DNA of 64,000 bases from contig JBHLQM010000003.1 in assembly GCA_048884785.1 (NCBI GenBank), positions 1 to 64,000 on the forward strand. Reading direction: 5' to 3'. Shown here in pieces: positions 1 to 64,000 of this stretch. Below the pieces are notes generated by a model, which saw only the letters and a program-made list of their open reading frames with translations, made no database searches and was not told where the DNA came from. Both the position numbers and the translations under genes were made by a program. This DNA comes from Candidatus Thorarchaeota archaeon (GTDB taxonomy: Archaea > Asgardarchaeota > Thorarchaeia > Thorarchaeales > Thorarchaeaceae). Numbering within the stretch: position 1 is the first letter of the stretch; each line of letters opens with the position of its first letter.

Positions 1-89
1 CCACACCATACTGCATGGCAGTCTACGAATACTACCTTATTCTCTGCCAGAATGCCATCCAGATCTTCCGCACTAATTTCATTAACCAT
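1..89 (-). CDS. trxA: Thioredoxin (N-terminal part; runs off window start)
   Basis: Manual translation of the minus strand from ATG at 89: MVNEISAEDLDGILAENKVVFVDCHAVWCG, the start of the WCGxC motif. GGGAGA RBS-like sequence upstream. Not in the ORF track. Confidence 0.85.
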   Translation of the reverse strand, partial: MVNEISAEDLDGILAENKVVFVDCHAVWC

Positions 90-112
90 CAATTTATCTC
101 CCTGTATTCGGG

Positions 113-183
113 TGTGCAATAATCATGCACAATCGAAATCACACAAACCGTGCTTATAAGAATTGTGCAACAACCATGCACAA
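113..183. promoter_or_regulatory. Two palindromic operator-like sites TGTGCA-N7-TGCACA flanking a TATA-like box
   Basis: tgtgca-ataatca-tgcaca (113-131) and ttgtgca-acaacca-tgcacaa (163-183), with cttataag at 153-160 between them, in the divergent thioredoxin/helicase intergenic region. Confidence 0.65.
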
Positions 184-290
184 CCAATAGCAGGTAGATG
201 TTTTTTTTGAACTGCTGCCTACGATAATAATGACAAAGTTTCATAAGTCCGTCCCAGATTTCCGGAGGATGTTGTTGTCCGAAGTGATAG

Positions 291-2939
291 ATGATGCCCG
301 TGTTACATTGTCCCAAGTGCGGTTCAAAACTCGATATTCGAAAAGGTGGGCCAATATGGACAGTACGATGTCACAGATGCGATGTAGAGCTGATGGTAGA
401 CGGACGGAGCAAGGACCTCTTTGATGCATATGATGCCTACATCACGGCGGTAAAGAACGGTACACTATCGCCCGGAGCATCATCAAGTGCATCACAAACA
501 CCTCGAGCTCTTCCTGACAGGGATACAAGTAGACGACGTCGGAGAACCTCCAGTGTACTGGATAGGGTTCAATCTGAGCCAGAGATCAACAGGATACTAT
601 CTGCCAGTGGCCAAACTTTGGACAAGCTACCCGACGCCTTGCGAGGGATGGTATCTCGAGGAAGAGACTATCTTGTCAGTTATCGTCATATTCCTGCAAC
701 TGATGCGGATTATGGAATTGAAGTGCAGAATCTTATGCTTCCTGCACGCCTGAAAGAACATCTGACAAAGAAGGGCATAGTACAGCTTTACAAATTCCAA
801 GAGGAGGCATATGACGCAATCTCCGCTGGAAAAGATGTAATCATCGCAGCTCCCACAGCCCAGGGCAAGACTGAGGCTTTTGTCTTGCCAATTATTAGGA
901 AGATTCTCTTGTCAGTTCAGGAGTCTTTCGGAAAGCCTGGTGTTCAGGCGCTTCTGTTGTATCCAACGAAGGCACTTGCCCGTGATCAGTATGAGAAAAT
1001 ACATGCGATCTGCGAAACATCAGGACTCAAAGTCGGGATATTTGATGGTGATGTGGCTGATAGTAAGAGACAAAAGATGTACCTGTCGCCGCCAGATATT
1101 CTCTTGACGAATCCAGATGTTCTTCATTATCATCTCGGATGGGACCAGTCTCGCCTTGTTTCTCTTCTTCGAACAGTGAAGTATGTTGTTCTTGATGAGA
1201 TCCACCTCTATACGGGATCTATGGGAGCCAACATCTACTACATCCTGAAACGTCTACAAATGGAATCAGGGGCATTTCAGAAGATAGGCGCATCCGCAAC
1301 CATTGCTAATCCAAAGGAGTATGCAGAAGTTCTGTTTGATACCGATGTTCAGCTGATTGAATCAACTAGTGCCAAGCGGGGACCAATTCACTTCCTAATG
1401 TATTATCCCGGTGCAAGAAGTAAATACAGCATGATAGTAGACTTGGTTCAGGCTCTCAACCGTGGGGAATACCAAACCCTGGTTTTTGGAAATACGCATA
1501 CAGAGGCGGAGGTTCTGAATGTTCTCATAGGCGATACAGGTATCAAATCAATGGTGCATCGAGCCGGTCTCTCCAAAAGCTATAGAGGAAAAGTCGAGAA
1601 CCAATTTCGATCTGGAGAATTGCCAGTTCTTGTATCCACTCCAACCTTGGAACTTGGCATCGACATTGGAGACCTAGATTCAGTTGTGAGCATGATTGTT
1701 TCCATAACAAGACTAACACAAAGAATTGGAAGGGCTGGCAGAAAGGGACAGGAGAGCGTAGCGATACTTGCACTCAGAGAGAATGATCCCATTTCATCAT
1801 TCTATAGAAATCAGCCTGACAAATACTTCACTGATGTAGATTCCGCCTATATGGAGCCTGAAAATGAAGTGGTAGGGCGTTATCAATTACTTGCGGCAGC
1901 GATGAGTGGAAAACTAAAACTTGGCGACTTTCCAAAGCAGAAGAATATCATTGAAAAATTGGCGGAAGAGAGCCTCATCCGCATTGATGATAGCGGACGC
2001 ATTAGAATCCTTGACTTCCAGCAGGCGCAAAAAGAATGGAGAGGTTACAGTATTCGAGGTATTGGGGATGTCGTGGAGATTAAGCAAGGTGAAAAGAAAC
2101 TCGGTGAGCGGTCTATGCCTATGGCGGCCCAAGAACTCCATCCTGGGGCTATGTATCTTCACGGCGGAAAGAACTACATGTCAGTTGATTTCAAATACCA
2201 GCCGGGCCTAGGTAGAGCCGTTGTAGTCCCAGTCCAAGACCGCAGCACACATACTAAGCCCCTCTATTCCACTATGCCTCGTATCATTGAGGTGCACACA
2301 GAGAGAAAGGCGTTTGGGATGAGTCTCAAGTATTGCACGCTTGAGATGACTCAAGAAGTATATGGCTATGTCAAAAAAGATACGAGAAGCGGGCGCGTAA
2401 TACAGAGATCAGAGCTGCCTTCTCCTCTGGTATATCAATATCTAACCCGTGGTTTTGTTTTCAAGGCTCCAGAGCCGACAAAATCTACCAATGACTATCT
2501 TAGTATGCGGCTGAAGAACGCAGAAGGTCCCAAGATGGGCCCAGCCGACCTTATAGGTGGTACATTCCATGCTGTTGAACATGTAATAATTGAATCAAGT
2601 GATATGTTGACCGGTGGAAGTGCTCGAGAGATAGGTGGAGTATCCATGGGCGATTCCGGTTACATATTCGTTTATGATGGAAGTCCTGGAGGTAATGGTG
2701 CTTCAAAGCTTCTCTTTGGGAGATTCGAAGAGGCAATTCGCCGCTCTGAGACCATTTTGGCCAAATGTGACTGCAAGACAGTTGATGGTTGTCCCCTATG
2801 CACATACTCATATCAATGTGGTAACAACAACCAGCCTCTCTTTAGATTTGGAGCACTTGAAAGCCTTCAGCTGATACAACAGAAGGTTGAAACAGATGTT
2901 GACACAAAGGACTACCTAGGATATCAACCCGTAGTCTAG
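291..2939 (+). CDS. DEAD/DEAH-box helicase with C-terminal DUF1998 Zn-binding domain (Hrq1/MrfA/SftH-like) and an extra N-terminal Zn ribbon
   Basis: Walker A APTAQGKT, DEIH, SAT, STPTLELGIDIG, QRIGRAGR. C-terminal CDC...GCPLC. N-terminal CPKC/CHRC. Confidence 0.9.
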   Translation: MMPVLHCPKCGSKLDIRKGGPIWTVRCHRCDVELMVDGRSKDLFDAYDAYITAVKNGTLSPGASSSASQTPRALPDRDTSRRRRRTSSVLDRVQSEPEINRILSASGQTLDKLPDALRGMVSRGRDYLVSYRHIPATDADYGIEVQNLMLPARLKEHLTKKGIVQLYKFQEEAYDAISAGKDVIIAAPTAQGKTEAFVLPIIRKILLSVQESFGKPGVQALLLYPTKALARDQYEKIHAICETSGLKVGIFDGDVADSKRQKMYLSPPDILLTNPDVLHYHLGWDQSRLVSLLRTVKYVVLDEIHLYTGSMGANIYYILKRLQMESGAFQKIGASATIANPKEYAEVLFDTDVQLIESTSAKRGPIHFLMYYPGARSKYSMIVDLVQALNRGEYQTLVFGNTHTEAEVLNVLIGDTGIKSMVHRAGLSKSYRGKVENQFRSGELPVLVSTPTLELGIDIGDLDSVVSMIVSITRLTQRIGRAGRKGQESVAILALRENDPISSFYRNQPDKYFTDVDSAYMEPENEVVGRYQLLAAAMSGKLKLGDFPKQKNIIEKLAEESLIRIDDSGRIRILDFQQAQKEWRGYSIRGIGDVVEIKQGEKKLGERSMPMAAQELHPGAMYLHGGKNYMSVDFKYQPGLGRAVVVPVQDRSTHTKPLYSTMPRIIEVHTERKAFGMSLKYCTLEMTQEVYGYVKKDTRSGRVIQRSELPSPLVYQYLTRGFVFKAPEPTKSTNDYLSMRLKNAEGPKMGPADLIGGTFHAVEHVIIESSDMLTGGSAREIGGVSMGDSGYIFVYDGSPGGNGASKLLFGRFEEAIRRSETILAKCDCKTVDGCPLCTYSYQCGNNNQPLFRFGALESLQLIQQKVETDVDTKDYLGYQPVV

Positions 2940-2945
2940 CAGGTA

Positions 2946-4880
2946 GTGAACAAAATGGTGCGGTTGCTTATACATCGGGGGCACGATGGCCCAGCTCGCA
3001 AAGGTACAATCGACTTTGCAGATGGTAAAGTCGAAGTCCCTACACTACTTGGCCCTCTGGATTCAATACATACGGGTCTAAAAATGATTGAGATTGCCCA
3101 ACTTCCAATCAGTGACTCAGCTCCCAGCCTCGTTTCAACGGGGACATTTTTGGAGAGCAATCCCTCACTTCTCAACGAGGTGCCAGTAAACTCCTTCGTT
3201 CTTCTCCCCTCATTGCCTGGCATACCAGGATTAGGGGGAAGCATAGCAAAAACGATAGTAGAGAGCCAAATCCAATTTTTGGCCGATTCGGCATATCCTG
3301 GACCATCGATAATACGGATTCCCTCCTCCATGCCCCCCGAGGATTTGGAGGACCTAATACCAACAATGCAGCAATCTCAAGTCATCGGTGCATCATTCCT
3401 TTTCAATGATGAACTTGGAAAACATGACCTCAATAATATCGCATTGAGATCAAAAATGCCAAGGAACTGGCTAGCAATTGCTCTGGGTCGAATTCGTCCC
3501 AGTGTACTCCCAATTCTCTACTATGCAGGATTTGACATCATTGACATCAGTTATGGATTAGAAAGGGCAACAAGATTAGTACGGTTGTCACATCTAAGTC
3601 AGGAACAGATAAGCGCAGGACAGACATCACGTTTCTGTCCATGTGTCCATTGCAGTAGAATCACAACAGATACCAATACCTCAGAGCTTGAATCAATCAT
3701 CTCACAACACAACCAGGCTCTCTATGGAGCAATCCTCTCCGAGTCCAAAGAGGCTACAAGAACCGGCTCCCTTCGATGGCTTGTCGAATCATCAACTCAT
3801 GGAGGTCCCAATGTTCTCTCCTATCTCAGAATGGCGGATGCGCAGAACTACTCCTTCTTTGAGGAATTTACTCCTACCGGCGTATCCTTTGAATTGCCAT
3901 TGATTGGTCCTGAATCTTATAATGCGCCTCAAGTCAGACGATACAGAGAATATGTAAAGGATAGATACTCCCCTCCGACAACGAAGAAAATCGTGGTACT
4001 CCTTCCTTGCTCCGCAAGAAAGCCATACTCCGAATCAAAGACGCACAGACGTTTTTCTCATGCACTTGATAGAACTCTTGGATCGCGAAGAGATTCAGTT
4101 GCGGAAACTATCATTACATCACCCTTAGGCATTGTACCAAGAGAGTTAGAGAGGTCATATCCATCCGCAAACTATGATATTCCTGTAACTGGCGACTGGG
4201 ATGCTGAGGAAACATCAATTGCAGCTGAGGCGCTCATAGGACATCTAATGAAGTTTAGTGAGAATACTCCTGTTGTTGCCCATGTATCAGGAGGGTATCT
4301 CTCCGTTGTGAAGTTGGCGGAAGATCAAATCGGACAGAGTTTGATATACACAACTCATGATGCATCCCCAACGAGTGCATCTTCGCTCATGGCACTAAGT
4401 GAAACCCTTTCTGACCTTTCAGAATTGTATCCGCTATCCGGAAAAAGATCTGCACTTGAAGACACGCTGAGAGCTACAGCCGACTATCAGTTTGGATCTG
4501 GAGCAGGAGAGGCACTTGTACCTGATGGTGCCAAAGTTGGAGGCAAAGTTTACGGCACAATCATCTGTCGATCTAGTGGTGTACAGACTTGTTCTTTTGC
4601 TGGTGCAACCGGGCAGATCTCACTTACTCTAGATGGCGCAAAAAGAATTGGCCCATTGAATCGATACTGGGTCAGATTCGAAGGCGTTTCTATTGAAGGA
4701 AGTTCCATTTTTGCTATAGGAATCAATTCTGCGTATTCCGGAATAAGACCCGGTGATGAAGTTATTATCTTGAACTCAAATGACGATGTAATTGCTACTG
4801 GCAGAAGTGAGATGTCTGGACGCGAGATGTGCGATTTTGATAATGGTGTTGCTGTAAAGGTGCGTCATAAGGAGCGGTGA
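2946..4880 (+). CDS. arcS: Archaeosine synthase subunit alpha (TGT-like, DUF5591 and PUA domains)
   Basis: CPCVHC...H Zn site, LLPCSARKPYSES, SPLGIVPRELE..YP..YDIPVTGDW, C-terminal PUA (IRPGDEV). Adjacent to RaSEA. Confidence 0.9.
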   Translation: MNKMVRLLIHRGHDGPARKGTIDFADGKVEVPTLLGPLDSIHTGLKMIEIAQLPISDSAPSLVSTGTFLESNPSLLNEVPVNSFVLLPSLPGIPGLGGSIAKTIVESQIQFLADSAYPGPSIIRIPSSMPPEDLEDLIPTMQQSQVIGASFLFNDELGKHDLNNIALRSKMPRNWLAIALGRIRPSVLPILYYAGFDIIDISYGLERATRLVRLSHLSQEQISAGQTSRFCPCVHCSRITTDTNTSELESIISQHNQALYGAILSESKEATRTGSLRWLVESSTHGGPNVLSYLRMADAQNYSFFEEFTPTGVSFELPLIGPESYNAPQVRRYREYVKDRYSPPTTKKIVVLLPCSARKPYSESKTHRRFSHALDRTLGSRRDSVAETIITSPLGIVPRELERSYPSANYDIPVTGDWDAEETSIAAEALIGHLMKFSENTPVVAHVSGGYLSVVKLAEDQIGQSLIYTTHDASPTSASSLMALSETLSDLSELYPLSGKRSALEDTLRATADYQFGSGAGEALVPDGAKVGGKVYGTIICRSSGVQTCSFAGATGQISLTLDGAKRIGPLNRYWVRFEGVSIEGSSIFAIGINSAYSGIRPGDEVIILNSNDDVIATGRSEMSGREMCDFDNGVAVKVRHKER

Positions 4881-6013
4881 GGATTTTGAAGGCGAATAGT
4901 CTTGAATCAGTACACGACCTAATTCTCAAAGCCAGTCTGGCATCGCGTAGAGACTCTATCGCAAGGAGAAAAACGAAGGATCTAAGAAAACCAGCTGCAG
5001 CATGGGTTACCGAAACTAGAATTGGTGAGGCTACTGGCAAGGCCCTTTCAATTGTTTTTGCAACAATTGGTTGCTCACACGCTAGAGGCGAATTGGGTGG
5101 ATGCACAATGTGCTCATATCTTCTTGATGGAACTGAGAAACCACCCACTGATGAGCAAATCACAACCCAATTCAACCAGGCTATGACTAGACTGGCAGAT
5201 GCCTCTGGACCACTAGCTGTCAAAATCTACACAAGCGGGAGTTTCTTAGATCCCAGTGAGGTGTCTCTCGACGCTAGGTCGAGGATAGTGCAAATGATAT
5301 CAGAAGACAATCGCATAGCAGAAGTTGTTATTGAGTCCCGCCCGGAATATGTTACGAATGAAGTTATGGACGAATTGCGGAGGAGTCTGGGGGATAGAAC
5401 AATTGAGATTGGAATCGGACTGGAAAGCAGCAACGATGCAATTCGTCAGATGTGTGTGAATAAGGGATTCGATATCTCAGATTTCAAAAATGCTATCGAA
5501 ATTACTCGGGATCATCAAATTGGAGTCAGAGCATATGTTCTACTGAAACCTCCATTTCTATCTGAACAGAATGCACTTCAAGACACAATTAGAACAATCA
5601 GCGACTGTAACCTAATGGGTGTGAGCACAGTTTCTGTCAATCCTGTAAATGTCCAAAAACACACCCTTGTAGAGGAGTTATGGAGCAAAGGAGAGTACAG
5701 ACCTCCATGGTTGTGGAGTCTTCTAGAGGTTCTAAAGAAGGGTCGCTCGATTCTGGATAGCAGAATCAATCTCATCTGTGATCCTGTTGCTGCTGGTAAG
5801 GCAAGAGGAGTTCATAACTGTGGAAAATGTGACAAGGTCATTGTTGATGCAATTCGCAGCTTCTCATTCTCTCAAGACCCAACAAGGCTAGAAGGATTTC
5901 AGTGTGAATGCTTATCACAATGGAAACATATTCTTGAACATGGTAATACATCATTACTTGTATATAGTGATAGACGAGTAATTGAGTCGAAAAGGCTTAA
6001 AGCCGAACACTGA
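4877..6013 (+). CDS. raSEA: Archaeosine biosynthesis radical SAM enzyme RaSEA
   Basis: GCSHARGELGGCTMC, KIYTSGSFLD, ESRPEYV, YRPPWLWS, HNCGKCD. Overlaps the arcS stop. Confidence 0.9.
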   Translation: MRILKANSLESVHDLILKASLASRRDSIARRKTKDLRKPAAAWVTETRIGEATGKALSIVFATIGCSHARGELGGCTMCSYLLDGTEKPPTDEQITTQFNQAMTRLADASGPLAVKIYTSGSFLDPSEVSLDARSRIVQMISEDNRIAEVVIESRPEYVTNEVMDELRRSLGDRTIEIGIGLESSNDAIRQMCVNKGFDISDFKNAIEITRDHQIGVRAYVLLKPPFLSEQNALQDTIRTISDCNLMGVSTVSVNPVNVQKHTLVEELWSKGEYRPPWLWSLLEVLKKGRSILDSRINLICDPVAAGKARGVHNCGKCDKVIVDAIRSFSFSQDPTRLEGFQCECLSQWKHILEHGNTSLLVYSDRRVIESKRLKAEH

Positions 6014-6049
6014 CGCGTCACGATATTCCGAAAGCTGGGGTCTGTTACA

Positions 6050-6400
6050 ATGGTATACGAAACTCGCGTTTCAATCTGGTTCAATAGCGAAGGAGCTTCT
6101 CCAGCAGTAGTAATCACAAAACTACTCGAGATGGGATTTAGGCTCGTAAGAGGAGCTTATGATTTTGTATACACTCATGAATCAAGTGAAGAAATGAGTG
6201 ATTCTGACCTAGTGGAATCAATTATCGAGATTTCCAATGCGCTTCATGATACGCTTTCCGGTTACAAGGTGATTTATGCTCTCTCTACAGTTTCAACAGA
6301 GAACGGAGACGAATATGTTCCACTAGATGTGCTTGACGCTGAACTTGAGGAGATACAAAAAGAGTTACAAGAAATCGAAAGAGAAGAAATGGATGAATAG
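6050..6400 (+). CDS. Conserved archaeal hypothetical protein with acidic C-terminal helix
   Basis: WFNSEGASP..V...L..MGF....G.YDFVY pattern resembles small archaeal hypothetical proteins. Co-oriented with arcS/raSEA. Confidence 0.7.
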   Translation: MVYETRVSIWFNSEGASPAVVITKLLEMGFRLVRGAYDFVYTHESSEEMSDSDLVESIIEISNALHDTLSGYKVIYALSTVSTENGDEYVPLDVLDAELEEIQKELQEIEREEMDE

Positions 6401-6408
6401 AAGAGGAC

Positions 6409-6430
6409 TGAAGGGGTATATGCCCCTTCA
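6409..6430. terminator. Stem-loop between convergent genes
   Basis: tgaagggg-tatatg-ccccttca, perfect 8-bp stem. Confidence 0.55.
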
Positions 6431-6445
6431 ACTACTTATTAGAAT

Positions 6446-8227
6446 CTAGTCAGAGGTAACTTCTGGTTCGCGGCGCTCGTACTCGCCCTCTCCACGTACA
6501 GTAACCCTGAGTTTCTTCTGATCTCCTGGATTCATTCGAGTCCAGACCCAAATCATGTCTGTACCATCAGATGCAGCCTTTGTCGTTGGTTCTTCTTCCA
6601 GTGGGTCTGTTGATACGTATTCAAAACCAGCAGGAATCCAATCACTGACCTTTACATTTTCAACAGTTACTTCTCCCTTGTTCTCCACCACAAGCATGAT
6701 GTTGAATTCACCTGCGCCAGATCCCTTATTTATGGCCTTCTTTGCAGATATTCTTCGTTTTCTATACATAATGCCTATCTTGTGTGTGTCCTTCTCACTG
6801 AATACATCGGCAGTGATTCCGGCAGGGTCTGTATTGGCATAACATTTGATAGGACTCGGGTATTCCTTCTCTGGTCTATTTCTCCAAGCCATAATTGCAT
6901 AGTTAACCTTGAAGGAATCTCCTGGCCGCAATTCTCCAACGGTATCCTTGAGATTCGTGATTTCAATTGTAAGTGTGTGTGGGACTTCTGGATTCTGGTC
7001 ATCTGGATCGATAATCAGATTATATTCACCAGAGAACTGCTCATCTCTCACCCAGACAGTGACATGTTCTCTCTTTGGAGGCATCACGTCATCAGGCAGG
7101 CTGTCTATGATCTTTATTTCATTTAGTTTTGCAGTACCTGTATTTCTAACTTCAATATTTACTTCAACAGGCGTCTTGTCAAGGCTGTTCACTTCGGGAG
7201 GATCAAATTCCTTTGTATAGCCAATTGCTGCAACAGGGATTGGTTGTGTTCTCTTTTCTATTGTTCCCAACACACGCTTCTTGACCACGTTCATCGGAGT
7301 ATAGACAACTTCCTGAGTGCATTTGGGTGGCGATTTGCTACTCACTTCAAACTTTGCTCTCCACTCCTGACCGGGTATCATTTTGACTGCAGGGTTCTCA
7401 TCTATCTTGAGTTCTTTTTCTCCGCCACTCTCAGGCATCAAATATACCTCTGCTCTGTCAAGTCTTACCATGAGGTCGCTTTCATTTGAGCATTCTAGAG
7501 TGCATTCCCACTCATTCGGTTCCGTTTCAGCTGTTTCTATTCCTGTCAGAAACTCAGTCAAAGCACTCATGTCTGGAGCCAAGGATGATCTCTGCTGCCC
7601 TTCTGCTTTGTAGCTTATGACAATCTGTCCGGCATTCCTAACTTCTGAGTCATCTACGTTTGCGTTGGCACTTATTACTAGAGTGGAATCTTCGTTTGGA
7701 TAAATCACTAAATCCTTCCAGACAACTTGACGCGTACCCTCATCAAATTCCGCACTCCCAGACATAGCACTCTCAATGACAACATTAGAGAGTTCCGGTG
7801 GAATTGTCTTGTTTAGAACAACATTTTCGAGTTGACCGTTGGTTTCATTCTTCAATGTGAGAGTGATTTTTACTGGGTTATCTTGTGCAATAACATAGGC
7901 CCAATGAGCTTTCTCTGTAGGGACATCTCCGCAGGTATCAAATACTTCAGTCAGTGTGACGATTGGTGCTCTTGCTTCCACTCTGTAGCCTGAATCCCAC
8001 TTGCCTCCAGCCTCAATTTCACCGGCTGAGAGTGAGTCTTCACCTATATTGGTCCCTTCACGACCTGAAGGTATTAGCACCTTTACATTCCAGATTCTGC
8101 ATCTTTCCGAGACATTCTTAACGCTGAGGACACCTTTTACCTCTATGCCTGACTGCTCGCCGAACTCGCCAAGACTTGTTTTTTCGGATTCCTCAAGATC
8201 TATTACGACTGACTTGTGTTCACTCAA
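6446..8227 (-). CDS. All-beta multidomain protein: N-terminal mu-homology-domain-like region followed by DUF11/Ig-like beta sandwiches
   Basis: 593 aa, acidic, no signal peptide or TM. Repeated 'V.N.G...L.N..I.D.LP' Ig-like strands. Residues ~1-220 align by eye with mu-adaptin/delta-COP MHD motifs. Confidence 0.6.
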   Translation of the reverse strand: MSEHKSVVIDLEESEKTSLGEFGEQSGIEVKGVLSVKNVSERCRIWNVKVLIPSGREGTNIGEDSLSAGEIEAGGKWDSGYRVEARAPIVTLTEVFDTCGDVPTEKAHWAYVIAQDNPVKITLTLKNETNGQLENVVLNKTIPPELSNVVIESAMSGSAEFDEGTRQVVWKDLVIYPNEDSTLVISANANVDDSEVRNAGQIVISYKAEGQQRSSLAPDMSALTEFLTGIETAETEPNEWECTLECSNESDLMVRLDRAEVYLMPESGGEKELKIDENPAVKMIPGQEWRAKFEVSSKSPPKCTQEVVYTPMNVVKKRVLGTIEKRTQPIPVAAIGYTKEFDPPEVNSLDKTPVEVNIEVRNTGTAKLNEIKIIDSLPDDVMPPKREHVTVWVRDEQFSGEYNLIIDPDDQNPEVPHTLTIEITNLKDTVGELRPGDSFKVNYAIMAWRNRPEKEYPSPIKCYANTDPAGITADVFSEKDTHKIGIMYRKRRISAKKAINKGSGAGEFNIMLVVENKGEVTVENVKVSDWIPAGFEYVSTDPLEEEPTTKAASDGTDMIWVWTRMNPGDQKKLRVTVRGEGEYERREPEVTSD

Positions 8228-8294
8228 TAGTGGTCACCTACTTATCATGTGTGCCTATGCTTTACTCATATCGAAGATTCGTGACCTAATGTTA

Positions 8295-8990
8295 TCAGTT
8301 TACTGTGTATCTAAACTCATTTCCAGCAGCCCATTCAATATCTACAGATTGACCTGGTTTTAGAAGAAGTGGTACTGTACCTCCTCCAAATTGGTCAATG
8401 TACTTGGAGAATTTATTTGGCTGATCTGGAGATGTCCATTTCATCGGAACTGCAAGTCTGGGTTTTGCATCAACGCACAGGCTAGTAGCATCTTTGACCT
8501 CAAAGACATCATGGCCTCCAATTGGCATAATCATGATGTCGCTCTCGAGGTTCCCAAATGGACCTCTAATGATTGCATCTCCCAAATAAGCAATCTTCAT
8601 TTTGCCCATTTCAATGAGCAGTCCAAAATTTTCATATCTGGTACCAGTAGCCGGATCCAGTCGCTGAAGAGAATATGGAATAATCTTCAATCCTGGAATC
8701 TCATAGGGCACCTCAGATCTAAGAGTATGAAGCAACCAGGATTTTCCACCTTGTGCTTGCGCTTTCTGAATAGTAGCTTCATTTCCTAGAATCCATGCCT
8801 TAGCATTCATGGCAATCTCTATTGCGTTTCCCAGTGCGTCATCAGCATGATTTGTAGCTATAATGACTCTTACATCATGGTCGCTTGGAACTAGCGGTTC
8901 TCCGTTCATTATTCCCGGATTGAGAAGGACAGAGTTTTCGCCCACTTCCAATCTAAATGTGGTCTGACCATAGTAAGTCATCTTTAGCAA
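8295..8990 (-). CDS. Metallo-beta-lactamase-fold protein (UPF0173-like) with degenerate metal site
   Basis: MTYYGQTTFRLE, ATNHADDA in place of THxHxDH, YLGDA, MPIGG, VPMKW in place of PMHY. Confidence 0.75.
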   Translation of the reverse strand: MLKMTYYGQTTFRLEVGENSVLLNPGIMNGEPLVPSDHDVRVIIATNHADDALGNAIEIAMNAKAWILGNEATIQKAQAQGGKSWLLHTLRSEVPYEIPGLKIIPYSLQRLDPATGTRYENFGLLIEMGKMKIAYLGDAIIRGPFGNLESDIMIMPIGGHDVFEVKDATSLCVDAKPRLAVPMKWTSPDQPNKFSKYIDQFGGGTVPLLLKPGQSVDIEWAAGNEFRYTVN

Positions 8991-9220
8991 TTAATCACTT
9001 CCCGAAGTCCCGCCTGACAACATCAAGTCAGGTATGCGCTATTTGGAACTTCCTAAGTGGTTTCTTAAAAAGAAATTGCGCACTGATATTCCAAAACTCT
9101 CCGTTGAGCGCCTTTTTGAGTCAGTTTCTATGCTTCTCTGTAATTCCGAGTGCTAGGTTTTTATGATTCTGTCAGTACGAATTCATGATGTTTAATCATA
9201 GAGGATAGAAGAGGGGCAGC

Positions 9221-10516
9221 ATGCTAGAGAAAATATTGACTGAGAAGTTTAGACGAATACTCGAAGCAACATTCACGGACATCCAGAATCAACAGGACCG
9301 ACGTGATGAGGAGGAGTTTGCCAAAGATGAATTGCGGATCAAAGAGGAGCTTCTCGATACAGTTGATACCTACCCCTCAAATATAGTTCTTGACGAAGAT
9401 TTCTTAGTTGCAGCAGTTGATGGTTCTGGGAATTCCAACCTAGTAACTCTTGATGATATTAGGGTTCATCTTCTTAGCTCCGCCGCCGTTGTGCTAAATA
9501 CCGGCACAAAAACCGGAAAATTACTCGAGCCTTTGAATCGGAAGATCATTGAATCAGAATTAGGCGATCAGCCGCATCTAGATTCTCATTGGCATTCCGG
9601 AGTCCGTGGTGACGCGAAAGAGAAACTTGCTGAGGCTTTGGAGCACATCTATCCACTGAAGGATCTTGCAGATGTCATCCTGCCTTTCTTTCGAGATCAT
9701 ACTAATGGTAGTATCAATACACTGAATGATATTGGCAAATCGCTTGAATATGGAAAGTTCGTTGAGAATCTAAAGAGCATGAAGGATTTGATTTCAAGAG
9801 AACAAATGCTGACGAATCCAATAGTTCATGATGAGTTGCGAACTGTGAAGGAATATGCAGCTGCGAGGGATGTGATTACTAGCAATCTAAATCCGAAGTA
9901 CCTTCTACTTGATGGTGCAATGTCTGTGTTCATGCACTTTGTGCGAAAGTATCCAACCATGCCTAGCGGATTTCTGCTTCGTGAATTGTGTTCCTTAGCC
10001 AGAAAGAAAGGAATCATAGTAGCGGCTGTGAGTAAAAATCATACTATCCCCTTTGCTCATAGAATTGCTAACATGGCGGCTGAGAAATTCGGATCGAATG
10101 CAAAATGGTTCTGCCACTTGCCTAGCAGAGAGGACCCTGGTGAAGGTCTTCACATTTATGAAGACAGAACCTATATCCCTCCAGTGCTGGCAGTCCCCTA
10201 CCTCTTTAGCTTTTCACGTGATAACCGTCCATCCCGGATTGATTTCGACAGAATTTGGTGGAAGGAGAATATCTTTGTTCCAGGCAATCCTACAGCAACT
10301 AGAGCAAATGAAAAGGAGCTTTTCAGAGACCTCGAATTCTTATCTCGTGACGCTCGATGGTATGGATACCCTGTGGCGTTGGGCCTTGCTCATGAGGCAT
10401 GCAAGATGAGCTATGAGGACATAAGACTGGCTAGAGAAATAGTGCGTGATGTTAGACATCAATTGGGACACGATCCCAGACGAACAGATCCACTTCGAGA
10501 GGATTACAATCTTTGA
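9221..10516 (+). CDS. nurA: DNA double-strand-break repair nuclease NurA
   Basis: VAAVDGS, LLLDGA, AVSK, GYPVALGLAHE. First gene of the herA-mre11-rad50 operon. Confidence 0.88.
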   Translation: MLEKILTEKFRRILEATFTDIQNQQDRRDEEEFAKDELRIKEELLDTVDTYPSNIVLDEDFLVAAVDGSGNSNLVTLDDIRVHLLSSAAVVLNTGTKTGKLLEPLNRKIIESELGDQPHLDSHWHSGVRGDAKEKLAEALEHIYPLKDLADVILPFFRDHTNGSINTLNDIGKSLEYGKFVENLKSMKDLISREQMLTNPIVHDELRTVKEYAAARDVITSNLNPKYLLLDGAMSVFMHFVRKYPTMPSGFLLRELCSLARKKGIIVAAVSKNHTIPFAHRIANMAAEKFGSNAKWFCHLPSREDPGEGLHIYEDRTYIPPVLAVPYLFSFSRDNRPSRIDFDRIWWKENIFVPGNPTATRANEKELFRDLEFLSRDARWYGYPVALGLAHEACKMSYEDIRLAREIVRDVRHQLGHDPRRTDPLREDYNL

Positions 10517-12291
10517 GAGATGCAAAAATGATATTGAATAAAGATGAATTGGGCGAACACTATGGAAAGGTGGGCGTTGGCGATCAGACCATGCTAGGAA
10601 TCATGGGAAATAACCGTGATGTTAGCGTTGGGGAGATATTCATGATTTATTCCTGCAGAGATGCCCATGAACGCGTGTTCTTTTTCCGCGTTCTTGGCCT
10701 TCAAAACTACCTTCGACAGGTTGATGATATTGCCCGAGTCGCAAGCACGCTGATGGTAGAGGGTGATTCGTATCTTTCAGGAATTGAGCGGAACATGCTA
10801 CTATCTGTTGATGGAAAGATGTTGGGCTATGCCGAGAAGGTCGACAAGAAATGGGAGTTCCGATCCCCGAGAAGGCTGCCTGACCATCTTGCAGATGTAT
10901 ATAGGCCAGTCAAGGGCACGTCTGACAAACATGTCATGGAGATGCTTGCCACTCAGACTGCTGGCGAAATCTATGTTGGAGACCTTCAGGTCGGAGAGTC
11001 TACGTTAGATGTCCCTGTAATGATTCCGTCCAAGTTTCTTCCAATGCATGTTGGCATCTTTGGGTCGACAGGTTCTGGCAAGAGCAATTTAATGATGGTC
11101 CTCATCAAGGCTATGATTGACTCAAACCTTGAGATTAATCAGGGGATTAGAACTGATACGCCTAAAGTTTCGGCATTTTGTATCGACCCGCATGATGAAT
11201 TCGCCATGGGTACAGATCAATATGGCATCCAGGATGTCGTGGAGTCTATGGACGCCTCGACAAGAAAGCAGGTTCTTGGAGATTTCTACTACCTCACAAC
11301 ACATCTTTCTGCAACGCAGCGTGAAATACGAAGATACGGAAGGGAGATACGAATTCTATGGAATGAGATTCAGCCACGAGACCTGTACTCAATCACGGAA
11401 TTCACTCCGCAGATGGCTGGATTTATTGACCAAGTGTATGGGCATCATGGAGAGGATTGGATTTCCGAAATCTTGGATATGGCAGATGATCCTGATGGAA
11501 CTCCCCAGGGAACTCTGAAGGGTGTACAGCGGAGGTTGAGATTCCTCCAGCGCAGTCCAATCTTCATTGATAGTGGCACAAGTATTCTGGATGAAGTCTT
11601 TGATGCCATGGAAACAGGTCGAATTCTGGTTGTCAATACAAGTCTAATGAGTGACATGGAGCAATTCTTGCTTACAACTATTGTAACACGTACGCTATCT
11701 GATATGCGCAGAGCATTGAAGAGCAGCGGTAACCTGGGCGACTTCGAACGACAAGCCAGACTACGTCTACCTACGTCATTCATTGGAAGAGTTATAGCCC
11801 GTGCGCGGACCTTCTATGGTAAGTCTGGTTCTGATGACCAGAGTCCTGTTAAAGATCCTCGAAATCTTCCAGTGATTCAAGTAACTGTTGAAGAGGCTCC
11901 ATCGATATTAAATCCTGATTTGATGCGCGGCCATTCTGTGTTCAAGGATATCTCTCGGCAGGGTCGTAAATTCAATATTGGTCTACTTGTAGTGAGTCAG
12001 CAAGTAAGTGTCCTTGATAATGTGATTCTTTCTCAGATGAACACAGAGATTAATCTTCGACTTGGAAACGAGCGAGAGATACGCGCCTGTATAGAGAATG
12101 CGAGTGTCAACATCACGGGATTTGAAAATGAGTTCAGAGTGATGTCTAGAGGAGAGGCAATTCTCACTGCTTCCTACCGTGAACTTCCATTGCCCGTGAA
12201 GATTCCTCTGTTTGATACCGTGTTCGAACGAGACAAAGATCGTTACAAGCCAAAAGGTACTAAGCCAAAACAAGACAAACATGTGATTTGA
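10513..12291 (+). CDS. herA: HerA helicase/ATPase
   Basis: HVGIFGSTGSGKS, IDPHDEF, VTVEEAP, RQGRKFNIGL.VSQ. Confidence 0.9.
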   Translation: MRDAKMILNKDELGEHYGKVGVGDQTMLGIMGNNRDVSVGEIFMIYSCRDAHERVFFFRVLGLQNYLRQVDDIARVASTLMVEGDSYLSGIERNMLLSVDGKMLGYAEKVDKKWEFRSPRRLPDHLADVYRPVKGTSDKHVMEMLATQTAGEIYVGDLQVGESTLDVPVMIPSKFLPMHVGIFGSTGSGKSNLMMVLIKAMIDSNLEINQGIRTDTPKVSAFCIDPHDEFAMGTDQYGIQDVVESMDASTRKQVLGDFYYLTTHLSATQREIRRYGREIRILWNEIQPRDLYSITEFTPQMAGFIDQVYGHHGEDWISEILDMADDPDGTPQGTLKGVQRRLRFLQRSPIFIDSGTSILDEVFDAMETGRILVVNTSLMSDMEQFLLTTIVTRTLSDMRRALKSSGNLGDFERQARLRLPTSFIGRVIARARTFYGKSGSDDQSPVKDPRNLPVIQVTVEEAPSILNPDLMRGHSVFKDISRQGRKFNIGLLVVSQQVSVLDNVILSQMNTEINLRLGNEREIRACIENASVNITGFENEFRVMSRGEAILTASYRELPLPVKIPLFDTVFERDKDRYKPKGTKPKQDKHVI

Positions 12292-12302
12292 GGAATTGAA
12301 AG

Positions 12303-13613
12303 ATGCCTGCCCGTATAGCTCACATATCTGATACACATCTTGGCGCAAAACCAAGTGATGGTGTTAAGCAGAATGTGTGGGGGGTAGAGATGCGGACACG
12401 ACTGCTTGAGAATGACTACTATGAGCGATTCGCTGAGCTATTTGATACAATCTCAAAGATGGATCCACCTGTGGACTTGGTGATTCACTCGGGGGACCTC
12501 TATAATTCTCCATGGGAAGGAAATCCTCAGCAGCCGCCAGTAGTCGCCCAAGAAACTGCAATATCGATACTAAAGGACTTTATCGAATCCACAGGAATCC
12601 CTGTTTTGATAATTGAAGGAAATCATGGTCTATATAGGTCACTTGAAGTTTCCCTCCTCGATAGTCTTAAACTTGCAGTACCTGGCTTGGAGGTTGCTAC
12701 GCAACAGGACCTAAAGAAAGCCCTCGCCATGGAGCAACCGCTTGTCAAGAAATTCGAAAACCTTGATGTCTACTGCTTTCCTTTTCTTGAGAAGAACGTC
12801 CTTGTGTCTTCAGGTCTGCTGGAAGACTTTAATGACTGGGTTCTCACTCATCAGCAACCTGACAGCAAGCGGCTATCGGTTGCTGTGGCACATGGAATGG
12901 ATTTGGATGAAACCCTATATTCCTCTATGTTTAGCCTACCATATGATTACTTTGCGCTAGGTCATGATCATCGACAGCACAAACATGCAAAAAACGCATG
13001 GTATGCAGGTGCTCCTGAACGCTGGAGATTCGATGAGATCAATCACAAGAAAGGATTCCTGATCATTGACATCTCTGATAGTCACGATACGACGGTCACT
13101 GAACACCACCTAGACTTCGTTCGTCCAGTTATAAGCGAAAGAATTTCTATTGAGCTGGATGATACGGTGGAATCAATTCTGGCCAAGATTGAGCAAATCT
13201 TTGAGAACGTCGGTGTCAAATCAAAATGGGATCCAACATCAGCCGCCAGAATTAGACTGGTTCTTGAGGGAAACTCAGCTCGATTCAACAATCTTGACAT
13301 TAGTCTAGCAATGGAAGCCTTGCGGATGAATGTCCTAGGGAGTGATTCAGCATACAACATCTCACAGTTGAAATGGTCAGTGAAACTTCCCAGTATCGAA
13401 CATGATGCCGCAGCCTATCCTGAAATAGAAGCAGATTATTTGATTGAAAACCCAGAGAGTGATTTTCTTGAATATCTTGAGACTGTTGATTTGGATGAAC
13501 GTTATGATGAAAAGATCCTGACGAAGATTGCTGTCAAGGCGATGAAAAAGACCGTTACTCAGGATGGTGAGAAGCTCACCCTCGACTCACTCATGGAGGA
13601 TGAATCAGGTTGA
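12303..13613 (+). CDS. mre11: Mre11/SbcD nuclease
   Basis: HISDTHLG, IHSGDLY, GNHG, AHG, LGHDH, YAGAPER..FDE. Confidence 0.9.
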   Translation: MPARIAHISDTHLGAKPSDGVKQNVWGVEMRTRLLENDYYERFAELFDTISKMDPPVDLVIHSGDLYNSPWEGNPQQPPVVAQETAISILKDFIESTGIPVLIIEGNHGLYRSLEVSLLDSLKLAVPGLEVATQQDLKKALAMEQPLVKKFENLDVYCFPFLEKNVLVSSGLLEDFNDWVLTHQQPDSKRLSVAVAHGMDLDETLYSSMFSLPYDYFALGHDHRQHKHAKNAWYAGAPERWRFDEINHKKGFLIIDISDSHDTTVTEHHLDFVRPVISERISIELDDTVESILAKIEQIFENVGVKSKWDPTSAARIRLVLEGNSARFNNLDISLAMEALRMNVLGSDSAYNISQLKWSVKLPSIEHDAAAYPEIEADYLIENPESDFLEYLETVDLDERYDEKILTKIAVKAMKKTVTQDGEKLTLDSLMEDESG

Positions 13614-15700
13614 AGATTCTCAACATTGAGATTCAGAACTTCAAACCCTTCAAGAGTCTGAGTCTTCCTGAGCAGGGAGAATTGCCTGATGGTCTAATTC
13701 TAATAAAAGGTCCAAACTCAACTGGCAAATCCTCTCTATTTGAGGCAATTTTATGGTCTATATGGGGTCCATCAGGTCTCACTGGAACAAACCAGACAAA
13801 TGATGATCTAGTGAGCTTTGCATCCTCCTTTTGCAAAGTCACCCTCATATTTGAGGTGTCCAAGAGTCGGTATAAAATCGAGAGATCGTATGATTCTGCA
13901 ACGGGAATGAATGTGATTCTTTATACATGGATGAATGGTTCCTGGAAAAGAACTGCTGACAAGACCCGTACTGTTGAAACGGAGGTAGAATCTATTCTCA
14001 ATATCAGTTCCACTCAAGCGCTCAACACTCTGCTTGTTCGACAGGGTGAGGTCGCTTTGATAGCCAATGCAACTCCATCTGTTCTCAGAGAAATGTTGGT
14101 CGAGGTGTATAATCTAAATCTTTTGGAGAAGATGACCGATCATCTAGGTAGTTTGGAATCAGATCTCACAATCCAGATAGACGCACTAGAGCGCGGATAT
14201 ACAAATCCAGATTATATTGAGAAACAGATCAAGTTGGCTCAAGAGAGCATCAAGAATCAGAACAATCAGCTAGCTGAGAAGGAAAAGCAAGTAAATGAAG
14301 CTGAAAATGCTCTGAAGAAACTTCCCGACTCACAAATGTTCGAGCAATTGAATGACCTCACTCAAGAAACTGATAGAAAACGAAACGATATTGAACGAAT
14401 CACCAAGACTCGTGACAGCGAATTGAAAACGGCTGCCATATTATCGGCAGACGAAGAGTTGATTCTTGCGAGGATGTCTTCTTTAGAAAAACAAAGCGAG
14501 AAGATTGATGGCTCTGAGGAGTCCGCAAAGGAAAAACTCTCTGAAATCGACTTCGAAGTTGGATCCCTAATTGGTGAAGGAACCAGACTTCAGAAAGCTG
14601 CAGAAACCTTGGAATCTTCAGAGGATGAGGTAAAATGCCCTACCTGTTCAAAACCAATCAGCCCTGAAGAGCGTAACAGAATCGTGAAGGAATACCAAAC
14701 AACAATCAAAACCGCTCTAAAACGAGCTGATGAATTGAAGAATCAGCGTTCTCTTTTAGCCGAGAAGATTAGAGAATATGGGGACAAGAAAATAGAGATC
14801 AGTAGAGTTATTGAGGCAATAAACAGAGCCATCGCCTTTCAGAAGGAAATTGACCACACTCATGATTTACTGAAACAAGCACAATCCAAGCTAAATGAAA
14901 CCTTGGCAAAAGCCGGAATTAAGAATATTCAGACCATTTTGAAGAAGTTTAATGCAAAGGACATTGCTGAACTTCATCGAATACTGGTTGGTGAACAGAA
15001 GAAGTTTGAATCATTCAAGGGCGAATATGAAATCATTCAGAAGTCAATTAATGATGAGGAAGAACGGCTATCCCAACTTGGAGATGATGTTGTCGCCATG
15101 AAACAGTTAGGCGCAGAGATATTGAATCTGAAGTCGCTGCTTGAGCATACGCAGTATGTGCGAAGGAAGCTTGTTAGTGGATTCCTTGCAGACTATGTGA
15201 TACAGAAGCGTCTGATTGGCATCATTAAAGGCGCTACAAACCCTTATGTTCGGTCTTTTACAAATGGTCAATACTCAGGCATTGATCTTATCCCTACAAA
15301 GGCGAAAGGACGTGGAGGCGCCGGACTTGAGCTCAAGATTCAAGATAAACGAGATGATGCTGTGAAGAAGACCACTCAGTTGAGCTATGGGGATAGAACC
15401 GCAGTCAGTCTTGGTCTAAGACTTGGAATCAGCAGAACAATGAGCGCAATACGTCCCCTGAAGGACAGTCCAGCTCTTTCCCCAAGGATTAGATGTGTAC
15501 TTCTAGATGAACCACTCGGAGGTCTTGATAAAAACAGAAGAACTTCAGTTGTTCAAAACCTAATCAATGATCAGTCATTTCAACAGATTCTGTTGATTAC
15601 ACATACTGATGTCCAGTCTTGGCAAGGAGTGCCTGTCATAGAAGTGAGTAAGACTGGAAGCACGAGTGAGGCTGTGCTTCAGATAAACTCCGAAGAATAG
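13610..15700 (+). CDS. rad50: Rad50/SbcC ATPase
   Basis: GPNSTGKSS, Q-loop VRQGE, coiled coils with CPTC zinc hook, signature LSYGD, LLDEP, ITH. Confidence 0.92.
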   Translation: MKILNIEIQNFKPFKSLSLPEQGELPDGLILIKGPNSTGKSSLFEAILWSIWGPSGLTGTNQTNDDLVSFASSFCKVTLIFEVSKSRYKIERSYDSATGMNVILYTWMNGSWKRTADKTRTVETEVESILNISSTQALNTLLVRQGEVALIANATPSVLREMLVEVYNLNLLEKMTDHLGSLESDLTIQIDALERGYTNPDYIEKQIKLAQESIKNQNNQLAEKEKQVNEAENALKKLPDSQMFEQLNDLTQETDRKRNDIERITKTRDSELKTAAILSADEELILARMSSLEKQSEKIDGSEESAKEKLSEIDFEVGSLIGEGTRLQKAAETLESSEDEVKCPTCSKPISPEERNRIVKEYQTTIKTALKRADELKNQRSLLAEKIREYGDKKIEISRVIEAINRAIAFQKEIDHTHDLLKQAQSKLNETLAKAGIKNIQTILKKFNAKDIAELHRILVGEQKKFESFKGEYEIIQKSINDEEERLSQLGDDVVAMKQLGAEILNLKSLLEHTQYVRRKLVSGFLADYVIQKRLIGIIKGATNPYVRSFTNGQYSGIDLIPTKAKGRGGAGLELKIQDKRDDAVKKTTQLSYGDRTAVSLGLRLGISRTMSAIRPLKDSPALSPRIRCVLLDEPLGGLDKNRRTSVVQNLINDQSFQQILLITHTDVQSWQGVPVIEVSKTGSTSEAVLQINSEE

Positions 15701-15731
15701 TACCTTCCCTTTTCTACAAAGGAAAGAGTTA

Positions 15732-17624
15732 ATGAGAGGAATTCTATTTCCTGAGGATATGAGCACTTTACCCAAAGGTGACCAGGTAGCAAAATTCGTG
15801 TATGATCACATCATTCTACTTGCAATTCTAATCATTGGTGCTGCAATTTGGGTGGAGCTGTTCAACCTTGCCGTGGTTGACTACCTCGATAGCAATATTT
15901 GGCGTATAAGGGGGGTATGGCTCGGTACTGGTGAGTTTGATCTTTTTGGATATACCATCTCGTATCAGTTTGAAGGATACACTGACTATTCCTTCTACTA
16001 CGTGCATTGGGGAACCAATATGTTGCGAGGTGTGATGCCCTACGATAATGATTTTGGCTATATCGTCCTCGATGGATTCACAAATGAAAACGGGGCTTAT
16101 ATGTTCCCTCCATTTTCAGCATATCTCTATGCGGCAGGTATGGCTATTCCTGTTGATAACTGGGGAATTGGGTTCATAATTGCTATTTTCGGATACCTTA
16201 CTGCATTGCCTGTATACGGATTGGGCAAGGAATTGTCAAAGAATAGACATGTCGGAGAGGCTGCCGCTCTTACATACCTGCTGAATCCTAATGTGCTCTA
16301 CCATAGTGTATTCGCATGGTTGAATCCTGCACCTTTCATCTTCTTCTTTTTTGCAGGTTTTTACATGTTGGTTCGTGGTCACAAAAATGTAGGGACGATT
16401 CTAATTGTCTGTGCGGCACTCTTTAAGCAGACTGCTTGGTTTCTTGGAATTCCACTAGTTGTTTACCTGCTCGTGAGGCCAAAATCAAAGGAAATTGTTG
16501 AAGAGTTAACTGTGGTATCCCCAGATGAGCAGCAGCCGCTAGAAGACTCAGCAAAAGAACGAGCAGAACAGGCGGATAAGAAGAAAAAACCCATTCTGGA
16601 AGCAACAGTGGAGTATTTTGATATTCGAGGATTTCTCTCCAGTGCTGTAATGGTGATTATTTTTGGGCTTGCAATAATGTTCCCCTTTATTTTGGCAACG
16701 CCCAATTTTCTCAGAAACCTTTCGCTTGCCGCGGGCGGCTTTCCGCTTGAATCCTTCACTGAACTGCCAGGGTATGGAAGTCCAATGCGGTTACAAGTGC
16801 TTGCTGTGGCGGCAGGATTTCCAGAATTGGCTCAATTTCTCGATTTTCTTGTATACTATGGATTTCTGCTCTCATTTGGAGTCATTCTAGCAATGGGTAT
16901 CATGTTGCTGGAACGGAGAGAATCTGATCGTCCTCTATACTACATGCGGCGCTTGCTATTCCTCACCTTGCTTCTAATGCTCTGGGTTCACCTTATGGGT
17001 CCAAGAGGTGTATACAAGTACTACTTCACGCTATTTGCACCATTCTTCTCAATCTTTGCATCCTCGAAGATGGTAACAAGTACTGAGGAGTCTGTTCCAT
17101 TTTCATTCTCCATGCTGTGGCTGCCCATTGCGATGAGTCTGGCAATAGTCATTCCTCAAAGGGAAATCTATCTCTTCTGTGTACTGCTGTTATTCATTGG
17201 ATACCTACTCGCATATCAGATTGGAGTATTCTGGAGTGCACTAACTGCGCCTATTCGATATCTATCCAAGTTCTTTTCCTCTAAAATGCCGATGGTCAAT
17301 CGCATTCGAGAGAAGCGAGGTCCAAGACAATCCAGAACTTTCTCATACGAAGGACATACACTCCGTGTGGAGTTTATCGGAGCGTTAGATCAGATCTTCC
17401 GAAAACAGAAAATCCTTGTTTCAAGACTCTTCTATGATAACGAAGTTGTATCTGAATGCAGAATTAAAGCCTGGAGCGAAGATGGGGAACCATTGGAGAG
17501 TCTATCTCATCATCTAGTTATCACGGAAGGAGAAACCAAGGTTACCTATGAAGTAAATCATCTAAGCACAATATCACTGGATATCCGGCTTCGAAGAAAT
17601 GGGGAGGATATCTCCTTGAATTGA
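15732..17624 (+). CDS. Polytopic membrane protein, probable GT-C glycosyltransferase (GT87/PMT-like)
   Basis: Many TM helices. TD..FY...G...PY..YMFPP luminal motif, LLNP, FKQ. Confidence 0.6.
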   Translation: MRGILFPEDMSTLPKGDQVAKFVYDHIILLAILIIGAAIWVELFNLAVVDYLDSNIWRIRGVWLGTGEFDLFGYTISYQFEGYTDYSFYYVHWGTNMLRGVMPYDNDFGYIVLDGFTNENGAYMFPPFSAYLYAAGMAIPVDNWGIGFIIAIFGYLTALPVYGLGKELSKNRHVGEAAALTYLLNPNVLYHSVFAWLNPAPFIFFFFAGFYMLVRGHKNVGTILIVCAALFKQTAWFLGIPLVVYLLVRPKSKEIVEELTVVSPDEQQPLEDSAKERAEQADKKKKPILEATVEYFDIRGFLSSAVMVIIFGLAIMFPFILATPNFLRNLSLAAGGFPLESFTELPGYGSPMRLQVLAVAAGFPELAQFLDFLVYYGFLLSFGVILAMGIMLLERRESDRPLYYMRRLLFLTLLLMLWVHLMGPRGVYKYYFTLFAPFFSIFASSKMVTSTEESVPFSFSMLWLPIAMSLAIVIPQREIYLFCVLLLFIGYLLAYQIGVFWSALTAPIRYLSKFFSSKMPMVNRIREKRGPRQSRTFSYEGHTLRVEFIGALDQIFRKQKILVSRLFYDNEVVSECRIKAWSEDGEPLESLSHHLVITEGETKVTYEVNHLSTISLDIRLRRNGEDISLN

Positions 17625-17646
17625 TTCGTTTTACTATGTACTAATT

Positions 17647-18846
17647 TCAGGCCTGCAGAAGTGATTCAAGTTCCTGTTTCTTTTTCTCAATCTTCTTGGC
17701 AAGGCTTTGAACACGTTCTTCAAGTTTGCTGGATTGCTCATCGTAGGTTTCTCTTGGCATTGCACCAGATGTATGTCGCTGTTGAATGTGGTTCTTGAGT
17801 TGTTCAACTGATTTGAGCTCTGCTTGAAGTGATTTGATATCCTTCTCTAACTCCTCTGCTCGATTCTCTTCTTCGCTCATGAATTGCTTGGATGGAATCA
17901 TTACACCCAGTTGATCCTGGGTCTTCTCGGCAAAGCTTTGGAATTGGTCTCTGAGACTCTCAATATTCTTCTCAATGTCAGTAATCTGTTGCGTTACTTT
18001 CTGTATATCCTTTTGAAGGTCAAAAACTGCATTTACCAGTCTTCTTAATGTCTGCTCCACTTCCTTTGAACCTGAATCCTTCATCATTGTTGAGTCCCTC
18101 TTCTGTGTGACCAGTTCATCGTTTTCTTCGATTTCCTCAATAGATGTGTCAAGTCGCCCACCGCTCAGCCATTTGAACGCATTCAATGCAAACTGAATGT
18201 TGCCTCTATGTTTGAGACCTCCACCTTTCCTAAAGATTTCATAACTTCCTGAGCAAATCACTCTACCCTTCCCAAATTGAGTTGCACCAATAACTGGTTG
18301 ACTTGGAGGATCTGCACTGTCACTTGTCTTGGCAACGGCGATAGCCTTGTCGGCTATCTTTAGCGTACAAGCCGATGGCAAAAGAATATCGTTTACATCA
18401 TTTGTAAGAGGATGCCCTGAGAAATTCTTGACCAGTGGCATGGTTGGCAGTCCTGCATTATTTCTATCGTCTTTTACTGCTGTGTTTTCGAATGTTATCC
18501 CGAAAATCTTTGAAAGGGTACTCATATTATTCATTAGCCCTTTGTCTCCGCCTGACAGAGACATAAGAAAAAGTCCCCCCCCGTCCTTCACATACTTTTG
18601 TAATGTATCAATCTCTGCTTGTCTTAATTTTGAGCTGTTGGGACAACCGAATACAATGACTTGAGCATTCTCCAGGTTTTTCGGGAGAATCATGAATTCT
18701 GTGTAAGGCTCCACATCAAAATCATTGTCTTTAAGCAACTGGGCCAATTCGGAATAGGTGGAATCCAACCGTCCTCTCTCGTTTTGAGTCTGATCAAAAT
18801 ACACAAGATATCTTCGTCCGCTCAATGGGTTCACCTTCTGGCCCAA
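17647..18846 (-). CDS. GIFT/DUF4350 (GldG/IFT52-like) domain plus long C-terminal coiled coil
   Basis: VYFDQTQNE, EIDTLQKYVKDGGGLFLM, FGITF, HPLT, GKGRVIC.G, N.QFALNAFKWL. Heptad repeats from ~aa 260. No signal peptide. Confidence 0.75.
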   Translation of the reverse strand: MGQKVNPLSGRRYLVYFDQTQNERGRLDSTYSELAQLLKDNDFDVEPYTEFMILPKNLENAQVIVFGCPNSSKLRQAEIDTLQKYVKDGGGLFLMSLSGGDKGLMNNMSTLSKIFGITFENTAVKDDRNNAGLPTMPLVKNFSGHPLTNDVNDILLPSACTLKIADKAIAVAKTSDSADPPSQPVIGATQFGKGRVICSGSYEIFRKGGGLKHRGNIQFALNAFKWLSGGRLDTSIEEIEENDELVTQKRDSTMMKDSGSKEVEQTLRRLVNAVFDLQKDIQKVTQQITDIEKNIESLRDQFQSFAEKTQDQLGVMIPSKQFMSEEENRAEELEKDIKSLQAELKSVEQLKNHIQQRHTSGAMPRETYDEQSSKLEERVQSLAKKIEKKKQELESLLQA

Positions 18847-18944
18847 ACATCACCACTCTTGTAGGATGAGCTAATGAGACTTGCGGGGATAGCTATTCCT
18901 AAGCTTTCGAACCTTTTATTTCAGACGATGCTATTTCTTTTCCT

Positions 18945-19376
18945 ATGTCCGGTCAAGATTGCATATTCTGCAAAATAATAAGAGGCGAAATACCATCTTC
19001 TGTCATTTTCGAAGACGATATGTGTATGGCATTTATGGATGTTTTTCCAATCAGAGAAGGTCATTGCCTGCTTGTTCCGAAACAACACTTTACCAATATG
19101 CTTGATGTTGATCCAAAAGTTGCAGAGAGGTTGGGGCAGAAGCTATCTGAATTGAGTAGAATGGTTTACAATGTTTACAAGCCTGCAGGCATTTTGAACA
19201 TTGCCGCCAACGGTCCTGATGCTGGACAGGAAGTACCTCACTTACACTTCCATGTAATTCCAAAGAAGAAGGGGGAACCATTTGGATTTAGATTTCCTCC
19301 TGGCTATCGGGATGAAATGGCTTCCAGGGAGGAACTAAATCGGATCGCAGGAAATCTCAGTAAATCCTTACGATAG
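18945..19376 (+). CDS. hit: HIT family hydrolase
   Basis: CIFCKII, GQEVPHLHFHVIP histidine triad. Confidence 0.93.
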   Translation: MSGQDCIFCKIIRGEIPSSVIFEDDMCMAFMDVFPIREGHCLLVPKQHFTNMLDVDPKVAERLGQKLSELSRMVYNVYKPAGILNIAANGPDAGQEVPHLHFHVIPKKKGEPFGFRFPPGYRDEMASREELNRIAGNLSKSLR

Positions 19377-19805
19377 GTTCAGAAGATTAAGTCCACTCGT
19401 ACTGTCAGGTGCTCGTTCGAGCTTTCCATCTAGAATAGTAAGAATCACCTCAATGGTTACAGACACTCTACACCCTCTCATCAAGTGACCACTGAAGGAC
19501 TTTCCCTGTTCATCAGCGACAACTATGTGTGCATGAACAATAGGATTGCCATCTCTCCCCACTGCAATGTTTCCTATACAAGAGGTGACCTCGAGGTCTT
19601 TGTCAATGATAAAGCTCTTGTACTGTTTCTTCTCCAAATCAAAATATCCTAGAGTGGCACCTGATATTGCTCCGATTAGCATAAGATATCCGGCTCGAAT
19701 TTCCAGTTTTTTTGCCAGATCTTCAAGGGTTTCAAGGATATCCTCGCCTGGTACCATCCTGGCAACTACTGTCTTGATTGTTCGGGTTTTTTGAATAGAT
19801 ACCAT
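19368..19805 (-). CDS. PPC (DUF296) domain protein
   Basis: R..PGED, IGA, GNI, HAHIV, GHL, EV. Confidence 0.88.
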   Translation of the reverse strand: MVSIQKTRTIKTVVARMVPGEDILETLEDLAKKLEIRAGYLMLIGAISGATLGYFDLEKKQYKSFIIDKDLEVTSCIGNIAVGRDGNPIVHAHIVVADEQGKSFSGHLMRGCRVSVTIEVILTILDGKLERAPDSTSGLNLLNLS

Positions 19806-19912
19806 AGCGATGAAATGTAATAACCCACTAATGAAGAGAGCGATGAAGCCGAATCACTTGTCAAATTGGAAGTGCTTATCAATGCAATATAGACCATCTA
19901 TTTTGGATATTA

Positions 19913-22732
19913 TTGGAAGAAGAACAAAAAGACCCGAACAAAAAGCAATCCAGTCTCGAAGATTTCTTTGGTTCTGGCAGCAAATCTCAAACCTCATCAG
20001 CAAAGAAGGAAAACAGTTCACACAAGAAGGAATCGTCTAAGAAGCCTCCCAGTGAAATCCCTGATTATGAAAACGGCGATAGTGGAGAGGAAGAAGAGGC
20101 CATAGACTCTAATGAACTGGAGGAGATTCGTGATTCTGTTCTTCCTACCCCCTCAGGCAAGGGGAAACCCGTTGCAGGACAAAGAGATGAACCTAAGAAT
20201 CTCGGACCTTCCTATCTCCTTTCAGTAGATTACGCTGGGCATCTGAAGAAGGCGTTCGCTCAATTGTATGATGCTGCCACCAAGAAGATTTACCTGTGGT
20301 ATGATAATACTGATCATAAGCCATACTGTTACACTGATTTCCCTCCTCAGGTCGTCCAGAGTAAAGTAGGCAATCATAAGGGATTTGTTGGAACGCAAAA
20401 AGTCGAGGTCAGAGACCTTCTCCGTGATGAACCTCGTGAAATGACAAAAATCATTGCTGATGACCCTCTCAGTATTGGAGGCGGGAAAGACGCAATTCGA
20501 GACGTACTCATTGAGCACACTCCAGATATGCAAACTATAAGTCATGCATGGGAAGCTGCAATAAGATATAGAAATTGCTACACCTATGATAGAGAAATCA
20601 TTCCGGGACTGCCCTATGTAATAGAAAATGGTGAATTAATTCGCTGTGATCCCAAAGTAGACGAAGATGTGCTTGTTCGATTTAAGAAGATGTTCAAGGC
20701 CGAAAAGGGGCTCGAACGGATAATCGATCAATATGCACCCATGTTCTTCACTGAAGTCCCAGATATTCGTAGACTTGCTGTGGATATCGAAGTCTACGCA
20801 CCAATCGAGAACAGGATACCAGACCCCATGCTTGCAGAACAGCAGATAACCGCAATTGGTCTTGCAGACAACGAGTCGTACAATAAATGCTTCGTCCTGA
20901 GAAGGCGTGGACATCCTGAAGGAAAGAAGAGTGCGGATTATCCCAAGGAACTTGATGTTGTGTTCTTCGAAGATGAAACTGAGATGTTGATTCAGGCCTT
21001 TCGGGTCATGGACACCTACCCAATTGTACTTTCCTTTGTTGGTGATTCATTTGATTTGACCTACTTGTACAACAGAGCAAATCGCCTGAAGATTGACCTG
21101 AATCGTCATTGCCCTATTAGACTAGGTCGTGATATTGCCCTAATGCGCGGCGGTGTCCATATTGATCTGTATAGATTTCTCAAGAACCCGTCAATCCGCC
21201 TGTATGCTCTTTCCGGAGCCTATGAACGAAGCAGCCTTGAAGCAATTGGACAGGGCCTCTTGGGAATAGGGAAGCTTGAGCTGAGTGATTCAATAAACAA
21301 ACTACCGTATTATGAGCTTGCCCACTACTGCTGGCTCGATTCAAAGATAACAATGCAGATCACTCAATATGAGAATAATCTGCTTTTGAGACTCATTATA
21401 CTCCTGATGCGTATTTCTCGTCTCTCCATGGAAGATGTGACTCGCTTGGGCATCTCAAGCTGGATCCAGTCCCTATTTAGACAGGAACACCGTTCACGGA
21501 ATTACCTGATACCCCAACAGTATGAGATTCAGCTCCGGAAATCATCTACGGCTCAGACAGAAGCAATGATCAAGGACAAGGCATTCAAAGGAGCTATTGT
21601 GATAGAGCCTGTTCCTGGAGTTCATTTCGATGCCACTGTTCTCGACTTTGCCAGCCTATATCCGACTATTATGAAGACCCACAATATAAGCTATGAAACA
21701 GTTGACTGCCCGCATGATGCCTGTAAGAGCGCAACCAACAATCGGGTTCCTGAAACCAATCATTGGACCTGTACACTCAATAAAGGAATGATTAGTGAAA
21801 CCATTGGCTTCTTCCGCGACACTCGGGTAAACTGGTTCAAAGAGAAAAGCAAAGACAAATCCCTCGATGATAGAACAAGGAATTGGTACAGCGTTGTGGA
21901 AAAAGCGCTAAAGGTCTTTGTTAATGCATCATATGGGGTGACCGGAGCCCAACATTTCGAGCTGTTTTGTATGCCGGCCGCTGAGAGTGTTACGGCATAT
22001 GGCCGTGATGCTATAATTCGGACAAAAGAAAAAGCCGAATCAATGGGCGTTCGAGTGATCTATGGTGACACCGATTCGGTCTTTCTTGACAATCCCTCAA
22101 AGGAACAGCAGGATGAACTTGTGAAGTGGTCTAGCAAAGAATTGGGGATTGATTTGGAAGTTGAAAAGACATACAAATACGTTGCACTCTCTGAGAGAAA
22201 GAAGAACTACATTGGTGTCTACAAATCAGGGTATGTTGAAGTAAAAGGATTGAGTGGAAAGAAGAGGAATACACCGTTCTTTGCCCAGAAAGCATTCCAA
22301 GAGATGCTGGATGTTCTTGCCAAGGTGGACAGTCCAAAAGGGTTTGAGGTTGCTAGAGAGGAGATTAAGGAAATTGTACATCGAGTACTGGACAAGCTAG
22401 AGGGAAAGGCAAAGGAATATCCTCCTGATGAGTTGGCATTCCGGGTGCAACTAACAAAGCCACTCAATAGCTATGGTGATTCAAAACCTCAGCATGTGCG
22501 TGCAGCAATTCTTAGCGGCGAAGAAGTAGGCCCTGGATCTATCATTGAGTACATCAAGACCAAGGATAATGATGGAGTTGTCCCATTGAACATTGCTAGG
22601 AAACAGGCATATTGGATTGACAAAGACAAGTATATTGATACACTGAAGTCAGTTTTTGAACAGGTTTTAGATGCAGTCGGTCTCGACTTTGAAGGGCTAA
22701 TGGGATTCACAACTCTCGACCAGTTCTTTTGA
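19913..22732 (+). CDS. polB: Family B DNA polymerase (PolB1-like)
   Basis: Exo DIE, FVGDSFDL, YCWLDS. Pol DFASLYP, KVFVNASYG, YGDTDS, KKNY. YETVDCPH..C segment typical of PolB1. C-terminal PIP-like TTLDQFF. Confidence 0.93.
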   Translation: MEEEQKDPNKKQSSLEDFFGSGSKSQTSSAKKENSSHKKESSKKPPSEIPDYENGDSGEEEEAIDSNELEEIRDSVLPTPSGKGKPVAGQRDEPKNLGPSYLLSVDYAGHLKKAFAQLYDAATKKIYLWYDNTDHKPYCYTDFPPQVVQSKVGNHKGFVGTQKVEVRDLLRDEPREMTKIIADDPLSIGGGKDAIRDVLIEHTPDMQTISHAWEAAIRYRNCYTYDREIIPGLPYVIENGELIRCDPKVDEDVLVRFKKMFKAEKGLERIIDQYAPMFFTEVPDIRRLAVDIEVYAPIENRIPDPMLAEQQITAIGLADNESYNKCFVLRRRGHPEGKKSADYPKELDVVFFEDETEMLIQAFRVMDTYPIVLSFVGDSFDLTYLYNRANRLKIDLNRHCPIRLGRDIALMRGGVHIDLYRFLKNPSIRLYALSGAYERSSLEAIGQGLLGIGKLELSDSINKLPYYELAHYCWLDSKITMQITQYENNLLLRLIILLMRISRLSMEDVTRLGISSWIQSLFRQEHRSRNYLIPQQYEIQLRKSSTAQTEAMIKDKAFKGAIVIEPVPGVHFDATVLDFASLYPTIMKTHNISYETVDCPHDACKSATNNRVPETNHWTCTLNKGMISETIGFFRDTRVNWFKEKSKDKSLDDRTRNWYSVVEKALKVFVNASYGVTGAQHFELFCMPAAESVTAYGRDAIIRTKEKAESMGVRVIYGDTDSVFLDNPSKEQQDELVKWSSKELGIDLEVEKTYKYVALSERKKNYIGVYKSGYVEVKGLSGKKRNTPFFAQKAFQEMLDVLAKVDSPKGFEVAREEIKEIVHRVLDKLEGKAKEYPPDELAFRVQLTKPLNSYGDSKPQHVRAAILSGEEVGPGSIIEYIKTKDNDGVVPLNIARKQAYWIDKDKYIDTLKSVFEQVLDAVGLDFEGLMGFTTLDQFF

Positions 22733-22830
22733 TGAGTTGAGGTCCAACGAAGAAAGCCTTTTAGCGAACGCTGAGCTAGAGCCTACCTAACATCCTAAAG
22801 AATTGAACAATCAGTGACGGGGCTCCATAC

Positions 22831-23868
22831 ATGGTCCGGATAAATTATCGTGAGTTCTTCATGCAGAAGGCAGTCATCCTATTGAAACCCGAGGATGTTG
22901 AGATGTCTGCAAAGGATTTTCTCTCCACCTTTGCCTCCTATATGGATGGTGTGGGTATGGTAGGGAAAGCACCAACAGGCTATGCAATGTACCCCAGCAA
23001 AACTGCTCCTGTAGAGCAAAAGTATGTGTCTTTCTTTGAGGAATGGGTTGAGCTTACTCATGCTTTGGGAATCAAAGGGGTCATCGGAATGGACCTCTAT
23101 ACTGATGGATGGTTTGCGAAGGACCCCAAGTACATTGCCATGACCGACAAAGGAGTCAAAATGGAGCATCAAATCTGTCCAAATAGACCGGAATTCTGGG
23201 AATACAGTGCAGAGGTAATCAAGGAGATTGGTTCATACCCAATCGAAGAAATCATGTTGTTTGGAACAGGGTTCATTCGGGATCATTTTTGCTTTTGTGA
23301 GCGATGCAGAACTGAGGTTGCACCCCTGGTTGACCAAGAGCCCAATCGACTTACATATGCGTACATAACTGATAATCCACAGTATCATGATATCTGGCAC
23401 AAATGGAGAAGTGATAAGGTTCATGAAGGGCTCACAGTACTCCAAGCTGCAGCACGTGAAACAGATGAAGCAACTGAGAGAGAAGAGCCTCTTAGGCTGG
23501 CTGTTGAAGTTTTACTCGATCCTGAAACAGGATTGTCTGAAGGTGCAACTAGAGAATATGGATATGATTATGCACGAATTGGAGAGATAACGGGAAATGT
23601 GCTAATCAATATGTTTCCGTGGTCACCTACGCTGCCTGAGAAAAATACGAATCAATATACCGAACTTGTTGAATCACTTTACTTCACAAACGAATTCTCT
23701 AGACGAGGTGGGCGTGCATCGCTGTTCCGCTGGGGAGTAACAACGCTCGATCAAGTGCAGGAATTAAAGACGCTTGCACGTGATGCAGGAATTGATAGGA
23801 TTGTTACAACCTTCAATTATCCGGGCGATTATTCCAGACGCAGAGAATCCGCAATTGGTAACTACTAG
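22831..23868 (+). CDS. Glycoside-hydrolase-like TIM-barrel protein (GHL10-like)
   Basis: G.AMYPSK, ICPNRPE, CFCERC, W.KWR pattern seen in GHL10/GH42-like proteins. Confidence 0.55.
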   Translation: MVRINYREFFMQKAVILLKPEDVEMSAKDFLSTFASYMDGVGMVGKAPTGYAMYPSKTAPVEQKYVSFFEEWVELTHALGIKGVIGMDLYTDGWFAKDPKYIAMTDKGVKMEHQICPNRPEFWEYSAEVIKEIGSYPIEEIMLFGTGFIRDHFCFCERCRTEVAPLVDQEPNRLTYAYITDNPQYHDIWHKWRSDKVHEGLTVLQAAARETDEATEREEPLRLAVEVLLDPETGLSEGATREYGYDYARIGEITGNVLINMFPWSPTLPEKNTNQYTELVESLYFTNEFSRRGGRASLFRWGVTTLDQVQELKTLARDAGIDRIVTTFNYPGDYSRRRESAIGNY

Positions 23869-23879
23869 AATTACTTGTC

Positions 23880-24770
23880 TTATTGAGGTGCTCCGCAATA
23901 TGGGCATACCTTGGTATTAGGCTCAAAGGTTCTTCCGCATGAGAAACAGAAACTCAACCTCCCACTCTCCCGTTTTGCTTCTTCAGTGAAGGGACTAAGT
24001 TCACCTTCGGAAAACAGCGCACCTATGCCCTCCAGATTTGGATCCGTTCCTATTCGACATACTCCTTTAGAATCCAATTCGCGCGTCGCGTGTCGCATCT
24101 CATCCATTAAGCTTCCATCCATTGGTACATCTGTAAAAGAACCGCTTCTTCCGCGAGATGTGTAGTCAGACGATGACCTTTCGTAGCCACGAGCACTGTT
24201 CTCTCGATCCCATCTATCTCTCCTATCGGTTGCAGAGAGTGGCTTGCTCCGATTCTCGAAAGATCGGTCTAGAGCATCAAAATCCCTTCTATAGTCATCC
24301 GTACCGAAACCTCTGTCTATCGCCGGCTTGTTTGCAGCTCTGGCTTGAGGAACATCTCCCCAATCATACGCTGCGGATGAACCACTCCGAGATGCATCAA
24401 GAAACCTGTGATGAGCATCTCCTTTTAGCTGCTCATACTCCTCAATAGAAAGACCAAGAATCTCAAGAGCGCGGTCTCTCTCTGCACATCTTTTGGTCAT
24501 AGGACAACAGTATGAAAGACTGCTGTGACACAGGGCTGCCATCGCGCGTTCCTGACTTGATTTGTAAATTGGCGTGATCTTTCGTCTCCCAAGAATGAGA
24601 GCATCTCCAGTAGAACGGATTTCTGAATATCCAGATTGTGCTAGTGCTTCAACAATCTCTCGCGCAGGATATGCCTTTCCCTCAATGATCACAGTCCCCT
24701 CTGTTCGATCAAGTCTGACAGGCTTTTCTTCGCGTCTTTCTCCGTAGTCTGGATATCTCGTTATGGGCAC
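23880..24770 (-). CDS. Hypothetical protein with Cys cluster (methanogenesis-marker-9-like half domain), low-complexity R/D/S linker and C-terminal zinc ribbon
   Basis: LCHSSLSYCCPMTKRCAERDRALEILGLSIEEYEQLK. C-terminal CFSCG...CPYCG. Confidence 0.6.
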   Translation of the reverse strand: MPITRYPDYGERREEKPVRLDRTEGTVIIEGKAYPAREIVEALAQSGYSEIRSTGDALILGRRKITPIYKSSQERAMAALCHSSLSYCCPMTKRCAERDRALEILGLSIEEYEQLKGDAHHRFLDASRSGSSAAYDWGDVPQARAANKPAIDRGFGTDDYRRDFDALDRSFENRSKPLSATDRRDRWDRENSARGYERSSSDYTSRGRSGSFTDVPMDGSLMDEMRHATRELDSKGVCRIGTDPNLEGIGALFSEGELSPFTEEAKRESGRLSFCFSCGRTFEPNTKVCPYCGAPQ

Positions 24771-24917
24771 CCCATTGATATTTGATACAGATAGAAGAGT
24801 GGGTTTTGGAATAGAACCCTATGTATTACGGGGGTAGTTCTACCGAGTATCAAGAAGCTTATTTGCAGTAGCTGCAATCTCGAAAGCACCTGATTTATTC
24901 AGTAGGAGATATACAAC

Positions 24918-25280
24918 ATGGGTTGTAAGGCAGAAGGTGCCGCACAAGGCTACACTGTTCTTGGTGGAATAGTGCTATTACTAATTGGAATACAGATGAT
25001 CCTTGGTGAATTATCTGGGGCTATTGATCTCAATTCCCTAATTGAGATTGTTCTTGGAATCACTTTGATATTAATGGTTATTCTCGCCTTTGACGCCTCA
25101 GGGTTTGTTAGTTGGAAAGTATCCAAGTCAGGGGTTCTGGTGGCAATCTTTGGACTCATTTGCATCTTCATAGTTAGCAGAGGGATTCTTCTTGACCCAT
25201 TGGCTTGGATAATGAGTCTGGGAACTCTTGCGGGATTTATGATATTCTTAGGAGGCCTATTACTCATCTTCAGAAAGTAA
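24918..25280 (+). CDS. Small 4-TM membrane protein
   Basis: Hydrophobic helices, AGGAG RBS. Similar layout to the two neighbouring paralogs. Confidence 0.75.
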   Translation: MGCKAEGAAQGYTVLGGIVLLLIGIQMILGELSGAIDLNSLIEIVLGITLILMVILAFDASGFVSWKVSKSGVLVAIFGLICIFIVSRGILLDPLAWIMSLGTLAGFMIFLGGLLLIFRK

Positions 25281-25298
25281 ATGTGACCGGGAAGATTC

Positions 25299-25658
25299 AT
25301 GTCCGATCAGCAAACCTCAGACACCTACTTAGTTGGCCAGCTGCTAGTTGTCTTTGGGGCCATTGTGTCGTTCATATTTGGTGTACTCTATCTCCTGAAT
25401 GTAGGGGTTGGAGTCACCTTTCTTCCCTCTCTGAATCTTGCAGGAATTCTCGGAGCTATTACGAATTTCCTTCTAGGAATAATATTAGTAATTCTCTCAC
25501 TCATCACGCTGGCGACTTATGGAATCATCAAGATTCCAACGATTACATTTGAGAGAAATCAACTTGTCTTACTAATCCTTGGTGTGGCCATGTATGTTTT
25601 TGGCGGCACATTGGGCGGTGTCCTTGTCGTTATCGGGTCCATCTTAATGTTCTTCTAG
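25299..25658 (+). CDS. Small membrane protein (paralog of 27186-27515)
   Basis: LATYGIIKIPTITFERN matches LATSGVIKIPALKFESN in the paralog. Confidence 0.78.
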   Translation: MSDQQTSDTYLVGQLLVVFGAIVSFIFGVLYLLNVGVGVTFLPSLNLAGILGAITNFLLGIILVILSLITLATYGIIKIPTITFERNQLVLLILGVAMYVFGGTLGGVLVVIGSILMFF

Positions 25659-25775
25659 AATATTTCCAATTGCGATTTTTCTTCCTGAGAGCCGAAAAAG
25701 AATGTACCCGCATCACAAATCTCTTAATGGTACTTGTTCTGCGACTGGCTCAGCAATCGATGGGGCTGTGAGTAT

Positions 25776-27128
25776 ATGGACGAAAAGCACTATCAGATTC
25801 TCAGAGAACTGGGATTTGAATTAGGCCCAAAGCAGATGACCAATAAATACTGGATTGGTCGGGCTGTTGAAGCCCTTGCCCTCTCCACCCAAGATCGTGA
25901 CGTTTACGGCTGCGTTGATCACACCCGTGGAGAAGGAGTGAAGATTTTTGATATTGAAGGTACGGATTATCTTGACCTTACTGGAGGTGTTGCAGTCAGA
26001 GCATTTGGAGTTCGATATAAACCCCAAATGGATTTCGAGGAAAGAGTGCATGATGTAATGCTTGAGCTTCCTGGTCAGGATTTTGATGCAATCCCACAAA
26101 CACTATTAGCTGAGAAAGTTGCTGAGATTACTCCAGGGAGTCACAGAAAACGAGTCTTTTTCACCACCTCTGGAGGAAGAGCCGTTGAAGGATGCATGAA
26201 ATCTGCCATGGATTTGACAGGCCGGCGAAGATTCGTTGCATTTAGACCAGCCTTTCATGGGAGGACAGGTTATGCCCTTGCCCTAACCTCCTCCAACTCT
26301 CGACACAAGAATGTTTTTCCTCAAGGTGTCGACGTGATTCGAGTTCCCTATCCCTACCTATACAGGAAGCCTAAAGGGATGACTGATGATGATTACAAAA
26401 ACTATCTACTTGAAACATTGGAATATGCATTGCAGGTAGAGGGCAATGATGTCGCTGCTGTTGTCATGGAACCCCTTGCAGGAGAGGGTGGGCTCATCGT
26501 CCCTCCATCAGACGTGGTTCAGGGTATATACAAGATTGCCAAGGACAATGGTGCTTTCTTCCATTCGGATGAGGTTCAGGCTGGAATGGGACGGACAGGG
26601 AAATGGTGTGCAATAGAACACCATGGCGTCACTCCCGATTATATCTCAATGGCGAAAGCATTGGGCGGTGGATATCCAATGGGTGCTTGTGTTGGACCTG
26701 CACCTATGTACACTGGTCCTTCTCGTCATTCTGAAACATTCTCTGCTGAGCCAAAGATGGCATTGATTTCTCTCTGGGTTCTAAAACACATTGAAGAGCA
26801 AGGATTCCTGAAGAGCAACACAGAGAAAGGGGATTACATGATGAAGCAGCTAAACGAGCTCAAGGATAAACATGAAGTCATTGGAGATGTGAGAGGGCTT
26901 GGTCTAATGATAGGTGTAGAGTTTGTAAGAGATAAGGCATCGAGAATAAAGGCTCCGAAACTGCGAGATAGAATTGTTAGAAATTCTGTACAGAAGCAGC
27001 ATCTATGGATGCTAGGTTGTGGACAGAATGTTATTCGTTTCACACCAAGCTTTGTGATCTCCTACGATGATATCGACGAGGCAGTCAGAAGATTGGATAG
27101 GGCAATCACTGAAGAAGCTGCACAATAG
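25776..27128 (+). CDS. Class III PLP-dependent aminotransferase (GABA/ornithine-type)
   Basis: YLDLTGG, SGGRAVE, AFHGRT, EPLAGEGG, DEVQAGMGRTG, AKALGGG, RGLGLMIG. Start trimmed to MDEK. Confidence 0.92.
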   Translation: MDEKHYQILRELGFELGPKQMTNKYWIGRAVEALALSTQDRDVYGCVDHTRGEGVKIFDIEGTDYLDLTGGVAVRAFGVRYKPQMDFEERVHDVMLELPGQDFDAIPQTLLAEKVAEITPGSHRKRVFFTTSGGRAVEGCMKSAMDLTGRRRFVAFRPAFHGRTGYALALTSSNSRHKNVFPQGVDVIRVPYPYLYRKPKGMTDDDYKNYLLETLEYALQVEGNDVAAVVMEPLAGEGGLIVPPSDVVQGIYKIAKDNGAFFHSDEVQAGMGRTGKWCAIEHHGVTPDYISMAKALGGGYPMGACVGPAPMYTGPSRHSETFSAEPKMALISLWVLKHIEEQGFLKSNTEKGDYMMKQLNELKDKHEVIGDVRGLGLMIGVEFVRDKASRIKAPKLRDRIVRNSVQKQHLWMLGCGQNVIRFTPSFVISYDDIDEAVRRLDRAITEEAAQ

Positions 27129-27140
27129 AAGAGAGTCGAG

Positions 27141-27178
27141 TGAACACTCATGTCTTGAAAGATTGACATGAGTGCTCA
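27141..27178. terminator. Stem-loop between convergent genes
   Basis: cactcatgtc (27145-54) pairs with gacatgagtg (27165-74), perfect 10-bp stem extended by tga/tca. Confidence 0.6.
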
Positions 27179-27185
27179 TTTCATC

Positions 27186-27515
27186 CTATTTTATTAACAG
27201 GAGAATTGCTCCAATTATAACTAAGATTCCTGCCAAGTCTGATCCAAAAATAACCATGAGGATACCAAAGATCAGATATAGAATCCAATTGCTCTCAAAT
27301 TTAAGAGCAGGGATTTTAATCACTCCACTGGTCGCCAGTACAATTAGACCCAGTAATACCTGAATTATTCCATAAATCAGTGGACCAACAGCTCCCAAGA
27401 TTTCTAGAGAAATCAACCTGATACCCATATTGGCCATGGTGAGAATTCCAAAAAGAATTCCAAGCACACCACCTAATATGAACAGAATCTTGGCAATTTC
27501 CTTCATATCTGACAT
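27186..27515 (-). CDS. Small membrane protein (paralog of 25299-25658)
   Basis: Hydrophobic helices with shared LAT.G.IKIP...FE.N motif. Confidence 0.78.
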   Translation of the reverse strand: MSDMKEIAKILFILGGVLGILFGILTMANMGIRLISLEILGAVGPLIYGIIQVLLGLIVLATSGVIKIPALKFESNWILYLIFGILMVIFGSDLAGILVIIGAILLLIK

Positions 27516-27793
27516 TTCTAAACATCATTCTCCATTTTCGATTTACTCTCCAAGGGGGAACGTTTTGCTAATGATAGGTCAAATTACAGACCTGATTTGA
27601 CTCATACTACTAATAAAATAGCGGAGCGCAATCCCCCTCAGGGCTTTGTAATGAAGTGCTTTTCTGATATATAACTACACTGGAAAAAACCTGAGAGTTC
27701 CTGATTTTGGCGTCTGCCGGTAAGCAAGGGTACGGAGCCCCTCTACATTAAAATGGGAGTTGCATGCCTATATCCATAGAGAGCTGAATCTCC

Positions 27794-29113
27794 TTGACAA
27801 TAGGCGATGAAGAATTCACCGAAGCAGCAGGGCCCACTCTAGAGTTTATTGGCGATATATCGCCAGAAGTCACTATTCCTGATGCCGCTCAGATTCTCAT
27901 TATCAGCAAAGATCAATCATTCTTGACACATGGAATACACAAATTTCCTGCCAAATTCTTTCCAGAATTGCCAAGATATCTAATCAAGAGATATTCCTCT
28001 AGACATGCCACTGTTCTTGACCCCATGTGCGGCAGCGGAACAGTTGTGCTTGAATCTCTGCTCAGCCAGCGAAGAGGGATAGGAATAGATATCGATCCTA
28101 TGGCGAGATTAATTACCAAAGTAAAAACAACGCCAATAAACTCGGATTTGATTGATGCATTCAACAAGACACTTCTCAACGAAACTCAGGAAAGGTATGT
28201 TGGCCAAATTGAAGAAACCGTTATTCCTGAATTCAGCTATCGGGATAAATGGTTTCGTCCGTTTGTTCTCAAGGAGCTTGCAATAATTCGAGATTCAATC
28301 GAAAAGACCCGTAGCTTGGGCGCGCCCGACGATATGTATGATTTTCACCGAGTAGCGCTTTCATCAATAATACGAGATGTTTCCAATGCTGATCCTCATT
28401 GTACTCGGACAGTAATCCGGAAAAAACACATTCGTCAAATCTCTCCGGGAGACACGCTAGCAAAATTCAGTGAAGCATTGGACCAACAAGCTCTGGCAAT
28501 GAATGCATTTGTAGATTCTTTATATGGCCAACACCACCATGCACCTATCCTAACTGGAAAATCTGCCATGGATATGAATCTCGAGGACTCTTCTATAGAT
28601 CTCGCCGTGACCTCTCCTCCCTATATCAATGCAGTAGATTATCCACGAACACATCAGCTAGAGATGTATTGGCTTGGATTGAATGAAGAAGGACCACTTT
28701 CAAGAATGAAACGAAAATACATTGGGACAGAAACCGTCTATAAGGAAGAATACGAGAAGCTGACAATCAGTGGATATGATACTCTTGATCCAGTACTGGA
28801 AAAAATACATGCAATTGATTCTCGTCGTTCCTATATTGTTTTCAAATTTTTTGAGGATATGAAAAAACAGCTCAGGGAAACTTATCGAGTGCTTAGACCG
28901 GGCGGGCATTATTGCATAGCAATTGGGAATAATCTCGTCAGAGGGCACCGGATTGAGTCACAAAAAATCCTCTCGGAGATAGCATCATCTGACGATGTCG
29001 GATTCGAAATTGAGCGCAGCTTCTTCTCAGGTCTAATTCGTCACTTCATTAAGATTCCACGAAGAGAACGGATGAATGGAGAATGGGTCATCATTCTAGT
29101 GAAGCCGACCTAA
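27794..29113 (+). CDS. Orphan amino-DNA methyltransferase (SPPY, probably m4C, alpha-type motif order)
   Basis: THGIHKFPAKF, motif I DPMCGSGT near the N-terminus, motif IV VTSPPY later. No adjacent endonuclease. Confidence 0.85.
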   Translation: MTIGDEEFTEAAGPTLEFIGDISPEVTIPDAAQILIISKDQSFLTHGIHKFPAKFFPELPRYLIKRYSSRHATVLDPMCGSGTVVLESLLSQRRGIGIDIDPMARLITKVKTTPINSDLIDAFNKTLLNETQERYVGQIEETVIPEFSYRDKWFRPFVLKELAIIRDSIEKTRSLGAPDDMYDFHRVALSSIIRDVSNADPHCTRTVIRKKHIRQISPGDTLAKFSEALDQQALAMNAFVDSLYGQHHHAPILTGKSAMDMNLEDSSIDLAVTSPPYINAVDYPRTHQLEMYWLGLNEEGPLSRMKRKYIGTETVYKEEYEKLTISGYDTLDPVLEKIHAIDSRRSYIVFKFFEDMKKQLRETYRVLRPGGHYCIAIGNNLVRGHRIESQKILSEIASSDDVGFEIERSFFSGLIRHFIKIPRRERMNGEWVIILVKPT

Positions 29114-29261
29114 GCAACATTCTCTATTGGATTCCGCACTGATTGAATGCTAATACTTATCAAGCATTTCTGAATATCTAAATCAAAACTAAACGGAGGT
29201 TAATTCATCATGGCATCAACATACAGGTGGGATCGCGTTTGCACAACGGACCTTTCTAGCC

Positions 29262-29468
29262 ATGCCGCCCTCCGCAAAATTCCTCTACGTGCTTCTTAAG
29301 AATCGCCGCCGGATGTCCCGGCAGGATCTGATAAGTCGCACATTTCTTCCGCCTCGAACAGTAAATTATGGTCTTAGTCGCCTAAAGGCCCTAGGTCTAA
29401 TTGAGGAAGAAGAACACGAAGAGGATGGCAGGGAGCGGATCTATGTGCTGACATCGGCTCCGATGTAA
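29262..29468 (+). CDS. Small MarR-like winged-helix regulator (5' end uncertain)
   Basis: PPSAK.LY..L, T.LP.RTV.Y.L.RL...GLI, D.R.R.Y. Confidence 0.8.
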   Translation: MPPSAKFLYVLLKNRRRMSRQDLISRTFLPPRTVNYGLSRLKALGLIEEEEHEEDGRERIYVLTSAPM

Positions 29469-29579
29469 CCGGGCGCGGTGAGACTGTCTCGGGTTTATTC
29501 CGAGAGGTCTCTCCCACAATCCAAAACCCTCATAATCAAATCTGTTCGCCAACATGAGCCAGTCCTGATGGTGAATTCT

Positions 29580-30938
29580 ATGAACTATTACGAAAAGGCA
29601 GGAGTTGAACCGATAGGCAAACACTCACGAACACACTATAGTAGCGAAATCAATGGCAAATCAGTTGATTCAGATGTCATTCTACTTGGTTGGGTTCACA
29701 TATTGCGAGACAAAGGGAAAATAAAATTCCTCATTTTGCGCGATGAAAAGGGGACTGTCCAAATCACTCTGCCTCAGAAGAAAGTGCCTGCTGAAACATT
29801 CGAGATTGCCGGATCTCTAAAACCTGAGATGGCTGTAGCAGTTCATGGAAAGGTCGTGGCGACTACACAGCTAGATACCGGTGCCGAAGTCATACCCAGC
29901 AAGATTCGTATAATTAACACATCTGATAGACTGCCAATTGATGTAGTAGAGGGTAAAGTAGACATAGACCTAGATACTCGCCTGAATTATCGAGTTTTGG
30001 ACCTTCGAAAACCAACAATCAACGCGGTCTTCAGAATTCAGCATTCTCTGGTACGGTATGCCAGAGAGTTTCTAGAGAAAAATGACTTTGTTGAGATTCA
30101 CACGCCCAAAATAGTCGCTGAAGCTACAGAGGGAGGTGCCAACCTATTCGAGGTTAAGTACTTCGAGAAAAAGGCGTATCTTGCACAGAGTCCGCAGTTC
30201 TATAAACAGCTAATGCTGCTTGCGGGATTTGGGCGAGTGTTTGAGATTGCTCCAGTCTTTCGTGCTGAGAAGCACAATACTAGGCGGCATATTAACGAAT
30301 ACACATCATTCGACTATGAGATGGCTTGGATAAGCGGCGTTGAAGATGTGATGAAGATGGAGGAAAAAATGCTTCATCATTCATTCAAGAATACAAAGGA
30401 GCGAATGAGTGCAGAGCTTGAGCTCCTGGGAGTTGACCTGACTGTTCCCAAATTACCATTCAAGCGAATCAAATATGCTGATGCAATAGGTCTTCTCAAC
30501 GATGCTGGAAAGGAACTTACATTGAAAGATGACATAGATCCCGAGAGCGAAAAACTTCTAGGAGAGATCTTTCCTGAGAAGTATGGGACAGATATGGTGT
30601 TTCTTACTCATTATCCCTTGGAACTTCGGCCAGCCTACACAATGCCTAGTATCACTGATGAAGGCATGACGGAGAGCTTTGATCTCACCTACAAGGGAAT
30701 GGAGATAACTACAGGAGGTCAGAGGATTCATCTCTATGATCTCCTTGTTGAAAGATTCAAGGCCAAGGGATTCAACCCTGATGCTTTCAGTTTCTACCTT
30801 GATCCCTTCAAATTCGGTGCTCCTCCACATGGTGGACTTGGTCTTGGTGTGGAGCGCTTGACCATGCAATTACTGGAAATTGAGAATATACGTGAGGCTA
30901 CCCTTCTTCCACGTGACAGAGATCGGATTACACCGTAG
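29580..30938 (+). CDS. aspS: Aspartate-tRNA(Asp/Asn) ligase, non-discriminating type
   Basis: OB fold [39 protein letters not shown]. His in GWVH and Pro in EVIP match the archaeal ND-AspRS determinants. Confidence 0.93.
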
Positions 30939-30979
30939 ACCTATGAGTTAGAATCCCCTGGATTATGCAGTGATAGGCT

Positions 30980-31390
30980 CTATAGAACATACGCCATGAT
31001 GTAAAGCAGTGTCCCAAAGAGCATAGGGATTATCCACAGTACCAATGCAATTCGCATCATATTCTTGGTTCCACATTTCAATGGCTTGCCACTTCGTACA
31101 GCGGTAATGAATCGAATTGCAAACAGTGTTCCAAGAAGGATGAATATGATCCCTACAGCAGCATGACCGATGACGCCTAGTCCAATGTAAGCCAGTGCAT
31201 CAAGTAGACGCGGGGCCATTACTGTCAACGTTGTCCCTACAGTAATTAGTAGTACAGTCAACATGATATATCCATGATTCTTGAATGGTTTTCTTTTGAC
31301 ATAGCCAACAATCAGCAGTATGAACGTTACATACTGGAGGATGAGATTGAAATCAACAATTATGGGTGCAGCTGTTCCGAATATTCCCAT
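30980..31390 (-). CDS. DUF420-like 4-TM membrane protein
   Basis: K.HG.IM and H...G membrane His motifs. Start trimmed to MGIFG. Confidence 0.6.
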   Translation of the reverse strand: MGIFGTAAPIIVDFNLILQYVTFILLIVGYVKRKPFKNHGYIMLTVLLITVGTTLTVMAPRLLDALAYIGLGVIGHAAVGIIFILLGTLFAIRFITAVRSGKPLKCGTKNMMRIALVLWIIPMLFGTLLYIMAYVL

Positions 31391-31447
31391 TATGCAAACC
31401 TCCAATTCATGTTCGGACTGCTATTGATAATACTTCCGATAGACTGT

Positions 31448-31492
31448 TGATAATACTCTCTTAAACAAGAACCTGAGAGTTCTCTTCTGCCA
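31448..31492. repeat. Direct repeat copy 1 (~45 bp) containing the AGAAC-N6-GTTCT palindrome
   Basis: tgataatactctcttaaacaagaacctgagagttctcttctgcca, near-identical to 31972-32018. Confidence 0.8.
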
Positions 31493-31560
31493 TTGAGGAT
31501 TTGGATGCAGCTTTTGCTGGATACTCATTCTCTTTCAGATGACTATATCACTGAGTTCCA

Positions 31561-31896
31561 CTATTCAGCTTCTACGATAACCGCAGTCCCATAAGCGGAA
31601 AACACGGTTGCAGTCCCGGCAAGAATATCACTTGTTTCAAAGTCTGCACCAATTACTGCATTGGCACCCATTCGTTGTGCATTCTCTTTCAGTCTCATCA
31701 ACGATTCAGCTCTAGACCTTTCACATTCTTCCGTATAGGAGTGCACTTCGCCTCCGAGTATTCCTGAAATGCTGGCAGAAATCTTTCCACCTACACCTCG
31801 AGTTCTTACTGTCAGTCCATGGACAACTCCTATTATCCTCACAACACGATAGCCTGGCAAATGGGGTAGTGTTACTACCATAATTGCTTCGTTCAT
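31561..31896 (-). CDS. YbjQ/UPF0145 family protein
   Basis: GGEVHSY, A..MGANAVIG, AYGTAV. Start trimmed. Confidence 0.9.
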   Translation of the reverse strand: MNEAIMVVTLPHLPGYRVVRIIGVVHGLTVRTRGVGGKISASISGILGGEVHSYTEECERSRAESLMRLKENAQRMGANAVIGADFETSDILAGTATVFSAYGTAVIVEAE

Positions 31897-31971
31897 ACGA
31901 CCTGTTGGAAATGTAATGATATAAGTTTCAGCCATGTTATTTGTGATCGTACTGCTTCTTGGGTGCAAACA

Positions 31972-32018
31972 TGATAATACTCTCTCTTAAAGGAGAACCT
32001 GAGAGTTCTATTCTGCCA
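31972..32018. repeat. Direct repeat copy 2
   Basis: tgataatactctctcttaaaggagaacctgagagttctattctgcca. Confidence 0.8.
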
Positions 32019-32056
32019 ATAAGTGGCATCTATAGCTATTCAGGAAACGGCGCTCA

Positions 32057-32836
32057 ATGTACGAAACCATTCAATCCGAACTATTCGCTTCAATAGCAAC
32101 ACTTGATCAGCTAAAGAAGATGTATGATCTTGGCGCCGTTGATATTCGTTCATATCACCAAGAGTCAGAGGCTCTTGTTCATGAAGTGAAAACACAAATT
32201 GAGGAACTACGGCGGATGGGACTTGATATCAGTGCCTTTCTGGAAAATGAGCGGATTACTGAAGCATTCCCAGATGCTTCAGGCCTTCTCAGTCTCTTTG
32301 AAAGGCGACCTCAATCTTCACTGAATGGGCTCACTCTTGATGAATACTACGATCAACTAGGTCTAGCAGTTCTGGATGTCGCCACCATTCATGCATCCAA
32401 GGGACTAATGGGTTTGGCAGAATTGATAGTTGAGGTTGTAAAGAGGGTTCCACAATTCAAATCTGTTAGCTATAATGACGTGATTGAATCTGTCAATAGA
32501 GTTGCACAACATGGCCTCATACCTGGAATCAAGAATCTGCGAGGGGGAGTAAAAGTAGTCGAGCTTCGCCCGCTGGAGCTCCGAAGAGACCAAGCCGATG
32601 TTGTCAATCTTGCAGCTCTCAAAGGTTATACTTCAGTTGAAGAGATTATGATGCAATTGAAATGGTCAGAGGAACATGCTCGACAGGTATTAACAAGTCT
32701 TGTAGATGTTGGAATGGCAGTTGCAGATATTAGGTTCAGTACTGGAGGGAGATATTACTTCCCAGGACTAAGGTCTCGAGAGTCACAAGAATCCAATGAT
32801 GCATTTCATCCGAGCCGTATGTATGGGGACTCATAG
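32057..32836 (+). CDS. Fusion of a Vps28 N-terminal (ESCRT-I) domain and a Vps22/36 EAP30 tandem winged helix (ESCRT-II)
   Basis: aa ~5-70 SELFASIATLDQLKKMY..G.V....Y......L resembles Vps28 (AELFAVVKTMQALEKAY...Y...L). aa ~93-240 DEYYDQLG...GLM.L.EL...VS.NDV...P.EL..DQ..V..LA..KGY.SV......LKW.EE.ARQVL..L...G.A..D.....YYFPGL resembles SNF8/Vps22. Confidence 0.85.
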   Translation: MYETIQSELFASIATLDQLKKMYDLGAVDIRSYHQESEALVHEVKTQIEELRRMGLDISAFLENERITEAFPDASGLLSLFERRPQSSLNGLTLDEYYDQLGLAVLDVATIHASKGLMGLAELIVEVVKRVPQFKSVSYNDVIESVNRVAQHGLIPGIKNLRGGVKVVELRPLELRRDQADVVNLAALKGYTSVEEIMMQLKWSEEHARQVLTSLVDVGMAVADIRFSTGGRYYFPGLRSRESQESNDAFHPSRMYGDS

Positions 32837-32847
32837 TCGGCGCTTGA

Positions 32848-33585
32848 TCAGATTTCGATTTTTATTGCTCCTTTCTTTTTATCTACCCAAGCTGCAAGTC
32901 CCTTTTGCACAATGAATCCCAAAACTATCTCAATATCAGCCTCAGGGAGCTGTGCAAAATCCTCACCTGATTCTTGAATTACAATGGATTTCACATCCAG
33001 TAGCAGGTTCCCGGTCTTGAGAGCCCATTCGTAGACAATGTCCGCCCACTCTTCTAGCGGACGCCAATAGACTCTCAGCTGTCTTCTGCCTCTATCGAGC
33101 CAGTCTGCAACTTCTTTCTGAACCAGCATATCGCCTATCATTCTGAAAGCATCAACCTTCCCTAGCATCTCGCTGAATGGTTTTTCCTTAAGGAAAGCTG
33201 AAACGGAAATGACATGGATTCTACCTGCCTGAGCCCATTCCAGAAGGAAATCTCCCCATTCTTCAGCCCAAAGAATCTTGTCTTCATCTCTCGCTGGAAT
33301 GTGATACATCCACTCCGAATCGGAGGAATCCCCCCATGATGGCAGCATGCATTCTTCTTTTACTTCAGCTACTGCTTCTTTTACCTCAGTTGATTCAGTT
33401 TCGGCAGCGATTTCACTATCTTCAATGGGGGTTGTTATCACTACTTCGGGTCGATGAATCTTCTTCTCTTCTTCAGCCACATCCAATGTGACCTCTGGAA
33501 TTGTTGGAGCCTCTGTGATTTTGACTTCGTCTACTTTTTCCTCTGTCTTGGACTTCTTTTCTCTGCGCTTTTCTTTTACCCCCAA
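32848..33585 (-). CDS. vps25: ESCRT-II subunit Vps25 with charged N-terminal extension
   Basis: W.EEWGDFLLEW and VYWRPLEEWADIVYEWA..TG correspond to Vps25 WRRPEEW...IY.W. Upstream vps4 is co-oriented. Confidence 0.85.
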   Translation of the reverse strand: MGVKEKRREKKSKTEEKVDEVKITEAPTIPEVTLDVAEEEKKIHRPEVVITTPIEDSEIAAETESTEVKEAVAEVKEECMLPSWGDSSDSEWMYHIPARDEDKILWAEEWGDFLLEWAQAGRIHVISVSAFLKEKPFSEMLGKVDAFRMIGDMLVQKEVADWLDRGRRQLRVYWRPLEEWADIVYEWALKTGNLLLDVKSIVIQESGEDFAQLPEADIEIVLGFIVQKGLAAWVDKKKGAIKIEI

Positions 33586-33588
33586 GAC

Positions 33589-34809
33589 CTAGGAACCCTC
33601 CGCCCAATCGACATACTTCTTCAAGTCCTCCGGAGAGGTTGCAGGACGGATGTTCTCAATCGCCCTCAAGAAATCCTCTCTCGAAACTCGACGAAGCTCG
33701 ACTATCTCCTCCTCTTCTTCCATCTTACCTGAAATCTGCAAATCCCTTATTGGCTCCATAGCAGCCTCTCTGCATACAATACTTAGGTCTCTTCCGCTAT
33801 ATCCTTCGCACAAGTCTGCAAGCTCGCTGTAATCCACATCTGCATCAATCTCTATATCTTCCATATGGATTTCGAAGATTCTCTTTCTGGCGGTCTTGTC
33901 AGGCAATGGGACCGCAATCCGCTTTTCGAACCGAGAACGCAGCGCAAAATCCAACTCCCAGGGAAGATTAGTTGCTCCGATTACCGTTACTCTGTCTTCG
34001 ACATCGCTAGCAAGTCCTTGCATCTCAGTGAGGATTTGAGTTTTCATGCGTCTTTCCCCACCAACGTCATCGCTTGACCTGGCAACGCCAATGGAATCAA
34101 GCTCGTCAATGAATATAATCGCAGGCTGATTTCTACGAGCCATTTCAAAGAGACTTCTCACCAGCCTTTCTGATTCTCCAAGCCACTTACTAACAATATT
34201 AGCCGCTGAAACATTGAAGAATGTCGCATTGATCTCAGATGCTACGGCTTTCGCAATCAGTGTCTTTCCACATCCGGCAGGTCCGTAGAAGAGAATTCCT
34301 CGCCACGGCTGCCTTGCTTTACCCTTGAACAGCTCGGGGTGTTTCATTGGGGCAATAATAGCATCATTGATAGCTTGTTTTGCCTCTTTGAGACCTGCTA
34401 CTTCAGACATCTTTACTTTTGGTTTCTCAGAGATGATAGTGTCTTCGATCATCTCACGCAATTTCTTGGTGTCTTCATCTTCTTCAGAAATAGCCTCTGC
34501 CTTTCTGTCTGTGCCCGATGGGTACATTTCAGTATTCTCTCTCGGTACTGGGGTTGAGAGTCCTTCAACTGAACCACTCGACACTTTCTTTATTCCTGAG
34601 ATGAACCTTACACGATCGACACATTCTTGAGCTCTCTTTAGGTAGTGTTTCCTTACGGATGGAAGGGATGCAGAATTTGATAGTTTGATGAGGATTTTGC
34701 TTGCCTTCAGATAATGTTGGCAGGCCTCTTTCTTCATCCCTCTGTTATCGAGCTCGATGGCGCGATCTAATAGATTCTTCAGACCCTGATCAATGCGGTC
34801 TCCTGACAT
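33589..34809 (-). CDS. vps4: Vps4 AAA ATPase (MIT + AAA)
   Basis: N-terminal MIT (AIELD..G...EA...Y), GPAGCGKT, SKWLGESE, FIDELD, GATNLPWELD.A..SRF. Located in the ESCRT cluster. Confidence 0.92.
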   Translation of the reverse strand: MSGDRIDQGLKNLLDRAIELDNRGMKKEACQHYLKASKILIKLSNSASLPSVRKHYLKRAQECVDRVRFISGIKKVSSGSVEGLSTPVPRENTEMYPSGTDRKAEAISEEDEDTKKLREMIEDTIISEKPKVKMSEVAGLKEAKQAINDAIIAPMKHPELFKGKARQPWRGILFYGPAGCGKTLIAKAVASEINATFFNVSAANIVSKWLGESERLVRSLFEMARRNQPAIIFIDELDSIGVARSSDDVGGERRMKTQILTEMQGLASDVEDRVTVIGATNLPWELDFALRSRFEKRIAVPLPDKTARKRIFEIHMEDIEIDADVDYSELADLCEGYSGRDLSIVCREAAMEPIRDLQISGKMEEEEEIVELRRVSREDFLRAIENIRPATSPEDLKKYVDWAEGS

Positions 34810-34953
34810 TTTCCCTCACTTGGCTTTGGATTGAATCCTGTTAAGAACTTCGGTGTTCTATCTGTCATATATTCTATTGCCGTGTATTCTCCTCAGGCTG
34901 CGAAATGTTAAATGGACTGATGTTATGAGGCTGCTTGAGACATATTTTGTCTT

Positions 34954-35583
34954 ATGTTGGTGAGGTCCTTGGGTCCAATCAGAAAGGCGTTTTCATGGGG
35001 TCGGAGAAAACCCGACATCAATGAGGTTACATCCCAACTCCGAGTTCTATCAAAGCAGCTCGAGCGACAGAGGAATAAGTTGGAAAAAGAAGAACGCGAC
35101 ACAAAGACACGAGCGGTTCGTGCACGGAAGTCCGGGAACCTAGAAGCATACAAAACATATGCAACGGAGATGATTCGCTTCCGCAGGTTCGCGCTTTCAG
35201 TGGATAGATCCCGCCTTCAAATTCTAAAGATTCTTGCTCATGTAACTAGAGCTCAGAGTACTGCACAGGCCTCAATCGCACTGGAGCAAGTAGCAAAAAT
35301 CCTTGGTCTTCTCGGCGATTCAACAGATGCAAGCAAAGTTGTAGCGAATGCTGATGAAATATCACGTAGACTCGAGGAATTTGAGATTGAGAGCGGGATT
35401 ACCGGCGAGGCTTTTGACTCAACCGGAGATGCACAGCTATCATCAGAGGATATTACAGCTGCAATGCATGAAATTGATGTTGAAGCCGGAATGGCCGAAG
35501 GTGCCGCAACTGGGGTTCCTATATCAGAAGCCGAAAAGCTTGAAGAGGCGATAAAGAATCTCGAACGCGAGTTAGGTGTCTGA
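34954..35583 (+). CDS. ESCRT-III subunit, Vps2/24/46-like
   Basis: Basic N-terminal hairpin (KQLERQRNKLEKEE...A.KSGN....K.YA.E.IR.RR), acidic C-terminal half, terminal amphipathic MIM1-like helix LEEAIKNLERELGV. Confidence 0.88.
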   Translation: MLVRSLGPIRKAFSWGRRKPDINEVTSQLRVLSKQLERQRNKLEKEERDTKTRAVRARKSGNLEAYKTYATEMIRFRRFALSVDRSRLQILKILAHVTRAQSTAQASIALEQVAKILGLLGDSTDASKVVANADEISRRLEEFEIESGITGEAFDSTGDAQLSSEDITAAMHEIDVEAGMAEGAATGVPISEAEKLEEAIKNLERELGV

Positions 35584-37152
35584 TTACCATCTGGATCCAG
35601 AAGATGACCTTTGGATACTTTCCATCTCTCTCCTGGCATTATACGAGTCCCTCATAAGATGACGATAGCGTCTGATGAAATCCATCGGTACAATTCTTCC
35701 ACTACGAAGAAGTTCGACCGTTTCCGATAATGCGTGGTCTAGTTCCATTATATTTCTTTGAAGTGATGCAGGCCCTTTGGAATCGATTACGAAATCCTCT
35801 TTTCGATAGCTATCCCGATTATTAATGGTTCTTCCAAGTTCTCTCTTGAACTCTGGTGTGGCATATGAGGAATCTCTGTATCTCCAAGGATTAGATGATA
35901 TTCTGCTCCATTCATCTCCCGAATAATGAGCCTGTATCGGAGGAATGCCTCTATCTGTTGGGATTTGCGGTCCGGGTGATAACAGGGAGTAGACCAATCC
36001 CTCGACCTTCATACGAACGTCGCTGATATTGATGTTTACTTGTTCTATCTTGCGGACTCTCTGAAGATCGGTCTGCATATATCTGTCAAATTTCCGGGCA
36101 ATTTCAATGTAATCCGGTAGAACCTTTTGTGTCTGTTCGCTAGAGGCTAACTTCACTTCTCCTTGTTTGAGTTTCAGAACCAACCGTTTTCTAATCCTTC
36201 CATCTTCTTCAATGGAATTGAGGTAGAGTAGCGGGAAGTCAAACAACACCTCCATCTTCTTCCTGACTAAGCCTGTTTCAGCAATAAACACCAATCTTTT
36301 GTTGGTTATATACAGAGATCCTGTAGCTTTGTCATTTCTAAGAAAATCGCTACCCGTTACTTTGATTTCAGGAAGGGCACATACAGGGAGTTCATTAACA
36401 GTTAATTCGGCTGCATCAAAGAAACCCGAAAACTTCTTTCTATAGTAATCAAGACCATCAAGCTGCCGTTTTACATCATCAAGTTTGGTTCTTGCTTCTT
36501 TCAGTGATTCATCCACACTAATTTTGTAGTGTTCTCCCATTTGCATTACTCTGTTTGTTATTCCCTCAATGAATGGAAACTGACTTGTGGACCATCTACC
36601 ATAATCAATAATTCCTGTGGTTTCTGCAGCCATTTTCTTTGCAGCTATCTCAGCTTGCGCTGTTATCCGATTCTTCAGAGCTTCAACTTCGTTTTGAACA
36701 CTCTCAAGGTTTTCTTCAAGCCAGTTATAATGTAGAAAATTGGCCATACGCAATGACACAAGGAGACGTTTTGCGGAAACAAGAGCATTATTGAACTCTC
36801 TCAGTTTTGTGTGTCCATGATGGATGCTCATGATGGCTTGTCTTAAATCCTGAGCCAGTCCCCGTTTCTTCTCTTCGATACTTACGATTGTAGTTGAATG
36901 ACAACGGGGGCATATCTCTTCAACTCTGCGTCCCCTCCCAAGATTCTCAGACTCGCATTCCGGACAAATATCGAATTTCTCACCCGAAATTGGGATTCCC
37001 AAATTATGATGACATTCGTTGCAGACCGTGTATTGGCTTGTCCGGGTTTCCAGACAGTCTGTGCACAGTGTAGCACTGCAATCCTCACACAAGTGAGTGG
37101 CTCGGTTTGAATCGCACAGATGACAAGTCGGTCGCATCGAGTCTTCTCTCAC
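35584..37152 (-). CDS. B-box/zinc-ribbon, coiled-coil, PH/GRAM-like and Vps23/37 steadiness-box protein (ESCRT-I-like)
   Basis: CHLC....A...CEDC...LCTDC, further CxxC pairs, long heptad region, GSLYITNKRLVF, C-terminal LDHALSETVELLRSGRIVPMDFIRRYRHLMRDSY. Likely GTG start at 37152 after GGAGG. Confidence 0.75.
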   Translation of the reverse strand: MREDSMRPTCHLCDSNRATHLCEDCSATLCTDCLETRTSQYTVCNECHHNLGIPISGEKFDICPECESENLGRGRRVEEICPRCHSTTIVSIEEKKRGLAQDLRQAIMSIHHGHTKLREFNNALVSAKRLLVSLRMANFLHYNWLEENLESVQNEVEALKNRITAQAEIAAKKMAAETTGIIDYGRWSTSQFPFIEGITNRVMQMGEHYKISVDESLKEARTKLDDVKRQLDGLDYYRKKFSGFFDAAELTVNELPVCALPEIKVTGSDFLRNDKATGSLYITNKRLVFIAETGLVRKKMEVLFDFPLLYLNSIEEDGRIRKRLVLKLKQGEVKLASSEQTQKVLPDYIEIARKFDRYMQTDLQRVRKIEQVNINISDVRMKVEGLVYSLLSPGPQIPTDRGIPPIQAHYSGDEWSRISSNPWRYRDSSYATPEFKRELGRTINNRDSYRKEDFVIDSKGPASLQRNIMELDHALSETVELLRSGRIVPMDFIRRYRHLMRDSYNARREMESIQRSSSGSRW

Positions 37153-37337
37153 GTAAGTGCCTCCAATATCATATCTTATCAGTGCCATAGCCAAGAATAA
37201 GTCGTGTATCACCCGGGTATTAGTGGGTGCTCATTCCTATTTGGAGCAGAGATTCGCTTTTTACATGAAAACATCGATGCTAGATTTCAATGCCAATGTA
37301 GTATTAGTTATATCTGATTGAAATTTCAAATCTCCTC

Positions 37338-38723
37338 ATGGAAGAACTTGCTCAAAATGCTATTGAGGCGGCTCTCAAAGAAGGTGCAACATTTGCAGAC
37401 ATCAGGATTGAGAACTCAATTTCAACAATCATAGAGCTTTCTGACGGAGTCACCAAGAGATCAATGGCATCTAGGCTTAGGGGCGCTGGGATTCGTGCGT
37501 TTGTTGATGGCGCCTGGGCCTTTGCACAGACAACAGATTTGACTCCATCAGGGATGCGAGATGCCGGTGAATCTGTCGCGCGCCTTGCGATGGCAACTCG
37601 CACCAAAGTTTCCGAGAAATTCGAGATTGAAGGACCTGCCTTCAATGGCAAGGAAGAGTTCAGTTTGCGAATGCATTTCAATGATATACCTATTGAGGAC
37701 AAGATTAGGTATGCCAAGGAGATTGATGATCAAGCAAGGAATTATGACTCACGCATTGTAAATACAAGAACAGTCTATGGTGATTTATGGACTGAACTCT
37801 ATATTGTGAACTCCCTTGGTACGCGCATATACACAGAAAACTCGCTACCACGGATAATATCTGCTCCGACTGCCAAGGAAGGAACTAGCCGGCAACGTGC
37901 CTTCAAGTCAATCGGTGTGCGCGGCGGATATGAAGAGATGCTGAAGGAAGGGCCACAGAATATAGGTACAGACGCTGCCAAGCAAGTCATAGATCTTTTA
38001 GCTTCCGAAGCCGCGAAGGGTGGCAACTATGATGTCATCATGGATCCTGTTCTGAACGGAGTGATGGTTCATGAGGCATTTGGTCACGCGTGTGAGGCTG
38101 ACAATTGGCCGGCACATACAACAGTACTCGAAGACAAGGTCGGGGAAATCGTTGGACCTGAGCATCTTAATCTAAGTGACGATCCCACACTGGCTGGAGA
38201 GCGAGGTTCATTCAAATATGACTGGGAGGGCACCAAGACTAAGAAACGGCATCTAGTTAAGAATGGCGTTCTTACTGACTTGCTTCATAGTCTTGAAACC
38301 TCGTCAAGATTGGGAATGGAAGCTAATGGTGCGGCACGAGCACAGTCTTTCATGTATCCTCCTGTTCCAAGAATGAGCAATACTTTCATGGAGCCCGGAG
38401 ATTGGAATGTTGAAGAGCTGATTCAGGATACAAAGGAAGGTATTCTTCTCTGTAGTTTCAATTATGGCTATACAGAGCCATCGAAAGGTCAATTCATGTT
38501 TCAAGCTAGTCACGGGTATTTGATAGCAAACGGGGAACTTGGCCAAATTGTTCGAGATGTGTCTCTCGCAGGTCAGATACTAGAAGTGCTATCGAAAATC
38601 GATGCTGTTGGTAATGATTTCGAAATGGATGCCGGAACCTGTGGAAAGTCAGGTCAGATGGTTCCTGATATGAGTGGTGGACCGCATGCAAGAATTCGAA
38701 ACATCCCTGTAGGAGGAATGTAA
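37338..38723 (+). CDS. tldD: TldD metalloprotease
   Basis: HEAFGHACEAD, YDWEG, PRMSNT, CGKSGQ.VP...GGPH. Confidence 0.92.
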   Translation: MEELAQNAIEAALKEGATFADIRIENSISTIIELSDGVTKRSMASRLRGAGIRAFVDGAWAFAQTTDLTPSGMRDAGESVARLAMATRTKVSEKFEIEGPAFNGKEEFSLRMHFNDIPIEDKIRYAKEIDDQARNYDSRIVNTRTVYGDLWTELYIVNSLGTRIYTENSLPRIISAPTAKEGTSRQRAFKSIGVRGGYEEMLKEGPQNIGTDAAKQVIDLLASEAAKGGNYDVIMDPVLNGVMVHEAFGHACEADNWPAHTTVLEDKVGEIVGPEHLNLSDDPTLAGERGSFKYDWEGTKTKKRHLVKNGVLTDLLHSLETSSRLGMEANGAARAQSFMYPPVPRMSNTFMEPGDWNVEELIQDTKEGILLCSFNYGYTEPSKGQFMFQASHGYLIANGELGQIVRDVSLAGQILEVLSKIDAVGNDFEMDAGTCGKSGQMVPDMSGGPHARIRNIPVGGM

Positions 38724-38724
38724 G

Positions 38725-40071
38725 GTGGTCGACCTGATTAGTATTGCTGAAAAAGCTGTCAGAAAAGCACTGCAGCTCGGCGCCGAGCAAGTTGAGGCAT
38801 ATGCTGCATATTCCAGATCCTTCGCAATTGAGGTGGAGAATAATGCTATCAAAACCGCAGTTGAGAAGCGTGACGCCGGAATTGGTATCAGATCTGTGAT
38901 TGACAAGAAAATCGGTTTTGCCTATGTCACGACACTGCAAGAAGATGACTACGAAGAAGCAGTCATGAATTCAGTAAAACTTGCCAAAGCATCAATTCCA
39001 GATCCTGACTTTCTTTCACTCCCATCAATGACAACGTCTTATCCTGCTGTTAATGGATTGTTCGACAAGGATGTTGCTGAACTATCGTCCGAAGAAGCTG
39101 CAGAGATGGTGATTAGGTCCGTAGACGCATCAAAGGATTCTGTGAAGGGAATGAAGGTAGCAACAGAGTCACAACTCACAACCTCTGCGGGATCAAAAGC
39201 GATTGTGAATTCACTAGGAATCTCTCAAAAAGCAGAGAGCACATCAATCATGATGTACTGTTATCCATCAGTCAAATCAGATAATGACCAGTCTGCTAGT
39301 TTTGAGTATCAGGTTTCTAGATCTTTGCGTAAGATTGATCCCGAATGGATAGGAAGAACGGCATCAGAGAATGCAGTGAAGAGCCTTGATGGCATTACTA
39401 TAGATGGTGGGGACATGCCTGTTGTTCTATCTCCACTAGCAGTTGGTACTATCATTGGAGGGGGCTTTGCAGGTGCAGTAAATGCTGAAGAAGTACAATA
39501 TGGACGGTCTTACATCTCAGACGCGTTTGGCTCAACGATAGCCTCAGAAAGTCTATCCATTATTGATGATGGTACATTGGAAGGTGGTACTGGCTCAAGA
39601 AACTTCGATGGTGAGGGATTTCCATCTCAAAAGACTCCAATACTTGAGAATGGTATCCTGAAGAGTCTGCTTCACAACTCCTATTCTGCCAACAAAGATA
39701 ATGTACCAAACACAGGAAATGCGAGTCGACCTTCATATGCTGGAATTCCTTCGATTTCTCCTTCTAACTTCATGGTGAATCCTGGCAACGGGTCGCTTGA
39801 CGATTTGGTTGGTGAGATTACCAAAGGTGTCCTATGTCTGAATACGGGCGACCGACCAAACATGACCACAGGTGACTTGAGTGCAATGATAATGGAGGGC
39901 TTCTTGATTGAAAACGGGGAAATAGGTTCCTCACTCAAGAATACACTCATTGGAATCAATATGCGTGATCTTCTACTACGAGTGAGTAGGATTGGAGCAG
40001 ATGTTAGAGAAGGATTCTCTATAATAAGTCCCTCTTTAGTCATTGAGTCAGCAAAGGTTACTTCGGGATAA
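38725..40071 (+). CDS. pmbA: PmbA/TldE protein
   Basis: FDGEG, TGNA.R, N.TTGDLS, SPSL. No HExxH. Follows tldD. Confidence 0.9.
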   Translation: MVDLISIAEKAVRKALQLGAEQVEAYAAYSRSFAIEVENNAIKTAVEKRDAGIGIRSVIDKKIGFAYVTTLQEDDYEEAVMNSVKLAKASIPDPDFLSLPSMTTSYPAVNGLFDKDVAELSSEEAAEMVIRSVDASKDSVKGMKVATESQLTTSAGSKAIVNSLGISQKAESTSIMMYCYPSVKSDNDQSASFEYQVSRSLRKIDPEWIGRTASENAVKSLDGITIDGGDMPVVLSPLAVGTIIGGGFAGAVNAEEVQYGRSYISDAFGSTIASESLSIIDDGTLEGGTGSRNFDGEGFPSQKTPILENGILKSLLHNSYSANKDNVPNTGNASRPSYAGIPSISPSNFMVNPGNGSLDDLVGEITKGVLCLNTGDRPNMTTGDLSAMIMEGFLIENGEIGSSLKNTLIGINMRDLLLRVSRIGADVREGFSIISPSLVIESAKVTSG

Positions 40072-40072
40072 A

Positions 40073-41998
40073 CTACATTCGGTCAACAACAGGTATTCCA
40101 ATCAGTTGGAGGCAATTTGCCATCGTATTCTTGAATGCCTTGACAAGCTCAACCCTTGCGGCCATTATGTCTGGTTCGGCTTTGAGGACAGGACAGGTAT
40201 CATAGAACCTGCTGAAGAGCGTTGCAAGGTTGTAGCAATAGGTCGTCATCTTGTTTGACTGAAAACTCGTGCCCCAAGTTTGCTTCTTGAGTCCTCGTAC
40301 TGTTTCCAGAATCTCCTCTGGAAACTTGGCAATCGCCCTCACCAATGCATACTCTGCATCATGTGTCAGAAGATTAAGGTTTGGCTTTTTCATTACGGAA
40401 TCTGCTTTCTCAAGGATTCTTACGGCTCTTGCATGTGAGTACTGCAAATACGGTGCTGCATCTCCATTAAAGTCCAAGACTTCATTCCATCGAAATGTGA
40501 TCTTTCGATCAGGGGATGCATTGAGCAGAAAATACCTGACTGCGCCAGATGCAACCTGTTCTCCAACAGTATTCTTGAATTCATCACTCTCATCCGGATT
40601 TCTCTTTGCGACCTCTTCTCTAGCAATTTCGAAAGCTTTGTCGAGAACCATATCACATGAGTATCCTATCCAAGTACCCTTTCTCCCAGAGAACTCAGTA
40701 TCTTCCAAACCTACGAACTCAAAGGCAATATGATGTGAATTCTCACTCTGTTCTTTGTATCCCAGTAGGTCCAGTATTGCATAGATCAATCTCTGCGGAT
40801 GTGCCTGAGGAGCTCCAATTACATTGAACACCAAATCGAATTTTCCCAAACTCCGATTTTCACCTTGAAGTGTTGTTCTATAGACATTCTTGCCATTGGG
40901 TTGGGTTTCAAAGAGTTGATACTTGAAAGGATCATTAATGATTCCGAATTTCCACATCTGTAGAGCCACATCTGCTCCAGTGTATGTTCGGGTTCCATCG
41001 GATCGGAAGAGAACTTTGTATGGATCCTGCATATCTTTGAATTCTTCAAATACATCGAGTCTGGCAACGATACATCCAGCCTTGTCGCCTTCCTCAAGAA
41101 TCATTATATTCTCCGCATCCAGCATTTTCTGTTTTCCTGTTTCCAGCAAGCCGCTATGTGCAATAGCACTCTCCCAGACTTGGTAGTCATGGTAGATGCC
41201 CAAACGATAAGCAGTCTGATTCTGAGCCTTTACGCATCTTGTGACCATCTTCAGACTTGTCTGTGACTCTTCAGAGTGGAGGTCCTCCAGTTGTCTTGCG
41301 ACCTCTCTTATCTCCTCTTCCGCTTTCTTGCTTTCTTCGAACTCTTTCTGAACATCAACATATAGATGTCCCAAATACTCATCGTATTTCATCTCTGTTT
41401 CTTGCTTGCCAATTTTCATTAATTTCCAGGCAAGCTGAGCAATCTGCAATCCTAGGTCATTTATGTAATCCAGTTTGATGACATCGTATCCTACTATAGA
41501 GAGGATATTTCCGAGAGTGTCCCCCAGCACTGAATTCCTGGTATGACCAATATGCCATGGTTTGGATGGATTCACTGCCGGAAATTCAATGAGTACACGT
41601 TTTCCGGAATACTCTCCACTCCTACCGTAATCCTCTCCAGCTTTCGAAACAGAAGTGATCGTTTTTTTGGCGTATGCTGCCTTGTTAAAGAACAGGTTAA
41701 TGTATGGTCCTTTTGATTCAGCTCTGTCAAACAAATCACTGTCATCTATCAATGGTTTGAGTTTGGCAGCAACTTCTGATGCAATGACTGCTGGATTCTT
41801 TTTGAGTTCTTTTGCTAGATGAAATGAAATAGTGGTTGCTATATCTCCTAGCACAGGATCGGGCGGTGTTTCCATAAAGGTCTCTAGAATCTCAATATCA
41901 ACTGAAGAAGCCTTGGCAAGCAATTTTCTTGCTTCGTCATGAAAGTATTTCCAAGGATTGGAATTCACCTGACCCTTATTCATTGAGTCCGTCACCAC
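40073..41998 (-). CDS. argS: Arginine-tRNA ligase
   Basis: GPYIN, NPSKPWHIGHTRN, RSDGT..Y, FSGRKG, PYLQYSHAR, FY..CPVL, terminal RM. Confidence 0.95.
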   Translation of the reverse strand: MVTDSMNKGQVNSNPWKYFHDEARKLLAKASSVDIEILETFMETPPDPVLGDIATTISFHLAKELKKNPAVIASEVAAKLKPLIDDSDLFDRAESKGPYINLFFNKAAYAKKTITSVSKAGEDYGRSGEYSGKRVLIEFPAVNPSKPWHIGHTRNSVLGDTLGNILSIVGYDVIKLDYINDLGLQIAQLAWKLMKIGKQETEMKYDEYLGHLYVDVQKEFEESKKAEEEIREVARQLEDLHSEESQTSLKMVTRCVKAQNQTAYRLGIYHDYQVWESAIAHSGLLETGKQKMLDAENIMILEEGDKAGCIVARLDVFEEFKDMQDPYKVLFRSDGTRTYTGADVALQMWKFGIINDPFKYQLFETQPNGKNVYRTTLQGENRSLGKFDLVFNVIGAPQAHPQRLIYAILDLLGYKEQSENSHHIAFEFVGLEDTEFSGRKGTWIGYSCDMVLDKAFEIAREEVAKRNPDESDEFKNTVGEQVASGAVRYFLLNASPDRKITFRWNEVLDFNGDAAPYLQYSHARAVRILEKADSVMKKPNLNLLTHDAEYALVRAIAKFPEEILETVRGLKKQTWGTSFQSNKMTTYCYNLATLFSRFYDTCPVLKAEPDIMAARVELVKAFKNTMANCLQLIGIPVVDRM

Positions 41999-42379
41999 AG
42001 GATAATGTACTTTTGTTATGTTTCTTCATAAACGATGCGCTGAATACGTACTCCAGATTCAATGTGCAGAGAAGAACCATAATTCGCACGAGTTTGAACA
42101 AGCCACGAGGAAAAATGTTCAATATCGAGACATCGAATATAAACGATGTGTTTGAAGAAAATAAAAATTACAAACCCATTTAATAAAACATCTATTTGAC
42201 AAAACGTGCAAAGCCTTATTTATCTTTTTGGCTTGCAGAAAGGTGTTCTCTCTCGAGAGAACTTCTTCGCATATCGCGCCTCACTACGATGCGTTTCTTC
42301 ATACGCCATGATGAGACGCAACATCGGTAACAATGCTCTAACGCAGCTTCCTACTTTCCCCCAGTAGGCCTGCAGGGAG

Positions 42380-43342
42380 ATGATTGGACTGGCCAGTAAG
42401 CAAGCGAAAACCAAGAAGCAGAAGGAGCTCACTGGGACGGCCAGCTACGTATGCAGTGCTTGTTCTTCTACAACAATGTATATTGACCACACTCGTGGAG
42501 AGGTTATCTGTTCTGACTGTGGCCTTGTTTTGTCGGATCGATCAATCGATATGGGTCCGGAGTGGCGCGCCTTTACCGCTGATGAGCAGAATTCTCGTCA
42601 GCGTGTGGGAGGCCCTGCTGACTGGAGTAAATTTGATCAGGGACTCACAACGATAATCGGACGACAGAATGTTGATGCCTCGGGCAGAAAACTGACTTCT
42701 ACTAGAAGAGCACAGATCCATAGGCTACGCAAATGGCAGATTCGTACCAAGGTGCACTCTTCTGACAAGCGCAACCTCGCAGTCGCTATGACCGAGTTGC
42801 ACAGAATAAGCTCTCAATTGAGCATCCCATACTCAATTCGAGAAACCTCAGCTGTCATCTATAGGAAAGCCCTTCGCAAACGATTGACGCGCGGTCGTAC
42901 TATCCTCGGCATGATCGCGGCATCTCTGTATCTCGCATGTAGGGTACATCAGGTGCCCAGGCCGCTTGAAGAGATATGCGACCAAATACACATTACTCGC
43001 AAGGAGCTGAGTCTTTGTGTCCGTCTCATTCTTCGTTATCTCCAGCTGAAGATTCCGCACTCCAATCCTGTGGAGTTTGTCCACCGTTTTGGAACTGAGC
43101 TGGGAATTCCGGGTGAGGCGAAAAAGAAGGCAATTGATATCCTTAACCTAGCAAGAGAAGAGCGGCTCACGATAGGGAAGGATCCGAAGGGAATGGCGGC
43201 AGCAGCAATCTACGTGGCTAGTATTCTGACCGGAGCCAGACGTACACAGCTTGAGATTGCTAGAACTGCCCGTGTGACCGAGGTGACGGTTAGAAATCGC
43301 TACAAAGAGATGGTTGAGAAGCTAGGAATTTCGACCACATAA
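42380..43342 (+). CDS. tfb: Transcription initiation factor IIB
   Basis: Zn ribbon CSAC/CSDCG, GPEWRAF, RLRKWQ, two cyclin repeats, GKDP.G.AAAAIY, VTEVTVRNRYKE. Confidence 0.95.
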   Translation: MIGLASKQAKTKKQKELTGTASYVCSACSSTTMYIDHTRGEVICSDCGLVLSDRSIDMGPEWRAFTADEQNSRQRVGGPADWSKFDQGLTTIIGRQNVDASGRKLTSTRRAQIHRLRKWQIRTKVHSSDKRNLAVAMTELHRISSQLSIPYSIRETSAVIYRKALRKRLTRGRTILGMIAASLYLACRVHQVPRPLEEICDQIHITRKELSLCVRLILRYLQLKIPHSNPVEFVHRFGTELGIPGEAKKKAIDILNLAREERLTIGKDPKGMAAAAIYVASILTGARRTQLEIARTARVTEVTVRNRYKEMVEKLGISTT

Positions 43343-43344
43343 TA

Positions 43345-43380
43345 AGGGGTTATCGGGGAGAGCTCTCCTCGATAATCCCT
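43345..43380 (+). terminator. Long near-perfect palindrome directly after the tfb stop
   Basis: aggggttatcggggagag/ctctcctcgataatccct, an 18-nt arm pair with only G-U wobbles. Confidence 0.65.
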
Positions 43381-43482
43381 CGCCATTCTTTATTCTTCAT
43401 TTTAAACTGCATTAGATGTACGTGGTTAAATCATACATAGGCTTATCAAATTCAGAAGCCATCGATTAATGGAGTTAAAACC

Positions 43483-44316
43483 ATGTCAGATCGCAGAGCA
43501 ATTCACGGAGTTTGGTTGATTGAACGCCAGACAGGTAGGAATCTTGTATCGAGAGCCTACAGCGGGATTGAAATCGACATGGATCTTATTGCTCCTTTTC
43601 TCTCAGCAACTCATACATTTATTGACAAAGCATCAAATGAGAACCTCCGGATTATAGACACGGAGAACAGCCGATACATATGGCAAGAAAATGATCAACT
43701 TTTGTTCGTGATGGTTGTATCAAAGGCAGCCCGTGTTGGACACATGCGTTTCATTCTGGAATATGCTCTCACTGAGTTTATGCGTCAACAGGTGCCTACG
43801 GATGAAACAATTGAGAATATTCTAAAGGGCTGGCATGGATCTCCACAGACATTCGCTGGCTTTGGGAATTTTGTTGATGAGCTGGTGAACCAATTCGAGG
43901 AAACAGATGAGGCGCTTATTGCCGGCAAATCGATGGACTGTCTTGAGGTCTACAGCCACCTTTTCAGAGCTATCCTCCGAGTCAAGGTTGACAAGGAGAC
44001 AAGGCAGAAGCTGGTCAAGAGAATTCAAGAACTCGTTGAACCTATACGAGAAGCTAATCCATGCCTTGAGAATCTTGTAATCGATGAATCCGGGGTCGAG
44101 GTCCTTGGCATCGATGTGTATAAGACGAACTATAATAAACTCAGAGACGCGCTGGAGGACCTCTTGAGGGTTGTAGCGGCAGCAACTAAGGAAGTGTCTA
44201 GCAAATCCGCCTTCCGCAAGATGATCTTTGACCAAGCAATGCCCTATGTTAAAAGGGACCTTAACAGAATCGAGACTTACGCAATTCTAGACGATGTTAT
44301 TCGTCATCTGTTTTAG
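43483..44316 (+). CDS. Longin-like domain protein with helical C-terminal domain
   Basis: IHGVWLIERQTGRNLVSRAY...DLIAPFLSA...F, then LLFVMVV. This is the N-terminal pattern typical of Asgard longin-like domains. Confidence 0.7.
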   Translation: MSDRRAIHGVWLIERQTGRNLVSRAYSGIEIDMDLIAPFLSATHTFIDKASNENLRIIDTENSRYIWQENDQLLFVMVVSKAARVGHMRFILEYALTEFMRQQVPTDETIENILKGWHGSPQTFAGFGNFVDELVNQFEETDEALIAGKSMDCLEVYSHLFRAILRVKVDKETRQKLVKRIQELVEPIREANPCLENLVIDESGVEVLGIDVYKTNYNKLRDALEDLLRVVAAATKEVSSKSAFRKMIFDQAMPYVKRDLNRIETYAILDDVIRHLF

Positions 44317-45656
44317 CCTCGTCCCAACATGACGACAGCTCTTTGGACTATCTGCCCTCGTTTTCTCTCTGGAAGGACTGGTCTATTTGGTTTAATGGCG
44401 ATTTTCCTGCTCTTCATGTCTATTCCTCTGAAGGCGTGGTCAGGTAGAAGGTTGTATATCTGAAATCGAGTTCCTCTAGTCATCTCCCGTATGTCCATAG
44501 AAACATCTCCATTCTTCGTAAGAATCACAGGAATAGTCAATGCTACTCTGCCATCAGCTCTGAGAATCAAATCTATTGCATTCAATGCATCACGGTAAAG
44601 TTTCGTGAGTTCTACGATCTGCTTTTCGGCATCGCGTCTTTCCGGTCTTTTCCTAAACACTGGCCCAAGATGCGGTTCACATGCAACAGCATCCACTTGC
44701 GTACTAACAAGTTTATTGACTTCTCGGGCATCACCCTTCAAGACAGTGAAATTGATGTATGAGCCCAGCTCCCTTCCAAGCCAAATCAGATTGGATTTTG
44801 TTCCCTCAGATGTATTACCATCAATGTCAATACCAATGCATTTCATATCAAGCAGAGCTGCTTCCATCAATAAAGTTCCCGTGCCACAAAAAGGATCGAG
44901 TACCGTATCTCCGGGCCTTGCACCGGATAGTGTTAGGAGAGTTCGGCATACCTTAGGGCTCGTGCTAATTTCAGAGGATATGAAAGGCCTAGATTCATCA
45001 CGCAGCTGCTGAAGCATCGAATCATAGGCTATCACAGTCTTTGCGATATATACCTTTGATTCGGTAATTGCTGCTAGGACTTCTGCATTTGGAGGTATGA
45101 GCAAGTTATGCTTTGCCAGTGATTGTGGCCAAAGTGAAGTGTTGATTCGTTTCTCAACCCGTCTATCAGGCTGTTCATACATCACATAATCAGCCTTTCG
45201 AGCTCCTTTTTCCAGAAGCTTCCTCTTGATGAACTCGCTCAGTCCTTTAGTGAAGTGAATATAATGTACTGGTGCATCGCTAACCTGGGATGGATATGTT
45301 GATACTCCAAACTTGATTTTCTTTCCACCAACAGTTCTCCATACGGAATGAAGCCACGGACAGTCTCCTACATCCTGCCTTGCACTCTTACTGAATGATC
45401 CCTTGGATGGATAGGCCTTTGCCACCTCATCAATCTCATACTTGTAGATCACTCTGCCAACTTTGAATGCCCCTCCAAGGGCGCTCTGAATATCAACAAT
45501 AACTTCATCCTTAATGGCGTGCGTTGTACTGACAATAAGCGATGTCTTTGAATAATCCCTAATCTCTCTCAACAAACCCTTGTCTTCCAGAAGCACTATG
45601 ACCTCTGCAAGTGAAAGCAACCAATTCTTTCCGAGAATGAAAACCAAGTCCGTCAT
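44313..45656 (-). CDS. THUMP-containing tRNA methyltransferase (Trm11/TrmG10-like)
   Basis: FILGKN..LS.AE, RD..RP, VLDPFCGTGT.L.EA, EPHLGP. Confidence 0.78.
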   Translation of the reverse strand: MTDLVFILGKNWLLSLAEVIVLLEDKGLLREIRDYSKTSLIVSTTHAIKDEVIVDIQSALGGAFKVGRVIYKYEIDEVAKAYPSKGSFSKSARQDVGDCPWLHSVWRTVGGKKIKFGVSTYPSQVSDAPVHYIHFTKGLSEFIKRKLLEKGARKADYVMYEQPDRRVEKRINTSLWPQSLAKHNLLIPPNAEVLAAITESKVYIAKTVIAYDSMLQQLRDESRPFISSEISTSPKVCRTLLTLSGARPGDTVLDPFCGTGTLLMEAALLDMKCIGIDIDGNTSEGTKSNLIWLGRELGSYINFTVLKGDAREVNKLVSTQVDAVACEPHLGPVFRKRPERRDAEKQIVELTKLYRDALNAIDLILRADGRVALTIPVILTKNGDVSMDIREMTRGTRFQIYNLLPDHAFRGIDMKSRKIAIKPNRPVLPERKRGQIVQRAVVMLGRG

Positions 45657-46525
45657 TTCTTTGCCCTCTTTAGCTCTTCGTGGAGGAATTTAACATATAA
45701 TGCGCCTCTCAATGGTTCTGGCGTTTCAGAAATGAATGTTGGCTTATAACCAAGTTCATCAACAATCTCTACCAGTGGGAGGATATCTGGACCATACTTG
45801 GAATCTAATGGAAAGTGTCTTGCTTCACCGGCCTTTGTATATGAAATCCCGCTAACATGAAAGTGCATATTATTCAGAAAGCGCTTGCCAAGTTCCTTCT
45901 CAAAGCTCTCCAATATTTTCAGATAACTATCTTTATCGTTTATTGCTCCCTGACTTCTTGCATAGAGATGAGCCCAGTCAATTGTCGGAATTACTCCCTC
46001 GACTTCCCTGCATAACTTGATTATTTCTTCAATTGATCCAAATGACTTGATCTTCCCAGCAATCTCTGGCGCTAAAAGCGTGCCTCCTCCAGTGTTTCCC
46101 GCTTCCTCCCATACATCCCGAAGCGCGTTTCTTATCACAACATACGACTCCTCAGATGATAATCCCCCACGAGTTCCAGCATGGAATACAATTCTCTTGA
46201 CTGCCATTAATGGCGCAAATCTCAGCGCTTTGACCAGACGCTGTTTTGATTTTATCCTGGTTGCAGGATTCGCTGATGCCAAATTGATATAGTAGGCGGC
46301 ATGCAAGCTCATACTAATCCCTGACTCCGTGGAATAGTGTCCAATCTTTGCAGCCTTTTCTTCTGAGATCCTTAACCCATGAACAGCGGCATATTCTAGA
46401 GCCGTAAGTCCTGCTTCTTTTATGATTGTGAAGACTCTCTTTGGATTTCCTCGTGCTTCTGAAGGATATCCTGCAGGACCAAAAAGCACCTCCGTCAGGC
46501 TTATTCCTCCAGCGAAAATTCCCAT
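45653..46525 (-). CDS. nfo: Endonuclease IV family AP endonuclease
   Basis: FGPAG, SLHAAYYINL, VFHAG, PE..GK...FG, IDWAHLYAR, HFH.SG, ISE. True start is probably ~10 codons downstream of 46525. Confidence 0.88.
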   Translation of the reverse strand: MGIFAGGISLTEVLFGPAGYPSEARGNPKRVFTIIKEAGLTALEYAAVHGLRISEEKAAKIGHYSTESGISMSLHAAYYINLASANPATRIKSKQRLVKALRFAPLMAVKRIVFHAGTRGGLSSEESYVVIRNALRDVWEEAGNTGGGTLLAPEIAGKIKSFGSIEEIIKLCREVEGVIPTIDWAHLYARSQGAINDKDSYLKILESFEKELGKRFLNNMHFHVSGISYTKAGEARHFPLDSKYGPDILPLVEIVDELGYKPTFISETPEPLRGALYVKFLHEELKRAKK

Positions 46526-47016
46526 TGACAGAAGGCGTTGTCTGGATGGTTGTCAGGTGGACAAAACTTGCAGACTGTCCTTATCCTGGGATCAATGGTT
46601 TTGGCGAATTCCTCGTACTCAATGATACTGACCTGTTTGCAAGGGAAATCAGGCAATCCTTTTCGATTCCTCGCCGCTTGGATTCTGCAAGCATTCATCG
46701 TAAACAAGAGGCTGTTCTCTGATTTCCGTTCAATTGATTGCTCATTCAATACTGCATAGACTCTGAACCTTAATGCTTTCTCTAGTGAAGACAATCCGCC
46801 ATTCTTTGGGATGTCAAACTCCTTCATTATCCTCTCCGCCTCAATTGGTGAAAAGATGCGCCAAGCCTCTTTATCCATCTCTATTGCAATATCCATGCCA
46901 TACTTCTTTTCAAGAGATAGGAAATATGCACCGTCCATGGCCTGCCATGCCTTTGCATATACATCAACCAATTTCTCAAGGATATCTCTTGGAAGGTCCT
47001 TCAACAAATCCATCAT
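46501..47016 (-). CDS. DUF6125 family protein
   Basis: W.A.DG.YF...E..YG.D.A, CRIQ.AR.RKGL..FPCK, C..CPPD.H....C.WEF. Confidence 0.75.
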   Translation of the reverse strand: MMDLLKDLPRDILEKLVDVYAKAWQAMDGAYFLSLEKKYGMDIAIEMDKEAWRIFSPIEAERIMKEFDIPKNGGLSSLEKALRFRVYAVLNEQSIERKSENSLLFTMNACRIQAARNRKGLPDFPCKQVSIIEYEEFAKTIDPRIRTVCKFCPPDNHPDNAFCQWEFSLEE

Positions 47017-47118
47017 CTCCTGACATTTCGAATGAAGTTTCCATGATATGAGTGATTAGGTATCCCGAAAGCCTTTAATCAATCAAGCGACTGCCAAGCT
47101 TCTGGTCGGGGCAATAAA

Positions 47119-48042
47119 ATGAATTCTTCAGAAACTGAATCCACTACGCAGGGCAGAGAAACAGATCCAAAAGCATTCCTCTCAATAATCAGACCCCAGA
47201 ATTGCATTATAGGCGGTCTAACCGTTATCTCCGGTATAGCTATCGCGTCTAAGATTGATACTGGTTCTGTCGACACAGCAGCCTTATTCATGAATTTCCT
47301 GTTCGCCTTTGTTACTTACTTCTTTGTTGCCGCCGGAGGAAATGTAGTGAATGATATTTTTGACATTGAGGTGGACAAGATTAACCGACCGCATCGTGCT
47401 CTGCCAAGTGGTCGTATGACCATTCGTCAGGCTTGGGCCTATGTGGGTACGCTTAGTATTCTTGGCATAATTTTCGCTCTTTTGAATGGCATAATAGGTA
47501 TGATAGTAGTGGTTGTTTTTCTCGTGATTGGATATGCATATGCGGCTAGAGTAAAACAGCTGGGGATTGCAGGGAATTTCATGGTTGCATTTTCATTTGC
47601 CTTTGGTGTGATTTATGGTTCCCTAGTTTATGGAGAGCTTGCTGGGAATATTGTTTTTCCAATCCCTACTTGGCTATTCTTCATCACAGCCTTTATGATT
47701 CTTCAGGCTCGTGAAACAATAAAGGGAGCTGAAGATGTTGAAGGCGATGCTCTGAGGGATGTGCGAACAATTGCCAGAGTATACGGATACAAAGCAGCTG
47801 CCGGAGTAGCAGCGACGCTCAACTTCATTGGTGTAATATGTTATGTTCTGATTTGGTTTCTGCAATATGCAAGTATGATTCTTTGGCCATTCCTAATCCT
47901 TGGAGCGGCTTTGGTATCAGGCGCTGGAATTGCCCCTCTAACAGGACCTGATAATAAAAAACGACTTCTTATTGGAAGCACTCTTGATAAGATCGGAGCA
48001 CTTGTTGGTCTTCTCGCATTTGTATTCATTCCATTCTTCTAG
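47119..48042 (+). CDS. Digeranylgeranylglyceryl phosphate synthase (UbiA family)
   Basis: IRPQN, NDIFDIEVDKINRPHRALPSG, RE..K..EDVEGD....T. Confidence 0.88.
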   Translation: MNSSETESTTQGRETDPKAFLSIIRPQNCIIGGLTVISGIAIASKIDTGSVDTAALFMNFLFAFVTYFFVAAGGNVVNDIFDIEVDKINRPHRALPSGRMTIRQAWAYVGTLSILGIIFALLNGIIGMIVVVVFLVIGYAYAARVKQLGIAGNFMVAFSFAFGVIYGSLVYGELAGNIVFPIPTWLFFITAFMILQARETIKGAEDVEGDALRDVRTIARVYGYKAAAGVAATLNFIGVICYVLIWFLQYASMILWPFLILGAALVSGAGIAPLTGPDNKKRLLIGSTLDKIGALVGLLAFVFIPFF

Positions 48043-48046
48043 ACCT

Positions 48047-48874
48047 TTAGTGAACCTGCCAAAAGGTCCAGACCAATACTATCATACATGCTATTGCTAC
48101 TAAAATTGCCCAAGCTGTGGAAGCATCGTGTGCTTCTCGTATTCCAAATATGAGAAGAAATCCCACCCAAACAAATGATAGTGTCATTAGAATATCTAGG
48201 GTGAACCATAGTTGTGAACTATAGATCGCAGTTACTATCGCCTCCTGCGTCATTCCTGTTGGGTTCAAGGGTCCGACCAAATAATATGGTGGGAGTGTTA
48301 CAAGAGCGACAAGCATCCCAATAAGGCGAAAAATGAGGACTGGAATCATACTATAACCTACAATGGCGACAGTCCTGCCTTTTCTACCAGTTCCACCAGT
48401 GACCTTGAAGGCTAAATGTGCGAACGCCGAACCTATACCTAGGTAAACCATCCCTATGAGAATATTCGGAAGGACTGTGATTAGGGCGGATACCATATAG
48501 TTACTACCATCCGAAAGAGTGAGGACACTAACATCAGCTCGTGTTCCTAATGTTTGGTTGAGCCACACAGTTCTTGTTATTTTTGAAGAAATGGTGAGGA
48601 AGAATCCTGCCATGATCAGTGCGTTCATGACTATTATTGCAAATGGTCCTGCATAGTCAGGTCTTTGGGCAATGTCCCGATATGTTGGTGCAGGTTGTCT
48701 GATAACACCCCATAATCTTCCTGTTATGCCCAGAGCTCTGACCTTTGGAGTCTCAGGTCTTCTTAACATAGGAAGTATCCTTTCAAGTGACTCTTCACCA
48801 ATCTCCTCTCTGCACACTGGACATTTCACTGCATCAGCAGGAACTGGTGAATCACAGAACTCACATCGACGCAC
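48047..48874 (-). CDS. Yip1-domain membrane protein with N-terminal zinc ribbon
   Basis: CEFC...CPVC, then P...Y..I, 5 TM helices, GG.G, GYS.IP. Confidence 0.75.
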   Translation of the reverse strand: MRRCEFCDSPVPADAVKCPVCREEIGEESLERILPMLRRPETPKVRALGITGRLWGVIRQPAPTYRDIAQRPDYAGPFAIIVMNALIMAGFFLTISSKITRTVWLNQTLGTRADVSVLTLSDGSNYMVSALITVLPNILIGMVYLGIGSAFAHLAFKVTGGTGRKGRTVAIVGYSMIPVLIFRLIGMLVALVTLPPYYLVGPLNPTGMTQEAIVTAIYSSQLWFTLDILMTLSFVWVGFLLIFGIREAHDASTAWAILVAIACMIVLVWTFWQVH

Positions 48875-48986
48875 TATTAGTCCTCCAAAGTTAACCTATT
48901 GGGGATTTGCTCACAAGAAAGATAGTTATTATCTATTTAAGCCCTATTTGGTTGTTTCCAAGATGTGGGGAGGGCTCTCCCCCTGC

Positions 48987-49619
48987 TCACCACATCCTGA
49001 AGTTCTCGAAAAGACGAGTCGAATACACAACATAGAATGGTACTAACGCATCCCAGAAACTCTGGAGCGTATTCAATACCGTAGTATAGATGATTATTGT
49101 GACGGTATCCCATGGAAAGAATAATGGAACAATGACAAGATTCAATGGAAGCATTATTCCAAGTCTGACCAAATAGGCAATGAACATGTACTTGCCATAT
49201 GTTCGGGGTTTCGAGAGATGACCCCCATCTAGATTCATCTTTGATAAACGCATTGCCAGCCACGGAACAACTATCATTGGAAATGTAGCTAGGAATTTGA
49301 AGACTGGTCCGATTCCAGTGGGATCGAATAAGAAGAGGCCAAAGAAGCCTGCAGTAGTTGCAATCATCCCTACTTCAATTCCCCCAAGAAGAAAGGCGAT
49401 TACCCACACCAAAGAAACCGGGTCAAAAATAGCAATCCCCCAACCCGGAATCCTTGGTATGAATGACGCAGTATATCCCAGAGCTATTGAGAGGGCACCA
49501 AGGATAGCTGAAACTGCTATCTTGTTCGATTTTCCTACGTGTTTGTGGGTGGCATTTAGGACTTCACCTTCGAATTCTTCATTTTCCGTAGTATCTGACA
49601 ACAGAGAATAATCCTCCAA
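48987..49619 (-). CDS. ECF transporter S-component-like membrane protein
   Basis: IA..AILGALS..L, FDP, G...G, KFLAT, N..Q. Confidence 0.7.
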   Translation of the reverse strand: MEDYSLLSDTTENEEFEGEVLNATHKHVGKSNKIAVSAILGALSIALGYTASFIPRIPGWGIAIFDPVSLVWVIAFLLGGIEVGMIATTAGFFGLFLFDPTGIGPVFKFLATFPMIVVPWLAMRLSKMNLDGGHLSKPRTYGKYMFIAYLVRLGIMLPLNLVIVPLFFPWDTVTIIIYTTVLNTLQSFWDALVPFYVVYSTRLFENFRMW

Positions 49620-49686
49620 ATAGGGGGTCTTATGGTTTTTTCAAAATACACCCGTATTAAAACTTTACTCAATTTATGAAAACTAC

Positions 49687-50157
49687 TCAATAATGAGTAG
49701 ACCCATCTGGGTCCTGTTTGAGGAGTCTTTGAACAGAACTATGAAACTTCTCTTCCGGATTATTAGGGCGAACACGGTTGATCATCTGAAGCAGTTTGCG
49801 AGTTGGATCCAACCAATCGGGGTTGATTCTCCACTCAGCCCAATCAATACCACTTGACAATGAGGTCCTACTGAGAATCAAGCGCGAATCTACAAGTTCG
49901 TTAAGACCATTCAAAATCGTACCTATTGTGACCGCACCCACGACAGCCCGCACTTGACGTGCAGCTCTCAACAGATCTGCTGTTGTGACCCAAGAACCAT
50001 CCTCGATTAAGATGCGGAGAATCTTTGAACGGACTGGATCTGATTCAAGCGCACCTTTCAAAGGAGCCAAATTAATTGGCTTTGATGAGGAATGAGGTCG
50101 CTCCTCATGCAACCACGGGTCTCTACCGTATTCATCCCTGAATGGTCTATAATCCAT
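49687..50157 (-). CDS. Hypothetical winged-helix-like protein
   Basis: DPVRSKILRIL.....T..DL pattern and a beta-wing ending WRIN. Confidence 0.5.
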   Translation of the reverse strand: MDYRPFRDEYGRDPWLHEERPHSSSKPINLAPLKGALESDPVRSKILRILIEDGSWVTTADLLRAARQVRAVVGAVTIGTILNGLNELVDSRLILSRTSLSSGIDWAEWRINPDWLDPTRKLLQMINRVRPNNPEEKFHSSVQRLLKQDPDGSTHY

Positions 50158-50280
50158 AATAGCACCCTGTTTAGAGAGTTATACTTCTCTTTTGAAACAA
50201 AGTATTATCCTCAAATTCGAATGTGCAATCGTCTTGCACAACTCTTATCTGAACGAATGTTGTTACCAACATGCGAATTG

Positions 50281-50652
50281 ATGGGGCAGACTACGATGAA
50301 GGGATTACTCACCAAGAAATTCTCTGAACCATGCGGTCTTCTTTGCTGTGCATTTGGAGTGAAAGATAGCTCTGCAAAAGTGTATTTTGAGCTCCTCGAA
50401 GGCCCAAAGACAGTTGAGGACATATCAGTACTAATAGGAAGAGACCGAAGTGTGGCTCAAAGATATCTGAAAGAGCTTGTGGATAGCAATCTAGCAATAA
50501 CTGAGAAGGTTTCACTGGATCAAGGAGGATACCGCCATATCTATGTAGCCAATCCTTCAGAGGAAGTTAAGAGTCAGATTCTCCAGCAGTTGGATGATTG
50601 GTATAATGAAACCAGAAGATTCTTGTTGGATTCATGGCCGACGCAGAATTAG
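50281..50652 (+). CDS. TrmB-like HTH transcriptional regulator
   Basis: LL.CAFG.....KVYF.LL..P.TVEDI...IGRDRS..QR.LK.LV, GGY..IY. Start trimmed. Confidence 0.82.
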   Translation: MGQTTMKGLLTKKFSEPCGLLCCAFGVKDSSAKVYFELLEGPKTVEDISVLIGRDRSVAQRYLKELVDSNLAITEKVSLDQGGYRHIYVANPSEEVKSQILQQLDDWYNETRRFLLDSWPTQN

Positions 50653-50681
50653 CGAGTTTGAACTATTCTGAGGCTCATCAA

Positions 50682-51248
50682 ATGCAGCAATTGACTTCAC
50701 AAAGGAATACTGTTTTGCTTTCAACATTGGCGATTATTGCTTCGCTTGGAATTATTGCAAGAATGTTTCTTAGAATTCCACTCGTTCCCGGCTTCTTTGA
50801 ACTGACTCCCGGATTTCTATTCTCGCTTCTTGGGGGTGTCGTAGGTGGAATTCCAGGGGGAATCTTCTGCGGTGCAATTGTTGGGTTTGGAGGAGCATTG
50901 GCAGGGGGTGAGTTCTTTCTCTTGCCCATGGTTGGCAACATCTTTCTGGGAGTTGGAACTGGGATTGCCATTCATCTAGAAAATGATAGGTATAGCTCAA
51001 AGTATGCATTGATAGCAATACTTGGAGGTGGGTTGATTGGCGGATTCATTCCAAGCATGACAATCTTTGGTGCAATCACGGAATCATTTGAACTAACTCT
51101 GATTGTGGCAGTTGCGGATTTGATTCAAGCCCTCTTATGGGCCGCCGTTGCCATACTGATTGACAGAACAATTATCAAAAGAATACTTGGTAACTATATC
51201 TATTTAGAGGTCATGGTCAGTGACATCAGCATTGATATGGAGCAGTAG
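50682..51248 (+). CDS. ECF S-component-like membrane protein
   Basis: A.IASL..., IP.., G...G...G..G Gly-rich TM helices. Start trimmed. Confidence 0.6.
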   Translation: MQQLTSQRNTVLLSTLAIIASLGIIARMFLRIPLVPGFFELTPGFLFSLLGGVVGGIPGGIFCGAIVGFGGALAGGEFFLLPMVGNIFLGVGTGIAIHLENDRYSSKYALIAILGGGLIGGFIPSMTIFGAITESFELTLIVAVADLIQALLWAAVAILIDRTIIKRILGNYIYLEVMVSDISIDMEQ

Positions 51249-51253
51249 ACACG

Positions 51254-51904
51254 ATGAAGGAGAAGACTATTTCCATAGACATTAAACAAGATCTCTTCGG
51301 GGCGAATGAGGAAGCAGCAGCAAAAAATGCTGAGCTGTTTCAAAAGCATGGTATAATATCGATTGATATTATGGGGTCCGTAGGTACAGGAAAAACACAG
51401 TTGATTGAAGCCCTGTGTGAGAAATTATCCCAGAAATACCCTATTCTCATGATTGCAGGAGACTTAGCAACACGCATTGATGCTGATAGAGTCGAATCAC
51501 ATGGAGTTGATACCGTACAGATCAACACTGGAACTGCATGTCATCTAGATGCACGAATGATTCAGGTCGCTCTGAAAGATATTGACCTCTCAAATTACAA
51601 AATAGTATTCATTGAAAACGTTGGAAACCTCATTTGCCCTGCTGGATATTCTCTAGGTGTCAACAAGAAAGTGGTTGTTGTCAGTGTGACTGAAGGTCCA
51701 TATATGATTAGGAAGCATCCCCTTACGATAAAGAGGTCCGATTTGGTTGTTATCAATAAGATCGATCTTGCAGAAGCTATTGGATTTGATGTTGAGCTCC
51801 TAGTAAGAGACATCCGTGAAGTAGATGCAAATCTTCCTGTTTTTAGAGTGAGTTCAAAGTCTGGTGCAGGAGTACAGGAATTGATTGAGTATCTTGGACT
51901 CTAG
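51254..51904 (+). CDS. hypB: Hydrogenase nickel incorporation GTPase HypB
   Basis: GSVGTGKT, GD....DA, INTG..CHLDA, ENVGNLICP, NKID. Confidence 0.92.
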   Translation: MKEKTISIDIKQDLFGANEEAAAKNAELFQKHGIISIDIMGSVGTGKTQLIEALCEKLSQKYPILMIAGDLATRIDADRVESHGVDTVQINTGTACHLDARMIQVALKDIDLSNYKIVFIENVGNLICPAGYSLGVNKKVVVVSVTEGPYMIRKHPLTIKRSDLVVINKIDLAEAIGFDVELLVRDIREVDANLPVFRVSSKSGAGVQELIEYLGL

Positions 51905-51906
51905 TT

Positions 51907-52587
51907 TCAATTAGATTCAGATAGAAGTTCCTTTAATTTCTCAGTTACACCATCGATATGTCCAGCGCCTAAGACGGCTACTATTTTTCCTGTAACGTCA
52001 CCAAGAATGTATTTTATTGCCTTCGCAATGTATTCATTTCTCTGGTCAATAAGTACATGAGCTAAAGTAGGGAACTCCTTGGTGAACTCCTCGAGAAGTT
52101 CGTCAATCGTTCCCTCCTTCTTAAGTAAATCAAAGAAGCTCATTTCTCCTTCTTTGGATAGGTCCTGTGCATTACTTGGAATCATTTCAGCAAAACGATA
52201 TATCTCATCCATAGGAACCTGTCCCATTGCCTGAGCAGTGAGTTCAATTGGTCTATCAACCAATGCAATCTTTGCTCCCACTTCTCGACCGGTTTCAACT
52301 GCTGCCAACATCTCTTCGCCTGGACTTGAGCCAGTCATTTCGCCTAGGCTTTGCTGGAGCAGTGCAATCTGATTCATTAGGTTGCTCACCTCAAATCCCG
52401 ATGATGAAGGCTGATGATTAGGATGTGTCGTTCTAGGATTACTTAGCTGATTAAAACGAGTCCGATCCAATTCCACTGCAACTACGTTCGGCTTTGTATC
52501 CCGAATCACTCTTCGTGCAGTATCAACACTTTCTTTATCGGTATGAATCACTGGCACAAATACAACTCTTTCAAGCACTAAATTCAC
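51907..52587 (-). CDS. TraB/PrgY family protein
   Basis: H....S, P..VAVELD..R, PG.EM.AA, LVDR, L.D.RN.YIA, AVLGAGH..G. Confidence 0.88.
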   Translation of the reverse strand: MNLVLERVVFVPVIHTDKESVDTARRVIRDTKPNVVAVELDRTRFNQLSNPRTTHPNHQPSSSGFEVSNLMNQIALLQQSLGEMTGSSPGEEMLAAVETGREVGAKIALVDRPIELTAQAMGQVPMDEIYRFAEMIPSNAQDLSKEGEMSFFDLLKKEGTIDELLEEFTKEFPTLAHVLIDQRNEYIAKAIKYILGDVTGKIVAVLGAGHIDGVTEKLKELLSESN

Positions 52588-52762
52588 GTCTTGATTTTTC
52601 CTGCAAATGCTTCTTTTCTTCTTTTCCCACTCGGCATATTCGCTCTTTTCACCGTGTAAACGTTATATTGCGCCGAATTCCTGAATAACATTCATTTTCG
52701 TTATTAGATTGGCAATAAGAAGGTTTTTCACCTTCAACACGTGTACTCTGGATGTATAAAGT

Positions 52763-53149
52763 TTGGAGTGTGGAGAAATGAAAGAAGACCTAGACAGCAC
52801 AGCAGCCAAGTTGAGGAATCCTCTCCTGAAAAAGGGACTCGGTCTAGTCTTATTGCACACTCTTTTGGACTCTCTACAAAGTTCAAAGATACGACCCAGT
52901 GATGTTTTCAGTTGGGATTCGGAATCTCGAGTTAAGGGGGGACATCTCAAGGGTTCGTCCAAACAGTCCATCACCAATGCAGCTCGCAGGCTTGAAGATG
53001 CAAAGGTAATCAGTAGAGATGAAGGGCAATACAAGGTCAATTATGGATACATCATCTCTTTATTGCTTCATGAAATTGATCAATTGAACTCTCGAATTGA
53101 GGACCTTGAAGATAAAATAGAGGATCTAAAGGAAGCATCCACCTCTTAG
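52763..53149 (+). CDS. Hypothetical protein, winged-helix-like with C-terminal coiled coil
   Basis: SKQSITNAARRLEDAKVI...GQY then leucine heptads. Likely start at ATG 52778. Confidence 0.55.
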   Translation: MECGEMKEDLDSTAAKLRNPLLKKGLGLVLLHTLLDSLQSSKIRPSDVFSWDSESRVKGGHLKGSSKQSITNAARRLEDAKVISRDEGQYKVNYGYIISLLLHEIDQLNSRIEDLEDKIEDLKEASTS

Positions 53150-53256
53150 GTCTGTTTTGAGTTCCAACAGATCTCTCAAAATCCTTGATTGGAGAGTCTT
53201 GGTGACTGTCGGGAATATTGCTTCGATTGTAGTGATTAAAAGCACGCAAATTCGGC

Positions 53257-54006
53257 GTGCTTGTCATGGCAGCTAATGATAATTACTATGTCCAAAAAAA
53301 AGACCATTGGCTGAAATTTTATCGCGCTATTATGGAGAATAAAAGGGTTCAACGCTCTGTGCTTCAGAAATATCTTGCTCCCGAAAAAATAGAGGAATTG
53401 AAGTCAAACATGCAACAGAGATTTGAAGAGCTGTTGCCGCAAATCCCAGATTTCGGTAGAAAGGTAATAAACCAATTCTCAACCGACATGGTCAAGACTG
53501 TTCTTTCTTTGGCGTTTTATCAGGCCTTAAAAGAAGAAGGATTTCAACTTCCTATGATTGGGCAGATGATCTTTGAAATTGGCGAGGCGTATTATGGAAA
53601 TATGAATCCATTTATGAAATTCATAATGCGCAGGTTTTACCTCTCTTCATCTACTCATAAGAAGATCAAGAAGACGATAGAAAATAGACGACTTCCTGTT
53701 GATCCTGAGGATTCCCATTGTGTTTTCGTTGAAGGCGACCAAGAGAATCTGCTCTTTGGATTGGACTACACAAACTGTGCGGGTCTGCATTTCCTAAAAA
53801 ACCAGAATGCGCTGGAATTGGCACCCTACCTCTGTTTGTGCGACTATCCAGTATACAGGGCAATCAAAATTGGTTTCAATCGCAGTCAGAATCTTGCGAT
53901 TGGCGGAACGGCGTGCATGTTTCGCTTCTATCGGAATTATCCAACTGAGAGAGGTTGGCCCCCCGAAGAGGTGACTGAATACAAAGATTACAAGTTCAAA
54001 GAATAA
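53257..54006 (+). CDS. ATC-hydrolase-family (V4R-clan) protein
   Basis: DYTNC....F......ELAPYLC.CDY, R.Q.LA.GG..C.FRF. Confidence 0.8.
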   Translation: MLVMAANDNYYVQKKDHWLKFYRAIMENKRVQRSVLQKYLAPEKIEELKSNMQQRFEELLPQIPDFGRKVINQFSTDMVKTVLSLAFYQALKEEGFQLPMIGQMIFEIGEAYYGNMNPFMKFIMRRFYLSSSTHKKIKKTIENRRLPVDPEDSHCVFVEGDQENLLFGLDYTNCAGLHFLKNQNALELAPYLCLCDYPVYRAIKIGFNRSQNLAIGGTACMFRFYRNYPTERGWPPEEVTEYKDYKFKE

Positions 54007-54065
54007 AACTTGATGGAAAAATCAACAACCCATTAACTTCCAACTCCTCGCTGCTTGCCTCTATT

Positions 54066-54623
54066 TCAACTTGAACGCTGTTTTAGTTTCATTGCTACAA
54101 AGACCAAAAGCAAGAGAAAAACGACTCCAAATCCTGCATATAATAGCAGCCATTTGAAAATCGTCACATAGCTCGCTATTCCTATAATCAAAGGAGAGAG
54201 AGAAGGGTATGCCACCGCCTGAGATGCGATCAGAGTGTTCTCAACATAGTCTGCAAATGCAGCAGCAATCGGGAGTAGCCCAAGAGCTCTCAGCGAGTCC
54301 TTCTCCGGAAAGGTCCCTCTCAATTCCATCAAAATACCAAATGTCATGGAAAATGCATATGTGAGCGGGAAAATCAAATCGAGCAGATGTACTTGAAGCC
54401 ATGCTTGGAGCCCCTCACTTCCAAGAGTTTCGAATGCCTCTTGGATTTGTGCAAATGTGTACCCAAAGTTCGTATCTGGCATATTCGCGTTCCCATAAAC
54501 ACTATACACCAGGGTTTGAGTGAGAGTTCCCATCAATGACACAACAATGATGGCTAAGATTACACCAATGACTAGATTGCGAGGTGTTGAGATTCTATCA
54601 AGGGCATCGATGAGTTTGGTCAT
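54066..54623 (-). CDS. Conserved 4-TM membrane protein
   Basis: D..FGYT......LG.EG...., LD..FP..Y, DYVEN, T..KW. Confidence 0.72.
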   Translation of the reverse strand: MTKLIDALDRISTPRNLVIGVILAIIVVSLMGTLTQTLVYSVYGNANMPDTNFGYTFAQIQEAFETLGSEGLQAWLQVHLLDLIFPLTYAFSMTFGILMELRGTFPEKDSLRALGLLPIAAAFADYVENTLIASQAVAYPSLSPLIIGIASYVTIFKWLLLYAGFGVVFLLLLVFVAMKLKQRSS

Positions 54624-54782
54624 AATGAATCATCCTCAGTTGCATAGACATGGCGACATATGGAGATTTCTGAAATACGCATTTGATCTCCTTCTTCTTG
54701 AAATAGAAAAAGACTCATGCTATGTATGGATAAGCTAATAAGAAAAAAGGGTCGTGCAACGCATCGCTACCTATGTAGCAAT

Positions 54783-54857
54783 GGCCTAGGTGGTGTACCG
54801 GCAGCATAAAGGATTGTGGCTCCTTTGAAGGGGGTTCAATTCCCCCCCTGGGCCCCA
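54783..54857 (+). tRNA. tRNA-His(GUG) with encoded G-1 and CCA
   Basis: Acceptor GCCTAGG (54784-90) with CCTGGGC (54847-53). G-1 at 54783 opposite C73. D-arm GTGT/GCAT. Anticodon arm AAGGA-TTGTGGC-TCCTT. T-arm GGGGG-TTCAATT-CCCCC. CCA at 54855-57. Confidence 0.93.
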
Positions 54858-54878
54858 CTTACTGATTCTGAATAATAG

Positions 54879-54924
54879 TGCATGATGACTAGAGTTCCAG
54901 TCAAGAAACCCTAGTCATGATGCA
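54879..54924. terminator. Inverted repeat between tRNA-His and the convergent HxlR gene
   Basis: tgcatgatgactag pairs with ctagtcatgatgca (13/14 complementary). Confidence 0.55.
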
Positions 54925-54942
54925 TTGTGTGTATAGACCCGG

Positions 54943-55326
54943 CTAACATGCAGAAACATCGTTTATGATGTTCACGCCGTTATTTGATCCATCAAAAGTC
55001 CAGAGGCCCATTCGAACAATGTGTCGATAGGTTTCTAGACCTGTGTTGGTCAAGCCATATTCTGTAATAGATGGGGATTCTTCATGGACTACTTCCGCAA
55101 CTAGCCCAATTTCAGCAAGCCCTGATAGACAGTTGTGCAGTGTGGCTTCAGGCACTTTTCTGCTGCTAATCAGTCTAATTCTGTCTCTTATTTCGTGCAA
55201 TTCATGAGTTGAACCACGCTCCCCAAGAGCAAGAATCAGAGAAATAGTCCAAGGTCGTCCAAGCTGAGAGAAGATCTCAGATATGGACTGAGTAATGTTT
55301 TTACTAGATGAATTACCATTAATCAT
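54943..55326 (-). CDS. HxlR-family winged-helix regulator
   Basis: LGRPWT..LI..L, TL...L..L...GLV...V..ESP...EY.LT..G. Confidence 0.8.
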   Translation of the reverse strand: MINGNSSSKNITQSISEIFSQLGRPWTISLILALGERGSTHELHEIRDRIRLISSRKVPEATLHNCLSGLAEIGLVAEVVHEESPSITEYGLTNTGLETYRHIVRMGLWTFDGSNNGVNIINDVSAC

Positions 55327-55522
55327 CGTTGAAGTTCAACCAACTAGCTAAATGATTTTCATTCAAAACGATATATCTTTTTGTAAGGGCACTTTGCTGC
55401 ATTTTATGACAGTTTCGGGTCGTTTTATGAAATCAATGTAAAAACTGGGACTACGATTGCACTTGGTCATATTCATTAAGTTGATAATAGGTTTAATTTG
55501 CATATCGGACTATTAACAGAAG

Positions 55523-57442
55523 GTGATTGTGACGCCCAATGGCGCAGCTAATTCTGACCAGCCAAAGACAGCACTGAAACGAGACATTGGCTGGTTTGGT
55601 TCCTTTGCTATGGGTTATGCTGATGTTGGTGCAGATATCTACGTGGCACTAGGTTTGGTAGCAGCATATGCAGCCGGCTGGGCTCCAATCGCATTCCTAA
55701 TAGCATCAATCACCTACATCGCTACAGGCCTTGCATATTCCGAACTTGCAACTGCCTATCCCTATGCTGGCGGCGCTCAGGTATATTCGATGAAGGCATT
55801 CAACGACTTTGCTGGCTTTTTGGCTGGCTGGTTGGTTATGCTTGATTATACCGTATGCACAGCTCTCTTTGCAATCGCGACGACAGGCTATCTCTCATTC
55901 TTCTTTCCATTTTTGACAACTACAACACTTACCATTTCGATACTTGGATTTGGATTTTCACTTACTGCAATAGGTCTTGTTTCCTGCATCATTGTACTTC
56001 TCTTGATTGTCATCAACATCAAGGGGATCAAAGAATCCTCAAATCTGAATATCAGCATGGTGGCACTAAACCTGATAGTCCTCTCGGTTGTCATGATAAT
56101 TGGACTCGGGCTTTCTTTCAATGTGGACTTGTTCTTTTTGCAATTGAGTGTGAATGGAGCTCCTGATCAATTCGGGCATATATCATACATATGGAGTCAG
56201 AATTATAATCAGCAGAATTTTCTATATGCTGTAACTTTGGCAATGAGCTCGTTTATTGGAATCGAGTCCATCGCACAAGCTGCTGAAGAAACAAAGCGTC
56301 CTGATAAAACGATCCCACGAGCAACCAAGATGTCTATAATTGCAGTTATTGTGTTTGCTGTCGGGCTTTCTGCACTAAGTCTTGGTATGATCAGTTGGAC
56401 TGGTCTAAGAGCTAATCTTGAAGCTCCAGTTTCTGCACTTGTAGCAACAATCGGAGTTATTGGCTCCATTCTTCTTCCTGTCGTAGCATTTACAGGGTTT
56501 GCAATTTGTCTTGTTTCTTCAAATACAGGTATTATTGGTGTATCTAGAGTTGTATTCTCAATGAGTAACTTTGGTCTCCTTCCTGCATGGTTCTCAAAAA
56601 TCAATGTCAGAACCCGAACGCCGATACGTACAATTCTTGTTTTTGGTAGCATTGGAGCTTTAATGGCGCTTATTGGTGCACTTGATTGGGTAGCGGATTT
56701 GTATAACTTTGGTGCATTGCTCTCATACCTGATGGTAAACATATCCCTCATAGTTCTTAGGCAGACCGATCGGGAAACACACAGATCATGGCGTATTCCT
56801 ATGAGTGTAAAGGTACCATTTAGAGGAAATCATTATGATATTCCACTTCCGAGCGTCATTGGAATAATTGCTTGTTCCACGATTTGGAGTCTTGTGATTA
56901 TCTTTCATCCAGTAGGACGAATTTTGGGACTGAGTTGGACCTTAATTGGAGTACTTATCTACAGTGCCTACCGATGGAAAACAGGAAGACCTCTTCTCAG
57001 CAAAGAGATTGGCAATTCCATTTTGCCCATGACATACAAAATGAATGCGATTGTGCTAATCAGACCTGAGGAAAAAGAGGATGTTGTTGAAGCAATCAGG
57101 GACAGTCTGGATACACGATTCAGGTTGACACTGTTGAGCATTATACGTCCCGATCAATGGCAAATGACATTGGAGGTTGCGAGACAATACAAAGAACTTG
57201 CCAGACACGATTTATGGGAGTTGGCCAGAGAGCTAAGTTCATCTGGTTTTGAAACTGATATCAAAGTGCAACTGGGTCGATTGAACAAAGTCATATCTCT
57301 ACTCGTCAAAGATGAGAGCTATGATTTCATTATTATACTGAGAGAAAAGACGTCTAAGAAATCGAAGCGCGATGTATCTGACGACATGGTTTCAATGATA
57401 TCAGCACTATCCCCGGGAAAGCTTATGGTGGTCAGAAAATAA
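55523..57442 (+). CDS. APC-family amino acid permease with C-terminal USP-like domain
   Basis: LKRDIG, G..IY, YSELAT.YP.AGG..Y, FIGIES.AQ.AEE, SR..FSM...G.LP, then a soluble USP-like tail. Confidence 0.88.
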   Translation: MIVTPNGAANSDQPKTALKRDIGWFGSFAMGYADVGADIYVALGLVAAYAAGWAPIAFLIASITYIATGLAYSELATAYPYAGGAQVYSMKAFNDFAGFLAGWLVMLDYTVCTALFAIATTGYLSFFFPFLTTTTLTISILGFGFSLTAIGLVSCIIVLLLIVINIKGIKESSNLNISMVALNLIVLSVVMIIGLGLSFNVDLFFLQLSVNGAPDQFGHISYIWSQNYNQQNFLYAVTLAMSSFIGIESIAQAAEETKRPDKTIPRATKMSIIAVIVFAVGLSALSLGMISWTGLRANLEAPVSALVATIGVIGSILLPVVAFTGFAICLVSSNTGIIGVSRVVFSMSNFGLLPAWFSKINVRTRTPIRTILVFGSIGALMALIGALDWVADLYNFGALLSYLMVNISLIVLRQTDRETHRSWRIPMSVKVPFRGNHYDIPLPSVIGIIACSTIWSLVIIFHPVGRILGLSWTLIGVLIYSAYRWKTGRPLLSKEIGNSILPMTYKMNAIVLIRPEEKEDVVEAIRDSLDTRFRLTLLSIIRPDQWQMTLEVARQYKELARHDLWELARELSSSGFETDIKVQLGRLNKVISLLVKDESYDFIIILREKTSKKSKRDVSDDMVSMISALSPGKLMVVRK

Positions 57443-57708
57443 TGACTAAAATACGTATACTACTGAATATCACTATTGAATCAAGGGACTTGGATGAGAT
57501 TGCTAGGGAATTAGCAGCGTTACCATTCGTTATGGATCTATATGAAATCACAGGAGAATCTGACATTGTTCTAGTACTTGAAGCTGAGAATGTTATTGAT
57601 TTCAGAAACATGCTCAAGAACCAGATTCTATGCGTCAAGGGAGTAAAGACAACTGTTTCCAGCGTAGTCATGTATGTTCACAAAAGAGATGGAAAACGAG
57701 TAGACTAG
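57442..57708 (+). CDS. Stand-alone Lrp/AsnC ligand-binding (RAM) domain
   Basis: V..LYEITGE.DI, I....GV..T.SSVV. No HTH. Confidence 0.85.
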   Translation: MTKIRILLNITIESRDLDEIARELAALPFVMDLYEITGESDIVLVLEAENVIDFRNMLKNQILCVKGVKTTVSSVVMYVHKRDGKRVD

Positions 57709-57719
57709 GGGTGAAGTTC

Positions 57720-58154
57720 ATGAGTCAAATCAATAGTGCTGAGGATGTTCTTATGCCTGTTTCTGCTAATCTTGAGTACCCAGATATGGTTGCAGCGCTT
57801 CTTCCACTCCTACGCTTTGAAACTTCCATGATCACACTCTTCCATGTTATCGAAACCCCCATCTCTACTCCTCTTGAGCACGCAGCTCTAAATGAACTAA
57901 GAAGTACAGCTGAGCAGAATCTAGCCCCTTTGCAGAATTGGTTACAAAATCAGGGATACAAGGTAAAAACTAAGATAGTAGTTGCCAGGCACGCTTTTGA
58001 AGCTATTATTGAAGAAGCAAACTCCTCACGATATTCCCTTGTTTTTATGATGAAACGGAGGAAAAAAAGTGGCTACAGAAGAATCCTCCACAAGAGTGTC
58101 ACGGAGGCCGTAATTAATCATATCGATTGTCCGGTTATTTCAGTTCTTGTTTAG
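57720..58154 (+). CDS. Universal stress protein
   Basis: VLMPV, LFHVIE, AIIEEA, SVTEAVI....CPV. Confidence 0.85.
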   Translation: MSQINSAEDVLMPVSANLEYPDMVAALLPLLRFETSMITLFHVIETPISTPLEHAALNELRSTAEQNLAPLQNWLQNQGYKVKTKIVVARHAFEAIIEEANSSRYSLVFMMKRRKKSGYRRILHKSVTEAVINHIDCPVISVLV

Positions 58155-58266
58155 TTCAAATTAAACAGGCAGCTTTCGAAAGCAATTTCTCTTTCCTTTC
58201 AAATCTGAAGCAATTGTTCCTCTATAGAGCTCTAGATATTAGAAGGGATATTCAACAAGCAAAGGA

Positions 58267-58785
58267 GTGCCTGCAATGAATACTTCAGAGAAATTTCAGA
58301 ACAAAATGAACCTAACAGTTGAACAGCATCATAGGGAAATTGCATCCAAGTTGGTATCATTGATTAGAGAACTTGAAAGAAAACTAGGAAAGGAAAAGGC
58401 GCATGAAATCGTCTCAGAATGGGCTGAATGTAACTCAGTGAATGATATCAAAGGAGTCATGAAAAGCTTGGAAAAAGCAGTTAATGATTTTGAAGATGTC
58501 AAACTCTTGATGCGTCAATGGGTAAAAGACCTGAATGAGAATAACATGGAAACAGTGGAAATCACTACTGAAACTGAAACTGATTCAATCTGTATCGTGA
58601 CAGATTGTATCTATGCAAAAGTGTTCGATGACCTGAATGCCTCCGATATTGGATACATTTTATACTGCAAACATGACTTTGCGGCAGCTCCTGTGATTCA
58701 TCCAAGAGTGGGTCTTCGAAGGTCCAAGACACTGATGGAAGGGCATGACTGCTGTGACTTTGATTACTACTGGATGCCGGAGTAG
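58267..58785 (+). CDS. ATC-hydrolase-family (V4R-clan) protein
   Basis: VTDC.YA..F..L...DIG...YC..D, L.RSKTLMEG.DCCDF. Confidence 0.85.
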   Translation: MPAMNTSEKFQNKMNLTVEQHHREIASKLVSLIRELERKLGKEKAHEIVSEWAECNSVNDIKGVMKSLEKAVNDFEDVKLLMRQWVKDLNENNMETVEITTETETDSICIVTDCIYAKVFDDLNASDIGYILYCKHDFAAAPVIHPRVGLRRSKTLMEGHDCCDFDYYWMPE

Positions 58786-58803
58786 GCATTTTTAGCGTTC
58801 GCT

Positions 58804-60168
58804 CTAACTGTCGTGTTTGTCTACTGATACACTGGACATGTAGGTCCTAATTTCATCCTCTTCTTTGATTAGACCGACCTGTTGCTGCTCGTGTTTTCTT
58901 GCTTCAGCATAATCCTCGATTGTCATTATGTCTTTGTTAAAGAAAGCAGCAATGCTTAGGATGATAGTTCCAATCCCCGCTATAAGGAAGAATACAGTCA
59001 CTCCTGCAATATCAGCAATAGGCCCTCCAATAGCAAGTCCCAGAGGCGACATTGCTGTTGCTCCAGCTATGATTAGCGCAAAAACACGACCCTGTTTGTC
59101 GGGAGGAACTGTTGCCTGCATTATTGCTATCAGTACTCCGTTAACAATAGGATTCAGAAATGATACAGCTGAATAGAAGAGAACAGCCACAAAGAATGAA
59201 TCTGAAGGTACCAATCCAATCATAGTTACTCCCACACCCTCCAGAACCAAAGCCCCTCCTGCAGTTAGAATTTTCCGTTTAGTGCCTCCCCAAGCTGTCA
59301 ATAAGATGGCCCCAATAACCATGGCAAGAGCACCAGCTGCCTGCAACAAAGCCAATTCTTCCGCGCCTCCCAAGAAGTAGTTCTTTACCAAGATTGGAGA
59401 TAGACTGAATGCTGGTGCAGTGAGCATATTCAGAATCATTGCCATGATGACAAGCAGGAAGCCTCCTCTCCATCCTCTCAAAAATGTTAGGCCTTCTTTC
59501 ATATCCCCCAGGACCGAAGTTTCCTGAACAGATTTTGCTCGAACTGGCTGTGGGACTTTGATTAAAGCAAGACAGAGTACTGCAAATACTGCTGATGAGA
59601 TGTCTACAAAGAGAATACTTTGCATAGGAAGAAGAACATAGAGAACTGCTCCCAAAGGGGGTGCCACTATGTTTGATGCACCATTTAGCGCCTGATTCAT
59701 TCCTCCTACCCTTGCAAGATGTTGTCTTGGAACCATAAGAGTAGTCGATGCCTGCATTGCTGGGAAATGAAAGGCACCAAAGGTTGCTCCAAGTAACATG
59801 ATTAGGAAGATGTGCCATAGCTCAACGATATTAACTGCAAAGAGAAATGATAGACCAAGAATGGTCAATGCCGTCAACGAATCCGCAGCAATCATTATCT
59901 TACGCCTATCCCAGCGGTCGACATATGACCCTGCAAAGGGAGCTACAAACACCTGGGGCAGCAAAGCCATAATCGTGGCTATTGCAAGGACAGTTGCTGA
60001 TCCCGTGATATCCGTGATCCACCAAACTAACGCAAATCTGACAATCCGCGTACCAAAGAGCGAGGCGGCTTGCCCTCCCCATAGTACGGCGAATGGGCGT
60101 AGAGACTCTACTTCGGGGCGTGCATTATTCTCCATTGAGGAAACCTTGGACGGTCGAAGAAGCTTCAC
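58804..60168 (-). CDS. MFS transporter (DHA3/macrolide-efflux-like)
   Basis: LWGGQ..S.FG, AG..VDRWDRRKIMI.AD, F..PA, Q..VP...QGRV. Confidence 0.9.
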   Translation of the reverse strand: MKLLRPSKVSSMENNARPEVESLRPFAVLWGGQAASLFGTRIVRFALVWWITDITGSATVLAIATIMALLPQVFVAPFAGSYVDRWDRRKIMIAADSLTALTILGLSFLFAVNIVELWHIFLIMLLGATFGAFHFPAMQASTTLMVPRQHLARVGGMNQALNGASNIVAPPLGAVLYVLLPMQSILFVDISSAVFAVLCLALIKVPQPVRAKSVQETSVLGDMKEGLTFLRGWRGGFLLVIMAMILNMLTAPAFSLSPILVKNYFLGGAEELALLQAAGALAMVIGAILLTAWGGTKRKILTAGGALVLEGVGVTMIGLVPSDSFFVAVLFYSAVSFLNPIVNGVLIAIMQATVPPDKQGRVFALIIAGATAMSPLGLAIGGPIADIAGVTVFFLIAGIGTIILSIAAFFNKDIMTIEDYAEARKHEQQQVGLIKEEDEIRTYMSSVSVDKHDS

Positions 60169-60289
60169 ATATAACCCTGACTATGGGGACGCAGAACCAA
60201 CACGCCTTATGATTTCAGCTGCGGAAAATGCCTATCAATACCAAATCCTTTTGTGATTGAATACCTCCCAATAGAAGGTCAGTCTAGTC

Positions 60290-61204
60290 ATGGAGCGCTT
60301 GAAAATGGCCGAGGTCTTTATAGCATCAGGAAAACACAGAGTTAAAGGAATCAGGCAGCTGCTGAAACAGGTAGATTCCTCAGTCTTCTCAAAAAAGAAC
60401 GTGGCGGTCAAGGCGAATTTCAATAGTGCAGATCCATTTCCTGCTTCGACTCACATAGATACAATTCGCGTTATCTTGGAGGAGATTAAGAGCGCATTCC
60501 CATCAAAAATAGACCTGCTAGATAGAAGTGGCATGGGCAATACAATCAAAGTCCTTAGAAACCTCAAAGTCGTAGAACTATGTGATGAACTTGGAGTTTC
60601 ATATTATGTCCTCGATGATTTTGGCGTAGATGACTATGTCTTGATAGAAAAAGAGAATCATCACTGGACTCGTGGATTTCTATATGCAAAATTATTCCAT
60701 GATGCAGATGTTATTGTCCAAACCTGTTGTCTGAAGACCCATCAATATGGTGGTCATTTCACATTATCACTCAAGAACTCCGTTGGAATGGTTGCAAAAT
60801 ATGACCCGGCAGACAACTACAATTACATGAAAGAGCTCCATTCGTCTCCTCATCAAAGAAGAATGATTGCTGAAATCAATTCAGTGTATACCCCTGCCTA
60901 TGTTTTGATGGATGCAATTGATGCTTTTGTGTCAGGTGGTCCTGCTGCAGGAGAGAGAGTATCTCCAAATGTCCTGCTTCTCAGCAAGGATCGGATTGCT
61001 ATTGATGCTGTTGGCGTTGCTATTCTTCGTCATTTTGGCACAACCCAAAAGGTTGCTGAAGGTTCCATCATGAAACAGGAGCAATTGGCGCGGGCAGCCG
61101 AGCTGGGTCTTGGAATATCGTCTCTTGATGATATCAACTTGGTGTCACTCGATGACGAAGCTAGAGCTGTTGTGGACTATGTGAATGAAGAGTTTTCTAA
61201 GTAG
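60290..61204 (+). CDS. DUF362 domain protein
   Basis: V.VK.NFN, LKTH....FTLSLKN.VG, GGP..G, D..A.D. Confidence 0.85.
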   Translation: MERLKMAEVFIASGKHRVKGIRQLLKQVDSSVFSKKNVAVKANFNSADPFPASTHIDTIRVILEEIKSAFPSKIDLLDRSGMGNTIKVLRNLKVVELCDELGVSYYVLDDFGVDDYVLIEKENHHWTRGFLYAKLFHDADVIVQTCCLKTHQYGGHFTLSLKNSVGMVAKYDPADNYNYMKELHSSPHQRRMIAEINSVYTPAYVLMDAIDAFVSGGPAAGERVSPNVLLLSKDRIAIDAVGVAILRHFGTTQKVAEGSIMKQEQLARAAELGLGISSLDDINLVSLDDEARAVVDYVNEEFSK

Positions 61205-61257
61205 CTTACTGTCTTCCGATGGGTTTAATCAATGGTGTGTGCAACCAATTCTACTGA

Positions 61258-62067
61258 TTGTCTTCTTTGGAGTCAAAGAAAATGGTAGGTTCAGCTATCA
61301 CTGACATTTTAGGAATGCTCCAGCGGCTCATGATTATAATTATAGTAGCATTGACCCTTCTTCAAGTAGTACCAGGTTTTGGTTCGCAATTCAGTTTTCT
61401 AATTGCGTCTCTCTGTTTGGTTGGATTTGCTTTCCTCAACCTAATCGTATGTCAGTACCAGAGAGAGAATGAGTACATCGGAGTCTGGAGGATTTATGCA
61501 CTATTCCTGTTTCTTGCCATGGTTTTTGGCTCAATTGGTGATTTCGCCCTGCCAGGCCTCTTCTTCTTTCCTACAAATAATGCATTAATCAATGGCATAC
61601 TCTACTTTGGTCTTGGCCACGTTTTGTATCTGCTCGCAATGAGAAACCGTGCTCCCTTTCTTTTTCATACCAATGAGAAACGTACCCTTCTTCTTCGAAA
61701 TCTAGCAATATGGATGCTCTCTATCACGTTTGCTGTAACCTTGTTTATGTTGACTGTGTACAATCCTGCTGATCAAGTAATGAGCATCGGTGCGCTGGGC
61801 TATGCAATCCTTCTGATTACCGCAGTTGCATTCAGCATCACATTTTGGTTTAGCGAATTTTCGCCCCTGTTCAAACTTTCAATTGCTTTTGGATTTGTAT
61901 TCTTTTTCTTGTCGGACTGGGTCATAGCAATTAGAAGCTTTAGAGATGCATCTTTTCTCAGTGGCACTGCATTTGTTGGTGTAACGTATCTAATCGGGCA
62001 ACTACTCATACAAGCTACGACATTCATTGCTGCAAGTTTGGTTAAGCAACGGAGCGAACCGAGTTGA
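61258..62067 (+). CDS. YhhN/lysoplasmalogenase-family membrane protein
   Basis: GD..L, G...F..GH..Y, Y...L, F..SD..IA, TY..GQ.LI. Confidence 0.8.
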   Translation: MSSLESKKMVGSAITDILGMLQRLMIIIIVALTLLQVVPGFGSQFSFLIASLCLVGFAFLNLIVCQYQRENEYIGVWRIYALFLFLAMVFGSIGDFALPGLFFFPTNNALINGILYFGLGHVLYLLAMRNRAPFLFHTNEKRTLLLRNLAIWMLSITFAVTLFMLTVYNPADQVMSIGALGYAILLITAVAFSITFWFSEFSPLFKLSIAFGFVFFFLSDWVIAIRSFRDASFLSGTAFVGVTYLIGQLLIQATTFIAASLVKQRSEPS

Positions 62068-63417
62068 TTGTCATTGATCGAACCTGAAAGGCTTACCCTT
62101 CTGAATCAACAAGAAATCCAAGCGGGAAAATATGTACTATACTGGATGCAGGCGTCGCAGCGAGTGGACTATAACCACGCTCTCGGATTTGCTATTGAGC
62201 AAGCAAACAAGCTTGGGAAGCCTCTCCTCGTGTTTTTTGGGTTGCTTCCAGAATTTCCTTCCGCAAACGAACGAAGTTATGCCTTCATGCTTGAGGGAAT
62301 AAGAGAGGTATCGAAGCAAGTTCAAAAGAAGGGGGCCTCGTTCCTTCTACAAAAAGTGGCCCCCGACCAAGGTGTGATTAGACTTGCAAGAGATGCATCA
62401 ATGGTTGTTGTAGATTGTGATTATCAAAGAGAACAGAGATTGTGGCGAAAGAATGTTGCCGCATCGATTCGTTGCCCGCTCATTCAGGTAGAAACCAATG
62501 TTGTGGTTCCGATAGGAACCGTGTCTAATAAGGAAGAATATACTGCTGGAACCTTACGTCCCAAGTTGCACAGGTTTCTGGATCAATTCCTAAGGCCATA
62601 TTCACTTGAGAATATCGAAACCACTCGTGAAATACCCACAGCTCCCACTCTGGAAACTGATGATATTCCTGGAGTGCTAAAAAGGCTCATAGTCGATGCA
62701 TCTGTGAAGAAAGTTGACTGGCTTACAGGTGGTCCTCAAAAAGCCGTTAATCTCCTTCGGATATTTATCAAGCAAAAACTTGATGGATTTGCAGAACACC
62801 GGAATGATCCAACACTGGAATACCTATCGAATATGAGTCCATATCTTCACTTTGGCCAAATTTCGCCAATTCAAATTGCGCTTGAGGTATTAGATGCAGA
62901 GAGTTCGAGTGAAGAGTCATACCTTGAAGAACTGATTGTGAGGAGAGAGCTTAGTATGAATTTTGCCTATTATAATGGAAGGTACGATTCCATAGAATGT
63001 CTTCCAAATTGGGCACGCTCAACACTCGATGAACATGTTACAGACAAGCGTGAATATCTGTACAATGCAAAAGACTTGGAAAATTATGAAACACATGATC
63101 CCTATTGGAATGCAGCTCAGAAACAGATGGTATCAACTGGCAAGATGCATGGATACATGCGAATGTATTGGGGAAAGAAAATACTTGAGTGGACAAAAGC
63201 CCCCAAAGAAGCATACGAAATCGCCATCTACCTTAATGACAAGTACGAGCTGGACGGAAGAGACCCGAACGGATATGCTGGAATTGCCTGGTGTTTTGGC
63301 AAGCACGACCGAGCTTGGTCTGAAAGACCCATCTTCGGCAAAGTTCGCTATATGAATGACAAAGGCCTACGAAGGAAGTTCGACATAGAAGCATACGCGA
63401 GAAGATACGGATTTTAA
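62068..63417 (+). CDS. phrB: Class II CPD photolyase
   Basis: VLYWM...QR...NHAL, S.MSPYLHFGQIS, EELIVRRELS.NF, THDPYWNAAQ, KMHGYMRMYWGKKILEW, DGRDPNGY.G, HDR.W.ERPIFGKVRYM. Confidence 0.95.
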   Translation: MSLIEPERLTLLNQQEIQAGKYVLYWMQASQRVDYNHALGFAIEQANKLGKPLLVFFGLLPEFPSANERSYAFMLEGIREVSKQVQKKGASFLLQKVAPDQGVIRLARDASMVVVDCDYQREQRLWRKNVAASIRCPLIQVETNVVVPIGTVSNKEEYTAGTLRPKLHRFLDQFLRPYSLENIETTREIPTAPTLETDDIPGVLKRLIVDASVKKVDWLTGGPQKAVNLLRIFIKQKLDGFAEHRNDPTLEYLSNMSPYLHFGQISPIQIALEVLDAESSSEESYLEELIVRRELSMNFAYYNGRYDSIECLPNWARSTLDEHVTDKREYLYNAKDLENYETHDPYWNAAQKQMVSTGKMHGYMRMYWGKKILEWTKAPKEAYEIAIYLNDKYELDGRDPNGYAGIAWCFGKHDRAWSERPIFGKVRYMNDKGLRRKFDIEAYARRYGF

Positions 63418-63842
63418 TCATTCTCAGAAAATGACCGTGCAGTAAACTTTCCGCAGTCATTACATACTACTTCGTAGTCCCAATAGGCATCACCGCTCGC
63501 AGTACTTACACACCACTTCGCATAGATTACACTGACATTTGCGGACCTGCAACTTCCACAACCATGAATATTACACGTCTTGCTCAGGGGGTGCTCATCT
63601 ATTGAAATTCCAGTCCCATAGAACTCCTTCCATACCCATTCGTTTTTCTCACTGGCTATCAGTGGCTGTTGGTATATCTTACTATAGTCCTTTGATGTCA
63701 GTATGGGCGCATCACTAATTCTCTCATACAACATACTTGCAACTCGCACACTTCTGCATATTCCTCTTCCTTGATTGAATCTGATTTGATATGGTAGGAA
63801 AATTACTTCGATATCACTCTTCAAAAGGGAATTTATGTGCAA
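63414..63842 (-). CDS. Hypothetical protein with C-terminal zinc ribbon
   Basis: CGSC ... CNDC pairs. Start uncertain. Confidence 0.5.
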   Translation of the reverse strand: MHINSLLKSDIEVIFLPYQIRFNQGRGICRSVRVASMLYERISDAPILTSKDYSKIYQQPLIASEKNEWVWKEFYGTGISIDEHPLSKTCNIHGCGSCRSANVSVIYAKWCVSTASGDAYWDYEVVCNDCGKFTARSFSEND

Positions 63843-63851
63843 TCTCCTGCC

Positions 63852-64000
63852 ATGAATTCAAACATAGAGCTAATACCCGATTCCGATTTTCAATATCGGA
63901 TCATCTCTACATCACATCTAAAGGAGCTGAAAGAGGATTTTCAATCTGTGGCCGACAGGGGACATCTTAGTGAGAATGAAACCTTTCGCAGCTATATAGC
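63852..64000 (+). CDS. Partial CDS running off the window end (possibly a QueG-like 4Fe-4S protein N-terminus)
   Basis: Open frame from ATG 63852: MNSNIELIPDSDFQYRIISTSHLKELKEDF... with no stop before the window end. The family guess is weak. Confidence 0.45.
   Translation, partial: MNSNIELIPDSDFQYRIISTSHLKELKEDFQSVADRGHLSENETFRSYI

Follow-up and report, generated by a model that had tools for sequence, protein, structure and literature searches.

A Thorarchaeial ESCRT locus without detectable ubiquitin: a known system with a lineage-restricted Vps28-Vps22 fusion

INTRODUCTION

How might an ESCRT system choose its membrane or its cargo where there is no ubiquitin to be read? The question is raised by five contiguous genes in Candidatus Thorarchaeota assembly GCA_048884785.1 (the window analysed is the first 64,000 nucleotides of contig JBHLQM010000003.1). 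An earlier reading, made from the sequence only, saw in them an ESCRT-I/II of possibly undescribed architecture, in which two odd proteins plus Vps25 would supply all the upstream machinery, reshuffled to work without ubiquitin. The architecture has been described: the two proteins and the locus are published, as is the loss of ubiquitin (PMC9192718, PMC10936438), hence the locus is no discovery in itself. What is at hand is a known ESCRT system with a modest evolutionary refinement, the confinement of the fusion to the Thorarchaeial order. We think it likely that the five genes are the Thorarchaeial core ESCRT locus, which descends in reduced form from the ubiquitin-ESCRT cluster of ancestral Asgards, and that they work by the mechanism proposed below. 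Its interest is that of a natural experiment: Asgard ESCRT-I, -II and -III persist order-wide without ubiquitin, and can show ubiquitin-independent ESCRT targeting.

THE LOCUS AND ITS PRODUCTS

Table 1. Genes and domains of the ESCRT locus (positions in the window)
Feature	Coordinates	Strand	Description
Vps28N-Vps22 fusion	32057..32836	+	259 aa; orthologue of ThorAB25_09030 / KXH75178.1, asCOG cog.002769
Vps28 N-terminal headpiece / steadiness-box domain	32057..32302	+	aa 1-82 of fusion
Vps22/SNF8 tandem winged-helix core	32321..32779	+	aa 89-241 of fusion
Vps25 (ESCRT-II)	32848..33585	-	245 aa, N-terminal acidic low-complexity extension; PF05871 E 7e-13
Vps4 AAA ATPase	33589..34809	-	406 aa; MIT + AAA + Vps4_C; CdvC E 3e-82
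ESCRT-IIIA (Vps2/24/46-type)	34954..35583	+	209 aa; Snf7 E 1.5e-8; orthologue of ThorAB25_09000 ESCRT3A
Znr_CC_PH_SB protein	35584..37152	-	522 aa from GTG (probable start); orthologue of ThorAB25_08990 'SB', asCOG cog.011556
Steadiness-box-like helical hairpin	35602..35772	-	aa 461-517; after mostly disordered linker
PH-GRAM/GLUE-like domain	36076..36426	-	aa 243-359; conserved basic clusters R297-K299, R319-R323
Three long helices, coiled-coil bundle	36430..36879	-	aa 92-241; AF2 model, pLDDT about 84-97
B-box-like + zinc-ribbon Cys/His region	36883..37131	-	aa 8-90; conserved Cys/His; zf-B_box 39/74, DZR 34/74 homologues

All five ORFs were recovered where the sequence-only reading had placed them, and the gaps that it gave for the two convergent pairs, 11 bp and 0 bp, were reproduced. 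Profile searches and structure comparisons agree with its domain anatomy of the five proteins; Pfam by itself misses the steadiness box (SB) and the PH domain of Znr_CC_PH_SB, for which homologue scans and structure are needed. The longest ORF of that gene extends to 37212 (35584-37212, minus strand); the start is probably the GTG at 37152, because GGAGG lies upstream and a length of 522 aa agrees with the starts of homologues. The C-terminal helix of ESCRT-IIIA is, by eye, MIM1-like.

The five genes are contiguous in an order known from Thorarchaeota AB_25, whose orthologous locus, ThorAB25_08990-09030, was tested by two-hybrid in Hatano 2022 (PMC9192718). There the genes are 08990 SB, 09000 ESCRT-IIIA, 09010 Vps4, 09020 Vps25 and 09030 Vps22, with an unlinked 07240 ESCRT-IIIB, and Thorarchaeota are reported to be without ubiquitin. 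The present genome shares the five orthologous genes (matched by eye), the identical order, the unlinked ESCRT-IIIB (here on contig C6) and the absence of ubiquitin. Named close homologues come nearly all from Ca. Thorarchaeota, at 50-90% identity, and the cluster order is kept in 57 of 65 family genomes, a count made from where the first and last genes of the cluster lie, the full order being read in L099-L102. Makarova 2024 (PMC10936438) described both Znr_CC_PH_SB (cog.011556) and SB-Vps22 (cog.002769), with domain architectures as in this locus.

The C-terminal hairpin of Znr_CC_PH_SB (pLDDT about 90 in the AF2 model) appears to be a steadiness box, on matches that are weak yet concordant: hhalign 77% to Vps28N, Vps23_core in 10 of 74 homologues, and yeast Vps23 at E 0.17-0.37. 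The PH domain of the protein aligns with the PH-GRAM domain of MTMR2 (Z 12.7, rmsd 2.8, 107 aligned) and with the EAP45 GLUE domain at Z 10.5, the latter tied with many PH domains. Foldseek matches to DH-PH RhoGEFs were rejected as an identity, with rmsd 17-25 A and the PH domain alone in common. An ESCRT-I role and a membrane-binding PH were proposed in PMC10936438; PH-GRAM folds also bind proteins, so that lipid binding by this domain is something we infer.

The same protein had been counted as part of a ubiquitin-free rewiring. Homologous matches turn up in 113 of the 184 Asgard genomes outside the Thorarchaeial order, and several of them share a cluster with ubiquitin (as in L055 and L056); being widespread, and adjoining ubiquitin genes elsewhere, the protein is not a ubiquitin-free adaptation. 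Such coexistence also tells against an upstream machinery reshuffled to do without ubiquitin.

A CHIMERIC VPS22 CONFINED TO ONE ORDER

The head of the fusion matches 30 of 30 Asgard Vps28 proteins (E 5e-9 to 1e-18); hhalign gives 99.4% (E 1e-21) against Asgard Vps28N, versus 0.5% against Asgard Vps22 N-termini. Pfam finds EAP30 at E 2.7e-14 and a weak VPS28 match at aa 7-64 (E 0.008). In the human ESCRT-I headpiece entry 6vme the head aligns with chain 6vme_E (Z 11.1, rmsd 2.1, 78 residues), which we take from its residue range to be human VPS28, a sequence search having given no confirmation. The winged-helix core matches human SNF8 (E 1e-19), yeast Vps22 (E 6e-4) and, in Foldseek, 2zme_A (E 3e-9). 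[quoted passage not shown] On these comparisons the protein is chimeric, with a head from Vps28 joined to the winged-helix pair of Vps22.

The head itself had been seen before: aa 1-70 of the Thorarchaeial KXH75178.1 match VPS28-N at 99% in HHpred (PMC10936438). That paper words the SB fusion for the entire Asgard Vps22 family, whereas in the 36 non-Thor Asgard Vps22s compared here no Vps28-type head is detectable, an ordinary EAP30 N-terminus standing instead. Directly upstream of 28 of these 36 lies an intact vps28; the pattern in most other sampled Asgards is an intact vps28 just upstream of vps22 and co-directional with it. Among sampled Asgards the fusion occurs solely in the Thorarchaeial order, and the fusions form one supported group in the tree (100/99). 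Thus the covalent link between Vps28 head and Vps22, as first read, is present, and Vps28 profiles, synteny and hhalign make it specific to the order that lacks ubiquitin. Hatano 2022 treats 09030 as a plain Vps22, and the part of that text drawn on here does not describe the Vps28-derived head, the 780-aa paralogue discussed below or the lineage restriction; more generally, a lineage-specific chimeric origin was not found stated in the portions of the literature on these proteins that we cite.

The fusion would go back to a single event in which the Vps28 C-terminal domain (CTD) and the Vps22 N-terminal helices were deleted between adjacent genes. It looks derived and Thor-specific, and so should not be taken for the ancestral condition in Asgards; its lineage restriction matters for evolutionary models.

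UBIQUITIN IN THE GENOME AND THE PHYLUM

The absence of ubiquitin, E2 and UEV genes first noticed in the window extends to the whole genome (91.3% complete), where profile searches gave no match to any of the three, and to the lineage. Ubiquitin was found in 0 of 67 genomes of the order versus 173 of 184 other Asgard genomes, and the E2/UEV fold in 1 of 67 (weak) versus 177 of 184; VPS28 (PF03997) is present in 170 of the 184, versus weak matches only inside the order, where the phylum-wide PF03997 search found no canonical Vps28. Three further families, f6, f11 and f19, are likewise mostly devoid of ubiquitin. When this genome alone was searched for ubiquitin, E2, UEV and VPS28, the controls were silent; ubiquitin, E2 and VPS28 were rerun phylum-wide, which gave positive controls for ubiquitin and E2, and the UEV profile was applied to this genome. 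A separate canonical UEV-Vps23 with ubiquitin, the counterpart that the first reading had named, was not found here, and 65 relatives support the absence of ubiquitin and of E2/UEV.

From distribution and synteny, rather than from a rooted species tree, we infer that loss is a better reading of the ubiquitin-less Thor system than a pre-ubiquitin stage. As the fusion and the ubiquitin loss make up one phylogenetic event, a causal link between them is not established.

A genome without any Vps28-CTD was considered as well; a divergent copy on contig C2 overturned this. The 353-aa protein in question combines a long coiled coil with a divergent Vps28-CTD-like domain, and such a protein occurs in 39 of 40 family genomes. 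One relative's orthologue has a weak Vps5 match, and the protein, encoded outside the ESCRT locus, resembles the Thorarchaeial Vps5-BAR/Vps28 fusion of Eme et al. 2023 (PMC10307638; KXH73277.1 in PMC10936438 Table S3). A 412-aa helical protein (C2:62443-63678) was rejected as Vps28: relatives give weak PF03997 matches, but neither the N- nor the C-terminal profile of Asgard Vps28 matches it. The protein at C5:60944-61666 gave no convincing profile match to Vps28.

PROPOSED RECRUITMENT WITHOUT UBIQUITIN

With the eukaryotic ESCRT-I headpiece (Vps23/Vps28/Vps37) and ESCRT-II (Vps22/Vps36/2xVps25) the Thor set has in common SB hairpins, winged-helix pairs, a PH/GLUE-like domain and zinc fingers. 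It differs in having no UEV and no ubiquitin, and neither Vps37/Mvb12 nor Vps36 was identified; the I-II link is covalent, where eukaryotes use a Vps28-CTD/Vps36 contact; and the PH domain sits between long helices and SB, unlike in the eukaryotic complexes.

In the mechanism that we propose, Znr_CC_PH_SB would dock on the membrane via its basic PH/GLUE-like domain; its steadiness box would pair with the Vps28 head, carrying the Vps22 core along covalently; Vps22 would bind Vps25, which would nucleate ESCRT-IIIB and IIIA; Vps4 would remodel and recycle the polymer, giving membrane budding, repair or division. Sites would be selected via lipid or protein cues, not ubiquitin, and the 780-aa Vps22-like protein and the coiled-coil/Vps28-CTD-like protein probably participate. 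Yeast two-hybrid work has detected self-interaction of Thor Vps22, Asgard Vps25-ESCRT-IIIB and Vps4-ESCRT-III contacts, and a Loki SB-Vps22 contact (PMC9192718). For the SB/Vps28-head pair a complex was predicted at a score of 0.60, against 0.02 for the best of 3 controls; the prediction may owe its score to resemblance to the Vps23-Vps28 headpiece already solved. The mark for this score is reached by 58 of 80 solved and 2 of 110 mismatched pairs, those at or below 0.60 in that set being 7 solved pairs and both mismatches. The runs share at least 97% of contacts, with partner pLDDT of at least 76. The model lends weak support to binding of the Vps28 head by the steadiness box.

The 780-aa protein, encoded on another contig, ends in an intact Vps22 with its N-terminal helices (aa 560-780) and, unlike the fusion, matches the Asgard Vps22 N-terminus profile. 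Its neighbourhood, both here and in the genomes of the sister family, includes a longin-like/Arf-type GTPase, a B-box protein and a CdvA/SB-like hairpin protein. The winged-helix tree, weak in its deep branches, is compatible with either the fusion core or this paralogue as orthologue of canonical Vps22; synteny favours the fusion. It is possible, if tentative, that ESCRT recruitment was rebuilt after ubiquitin loss, through the fusion of adjacent vps28 and vps22, a Vps28-CTD kept on a coiled-coil/BAR-like protein, and a GTPase- or lipid-guided route that the 780-aa subunit, beside its longin-like small GTPase, would supply instead of ubiquitin. That the fusion and the paralogue pair like Vps22 and Vps36 in a heteromeric ESCRT-II, with the neighbouring small GTPase/longin proteins controlling recruitment, is suggested by the same intact Vps22 and the same neighbours; we hold it doubtful, as no full-length paralogue match was found in 5 of 27 family genomes tested, and Thor Vps22 interacts with itself.

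Those 5 genomes do have the fusion gene, a point in favour of the self-sufficient ESCRT-I/II of the first reading, as are the tight conserved clustering, the confinement of the fusion to the ubiquitin-less order and the predicted SB/Vps28-head complex. The two proteins and Vps25 are nevertheless not the whole system: ESCRT-IIIB, a second intact Vps22-like subunit and the Vps28-CTD-like protein are encoded elsewhere, and together with the ubiquitin-linked occurrence of Znr_CC_PH_SB in other Asgards they leave self-sufficiency unlikely. Least credible, and in our estimate very improbable, is a non-canonical ubiquitin-like modifier of SAMP/ThiS-MoaD type that would tag the cargo and be recognised by the zinc fingers or the PH domain: eukaryotic GLUE and NZF domains do read ubiquitin (PMC10936438), and the genome holds, outside the window, 5 ThiS/MoaD, 1 MoeB-type ThiF and 3 JAB matches, but none of these genes is linked to the ESCRT locus, the ThiS, ThiF and JAB profiles also match many ordinary prokaryote controls, and the ThiF gene adjoins a probable moeA (molybdopterin).

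Composition of the five-gene locus

The first gene of the locus encodes a chimera of the Vps28 N-terminal headpiece domain and the Vps22 core. For residues 89-241 the matches are human SNF8 (E 1e-19) and yeast Vps22; residues 1-82 are modelled as a hairpin with short helices, a predicted structure that aligns with the human ESCRT-I headpiece (entry 6vme; Z 11.1, rmsd 2.1, 78 residues). A profile of this N-terminus matched 30 of 30 Asgard Vps28 proteins (E 5e-9 to 1e-18), and profile-profile comparison gave 99.4% with Asgard Vps28-N versus 0.5% with the N-terminal regions of other Vps22 proteins from Asgards; those regions are themselves unrelated to Vps28-N. None of 36 standard-length Vps22-like genes examined from other Asgard families carries the Vps28 head; 28 of them have an intact, co-directional vps28 within 2 kb upstream. 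The fusion was seen in all five Thorarchaeaceae loci examined and in the one sister-family genome, and these form a single supported group in the tree. PF03997 matches occur in 170/184 Asgard genomes outside the order Thorarchaeales and are only weak inside it. On the simplest reading, a single deletion would have joined neighbouring vps28 and vps22. In several other Asgards the space between vps28 and vps22 holds a stand-alone Vps28-CTD gene (about 95-105 aa), a feature already recorded by Makarova et al. (PMC10936438).

Re-reading of the five ORFs agreed in every place, strand and convergent gap (11 and 0 bp) with the sequence-only reading. Pfam assigns EAP30 with a weak N-terminal VPS28 match, Vps25, Vps4 and Snf7, and closely related homologues come from Ca. 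Thorarchaeota. The last gene probably starts at 37152, giving 522 aa, because GGAGG precedes GTG there and homologues start there. The flanks are ordinary. In one family member the cluster is interrupted and the steadiness-box (SB) and ESCRT-IIIA genes are inverted; therefore, the tight layout is not obligatory.

Absence of ubiquitin

Ubiquitin, E2 and UEV, absent from the window in the sequence-only reading, gave no profile match in the whole genome (91.3% complete) either. With positive controls run, ubiquitin is found in 0/67 genomes of the order versus 173/184 others, and the E2 fold in 1/67 (weak) versus 177/184. The MoeB-type ThiF (adjoining a probable moeA), three JAB matches and five ThiS/MoaD matches of the source genome are ordinary prokaryotic families; a SAMP-like tag is formally possible. 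Three small families assigned to the same phylum (f6, f11, f19) also mostly lack ubiquitin and E2; Vps28 and Vps22-fusion profiles had zero matches there.

Subunits encoded elsewhere

The fusion, the SB protein and Vps25 had been proposed as a possible minimal ESCRT-I/II; the locus is not the whole ESCRT system, as further subunits lie on other contigs. ESCRT-IIIB stands alone on C6, amid metabolic genes. A second ESCRT-like locus on the same contig, similarly arranged in the sister family, holds a longin-like/Arf-type GTPase, a 373-aa protein, a B-box protein, a 185-aa protein (coiled-coil plus CdvA/SB-like hairpin; CdvA E 2e-4) and a divergent 780-aa protein, full-length in about three-quarters of family genomes tested, whose C-terminal part is an intact Vps22 including the N-terminal helices. 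On C2, a 353-aa coiled-coil protein conserved in 39/40 family genomes ends in a Vps28-CTD-like bundle (against a eukaryotic VPS28 cluster, TM 0.72/0.79; hhalign 54%) and resembles the BAR-Vps28 fusion of Eme et al. (PMC10307638); related domains occur on C118 (E 4e-5) and C1 (E 0.02). Two genes upstream of the 353-aa protein, a 412-aa all-helical protein is encoded; it is conserved, and its relatives give weak PF03997 matches. Vps28 profiles gave no convincing match to a 240-aa coiled-coil protein on C5.

Coordinates of features in the window, the source genome and other Asgard genomes
Feature	Stretch	Genome position
YbjQ-family gene, one flank	window 31561-31968	
Probable TldD/PmbA pair (by eye), other flank	window 37338-40071	
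296-aa protein	window 23880-24770	
TFIIB-like gene (by eye)	window 42380-43342	
277-aa protein	window 43483-44316	
ESCRT-IIIB	L054:6603-7262	G000 C6:25602-26261
Second ESCRT-like locus	L082:3150-8614	G000 C6:65149-70613
353-aa coiled-coil/Vps28-CTD-like protein	L053:8598-9659	G000 C2:64597-65658
412-aa all-helical protein	L053:6444-7682	G000 C2:62443-63678
Vps28-CTD-related domain		G000 C118:4900-5439
Vps28-CTD-related domain		G000 C1:20379-20912
240-aa coiled-coil protein	L160:3948-4685	G000 C5:60944-61666
Interrupted cluster, family member	L098	G053 C21:160000-176000
Sister-family second locus	L097	
604-aa protein, family f20	L083:15392-17203	G051
Stand-alone Vps28-CTD genes, other Asgards	L056:6944-7237; L063:4840-5124; L064:5432-5716; L068:4852-5163	

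The Znr_CC_PH_SB protein and a possible assembly

The last protein is modelled with confidence (mean pLDDT 81): zinc fingers come first, three long helices follow, then a PH domain with conserved basic clusters, a disordered linker and, at the C-terminus, a hairpin whose matches to steadiness boxes are weak but consistent. Structurally, this PH domain resembles PH-GRAM and GLUE folds (Z 12.7 to MTMR2, 10.5 to EAP45-GLUE). Of the family genomes 64/65 contain a homologous match, as do 113/184 other Asgard genomes, some of these matches being partial; in two of the latter genomes (L055, L056) homologue and ubiquitin share one cluster. The protein is thus not specific to ubiquitin loss, and its proposed part in a ubiquitin-free rewiring is not supported.

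Complex prediction for SB and the Vps28 head gave 0.60, and the best control 0.02; the tool grades this as weak support, with contact agreement between runs of at least 97% and partner pLDDT of at least 76. The score mark is reached by 58/80 solved and 2/110 mismatched pairs, and at 0.60 or under by only 7 solved pairs plus both mismatches; likeness to the solved Vps23-Vps28 headpiece may account for the score. Most likely, by analogy with eukaryotic ESCRT and published two-hybrid data, which are our guide to binding, lipid specificity, assembly order and cellular role, Znr_CC_PH_SB would reach the membrane via its PH domain and capture the fusion through SB-Vps28N pairing; Vps22 of the fusion would bind Vps25, which would then seed ESCRT-IIIB/IIIA, and Vps4 would recycle the polymer. 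The analysis itself establishes the identities of the domains, the distribution of the genes and the absence of ubiquitin.

Relation to published work

The original observation holds and its interpretation is partly supported; the idea that the system might be undescribed is not, as the Thorarchaeal ESCRT system is already known. Hatano et al. 2022 (PMC9192718) take the orthologous ThorAB25_08990-09030 and the unlinked ESCRT-IIIB through two-hybrid assays and state that Thorarchaeota are without ubiquitin; a 2023 preprint (10.1101/2023.07.25.550441) reports UEV-Vps23 absent from Thorarchaeia; Makarova et al. 2024 describe an SB-fused Vps22, for which a Thor protein serves as evidence, and name Znr_CC_PH_SB, which they take to be a likely part of ESCRT-I whose PH domain binds membranes. 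Beyond the papers cited, a search of incomplete coverage (text only, no figures) surfaced none further on the Thor fusion. What the present analysis contributes is the finding that the fusion is confined to the order, its description as a chimera, and a list of the subunits encoded away from the locus.

Other observations

The window also encodes a 296-aa protein in which a weak methanogenesis marker 9 domain (E 2e-6) is combined with a zinc ribbon at the C-terminus. Downstream of a TFIIB-like gene it encodes a 277-aa protein whose N-terminal domain is longin-like (Fuz_longin_1 E 5e-4). In G051 (family f20), a 604-aa protein carries the same Zn-finger/coiled-coil/PH module as Znr_CC_PH_SB together with a winged-helix pair. 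Its architecture is Vps36-like (EAP30 E 2e-11, Vps36_ESCRT-II E 2e-4), a hint that the module is connected with how the GLUE domain arose.
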